From the IMG/VR virus record IMGVR_UViG_3300018483_000013: a stretch of DNA of 5,626 bases, one strand, 5' to 3'. The notes under the pieces were generated by a model. That model saw nothing but the letters and a program-made list of their open reading frames with translations. It did no database searches and had not been told where the DNA came from. Numbering within the stretch: the first letter of the stretch is position 1; each line of letters opens with the position of its first letter. The stretch is from a virus (lineage: Duplodnaviria; Heunggongvirae; Uroviricota; Caudoviricetes). Below, one piece after another: positions 1-5,626 of this stretch. Made by a program: the position numbers and the translations under genes.

Positions 1-51
1 GCATACGAGATGCCTAAGTGACTGGAGTTCAGACGTGTGCTCTTCCGATCT
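1..51. other. Illumina TruSeq indexed (P7-side) adapter, reverse-complement orientation: GCATACGAGAT + 6-nt index GCCTAA + GTGACTGGAGTTCAGACGTGTGCTCTTCCGATCT. Not biological sequence.
   Basis: Positions 1-51 match the known TruSeq index adapter/PCR primer 2 region directly. The 6-mer GCCTAA is the reverse complement of TTAGGC, which I recall as a TruSeq index. The same adapter appears in inverted orientation at the other end of the window. Confidence 0.95.
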
Positions 52-973
52 GGTACAGATAGTCTATGACTGGCTGGATGCACTGAAAGATCCCAACGGC
101 CTGAAAACCTTTGTGAACACCACGCTGGGCGAGACCTACGAAGAGGCCGTGGGCGAAAAACTCGATCACCAGGTACTGATGGATAAGGTTGTGCGTTACA
201 CGGCGGCGGTGCCTGCCCGGGTGGTTTATCTGACGGCCGGCATTGACTCGCAGCGAAACCGTTTTGAGATGTATGTCTGGGGATGGGCTCCGGGAGAGGA
301 AGCCTTTCTGGTGGATAAAATCATCATTATGGGGCGTCCCGATGAGGAAGAGACGCTGTTACGTGTGGATGCGGCGATCAACAAAAAATACCGCCATGCA
401 GACGGAACCGAAATGACCATTTCCCGTGTCTGCTGGGACATCGGGGGGATCGATGGCGAAATCGTTTATCAGAGGTCAAAAAAACACGGTGTTTTCCGGG
501 TGCTGCCGGTAAAAGGCGCATCTGTCTATGGCAAGCCGGTGATCACCATGCCAAAAACCCGCAATCAGCGGGGCGTGTATCTGTGTGAAGTGGGGACGGA
601 CACCGCAAAAGAAATTCTCTATGCCCGTATGAGAGCCGATCCCACGCCTGCGGATGAAGCCACGTCGTATGCCATCCGTTTTCCTGATGATCCGGAGATT
701 TTTTCGCAGACAGAGGCGCAGCAACTGGTGGCGGAAGAGCTTGTGGAGAAGTGGGAAAAAGGAAAGATGCGTCTGCTGTGGGATAACAAAAAGCGGCGTA
801 ACGAAGCGCTGGACTGCCTGGTGTATGCCTACGCGGCATTACGTGTGTCCGTGCAACGTTGGCAGCTTGATCTGGCTGTACTGGCAAAATCCCGGGAAGA
901 AGAGACGACCCGGCCAACCCTTAAAGAACTGGCAGCGAAGCTGTCCGGAGGAGTGAATGGTTACAGTCGCTGA
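52..973 (+). CDS. A: Terminase large subunit (lambda gpA-like), C-terminal fragment; 5' end truncated by the contig/adapter boundary. First complete genomic codon starts at 53; stop TGA at 971-973.
   Basis: The ORF 35-973 translation closely resembles my recollection of the lambda gpA C-terminal half (e.g. WGWAPGEEAFLVDKIIIMGRPDEEETLLRVDAAINKKY, SKKHGVFRVLPVKGASVYGKP, VYLCEVGTDTAKE, WDNKKRRNEALDCLVYAYAALR). The first residues MCSSDL are translated from adapter bases 35-51 and are not real. Position in the gene order (upstream of W, B, C, D, E) fits. Confidence 0.92.
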
Positions 974-1163
974 ACTGCAGGCGCTGCGTCAGGCGCGCCT
1001 TGATTTATTAACCGGTAAACGGGTGGTGTCTGTCCAGAAAGATGGTCGCAGAATTGAATATACGGCGGCTTCTCTGGATGAGCTTAACCGGGCGATCAAT
1101 GATGCGGAGTCGGTACTGGGGACAACCCGACGTCGCCGTCGTCCGCTGGGAGTGAGGTTATGA
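957..1163 (+). CDS. W: Head completion / head-tail joining protein (lambda gpW-like), 68 aa
   Basis: 68 aa, the same length as lambda gpW, with a conserved core LTGKRVVSVQKDGRRIEYTAASLDEL (lambda, as I recall it, has [24 protein letters not shown]). The ATG at 957 is preceded by GGAGGAG (about 945-951) and overlaps the end of the terminase gene by 17 nt. Confidence 0.9.
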   Translation: MVTVAELQALRQARLDLLTGKRVVSVQKDGRRIEYTAASLDELNRAINDAESVLGTTRRRRRPLGVRL

Positions 1164-2752
1164 AACGAACGCCTGTCCTGATTGATGTGAACGGTGTTCC
1201 GCTTCGTGAGAGTCTCAGCTACAACGGGGGCGGCGCAGGATTTGGCGGGCAAATGGCGGAGTGGTTGCCACCGGCGCAGAGTGCCGATGCGGCCCTGCTG
1301 CCCGCGTTGCGTCTGGGGAATGCCCGGGCAGATGATCTGGTGCGCAATAACGGAATAGCGGCTAATGCGGTTGCCCTGCATAAGGATCACATTGTCGGGC
1401 ATATGTTTCTGATCAGCTACCGTCCGAACTGGCGCTGGCTGGGGATGCGGGAGACCGCAGCAAAAAGCTTTGTCGATGAGGTGGAGGCGGCCTGGTCGGA
1501 ATACGCCGAAGGGATGTTTGGCGAGATCGACGTGGAAGGAAAACGCACGTTCACGGAATTTATCCGTGAAGGTGTGGGCGTTCATGCGTTTAACGGCGAA
1601 ATCTTTGTGCAGCCGGTCTGGGATACGGAAACCACGCAGTTATTCCGTACGCGTTTTAAAGCTGTGAGTCCGAAACGGGTGGACACGCCTGGACACGGTA
1701 TGGGGAACCGTTTTCTGCGGGCCGGTGTGGAGGTCGATCGATATGGCCGTGCCGTCGCGTACCATATCTGTGAGGATGATTTTCCGTTCTCTGGTAGTGG
1801 ACGATGGGAACGGATCCCGCGTGAACTTCCCACCGGGCGTCCGGCCATGCTGCATATTTTCGAGCCGGTGGAGGACGGGCAGACCCGTGGGGCTAATCAG
1901 TTTTACAGCGTCATGGAACGGCTGAAGATGCTCGATTCCCTGCAGGCAACACAGCTTCAGTCGGCCATAGTGAAGGCGATGTATGCAGCGACGATTGAAA
2001 GTGAACTTGATACCGAAAAGGCCTTTGAATATATCGCCGGCGCGCCACAGGAGCAGAAGGATAATCCGCTTATTAATATTCTGGAGAAGTTCTCCAGCTG
2101 GTATGACACGAATAACGTGACACTGGGCGGAGTCAAAATTCCGCACCTTTTCCCTGGTGATGATCTGAAACTACAGACTGCGCAGGATTCAGACAATGGA
2201 TTTTCTGCACTTGAACAGGCGCTGCTGCGGTATATCGCCGCCGGTCTTGGCGTTTCCTACGAACAGTTGTCCCGTGATTACTCGAAGGTCAGTTACTCAA
2301 GTGCCCGCGCCTCCGCCAATGAGTCGTGGCGCTATTTTATGGGGCGGCGAAAATTTATTGCGGCCCGGCTGGCCACGCAGATGTTTTCCTGCTGGCTGGA
2401 AGAGGCACTTCTTCGGGGGATTATTCGTCCGCCACGGGCACGTTTTGATTTTTATCAGGCGCGATCAGCCTGGTCACGGGCAGAGTGGATTGGTGCCGGA
2501 AGAATGGCCATTGACGGGCTCAAGGAAGTCCAGGAATCAGTGATGCGCATTGAGGCCGGACTGAGCACGTATGAGAAAGAGCTGGCGCTGATGGGCGAGG
2601 ATTATCAGGACATTTTCCGCCAGCAGGTCAGGGAATCTGCTGAGCGGCAAAAAGCCGGACTCTCACGTCCGGTGTGGATAGCGCAGGCGTATCAGCAGCA
2701 GATAGCGGAGAGTCGCAGGCCGGAAGAGGAGACAACACCACGTGAGACGTAA
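1160..2752 (+). CDS. B: Portal protein (lambda gpB-like), 530 aa
   Basis: Long stretches match recalled lambda gpB motifs: GNARADDLVRNNG, HAFNGEIFVQPVWDT, FEPVEDGQTRGAN, LQSAIVKAMYAATIESELDT, LRYIAAGLGVSYEQLSR, ARASANESW-YFMGRRKF, WIGAGRMAIDGLKEVQESVM-IEAGLSTYEKE. Length is 530 aa versus about 533 in lambda. The start ATG overlaps the W stop (ATGA at 1160-1163) and is preceded by GGGAGTGAGG. Confidence 0.96.
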   Translation: MKRTPVLIDVNGVPLRESLSYNGGGAGFGGQMAEWLPPAQSADAALLPALRLGNARADDLVRNNGIAANAVALHKDHIVGHMFLISYRPNWRWLGMRETAAKSFVDEVEAAWSEYAEGMFGEIDVEGKRTFTEFIREGVGVHAFNGEIFVQPVWDTETTQLFRTRFKAVSPKRVDTPGHGMGNRFLRAGVEVDRYGRAVAYHICEDDFPFSGSGRWERIPRELPTGRPAMLHIFEPVEDGQTRGANQFYSVMERLKMLDSLQATQLQSAIVKAMYAATIESELDTEKAFEYIAGAPQEQKDNPLINILEKFSSWYDTNNVTLGGVKIPHLFPGDDLKLQTAQDSDNGFSALEQALLRYIAAGLGVSYEQLSRDYSKVSYSSARASANESWRYFMGRRKFIAARLATQMFSCWLEEALLRGIIRPPRARFDFYQARSAWSRAEWIGAGRMAIDGLKEVQESVMRIEAGLSTYEKELALMGEDYQDIFRQQVRESAERQKAGLSRPVWIAQAYQQQIAESRRPEEETTPRET

Positions 2753-4247
2753 TCTTTCACACATTATTGCCGCAGCATTCAATGAACCGCTGCTTCTGGA
2801 GCCCGCCTATGCGCGGGTTTTCTTTTGCGCGCTCGGGCGCGAGATGGGGGCAGCAAGTCTTTCGGTACCACAACAACAGGTACAGCTTGATGCTCCCGGA
2901 ATGCTGGCTGAAACGGACGAGTATATGGCCGGAGGTAAACGACCGGCCCGTGTTTACCGGGTGGTGAACGGTATTGCTGTACTGCCGGTGACCGGCACGC
3001 TGGTGCACCGGCTGGGTGGTATGCGGCCATTTTCCGGAATGACAGGCTATGACGGCATTGTCGCCTGTCTTCAGCAGGCAATGGCGGATAGCCAGGTGCG
3101 GGGCGTACTGCTGGACATTGACAGTCCGGGCGGGCAGGCCGCCGGCGCGTTTGACTGCGCTGACATGATTTACCGCCTCCGTCAGCAGAAGCCGGTCTGG
3201 GCACTGTGCAATGACACGGCCTGTTCTGCAGCCATGCTGCTGGCGTCGGCCTGCTCCCGACGGCTGGTTACCCAGACATCCCGTATCGGCTCCATTGGCG
3301 TGATGATGAGCCATGTCAGCTATGCCGGTCATCTGGCGCAGGCCGGTGTGGATATCACGCTGATTTACTCAGGGGCGCACAAGGTGGATGGCAATCAGTT
3401 TGAAGCGTTGCCGGCAGAGGTTCGCCAGGACATGCAGCAGCGGATTGATGCGGCGCGCCGGATGTTTGCCGAAAAAGTGGCGATGTATACCGGTCTGTCT
3501 GTTGATGCCGTCACGGGAACAGAGGCTGCCGTTTTTGAAGGTCAGTCCGGCATTGAGGCCGGGCTGGCGGATGAATTAATCAATGCGTCGGATGCCATCA
3601 GTGTGATGGCCACGGCGCTGAACAGTAATGTCAGAGGAGGCACTATGCCGCAATTAACTGCAACGGAAGCCGCCGCGCAGGAGAACCAGCGAGTGATGGG
3701 GATCCTGACATGCCAGGAAGCGAAAGGACGTGAACAGCTTGCCACGATGCTGGCAGGACAACAGGGCATGAGCGTTGAACAGGCCCGGGCGATTCTGGCC
3801 GCGGCGGCACCGCAGCAGCCGGTGGCATCCACGCAGAGTGAAGCCGATCGCATTATGGCGTGTGAAGAAGCGAACGGTCGTGAACAACTGGCGGCAACGC
3901 TGGCGGCGATGCCGGAGATGACGGTGGAAAAAGCCCGCCCGATCCTGGCTGCTTCACCGCAGGCGGATGCCGGACCATCACTCCGTGATCAGATCATGGC
4001 ACTGGATGAGGCAAAAGGGGCTGAGGCGCAGGCTGAACAGCTGGCTGCCTGCCCGGGAATGACAGTGGAGAGCGCCCGGGCTGTGCTGGCTGCGGGATCA
4101 GGTAAGGCAGAACCGGTCTCTGCATCCACAACCGCCATGTTTGAACATTTCATGGCGAACCATTCACCGGCAGCGGTACAGGGTGGCGTGGCACAGACGT
4201 CAGCAGACGGTGATGCGGACGTGAAAATGCTCATGGCCATGCCATGA
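2742..4247 (+). CDS. C: Prohead protease / minor capsid protein C (lambda gpC-like, peptidase S49/ClpP-fold family), 501 aa, GTG start
   Basis: The N-terminal two thirds align with recalled lambda gpC (NEPLLLEPAYARVFFCAL, VNGIAVLPVTGTLV, MTGYDGIV, GAFDCADMI, KPVWAL-ND-ACSAA-LLASA-SRRLVTQT, GSIGVMM-H, ITLIYSG-HKVDGN, EAAV--GQ--I-AGLADEL). The putative catalytic Ser is residue 162 (TCT at 3225-3227). GTG at 2742 is the first start codon after an in-frame TAG at 2703-2705; a GAGGAG motif lies about 10 nt upstream; the gene overlaps the portal stop by 11 nt. Confidence 0.93.
   Translation: MRRNLSHIIAAAFNEPLLLEPAYARVFFCALGREMGAASLSVPQQQVQLDAPGMLAETDEYMAGGKRPARVYRVVNGIAVLPVTGTLVHRLGGMRPFSGMTGYDGIVACLQQAMADSQVRGVLLDIDSPGGQAAGAFDCADMIYRLRQQKPVWALCNDTACSAAMLLASACSRRLVTQTSRIGSIGVMMSHVSYAGHLAQAGVDITLIYSGAHKVDGNQFEALPAEVRQDMQQRIDAARRMFAEKVAMYTGLSVDAVTGTEAAVFEGQSGIEAGLADELINASDAISVMATALNSNVRGGTMPQLTATEAAAQENQRVMGILTCQEAKGREQLATMLAGQQGMSVEQARAILAAAAPQQPVASTQSEADRIMACEEANGREQLAATLAAMPEMTVEKARPILAASPQADAGPSLRDQIMALDEAKGAEAQAEQLAACPGMTVESARAVLAAGSGKAEPVSASTTAMFEHFMANHSPAAVQGGVAQTSADGDADVKMLMAMP
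3645..4247 (+). CDS. Nu3: Nested in-frame scaffolding protein (lambda Nu3-like), sharing frame and stop with the protease gene; about 200 aa
   Basis: An internal ATG at 3645 is in the protease frame ((3645-2742)/3 = 301) and is immediately preceded by a strong Shine-Dalgarno AGAGGAGG (3633-3640). In lambda, Nu3 is translated from an internal start inside C in the same frame. The downstream sequence is Ala/Gln/Glu-rich and helix-like, typical of scaffold proteins. The exact start needs experimental confirmation. Confidence 0.7.
   Translation: MPQLTATEAAAQENQRVMGILTCQEAKGREQLATMLAGQQGMSVEQARAILAAAAPQQPVASTQSEADRIMACEEANGREQLAATLAAMPEMTVEKARPILAASPQADAGPSLRDQIMALDEAKGAEAQAEQLAACPGMTVESARAVLAAGSGKAEPVSASTTAMFEHFMANHSPAAVQGGVAQTSADGDADVKMLMAMP
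3690..4094 (+). repeat. Three tandem, diverged copies of a ~40-45 aa motif (R-[VI]-M-x-[IL]-x-x-x-E-A-x-G-x-E-Q-L-A-x-x-L-A-x-x-P-x-M-[ST]-V-E-x-A-R-x-[IV]-L-A-A) inside the C/Nu3 coding region
   Basis: Protein-level repeats read from the translation: RVMGILTCQEAKGREQLATMLAGQQGMSVEQARAILAAA (3690-3803), RIMACEEANGREQLAATLAAMPEMTVEKARPILAAS (3849-3953), and RDQIMALDEAKGAEAQAEQLAACPGMTVESARAVLAAG (3984-4094). The copies are diverged at the nucleotide level, so this is an old duplication, not an assembly artefact. Confidence 0.75.
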
Positions 4248-4283
4248 AGTCAGTGCTGACCATCAATAGGAGGTTTTTACAAT

Positions 4284-4631
4284 ATGGTGACGAAAACCAT
4301 CACTGAACAGCGTGCGGAAGTACGTATTTTTGCCGGTAATGATCCGGCTCATACCGCCACAGGCAGCAGCGGGATTTCCTCGCCAACACCGGCACTGACG
4401 CCCCTGATGCTGGATGAAGCCACCGGGAAACTGGTGGTCTGGGACGGACAGAAAGCCGGTAGTGCGGTTGGCATACTGGTACTGCCGCTTGACGGCACAG
4501 AGACGGCGCTGACGTATTACAAGTCGGGAACCTTTGCGACGGAGGCAATCCACTGGCCTGAAAGTGTGGATGAACACAAAAAGGCCAACGCCTTTGCCGG
4601 CAGTGCCCTGAGTCACGCGGCGCTGCCGTAA
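4284..4631 (+). CDS. D: Head decoration protein (lambda gpD-like), 115 aa
   Basis: Matches recalled lambda gpD motifs: NDPAHTAT, TPLMLD, KLVVWDG, AVGIL, YYKSGTF, FAGSA (lambda is about 110 aa). AGGAGG at 4268-4273 lies 10 nt upstream of the ATG at 4284. Stop TAA at 4629-4631. Confidence 0.93.
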   Translation: MVTKTITEQRAEVRIFAGNDPAHTATGSSGISSPTPALTPLMLDEATGKLVVWDGQKAGSAVGILVLPLDGTETALTYYKSGTFATEAIHWPESVDEHKKANAFAGSALSHAALP

Positions 4632-4640
4632 CACGTTATC

Positions 4641-4658
4641 AGGCCACCGCGGTGGCCT
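4641..4658. promoter_or_regulatory. Perfect 18-bp palindrome AGGCCACCGCGGTGGCCT in the D-E intergenic region; candidate RNA hairpin (partial terminator/attenuator or mRNA-stability element) or protein-binding site
   Basis: Seen directly: AGGCCACCG is the exact reverse complement of CGGTGGCCT. It sits 10 nt after the D stop and 31 nt before the E start, and is followed by GACTGATTTCTG, which is T-containing but not a clean U-tract. Function is inferred. Confidence 0.4.
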
Positions 4659-4688
4659 GACTGATTTCTGAATGAAAGGAACTGATTT

Positions 4689-5602
4689 ATGGGATTGTTT
4701 ACGACCCGCCAGTTACTCGGTTATACCGAACAAAAAGTGAAATTTCGTTCGCTGTTTCTGGAGCTGTTTTTCCGCCGTACGGTGAATTTCCATACCGAAG
4801 AGGTGATGCTGGACAAAATTACCGGAAAAACGCCGGTGGCGGCCTATGTCTCCCCGGTTGTTGAAGGAAAAGTGCTGCGTCATCGTGGTGGTGAAACCCG
4901 CGTGTTGCGTCCGGGCTACGTCAAGCCGAAACACGAATTTAATTACCAGCAGGCGGTTGAGCGCCTTCCTGGTGAAGATCCATCTCAACTGAACGATCCG
5001 GCTTACCGCCGTCTGCGTATCATTACCGATAACCTCAAACAGGAAGAGCACGCGATTGTCCAGGTGGAAGAAATGCAGGCGGTAAATGCTGTGTTGTATG
5101 GCAAATACACCATGGAAGGAGACCAGTTCGAGAAAATTGAGGTCGATTTTGGCAGGTCGACGAAGAATAACATCACACAGGGTAGCGGTAAGGAATGGTC
5201 AAAACAGGATCGTGACACTTTCGATCCTACACATGATATTGATCTTTACTGCGACCAGGCCAGCGGTCTTGTGAATATTGCCATCATGGACGGTACCGTT
5301 TGGCGTCTGCTGAATGGTTTTAAGCTGTTTCGCGAAAAACTGGATACCCGTCGCGGTTCAAATTCACAACTCGAAACGGCAGTGAAAGATCTGGGCGCAG
5401 TGGTGTCCTTCAAGGGGTATTACGGCGATCTGGCTATTGTTGTGGCGAAAACGTCTTATATAGCAGAAGACGGTATCGAAAAACGTTATCTTCCAGATGG
5501 CATGCTGGTCCTGGGGAATACTGCTGCAGATGGGATCCGTTGTTACGGAGCCATTCAGGATGCGCAGGCGTTGTCCGAAGGTGTGGTGGCTTCTTCCCGT
5601 TA
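4689..5602 (+). CDS. E: Major capsid protein (lambda gpE-like), N-terminal ~304 codons; 3' end truncated by the contig/adapter boundary (lambda gpE is about 341 aa)
   Basis: Strong similarity to recalled lambda gpE: PGYVKPKHE, DPAYRR-RII, AIVQVEEMQAVNAVL-GKYTM, NNITQ, EWSK-D, KEKLDTRRGSNS-LETAVKDLG, YGD-AIVV, LPDGMLVLGNT, YG-IQDA. The AAGGA Shine-Dalgarno lies about 8 nt upstream of the ATG at 4689. The apparent stop TAA at 5601-5603 is formed by genomic TA plus the first adapter base, so it is not the real stop. Confidence 0.93.
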
Positions 5603-5626
5603 AGATCGGAAGAGCACACGTCTGAA
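5603..5626. other. Illumina TruSeq adapter read-through sequence AGATCGGAAGAGCACACGTCTGAA (start of the index-adapter trimming sequence). Not biological sequence.
   Basis: Exact match to the first 24 nt of the standard TruSeq read-1 3' adapter (AGATCGGAAGAGCACACGTCTGAACTCCAGTCAC). It mirrors the adapter at positions 1-51. Confidence 0.95.

What the first reader, a model, noticed from the sequence alone, without database searches (positions are those of the whole stretch)
1..51. Left end of the window is an Illumina TruSeq index adapter, which creates a false N-terminus on the terminase ORF
Positions 1-51 are GCATACGAGAT-GCCTAA-GTGACTGGAGTTCAGACGTGTGCTCTTCCGATCT, the reverse complement of the TruSeq indexed adapter. 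The ORF-track protein starting MCSSDL at 35 begins inside the adapter, so that start and the first six residues are artefacts. The real terminase gene runs off the contig end; about half of it is missing. Any database hit or novel N-terminal domain claimed for this region would be spurious.
Basis: partly seen in the sequence, partly recalled or inferred. Interest (0 to 1): 0.55.

Follow-up and report, generated by a model that had tools for sequence, protein, structure and literature searches.

The report
Sequencing adapter left on contig ends
The first 51 bases of this window, and also the last 24, are synthetic Illumina library adapter stuck onto an ordinary piece of a phage 21-like E. coli prophage, so the apparent start of the terminase gene and the apparent end of the capsid gene are assembly artefacts, not biology.

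Summary
The observation and the interpretation are both confirmed. Window 1-51 is identical to the last 51 nt of the published Illumina barcode PCR primer (TruSeq index AD003, TTAGGC). Complete E. coli genomes and lambdoid phage records match the window only from base 52. Identity to the closest prophage is 99.6% over 52-5602 and falls to chance in 1-51.

The GTG at 35 and the residues MCSSDL are artefacts. Five codons are pure adapter, and the sixth is two adapter bases plus one genomic base (the real residue is Trp336). The true terminase large subunit has 642 aa. 52% of it is missing, including the whole ATPase domain.

This has three effects:
- It forms a perfect 24-nt terminal inverted repeat.
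- It creates a false TAA stop that removes 38 residues from the major capsid protein.
- It starts a second spurious "MCSSDL" ORF on the minus strand.

The same adapter, with other index hexamers, sits at the ends of at least 120 unrelated IMG/VR contigs and in 41 GenBank phage records.

The real content, 52-5602, is the known head-gene block of phage 21 (99.1% identity). Nothing here is new. The window should be trimmed to 52-5602.

The parts
1..11 (+). Last 11 nt (GCATACGAGAT) of the 24-nt P7 flow-cell part of the Illumina index primer; cut by the contig end
   Evidence: primer sequences in PMC10899773 and PMC11825126
12..17 (+). Index hexamer GCCTAA, the reverse complement of TTAGGC (TruSeq AD003)
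   Evidence: only AD003 of 12 indices fits; PMC11825126 labels this primer AD003
18..51 (+). Read-2 sequencing-primer part of the indexed adapter, GTGACTGGAGTTCAGACGTGTGCTCTTCCGATCT, ending in the T overhang
   Evidence: Exact match, 0 of 200 shuffles; present in 796 papers as a primer sequence
35..52 (+). Artefactual start of ORF 35..973: GTG start plus codons for MCSSDL. The sixth codon, CTG, is adapter C50 and T51 plus genomic G52; the real codon is TGG (Trp336)
52..973 (+). 3' 48% of the terminase large subunit gene (nt 1008-1929 of 1929). It holds the endonuclease domain only; the ATPase domain is missing
   Evidence: Pfam GpA_nuclease profile positions 16-287 of 294, against GpA_ATPase plus GpA_nuclease in the full 642-aa protein
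957..1163 (+). Head-tail joining protein gpW (68 aa), intact
   Evidence: Pfam gpW, E = 1.2e-22; annotation of L001
1160..2752 (+). Portal protein, lambda family (530 aa), intact
   Evidence: Pfam Phage_portal_2; the identical protein lies on many E. coli assemblies, including AE014075.1
2742..4247 (+). S49 peptidase / scaffold protein (501 aa; lambda C/Nu3 equivalent), intact
   Evidence: Pfam Peptidase_S49; annotations
4284..4631 (+). Head decoration protein (115 aa; lambda gpD family), intact
   Evidence: Pfam HDPD
4689..5602 (+). 5' 89% of the major capsid protein gene (nt 1-914 of 1029); the last 38 residues are missing
   Evidence: Pfam Phage_cap_E profile 1-288 of 329 in the window, against 1-329 in the full protein
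5601..5603 (+). False TAA stop codon: genomic T5601 and A5602 plus adapter A5603. The real codon is TAT (Tyr305)
5603..5626 (+). First 24 nt of the same indexed adapter in sense orientation (AGATCGGAAGAGCACACGTCTGAA), the sequence seen by read 1 when it runs through a short insert. It forms a perfect 24-nt inverted repeat with 28-51
   Evidence: adapter assigned to read 1 in bioRxiv 10.1101/2021.09.07.459340
5434..5619 (-). Spurious antisense ORF (61 aa) whose GTG start and MCSSDL N-terminus come from the right-end adapter

Best explanation
The window is a short-read assembly contig built from reads that were not adapter-trimmed. Its real content is bases 52-5602, which is 5,551 bp of the head-gene block of a phage 21-like lambdoid prophage of E. 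coli.

At each end, the outermost read came from a library fragment whose insert was shorter than the read. Read 1 therefore ran through the end of the insert into the indexed (P7-side) TruSeq adapter. On the right this appears in sense orientation (insert, then AGATCGGAAGAGCACACGTCTGAA). On the left it appears as the reverse complement (...GCATACGAGAT-GCCTAA-GTGACTGGAGTTCAGACGTGTGCTCTTCCGATCT, then insert).

Adapter k-mers are shared by every fragment in the library, so the assembly graph branches there and the contig stops inside the adapter.

An ORF finder then picks the first in-frame start, the GTG at 35 inside the adapter, as a false terminase N-terminus. It also reads a TAA formed across the right junction as a false capsid C-terminus.

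Shown: the adapter identity, the exact junctions, the truncations and the absence of the adapter from homologous genomes. Inferred: the read-through and graph-branching route by which the adapter got into the contig.
For: - Window 1-51 is identical to the 3' 51 nt of the published Illumina barcode primer, with the AD003 index.
- Window 5603-5626 is the start of the read-1 adapter, and the two ends form a perfect 24-nt inverted repeat.
- Both junctions have the T/A signature of TA ligation...GATCT|insert|AGATC....
- An ungapped alignment with prophage NZ_CP015229.1 gives 21 mismatches in 5,551 nt over 52-5602. Only 17 of 51 bases agree on the left of it and 4 of 24 on the right.
- Every listed E. 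coli match starts at 52 and ends at 5602.
- In the phage collection, lambdoid records match from 52 onward (Gifsy-1 from 50). Records that match the adapter are unrelated phages whose match ends at 51 or, in one case, up to 16 bases later. No record holds both parts.
- Only 2 of 5,426 complete E. coli genomes hold anything like 1-51, and both places are non-phage (cheB-cheY; upstream of bglG).
- Eleven independent assemblies read through both junctions with conserved phage sequence.
- The same motif with a variable hexamer occurs in at least 120 IMG/VR contigs. It lies a median of 23 nt from the end, points inward and is followed by 120 different sequences. 115 of the 120 hexamers are TruSeq indices.
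- There is no read-2 (universal) adapter and no internal adapter in the window.
Against: - The raw reads are not available, so the read-through route, the read length and the coverage at the junctions are inferred, not seen.
- The source contig could not be found in the searchable collections, so the library type and the assembler are unknown.
- A contig carrying the P7-side adapter at both ends would also fit other laboratory or in-silico routes (see the rival explanations). All of those are still artefacts.
Confidence: 0.96

Rival explanations
1. The adapter is real contamination but got there by another technical route. Possible routes are a chimeric ligation or adapter concatemer, a single 5.5-kb molecule carrying the P7-side adapter at both ends (for example an Illumina library re-sequenced with long reads), or adapter sequence appended during data handling. 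The consequences for annotation are the same.
For: Both ends carry the same P7-side adapter as an inverted repeat, as a molecule ligated to identical adapters at both ends would. The window holds no universal (P5-side) adapter.
Against: In a Y-adapter library, read-1 read-through in both orientations gives exactly this pattern. Independent trimming at the contig ends explains the unequal lengths (51 against 24 nt). At least 120 short-read-assembled IMG/VR contigs show the same end-located, inward-pointing pattern. A 5.5-kb insert is far beyond normal Illumina library sizes (general knowledge).
Confidence: 0.035
2. The 24-nt perfect terminal inverted repeats are biological. On this reading they are the ends of a mobile element, or a linear phage genome with inverted terminal repeats, and 1-51 is native sequence.
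For: There is a perfect 24-nt inverted repeat at the two ends of the window. At least one GenBank phage record annotates a terminal repeat region that includes this same sequence.
Against: The repeat is base-for-base a synthetic oligonucleotide with a commercial index. It occurs in phages of Staphylococcus, Bacillus, Caulobacter, Klebsiella and Nostoc, and in the RNA phage MS2, with different indices. The stretch between the arms cuts two genes in mid-codon. It encodes no transposase. Eleven homologous assemblies are continuous across both points.
Confidence: 0.003
3. The ORF at 35 encodes a real, naturally truncated terminase (nuclease domain only) with a novel short N-terminus in a degraded prophage.
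For: An uninterrupted 312-aa ORF with a GTG start exists and matches GpA_nuclease strongly.
Against: The start codon and the first five codons lie wholly in the adapter. The frame is in fact open to the contig end, so the gene simply runs off the contig. No gene with exactly this product is on record in the public assembly collection. All ten neighbourhoods of the identical portal gene have a terminase of 642-656 aa with both domains.
Confidence: 0.002

Closest known systems
Illumina TruSeq indexed adapter / index (barcode) PCR primer, index AD003 (TTAGGC): CAAGCAGAAGACGGCATACGAGAT-GCCTAA-GTGACTGGAGTTCAGACGTGTGCTCTTCCGATCT
   Same: Window 1-51 is identical to the last 51 nt of this primer, and window 5603-5626 to the reverse complement of its last 24 nt.
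   Different: The first 13 nt of the primer (CAAGCAGAAGACG) are absent because the contig ends. Nothing else differs.
Adapter or vector contamination of public assemblies (the class of artefact that UniVec/VecScreen-type screens target; the Nanopore analogue is described in PMC13182109)
   Same: A synthetic oligonucleotide sits at contig ends, points inward, is followed by unrelated sequence in each record, and creates false gene ends.
   Different: None in kind. This is an ordinary instance.
Head-gene region of lambdoid phage 21 (GenBank M81255.1, OL657228.1) and the related E. coli prophages
   Same: Window 52-5602 is 99.1% identical over its full length to phage 21, with the same gene order: terminase large subunit, W-like, portal, S49 protease/scaffold, decoration protein, major capsid protein.
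   Different: The window holds only an internal 5.55-kb piece. The terminase lacks its first 335 codons and the capsid gene its last 38.
Phage lambda gpA-type terminase large subunit (Pfam GpA_ATPase plus GpA_nuclease)
   Same: The C-terminal endonuclease domain is present and scores 219 bits.
   Different: The N-terminal ATPase domain is not in the window. This is a truncation by the contig end, not a natural variant.

Membership tests
Illumina TruSeq indexed (P7-side) adapter | Exact 34-nt read-2 primer segment GTGACTGGAGTTCAGACGTGTGCTCTTCCGATCT | tested here: met
   Window 18-51, 0 mismatches, 0 of 200 shuffles
Illumina TruSeq indexed (P7-side) adapter | 6-nt index from the commercial set, placed between the P7 part and the read-2 primer part | tested here: met
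   GCCTAA is the reverse complement of TTAGGC (AD003); it is the only one of 12 indices that fits, and the primer is labelled AD003 in PMC11825126
Illumina TruSeq indexed (P7-side) adapter | P7 flow-cell segment CAAGCAGAAGACGGCATACGAGAT 5' of the index | tested here: met
   The last 11 of its 24 nt are present at 1-11; the rest is cut off by the contig end
Illumina TruSeq indexed (P7-side) adapter | Non-biological distribution: the same sequence, with different indices, joined to unrelated sequences, mostly at contig ends | tested here: met
   At least 120 IMG/VR contigs, median 23 nt from an end, 120 different flanks, 17 different hexamers; 41 phage records from many hosts
Illumina TruSeq indexed (P7-side) adapter | Absent at the homologous position of independent genomes | tested here: met
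Illumina TruSeq indexed (P7-side) adapter | Raw reads show read-through of short inserts at the junctions | not testable with these tools
   No reads are available and the source contig was not found
Lambda gpA-type terminase large subunit (for ORF 35..973) | N-terminal GpA_ATPase domain (PF05876) | tested here: not met
   Absent from the window ORF; present at residues 49-293 of the full-length 642-aa homologue. The gene is a fragment cut by the contig end
Lambda gpA-type terminase large subunit (for ORF 35..973) | C-terminal GpA_nuclease domain (PF20454) | tested here: met
   E = 8.8e-65, profile positions 16-287 of 294, starting at ORF residue 6, the residue at the junction
Mobile element or linear phage genome with terminal inverted repeats | Terminal inverted repeats of native sequence flanking a complete functional unit (transposase or a whole genome) | tested here: not met
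   The repeat exists but is adapter sequence; the interior begins and ends in mid-codon of two genes; no transposase is encoded

The most novel reading that the evidence does not exclude
The most novel reading not strictly excluded is that positions 52 and 5602 are recurrent physical DNA ends in the sample, not random shearing points. On this reading a discrete 5.55-kb fragment of the prophage head region, bounded by specific cleavage, would explain why short-insert read-through reads dominate at exactly these two places. Nothing in the sequence suggests this, and no motif is shared by the two junctions beyond the adapter itself.
Probability: 0.01. Interest if true: 0.15.

Novelty: not a real feature. 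Interest (0 to 1): 0.05.

Why it matters
It matters only for data hygiene.

Left untrimmed, the contig yields four false results:
- a terminase with a false start and a six-residue false N-terminus;
- a major capsid protein with a false stop, 38 residues short;
- a spurious antisense ORF;
- a perfect 24-nt "terminal inverted repeat" that could be mistaken for a transposon end or a phage genome end.

The same mistake has reached public records. One GenBank phage genome annotates a terminal repeat region that includes this adapter. Two "complete" E. coli chromosomes carry the full primer internally, one of them directly upstream of a gene annotated as a truncated pseudogene.

The window should be trimmed to 52-5602, and both edge genes should be treated as partial.

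Tried and rejected
- I looked for the source contig, or any independent assembly with the same junction, by scanning for a 41-mer that spans base 51/52. IMG/VR, JGI metagenome contigs and GTDB representative genomes each gave 0 matches.
- I looked up the exact 312-aa artefactual protein in the public gene-position index; it is not on record. So the sample, the library kit and the assembler could not be identified.
- I considered that the two E. coli genomes matching 1-51 might be independent support for native sequence. This was rejected: both places are non-phage (cheB/cheY; upstream of bglG), carry 8-nt indices and the full P7 primer after a poly-T run, and are themselves contamination.
- I considered a biological terminal inverted repeat and rejected it (see the rival explanations).
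- I checked for internal adapters or chimeras and found none: only the two terminal AGATCGGAAGAGC sites, no universal adapter, and an ungapped alignment across the whole core.
- I looked for other features in the window and found none: no tandem repeats and no Rfam families.
- A first anchoring script mis-anchored the alignment because of a mismatch at base 61. It was redone with the BLAST offset.

Full report

Yes, to the base. One search reads window 1-51 as GCATACGAGAT GCCTAA GTGACTGGAGTTCAGACGTGTGCTCTTCCGATCT.
- The 34-mer at 18-51 matches the Illumina read-2 primer segment with no mismatch. None of 200 dinucleotide-preserving shuffles gives a match even with 3 mismatches allowed.
- I tested the 12 classic TruSeq indices. 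Only AD003 (TTAGGC, reverse complement GCCTAA) reproduces all 51 bases, which are positions 14-64 of the 64-nt reverse-complemented adapter plus its T overhang.
- The literature library confirms the identity independently of my memory. [quoted passage not shown] PMC11825126 labels the primer with this hexamer "AD003". 796 papers hold both constant parts as primer sequence.

**2. Where exactly does real sequence begin and end?**

The real sequence is 52-5602, with unambiguous junctions on both sides.
- A megablast of window 1-700 against 5,426 complete E. coli genomes finds 1,902 records. Every listed match starts at query base 52, in genes annotated as phage terminase large subunit.
- The same search with 4900-5626 ends at window base 5602 in every listed match, in a major capsid protein gene.
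- I took the best record, E. coli 06-00048 (NZ_CP015229.1, locus L001). An ungapped comparison gives 21 mismatches in the 5,551 bases 52-5602 (99.6% identity). Only 17 of 51 bases agree in 1-51 and 4 of 24 in 5603-5626, which is chance level.
- The bases next to each junction also differ: T51 against G, and A5603 against T. So neither junction is ambiguous.

**3. The right end, which the finding did not mention**

Window 5603-5626 is AGATCGGAAGAGCACACGTCTGAA. This is the start of the adapter that read 1 meets when it runs through a short insert; the Atria preprint, 10.1101/2021.09.07.459340, assigns it to read 1.
- It is the exact reverse complement of 28-51, so the window has a perfect 24-nt terminal inverted repeat (I1).
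- Both junctions have the T/A signature of TA ligation: ...GATCT|insert|AGATC...
- The read-2 (universal) adapter is absent and there is no internal adapter site.

**4. Consequences for the genes**

*Terminase.* The true terminase large subunit in L001 is 1,929 nt, or 642 aa.
- Window base 52 is nt 1008, the third base of codon 336.
- The real protein reads ...PFTTW-VQIVYDWLDALKDP. The window ORF reads MCSSDL-VQIVYDWLDALKDP.
- Residues 1-5 are therefore pure adapter. Residue 6 (Leu, CTG) is made of two adapter bases plus one genomic base, where the genome has Trp (TGG).
- The frame has no stop back to the contig end (HTRCLSDWSSDVCSSDL...). A gene caller that allows partial genes would add 17 false residues instead of six.
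- Pfam finds only GpA_nuclease in the window ORF (profile positions 16-287 of 294, from ORF residue 6). The full-length homologue has GpA_ATPase (residues 49-293) plus GpA_nuclease (323-601). So 52% of the gene is missing, including the whole ATPase domain.

*Major capsid protein.* The ORF 4689..5603 ends in a TAA made of genomic T5601 and A5602 plus adapter A5603. The real codon is TAT (Tyr305), and 38 more residues follow (YPKHWL...VVQVK), giving 342 aa. The Pfam profile is covered 1-288 of 329 in the window, against 1-329 in the full protein.

*Antisense ORF.* A spurious 61-aa minus-strand ORF at 5434..5619 also begins MCSSDL, because it starts in the same adapter frame.

**5. Is the sequence synthetic rather than native? 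The refutation test**

I looked for such assemblies and found none.
- Only 2 of 5,426 complete E. coli genomes match 1-51 at all. One place lies between cheB and cheY and the other just upstream of a bglG pseudogene. Both hold the full P7 primer with an 8-nt index after a poly-T run, so they are contamination themselves.
- In 50,697 phage records, window 1-160 splits cleanly. The lambdoid phages match from 52 onward (Gifsy-1 from 50). The records that match the adapter part are unrelated phages, of Staphylococcus, Bacillus, Caulobacter, Klebsiella, Nostoc and Mycobacterium, plus the RNA phage MS2. Their matches stop at 51 or at most 16 bases later. No record has both parts.
- The junction 41-mer is absent from IMG/VR, JGI metagenome contigs and GTDB representative genomes.
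- Eleven independent assemblies that carry this prophage type read through both junctions with conserved phage sequence (...CCGTTCACCACCTG|GGTACAGAT and ...CCCGTTA|TCCGAAACACTGG). Ten of them were found through the identical portal protein, and they include E. coli AE014075.1. None contains adapter.
It lies a median of 23 nt from an end, and within 300 nt in 118 of 120. It always points inward and is followed by 120 different 20-mers. 115 of the 120 hexamers are TruSeq indices on my list.

That distribution is what a library reagent gives, and no biological element gives it.

**6. How it got there (inferred)**

- Reads were assembled without adapter trimming.
- At each end of the contig, the outermost read came from a fragment whose insert was shorter than the read. 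Read 1 therefore continued into the indexed adapter.
- Adapter k-mers are shared by all fragments, so the assembly graph branches there and extension stops.
- Both ends show the read-1 adapter because read-through reads exist in both orientations. The unequal lengths (51 and 24 nt) reflect where each path was cut.
- I could not see the reads, so this route is inferred. Other technical routes (chimeric ligation, a molecule with the same adapter at both ends, a data-handling error) are not excluded, but they lead to the same practical conclusion.

**7. What the real sequence is**

Window 52-5602 is 99.1% identical over its full length to phage 21 (OL657228.1; M81255.1, the classical head-gene sequence) and to phages ev017, PhiR57_1 and others.

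The genes are the truncated terminase large subunit, gpW, the lambda-family portal, the S49 peptidase/scaffold protein, the gpD-family decoration protein and the truncated gpE-family major capsid protein. About a third of complete E. coli genomes carry a close relative (1,898 of 5,426). It is well-known biology. There are no tandem repeats and no Rfam families in the window.

**8. Verdict**

This is an artefact, not a feature. Interest is very low except as quality control: trim to 52-5602 and mark both edge genes as partial.

Noticed in passing
window 5603-5626 (with 28-51): The right end of the window carries the same Illumina adapter in the opposite orientation. This gives a perfect 24-nt terminal inverted repeat that could be mistaken for a transposon end or a phage genome end.
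   Followed up: yes
window 5601-5603: The TAA stop of the major capsid ORF (4689..5603) is made of two genomic bases plus the first adapter base. The real gene continues for 38 more codons (342 aa in homologues).
   Followed up: yes
window 5434-5619 (-), also 29-169 (-) and 5497-5625 (+): Spurious ORFs start or end inside the adapters. The minus-strand ORF at the right end begins with the same MCSSDL peptide as the false terminase start, so 'MCSSDL' is a handy signature of ORF starts born from this adapter.
   Followed up: partly
L124 (KY442063.1 / NC_047813.1, Staphylococcus phage Andhra) 1-55 and 18492-18546: This GenBank 'complete genome' has the same adapter (index ACAGTG) at both ends. 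It lies inside the annotated repeat_region features (14-168 and 18380-18534), so part of the annotated terminal repeat is adapter.
   Followed up: partly
L122 (NZ_AP046542.1, E. coli SK0832) about 3988-4053; L123 (NZ_AP040990.1, E. coli p1-49) about 2969-3033: Two 'complete' E. coli chromosomes carry the full P7 index primer (8-nt index) internally, after a poly-T run. One lies between cheB and cheY. The other lies directly upstream of a bglG annotated as a pseudogene 'missing N-terminus'. Both look like assembly or polishing contamination.
   Followed up: partly
window 4379-4507: 10 of the 21 mismatches to the closest prophage (L001) cluster in about 130 nt of the head-decoration gene (4379-4383, 4418-4421, 4468, 4493, 4507). 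This suggests a small mosaic patch or a locally fast-evolving segment.
   Followed up: no
window 3640-4130 (protein 2742..4247, C-terminal third): By eye, the scaffold part of the S49 protease/scaffold protein contains three similar segments of about 30 residues (…EAKGREQLATMLAGQQGMSVEQARAILAA…, …EANGREQLAATLAAMPEMTVEKARPILAA…, …EAKGAEAQAEQLAACPGMTVESARAVLAA…). They are too diverged at the DNA level for Tandem Repeats Finder.
   Followed up: no

Follow-up and report, generated by a model that had tools for sequence, protein, structure and literature searches.

Does the head protease gene of this lambda-type operon specify one protein or two? The question is raised by an ATG at position 3645, which lies in frame inside the gene and is preceded, at a distance of 4 nt, by the Shine–Dalgarno (SD)-like sequence AGAGGAGG. 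An earlier note, made from the sequence, had read the pair as the internal start of a scaffold resembling lambda Nu3, sharing its C terminus with the protease.

The window, meaning the whole 5,626-nt stretch analyzed here, contains, on its plus strand, a head operon of the lambda type, with Pfam and the available annotations agreeing on the gene order terminase, W, portal, protease/scaffold, decoration protein and major capsid protein. Ahead of the protease gene lie the 3′ part of the large terminase gene (35–973, from the list of open reading frames (ORFs)), gpW (957–1163; Pfam gpW) and the portal gene (1160–2752; Pfam Phage_portal_2); behind it lie a decoration protein of the lambda D type (4284–4631; Pfam HDPD) and the major capsid protein gene (from 4689; Pfam Phage_cap_E), which is cut by the contig end. 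Illumina adapter occupies positions 1–51 and 5603–5626, which are not phage DNA; the window derives from a short-read contig with adapter flanks and not from the reference phage.

The proposed internal start site and its context

The protease gene, gene 5 in the nomenclature of phage 21, runs from a GTG at 2742 to 4247, shares its first 11 nt with the end of the portal gene and encodes a 501-residue protein, gp5, with a head protease and a scaffold domain, an assignment supported by the ORF list, Pfam, the phage 21 annotation and similarity to lambda gpC. Its ribosome-binding site (RBS), AGGAGA at 2727–2732, is placed 9 nt before the GTG (regulatory feature of GenBank record M81255, locus 1486–1491; ΔG of anti-SD pairing, −9.1 kcal/mol). 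Pfam Peptidase_S49 (PF01343) matches gp5 at residues 146–293 (E = 3.7e-35), and phmmer alignment to the SppA structures 3rst and 4kwb delimits an SppA-like (S49) fold at residues 77–290 (2970–3611). Because the structures align to this interval, Met302, the residue encoded by the ATG at 3645, falls 12 residues past the protease fold, where the linker begins.

Direct reading places AGAGGAGG at 3633–3640, the spacer CACT at 3641–3644 and the ATG at 3645–3647. The codons across the site are AGA-GGA-GGC-ACT-ATG (R-G-G-T-M), with the SD made of AGA, GGA and the GG of GGC. The ATG is codon 302 of the 501-codon S49 protease ORF, and it is in frame with the GTG at 2742 because the two are separated by 903 nt, or 301 codons. 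The earlier note was thus correct on the position of the SD, on the 4-nt distance and on the 301 codons that precede the start. The product, gp6, would have 200 residues and the predicted N terminus MPQLTATEAA, with (M)PQLTATEAAAQENQR as the expected N-terminal peptide.

Anti-SD pairing at this ATG reaches −12.0 kcal/mol, ranking first among the 317 ATG, GTG and TTG triplets on the plus strand of the window and exceeding every accepted start (W, −9.5; portal, −7.7; gp5, −9.1; shp, −10.9; MCP, −5.6). The runner-up among the in-frame internal starts of the protease ORF has an SD of −7.4. Motif counts within the window did not exceed chance, either for AGGAGG on both strands (2 observed versus 2.2 expected) or for GGAGG-N3-9-ATG (4 observed versus 1.65 expected, with at least 4 in 16 of 200 shuffles). 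Since these single-window counts are at chance level, above-chance support was taken from conservation.

The surrounding RNA appears unremarkable. Accessibility of the gene 6 SD is at the 56th percentile of 12-mers, whereas the gp5, shp and MCP starts reach the 85th to 99th. In neither the window (z = −0.69) nor lambda (z = +0.28) does local folding at the start exceed shuffled sequence in stability. Folds and accessibility at the internal start therefore gave no sign of a regulatory RNA structure, and nothing against initiation either. CII binding sites annotated near the start in GenBank record OL657228 lie on the other strand, amount to nothing more than pattern matches and were disregarded.

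Correspondence with gene 6 of phage 21

A megablast search with the protease ORF returned phages ev017, PhiR57_1 and 21 at 99.7–99.8% identity. Gene 5 of phage 21 differs from the window at four nucleotides (2876, 2886, 2924 and 3859), and positions 3621–3660, which span the site, are identical. In the phage 21 record M81255 ('Bacteriophage 21 head gene operon'), gene 5 covers the equivalent of window positions 2742–4247 and contains, nested within it, gene 6 ('gp6', AAA32344.1), whose coding sequence (5475..6077 in the record) corresponds to 3645–4247, in the same frame and with the same stop as gene 5. In addition, the record marks an RBS for gene 6, labeled 'putative', at the equivalent of 3634–3638, and three 'Tri boxes' inside the gene. 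The same nested coding sequence, CPT_21_06 (UMO75421.1), is independently annotated as 'scaffolding protein', with an RBS, in OL657228, the complete phage 21 genome of 2022 (PMC9119081). A Gifsy-1 record quotes a UniProt title to similar effect, 'Head-tail preconnector protein GP5 [Contains: Scaffold protein GP6'. The window and phage 21 therefore hold the same element, with 99.7% identity across the gene and with the ATG, RBS, stop codon and Tri1–3 boxes shared. The earlier proposal of a scaffold made from an internal start and co-terminal with the protease is accordingly supported by annotation at the very same nucleotide in both records.

The protein itself is consistent with this assignment. 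Against PHROG, gp6 matches phrog_8399, 'head scaffolding protein' (E = 1.5e-34), and the exact 200-residue protein is found in public collections. The Tri boxes, at 3712–3815 (Tri1), 3852–3962 (Tri2) and 3993–4106 (Tri3), are annotated as repeat regions in M81255 and are visible in the protein as three repeats of ~40 residues, each predicted by AlphaFold2 (AF2) to form a long helix followed by a short one, at low confidence. The single-sequence AF2 model of gp6 as a whole is all-helical, again with low confidence (pLDDT 65, pTM 0.31); scaffolds are usually all-helical.

Judged by sequence and annotation, then, the ATG at 3645 with its SD is the site annotated as the beginning of gene 6 in phage 21, a real site and an ordinary one for lambda-like phages. 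The nested scaffold start is already known rather than new, because it has been in the databases since 1993 through phage 21, and it leaves the understanding of phage assembly unchanged. A literature search found no experimental evidence for a product starting MPQLTATEAA in phage 21 or in this prophage, and a full-text search found no paper on the N terminus of lambda Nu3 or phage 21 gp6.

What the site does illustrate is a gap in routine annotation. The earlier note had pointed out that a gene within a gene escapes a simple ORF track, and the track here indeed displays a single 'S49 family peptidase'. Automatic pipelines would under-annotate an essential head gene in this way, because in most automatic annotation, too, the peptidase is all that is shown and the nested, abundant scaffold is missed. 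A practical rule for genes of the gpC type would be to seek GGAGG-N4-ATG ~10–15 residues past the S49 fold.

Conservation of the site and alternative readings

We aligned 210 unique protease–scaffold ORFs from annotated phages and IMG/VR, a set in which a few enterobacterial lineages predominate. ATG fills the column of window Met302 in 204 of the 210, with a median SD ΔG of −10.3, and the exact arrangement GGAGG-N4-ATG is present in 196, including lambda, phi80 and Gifsy-1. In 192 of the 204 ORFs, no other in-frame internal start has a better SD than the one in this column. After clustering at 90% identity, the full motif was retained in 13 of 24 clusters and the Met in 18, although at 70% identity only three large clusters carried the motif. 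Residues flanking the start vary with lineage across 25 contexts (for example, VRGGTM, DTGGTM, KTGGTM, SKGGDM, LSGGRM and SRGGSM).

Synonymous codon choice offers a control from the same sequences and the same tree, for which we used the 20 Gly columns with conservation of 98% or more. At the column whose codon contributes the A of GGAGG, 196 of 196 sequences have GGA, against a share of 17% for GGA among Gly codons overall. The adjacent Gly, which lies outside the GGAGG core, is encoded by GGC, GGA or GGG, and each of the remaining 18 columns uses three or four codons. With GGA fixed at the SD only and the other Gly columns varied, selection here acts on the nucleotide sequence and not on the protein.

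This control bears directly on two readings in which no ribosome starts at 3645. The SD-like sequence could be the by-product of a Gly-Gly hinge or protease cleavage site, with free scaffold released by proteolysis of gp5: Gly-Gly at −3/−2 is conserved in 196 sequences, the site lies in the linker between two domains, and lambda gpC undergoes processing. Selection on a Gly-Gly peptide, however, explains neither the invariant GGA, set against the three or four codons of the other 19 columns, nor the ATG that follows 4 nt downstream in 204 of 210 ORFs. Moreover, the SD is kept where the Gly-Gly is not. One homolog (L138; PGERNM) has lost the pair but keeps an upstream AGGAGAA motif, another (L260) has its ATG shifted by one codon with GGAGG retained, and in three distant fusions, the Chi-like phages Utah and Redjac and the Rhodobacter phage RcJoli, the Gly-Gly is displaced and the best internal SD plus ATG comes right after the protease domain. 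We consider proteolysis as the source of the scaffold highly improbable. The internal SD might instead serve as a translational pause that lets the protease fold before the scaffold domain is made, without starting any protein. Its position just past the domain boundary would suit such a role, and a slowing of elongation by SD-like sequences within genes has been proposed, although this is contested. Yet a pause needs no start codon, and one stands at a fixed 4-nt distance in 204 of 210 ORFs and has been recognized independently by gene callers and curators, which makes this reading extremely unlikely.

The remaining alternative accepts an internal start but assigns it to another in-frame codon, namely the ATG at 3606 (Met289), the GTG or ATG at 3693/3696 (Val318/Met319) or the equivalent of lambda Met239 (Ile235). 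Spacers of 4 nt after GGAGG are among the shorter ones used by Escherichia coli, and for this reason the earlier note had left room for a nearby start; reading GAGG at 3634–3637 as the pairing register would give a 7-nt spacer to the same ATG. The suspicion is not upheld by the homologs, in which the same geometry recurs in 196 of 210 and the neighboring in-frame starts lack a comparable SD. Met319 does have a moderate SD (−7.4), but its conservation is at the protein level because it lies inside the conserved motif ENxRIMGIL, and Met289 has no SD and is poorly accessible. Precedent for the upstream positions comes from existing records, as lambda Nu3 begins at residue 239 in RefSeq, HK630 and phage 434, and at residue 207 in a lambda imm21 record. 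The column of lambda residue 239, however, is Ile in the window, in a codon that is no start, and Met in only 42 of 210 ORFs, without an SD (median ΔG +0.3), whereas at the 207 column 89 of 210 ORFs have GTG and the median SD is −3.2; both columns are within the SppA-like fold. A scaffold start at any of these codons is very unlikely.

Two probable proteins from one frame, and the lambda counterpart

We conclude, from the sequence comparisons, that translation of phage 21 gene 6, which corresponds to lambda Nu3, very probably begins at the ATG at 3645, with AGAGGAGG as its SD. A single late mRNA and a single reading frame would then yield two proteins. Initiation at the GTG at 2742, a weaker codon that has a spacer of 9 nt and lies in the overlap with the portal stop, would give gp5 (501 residues), in which a short linker joins the S49 protease to the scaffold domain. 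Initiation at the ATG at 3645 from the strong internal SD would give gp6 (200 residues), which comprises only the scaffold domain and matches the last 200 residues of gp5 exactly. By analogy with lambda C/Nu3, abundant gp6 may form the internal scaffold of the procapsid, the shared C-terminal domain may bring a few protease copies into the shell, and the protease may then clear both the scaffold and itself, with the ratio of scaffold to protease presumably set by how strongly each of the two sites initiates. The near-invariance of GGAGG-4 nt-ATG across lambda-, phi80-, Gifsy- and 21-type phages, together with the unusual shortness of the spacer, could even mean that the site is no generic RBS but a tuned device, either fixing the scaffold:protease ratio or coupling gp6 initiation to ribosomes that translate gene 5 and open the mRNA, but we regard this as unlikely.

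The likeness to lambda C/Nu3 is extensive. In both phages a single frame joins an S49 protease to a downstream scaffold domain, the gene lying between those for the portal and the decoration protein, and gp5 is 54% identical to lambda gpC over the alignable part. Lambda Met309 (nt 5342) aligns with window Met302 and is preceded by AGGAGG-GCGA, giving AGGAGG, a 4-nt spacer and ATG in the same alignment column. The C-terminal domain is homologous by BLASTP to lambda C residues 355–414 and has a second matching segment (gp5 residues 418–457 versus lambda 364–403), which identifies Tri3 as the copy that aligns with lambda's single one. The two differ in that lambda has one Tri-type repeat versus three in gp6, and in that the linker after the Met is ~40 residues longer in lambda. 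A scaffold from the homologous lambda start would have 131 residues, compared with 200 in the window.

The public lambda annotation disagrees with this correspondence. In both RefSeq and J02459, Nu3 occupies 5132–5737 (201 residues) and starts at Met239 of gpC, a residue that aligns with window Ile235 within the S49 fold (SppA structures cover lambda gpC residues 81–298, with Met239 inside). The annotated lambda Nu3 is thus not the counterpart of the ATG at 3645. The earlier note had suggested alignment with the annotated lambda start as a check, which turns out to be misleading: the RefSeq start is unconserved and within the protease fold, so that the comparison at 5132/Met239 would return a false negative, and the homologous site is 5342/Met309.

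Across public lambda-type records, the Nu3 start varies among residues 207, 239 and 309, with 309 alone being conserved. The 131-residue product from residue 309 is called on 165 contigs and is represented by a PHROG with 131 positions named 'head scaffolding protein'. Purified lambda gpNu3, which we take to be ~13 kDa, would also fit 131 residues. Together, these comparisons indicate that the RefSeq lambda Nu3 start at 5132 is probably wrong and that lambda Nu3 is the 131-residue product from 5342, a correction that is probably familiar to specialists already. The by-products of this analysis are hence quantitative evidence for nucleotide-level selection on the SD and a clear indication that the widely copied lambda Nu3 coordinate 5132 is not the conserved start. 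The phage 434 record, for its part, bears a note beginning 'real Nu3 start'.

Other relatives share the arrangement. The gpC homologs of Gifsy-1, phi80 and related enterobacterial prophages have the same architecture, with GGAGG-N4-ATG at the domain boundary; they are 50–70% identical, and the nested gene is left without annotation in their records. Further afield, phage Mu I/Z and herpesvirus UL26/UL26.5 each pair a protease–scaffold fusion with a short, abundant, co-terminal scaffold, by which the protease is targeted into the procapsid. The protease folds differ, gp5 being S49/SppA-like, and the herpesvirus pair uses a separate transcript instead of an internal SD. We also considered classing gp5/gp6 with the UL26/UL26.5 (assemblin) type, but gp5 has the S49/SppA-like fold and not that of assemblin, leaving a functional analogy only.

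A different solution is seen in Citrobacter phage phiNP, where the S49 protease ends after 289 residues and is followed by a separate 200-residue ORF, with no nested start. Because this ORF is separate from the protease, the phiNP scaffold would be a polypeptide synthesized independently. When gp6 was compared with the downstream ORF by BLASTP, no pairwise similarity was detected, whereas the family of that ORF, phrog_6382, is matched weakly by gp6 (E = 1.8e-5), which suggests that phiNP makes the same two products from unfused genes.

Start sites of the nested scaffold gene

The start assigned to Nu3, the lambda scaffold nested in protease gene C, differs among lambda-type records, which use three codons (residues 207, 239 and 309). 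RefSeq lambda (L003, NC_001416) places it at nt 5132, corresponding to Met239 (L003 position 833), which lies inside the SppA-like fold. This position is not conserved, with Met found in 42 of the 210 aligned protease-scaffold homologues and no Shine-Dalgarno sequence, while the conserved AGGAGG-N4-ATG of lambda is located at nt 5342, Met309 (L003 position 1043). In the window, where the nested gene 6 starts at ATG 3645, a search of both strands revealed a single further copy of AGGAGG (4268-4273), which is 10 nt upstream of ATG 4284, the start of the decoration protein. Both perfect AGGAGG copies in the window are therefore upstream of start codons.

Scaffold repeats and an apparently unfused counterpart

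The bulk of the scaffold protein consists of three repeats of ~40 residues (3712-3815, 3852-3962 and 3993-4106), the 'Tri boxes' of the phage 21 head operon record M81255, each predicted to form a long helix and a short helix. Lambda has one copy of the Tri-type repeat, and this single repeat together with a longer linker accounts for the difference in scaffold size (200 aa in the window versus 131 aa in lambda). In Citrobacter phage phiNP (L088), an S49 protease of 289 aa (L088 1498-2364) is directly followed by a separate 200-aa ORF annotated as 'hypothetical protein' (2366-2968). Gp6 weakly matches the PHROG family of this ORF (phrog_6382, E = 1.8e-5), and the phiNP pair looks like an unfused counterpart of the protease and scaffold.

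Organization of the head operon

Consecutive head genes overlap at terminase/W (957-973, 17 nt), W/portal (1160-1163, ATGA) and portal/gene 5 (2742-2752, 11 nt), an arrangement consistent with coupled translation across the operon. GTG is the start codon of gene 5, as it is of lambda C. Between the decoration and capsid genes, we observed a GC-rich hairpin of 9 bp (TCAGGCCACCGCGGTGGCCTGA) followed by a T-containing tract (4639-4670), which may attenuate transcription as a terminator or serve as an mRNA-stabilizing hairpin; phage 434 has a rho-independent terminator annotated at the matching intergenic position.

Adapter sequence at the window ends

Illumina TruSeq adapter occupies both termini of the window, reading GCATACGAGAT-GCCTAA-GTGACTGGAGTTCAGACGTGTGCTCTTCCGATCT at the 5' end (1-51) and AGATCGGAAGAGCACACGTCTGAA at the 3' end (5603-5626). 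The 'MCSSDL...' ORF starts at the two ends are artifacts, as is the TAA at 5601-5603 that limits the capsid ORF to 304 aa. In phage 21 the capsid gene is 1029 nt long (M81255) and extends past this codon.

What the first reader, a model, noticed from the sequence alone, without database searches (positions are those of the whole stretch)
5603..5626. Right end is the same TruSeq adapter in inverted orientation; the major capsid gene stop codon is an artefact
AGATCGGAAGAGCACACGTCTGAA starts at 5603. The TAA at 5601-5603 that ends the capsid ORF is genomic TA plus adapter A. Lambda gpE continues about 37 residues further, so the real gene is truncated here. The final ORF-track entry on the minus strand (5434-5619, also starting MCSSDL) is the same adapter read on the other strand. 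The same P7-side adapter at both ends means the contig was extended with untrimmed read-through reads; the phage sequence between them looks intact.
Basis: partly seen in the sequence, partly recalled or inferred. Interest (0 to 1): 0.5.

Follow-up and report, generated by a model that had tools for sequence, protein, structure and literature searches.

The report
Sequencing adapter falsely truncates capsid gene
The last 24 bases of this contig are left-over Illumina TruSeq sequencing adapter, not phage DNA, so the stop codon that seems to end the major capsid gene is an assembly artefact and the real gene runs 38 codons further.

Summary
The finding is correct, and what it describes is an artefact. 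Window 5603-5626 (AGATCGGAAGAGCACACGTCTGAA) is exactly "A" plus the first 23 nt of the TruSeq index adapter. Window 1-51 is the reverse complement of the same adapter, running on through index TTAGGC (TruSeq index 3) into the P7 flow-cell sequence. The two ends form a perfect 24-nt inverted repeat.

Everything between, 52-5602, is a gap-free copy of the head-gene block of phage 21-type lambdoid phages. It is 99.1% identical to phage 21 and 99.8% to E. coli prophages. Every listed database match begins at base 52 and/or ends at base 5602, wherever the query reached that far.

At the right junction the relatives read TAT (Tyr305) and continue for 38 residues to a 342-aa capsid protein. The window reads TA+A = TAA. 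Pfam Phage_cap_E is covered only to position 288 of 329 in the window protein, but to 329 in phage 21.

The minus-strand ORF 5434-5619 and the start of ORF 35-973 are also made by adapter bases.

38 residues are missing, not about 37. The junction "A" comes from A-tailing, not from the adapter oligo. The read-through mechanism is inferred, because the reads are not available.

There is no biological novelty. The practical value is that the ends should be trimmed and both end genes marked partial.

The parts
1..51 (-). Left-end adapter. It is the reverse complement of A + TruSeq index adapter (GATCGGAAGAGCACACGTCTGAACTCCAGTCAC) + index TTAGGC (index 3) + ATCTCGTATGC, the start of the P7 flow-cell sequence. 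It is not phage DNA.
   Evidence: Exact string match. No homology to phage 21 upstream of base 52. The same sequence with other indices sits at the ends of unrelated phage records.
35..52 (+). Artefactual start of ORF 35-973. The GTG and the next four codons lie inside the adapter, and a sixth codon is a hybrid (CT from the adapter, G from the genome). They happen to be in frame with the terminase large-subunit gene.
   Evidence: Translation VCSSDLVQIV. Window base 52 corresponds to the third base of terminase codon 336 of 642 in phage 21.
52..5602 (+). Genuine phage DNA: the head-gene block of a phage 21-type lambdoid (pro)phage. It holds the terminase large subunit C-terminal 306 codons (53-973), a W-like head completion protein (957-1163), portal (1160-2752), C protease/scaffold (2742-4247), decoration protein D (4284-4631) and a 3'-partial major capsid gene (4689-5602).
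   Evidence: Gap-free match over 5551/5551 bases, 99.08% identical to phage 21 OL657228.1 at 1716-7266. 99.8% identical to prophages in E. coli JCKP02 and others. All gene lengths equal those of phage 21.
4689..5600 (+). Major capsid protein gene (lambda gpE / phage 21 gene 7 family), codons 1-304 of 342. It is incomplete at the 3' end.
   Evidence: 99% identical to the phage 21 and prophage proteins over 304 aa, and those continue with YPKHWLTVGDPAREFTMTQSAPLMVLPDPDEFVVVQVK. Pfam PF03864 matched at 1-288/329.
5601..5603 (+). Artefactual stop codon TAA. It is the genomic TA of a Tyr305 TAT codon plus the A that precedes the adapter.
   Evidence: Relatives read TAT here; the window reads TAA.
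5603..5626 (+). Right-end adapter: the A-tail base plus the first 23 nt of the TruSeq index adapter (the Read-1 read-through sequence).
   Evidence: Exact prefix match. Perfect inverted repeat of 28-51. All listed database matches that reach the right end stop at 5602.
5434..5619 (-). Spurious 61-aa ORF antisense to the capsid gene. Its GTG start (5619-5617) lies in the adapter.
   Evidence: VCSSDLNGKKPP....

Best explanation
The window is a short-read assembly contig whose two tips are untrimmed Illumina TruSeq index (P7-side) adapter. At each tip, a read from an insert shorter than the read length ran off the end of the phage fragment, through the A-tail base and into the adapter, and the assembler used that read to extend the contig. 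The contig then stopped inside the adapter. This happened on the + strand at the right end (24 nt of adapter) and on the - strand at the left end (51 nt, reaching the sample index TTAGGC and the P7 sequence), which produces a terminal inverted repeat. At the right end the genomic TA of a TAT (Tyr305) codon is followed by the A-tail A, giving a false TAA. That false stop makes the phage 21-type major capsid gene look complete at 304 aa, when the real protein has 342 aa. Shown here: the adapter identity, the exact junctions, the true continuation in relatives, and the intact interior. Inferred: that read-through reads, rather than some other route, brought the adapter in.
For: The adapter match is exact at both ends, including a valid TruSeq index on the left. 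The sequence is named as the TruSeq adapter in published cutadapt commands and appears in 996 papers (also 18). The 24-nt terminal inverted repeat is perfect and is the only one found, and there are no internal adapter copies. The chance expectation is about 4e-11.

Every listed match of the window to phages and E. coli genomes begins at 52 and/or ends at 5602, wherever the query reached that far. Relatives continue TAT CCG AAA CAC TGG..., and the window shows no similarity to them after 5602. The same is true upstream of 52. A 215-bp query across the junction, taken from the closest prophage in the right-end search, is matched over at least 80% of its length in 1454 E. coli genomes.

Capsid proteins of relatives are 342 aa and solved lambda gpE is 341 aa. 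The Pfam profile is truncated at 288/329 in the window protein.

The same adapter with other indices lies at or near the ends of 19 deposited phage records. Their hosts are as unrelated as Bacillus, Staphylococcus, Caulobacter and Mycobacterium, and one record is the RNA phage MS2, so the sequence is synthetic and not genomic.
Against: Nothing in the sequence speaks against this explanation. The limits are as follows. No reads or coverage data are available, so the read-through step is inferred. The reference adapter and index sequences used come from my own knowledge of Illumina's adapter list; the literature hits corroborate the 33-34-nt core but not the index table. The source contig could not be found in the viral, metagenome or genome collections. 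That the window is a whole contig is therefore inferred from both ends being adapter.
Confidence: 0.97

Rival explanations
1. The TAA is a genuine premature stop (a nonsense mutation or a naturally short capsid gene) and the following bases are real genome.
For: The only support is that an ORF finder closes the ORF at 5603.
Against: A T-to-A point mutation would leave the downstream bases homologous to relatives. Instead all similarity stops at 5602, and the next 24 bases are an exact adapter prefix. No listed match among the E. coli genomes or phages extends past 5602.
Confidence: 0.005
2. The 24-nt inverted repeat at the two ends is a biological terminal inverted repeat, such as a transposon or insertion element boundary, or a phi29-like linear-genome ITR.
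For: There is a perfect 24-nt inverted repeat exactly at the termini.
Against: The repeat is the TruSeq adapter. On the left it continues into a sample index and the P7 flow-cell sequence. The enclosed DNA is an internal, colinear slice of lambdoid head genes that cuts two genes in mid-codon. In relatives the same positions are flanked by ordinary phage sequence.
Confidence: 0.003
3. The adapters mark internal chimeric joins, where adapter-mediated mis-assembly links unrelated fragments in a longer contig, and the window happens to have been cut inside them. They would then not be contig tips.
For: The window cannot show what lies beyond base 1 or 5626. Internal adapter copies do occur in deposited records, for example in Caulobacter phage Ccr29 at 150 kb and Escherichia phage WPEC3 at 295 kb.
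Against: Both window ends fall inside adapter, in the outward-facing orientation expected of tips. A window cut at random from a larger contig would have to hit two adapters by coincidence. The consequence for the capsid gene is the same either way.
Confidence: 0.02
4. The contig ends are real physical DNA ends that recur in the sample, such as a defined cleavage product or sub-genomic fragment. Every fragment would then end there and carry adapter, as happens at the termini of linear phage genomes.
For: Adapters at the ends of deposited linear phage genomes (phi29-like Bacillus and Staphylococcus phages) show that fixed physical ends do get assembled into adapter.
Against: The junctions (GTTCACCACCTG|GGTACAGATTGT and CTCTTCCCGTTA|TCCGAAACACTG) share no motif. 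They are not at cos, which lies 1.7 kb upstream of the left junction in phage 21. Both lie inside genes. Random shearing combined with low coverage explains them without any extra assumption.
Confidence: 0.01

Closest known systems
Illumina TruSeq index (P7-side) adapter read-through contamination of assembled contigs
   Same: The sequence is exact, with a preceding A-tail base. It lies at the terminus in outward orientation. It continues into a 6-nt index and P7 on the left end. Homology to relatives is lost exactly at the junction. The same pattern occurs in deposited phage records of unrelated hosts.
   Different: Nothing differs. This is a textbook case.
Phage 21 gene 7 / lambda gpE major capsid protein (Pfam PF03864 Phage_cap_E, HK97-like fold; PDB 7vi9)
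   Same: The window protein is 99% identical to the phage 21 capsid protein over residues 1-304. It has the same gene neighbourhood: terminase, W, portal, C/Nu3, D, E.
   Different: The window copy lacks the last 38 residues (YPKHWLTV...VVVQVK) only because the contig ends. This is not a biological difference.
Adapter remnants in public phage records, e.g. Staphylococcus phage Andhra KY442063.1 / NC_047813.1
   Same: The same adapter, with index ACAGTG, sits at the record end directly abutting phage DNA.
   Different: In Andhra the adapter sits at a true genome terminus and overlaps an annotated repeat_region. In the window the junctions are internal to the phage genome.

Membership tests
TruSeq adapter read-through artefact | Exact identity to the adapter sequence AGATCGGAAGAGCACACGTCTGAACTCCAGTCAC... 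| tested here: met
   24/24 at 5603-5626 and 51/51 (reverse complement) at 1-51. The sequence is named as the TruSeq adapter in PMC11156918.
TruSeq adapter read-through artefact | The adapter is followed by a valid sample index and the P7 flow-cell sequence | tested here: met
   The left end carries TTAGGC (TruSeq index 3, from my own knowledge of the index list) followed by ATCTCGTATGC. The right end is too short to reach the index.
TruSeq adapter read-through artefact | Lies at a contig terminus with the adapter 5' end abutting the insert | tested here: met
   Both copies touch the window ends and face outward. There are no internal copies.
TruSeq adapter read-through artefact | Homology to related genomes stops exactly at the junction | tested here: met
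   All listed phage and E. coli matches begin at 52 and/or end at 5602. The alignments show no similarity beyond the junctions.
TruSeq adapter read-through artefact | The sequence occurs in unrelated organisms' records, so it is synthetic in origin | tested here: met
   19 phage records from Bacillus, Staphylococcus, Salmonella, Klebsiella, Caulobacter, Mycobacterium, Vibrio and MS2, mostly within about 100 nt of a record end.
TruSeq adapter read-through artefact | Read-level support: tip built from few short-insert reads, with a coverage drop at the tip | not testable with these tools
   No reads are available, and the source contig was not found.
Phage_cap_E (lambda gpE-like) major capsid protein | Pfam PF03864 match above the gathering score | tested here: met
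   178.7 bits against a cut-off of 22.9.
Phage_cap_E (lambda gpE-like) major capsid protein | Full-length domain (profile positions 1-329; about 341-342 aa) | tested here: not met
   Only profile positions 1-288 are present, and 38 C-terminal residues are missing. The gene is a 3'-partial copy, not a short family member.
Biological terminal inverted repeat (mobile element or ITR) | The repeat is of genomic origin and is conserved at the same place in relatives | tested here: not met
   Relatives have ordinary terminase and capsid coding sequence at both junctions. The repeat is the adapter.

The most novel reading that the evidence does not exclude
The two junctions (52 and 5602) could be recurrent physical DNA ends in the sample, for example a defined sub-genomic fragment of a lambdoid prophage produced by specific cleavage. 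That would explain why adapter was assembled onto both ends. Nothing in the sequence supports this: the junctions share no motif, they are not at cos, and both lie within genes.
Probability: 0.01. Interest if true: 0.3.

Novelty: not a real feature. Interest (0 to 1): 0.04.

Why it matters
The value is in data hygiene only. If the ends are left untrimmed, the contig yields four errors. The first is a capsid protein that looks complete but is 38 residues short. The second is a terminase fragment with a false MCSSDL N-terminus. The third is at least one spurious antisense ORF. The fourth is a false terminal inverted repeat that could be mistaken for a mobile-element or genome-end signature. One search shows that such remnants do persist in deposited phage genomes. 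In one case (Andhra) the remnant sits under an annotated repeat region. Bases 1-51 and 5603-5626 should be trimmed, and both end genes should be marked partial.

Tried and rejected
I looked for the source contig by its exact right-junction 28-mer in viral contigs, metagenome contigs and genome contigs. There were no matches.

I looked up the 304-aa truncated protein as an exact product in the assembly collection. It is not on record, so there is no sign that this particular artefact protein has spread into that collection.

I searched for internal adapter copies that would point to chimeric joins inside the contig. None were found with up to 2 mismatches.

I considered a real nonsense mutation, a biological terminal inverted repeat and a defined physical end. 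All were rejected on the junction alignments and the adapter identity.

I ran no further search on this finding. The DNA-level evidence was already decisive.

Full report
**Observation.** The last 24 bases of the window, 5603-5626, read AGATCGGAAGAGCACACGTCTGAA. A string comparison shows this is an exact prefix of "A" + GATCGGAAGAGCACACGTCTGAACTCCAGTCAC, the TruSeq index adapter. The reference sequence comes from my own knowledge of Illumina's adapter list. The literature corroborates it: the 33-mer occurs in 996 papers, and PMC11156918 names it as "TruSeq adapter sequences" in a cutadapt command (see also the library description in PMC9387291). The triplet at 5601-5603 is TAA and closes ORF 4689-5603, 304 aa.

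The left end of the window, 1-51, is the exact reverse complement of A + adapter + TTAGGC + ATCTCGTATGC. That is the adapter continuing through TruSeq index 3 into the P7 flow-cell sequence. Bases 28-51 and 5603-5626 form a perfect 24-nt inverted repeat, the only inverted repeat of 16 nt or more in the window. The adapter core occurs nowhere else, even when two mismatches are allowed. The chance expectation for an exact 24-mer is about 4e-11. ORF 5434-5619 on the minus strand and ORF 35-973 on the plus strand both begin GTG TGC TCT TCC GAT CT- inside adapter.

**What lies between the adapters.** Bases 52-5602 match Escherichia phage 21 (OL657228.1, 1716-7266) as one gap-free block of 5551 = 5551 bases. 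There are 51 mismatches, which is 99.08% identity. The same bases match prophages of E. coli JCKP02, 1504D004 and M114 at 99.8%. The annotated phage 21 genes under the match are:
- terminase large subunit
- proximal head completion protein (W-like)
- portal
- capsid protease/scaffold (C/Nu3-like)
- decoration protein (D-like)
- major capsid protein

Every complete gene in the window has the same length as in phage 21. Each differs from it by 1-3 amino acids and none has an internal stop.

**The junctions.** Every listed match begins at query base 52 and/or ends at 5602, wherever the query reached that far. At the right junction, phage 21 and the E. coli 06-00048 prophage both read ...TCT TCC CGT TAT CCG AAA CAC TGG CTG.... 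The window reads ...TCT TCC CGT TA|A GAT CGG AAG... and shows no similarity after 5602. The real codon 305 is therefore TAT (Tyr). The TAA is genomic TA plus the A that precedes the adapter.

By TruSeq chemistry (my own knowledge), that A is the 3' A-tail added to the insert. The adapter oligo itself begins with GATCGG. This is a small refinement of "adapter A".

Relatives continue with YPKHWLTVGDPAREFTMTQSAPLMVLPDPDEFVVVQVK, 38 residues, to give a 342-aa protein. A 215-bp query spanning the junction, taken from the closest prophage in the right-end search, is matched over at least 80% of its length in 1454 complete E. coli genomes. None of the listed genomes matching the window's last 427 bases extends past 5602.

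At profile level, Pfam Phage_cap_E (PF03864) is matched at positions 1-288 of 329 in the window protein. In phage 21 it is matched at 1-329. The solved lambda gpE chain (7vi9, 341 aa) aligns with the phage 21 protein to within one residue of its C-terminus.

At the left junction, phage 21 reads ...CACCACCTG|GGTACAGAT and the window reads ...TCCGATCT|GGTACAGAT. Window base 52 is the third base of terminase codon 336 of 642. The adapter GTG at 35 is in frame by chance, giving a false six-residue N-terminus on a 306-residue genuine C-terminal fragment.

**Independent sign that the end sequence is synthetic.** I used window 1-51 as a query against 50,697 deposited phage records. It hits 19 records whose hosts include Bacillus, Staphylococcus, Salmonella, Klebsiella, Caulobacter, Mycobacterium, Paenibacillus and Vibrio, and one record is the RNA phage MS2. 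Most hits lie within about 100 nt of a record end. In the one record I read directly (Andhra), the differences from the window fall in the 6-nt index. No genomic element has that distribution.

**Mechanism.** The best explanation is read-through contamination, which I hold at about 0.97. Reads from inserts shorter than the read length ran past the fragment end, through the A-tail base and into the P7-side adapter. They were not trimmed, and the assembler used them to extend both contig tips.

One tip was extended by a + strand read (24 nt of adapter). The other was extended by a - strand read (51 nt of adapter). Read 1 always reads into the P7-side adapter, so two Read-1-type tips on opposite strands necessarily give an inverted repeat. 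This needs no special explanation and is compatible with single-end or paired-end data.

The identity, the junctions and the true continuation are shown. The read-through route itself is inferred, because no reads are available and the source contig could not be located.

**Rivals.**
- A genuine nonsense mutation is excluded, because the downstream sequence is not homologous to relatives at all.
- A biological terminal inverted repeat is excluded, because the repeat is the adapter, it continues into an index and P7, and it encloses an arbitrary slice of head genes that cuts two genes in mid-codon.
- Internal chimeric joins in a longer contig cannot be formally excluded from the window alone. 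They are improbable, since both window ends fall inside outward-facing adapter, and they would not change the conclusion about the capsid gene.
- Recurrent physical ends have no support. The two junction contexts share no motif and are not at cos.

**Comparison with what is known, and verdict.** This is a textbook adapter artefact on a contig from a very common phage 21-type lambdoid (pro)phage. About a third of complete E. coli genomes carry a close relative of this block. Three minor corrections apply: 38 residues are missing, not about 37; the junction A is the A-tail; and the mechanism is inferred. There is nothing biologically novel, so interest is low. The practical action is to trim 1-51 and 5603-5626 and to annotate the terminase and capsid genes as partial.

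Noticed in passing
window 1-51 and ORF 35-973: The left end carries 51 nt of the same adapter, including sample index TTAGGC (TruSeq index 3) and 11 nt of the P7 sequence. The adapter's GTG at 35 is in frame by chance with terminase large-subunit codon 336, giving the 312-aa ORF a false MCSSDL N-terminus. The genuine part is the C-terminal 306 residues of a 642-aa protein.
   Followed up: yes
window 5497-5625 (+): A 42-aa out-of-frame ORF inside the capsid gene ends on a TGA (5623-5625) that lies within the right-end adapter. It is another ORF-track entry shaped by adapter bases.
   Followed up: partly
L003 1-54 (Staphylococcus phage Andhra KY442063.1, record 18493-18546; also RefSeq NC_047813.1): The deposited genome ends with TruSeq adapter (ACGGCATACGAGAT-CACTGT-GTGACTGGAGTTCAGACGTGTGCTCTTCCGATCT; index ACAGTG). 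The record's annotated repeat_region (18380-18534) overlaps 42 nt of it. The adapter matches two places in the record, so part of the annotated terminal repeat may be adapter.
   Followed up: partly
phage collection hits H31-H49: 19 deposited phage records from unrelated hosts contain this adapter. Most copies lie within about 100 nt of a record end. A few are internal: Caulobacter phage Ccr29 at about 150.5 kb, Mycolicibacterium phage Kashi_SSH1 at about 141.7 kb, Escherichia phage WPEC3 at about 295.3 kb under a gene annotated 'Sir2', and Stenotrophomonas phage Bhz63 under a 'hypothetical protein'. The internal copies may mark chimeric joins or permuted assemblies.
   Followed up: no
window 2742-4247: The C-like protease/scaffold gene is 501 aa, as in phage 21. 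In phage 21 a nested in-frame scaffolding (Nu3-like) gene is annotated in its 3' part (L001 5309-5911, which corresponds to window 3645-4247). This is ordinary for this phage group.
   Followed up: no
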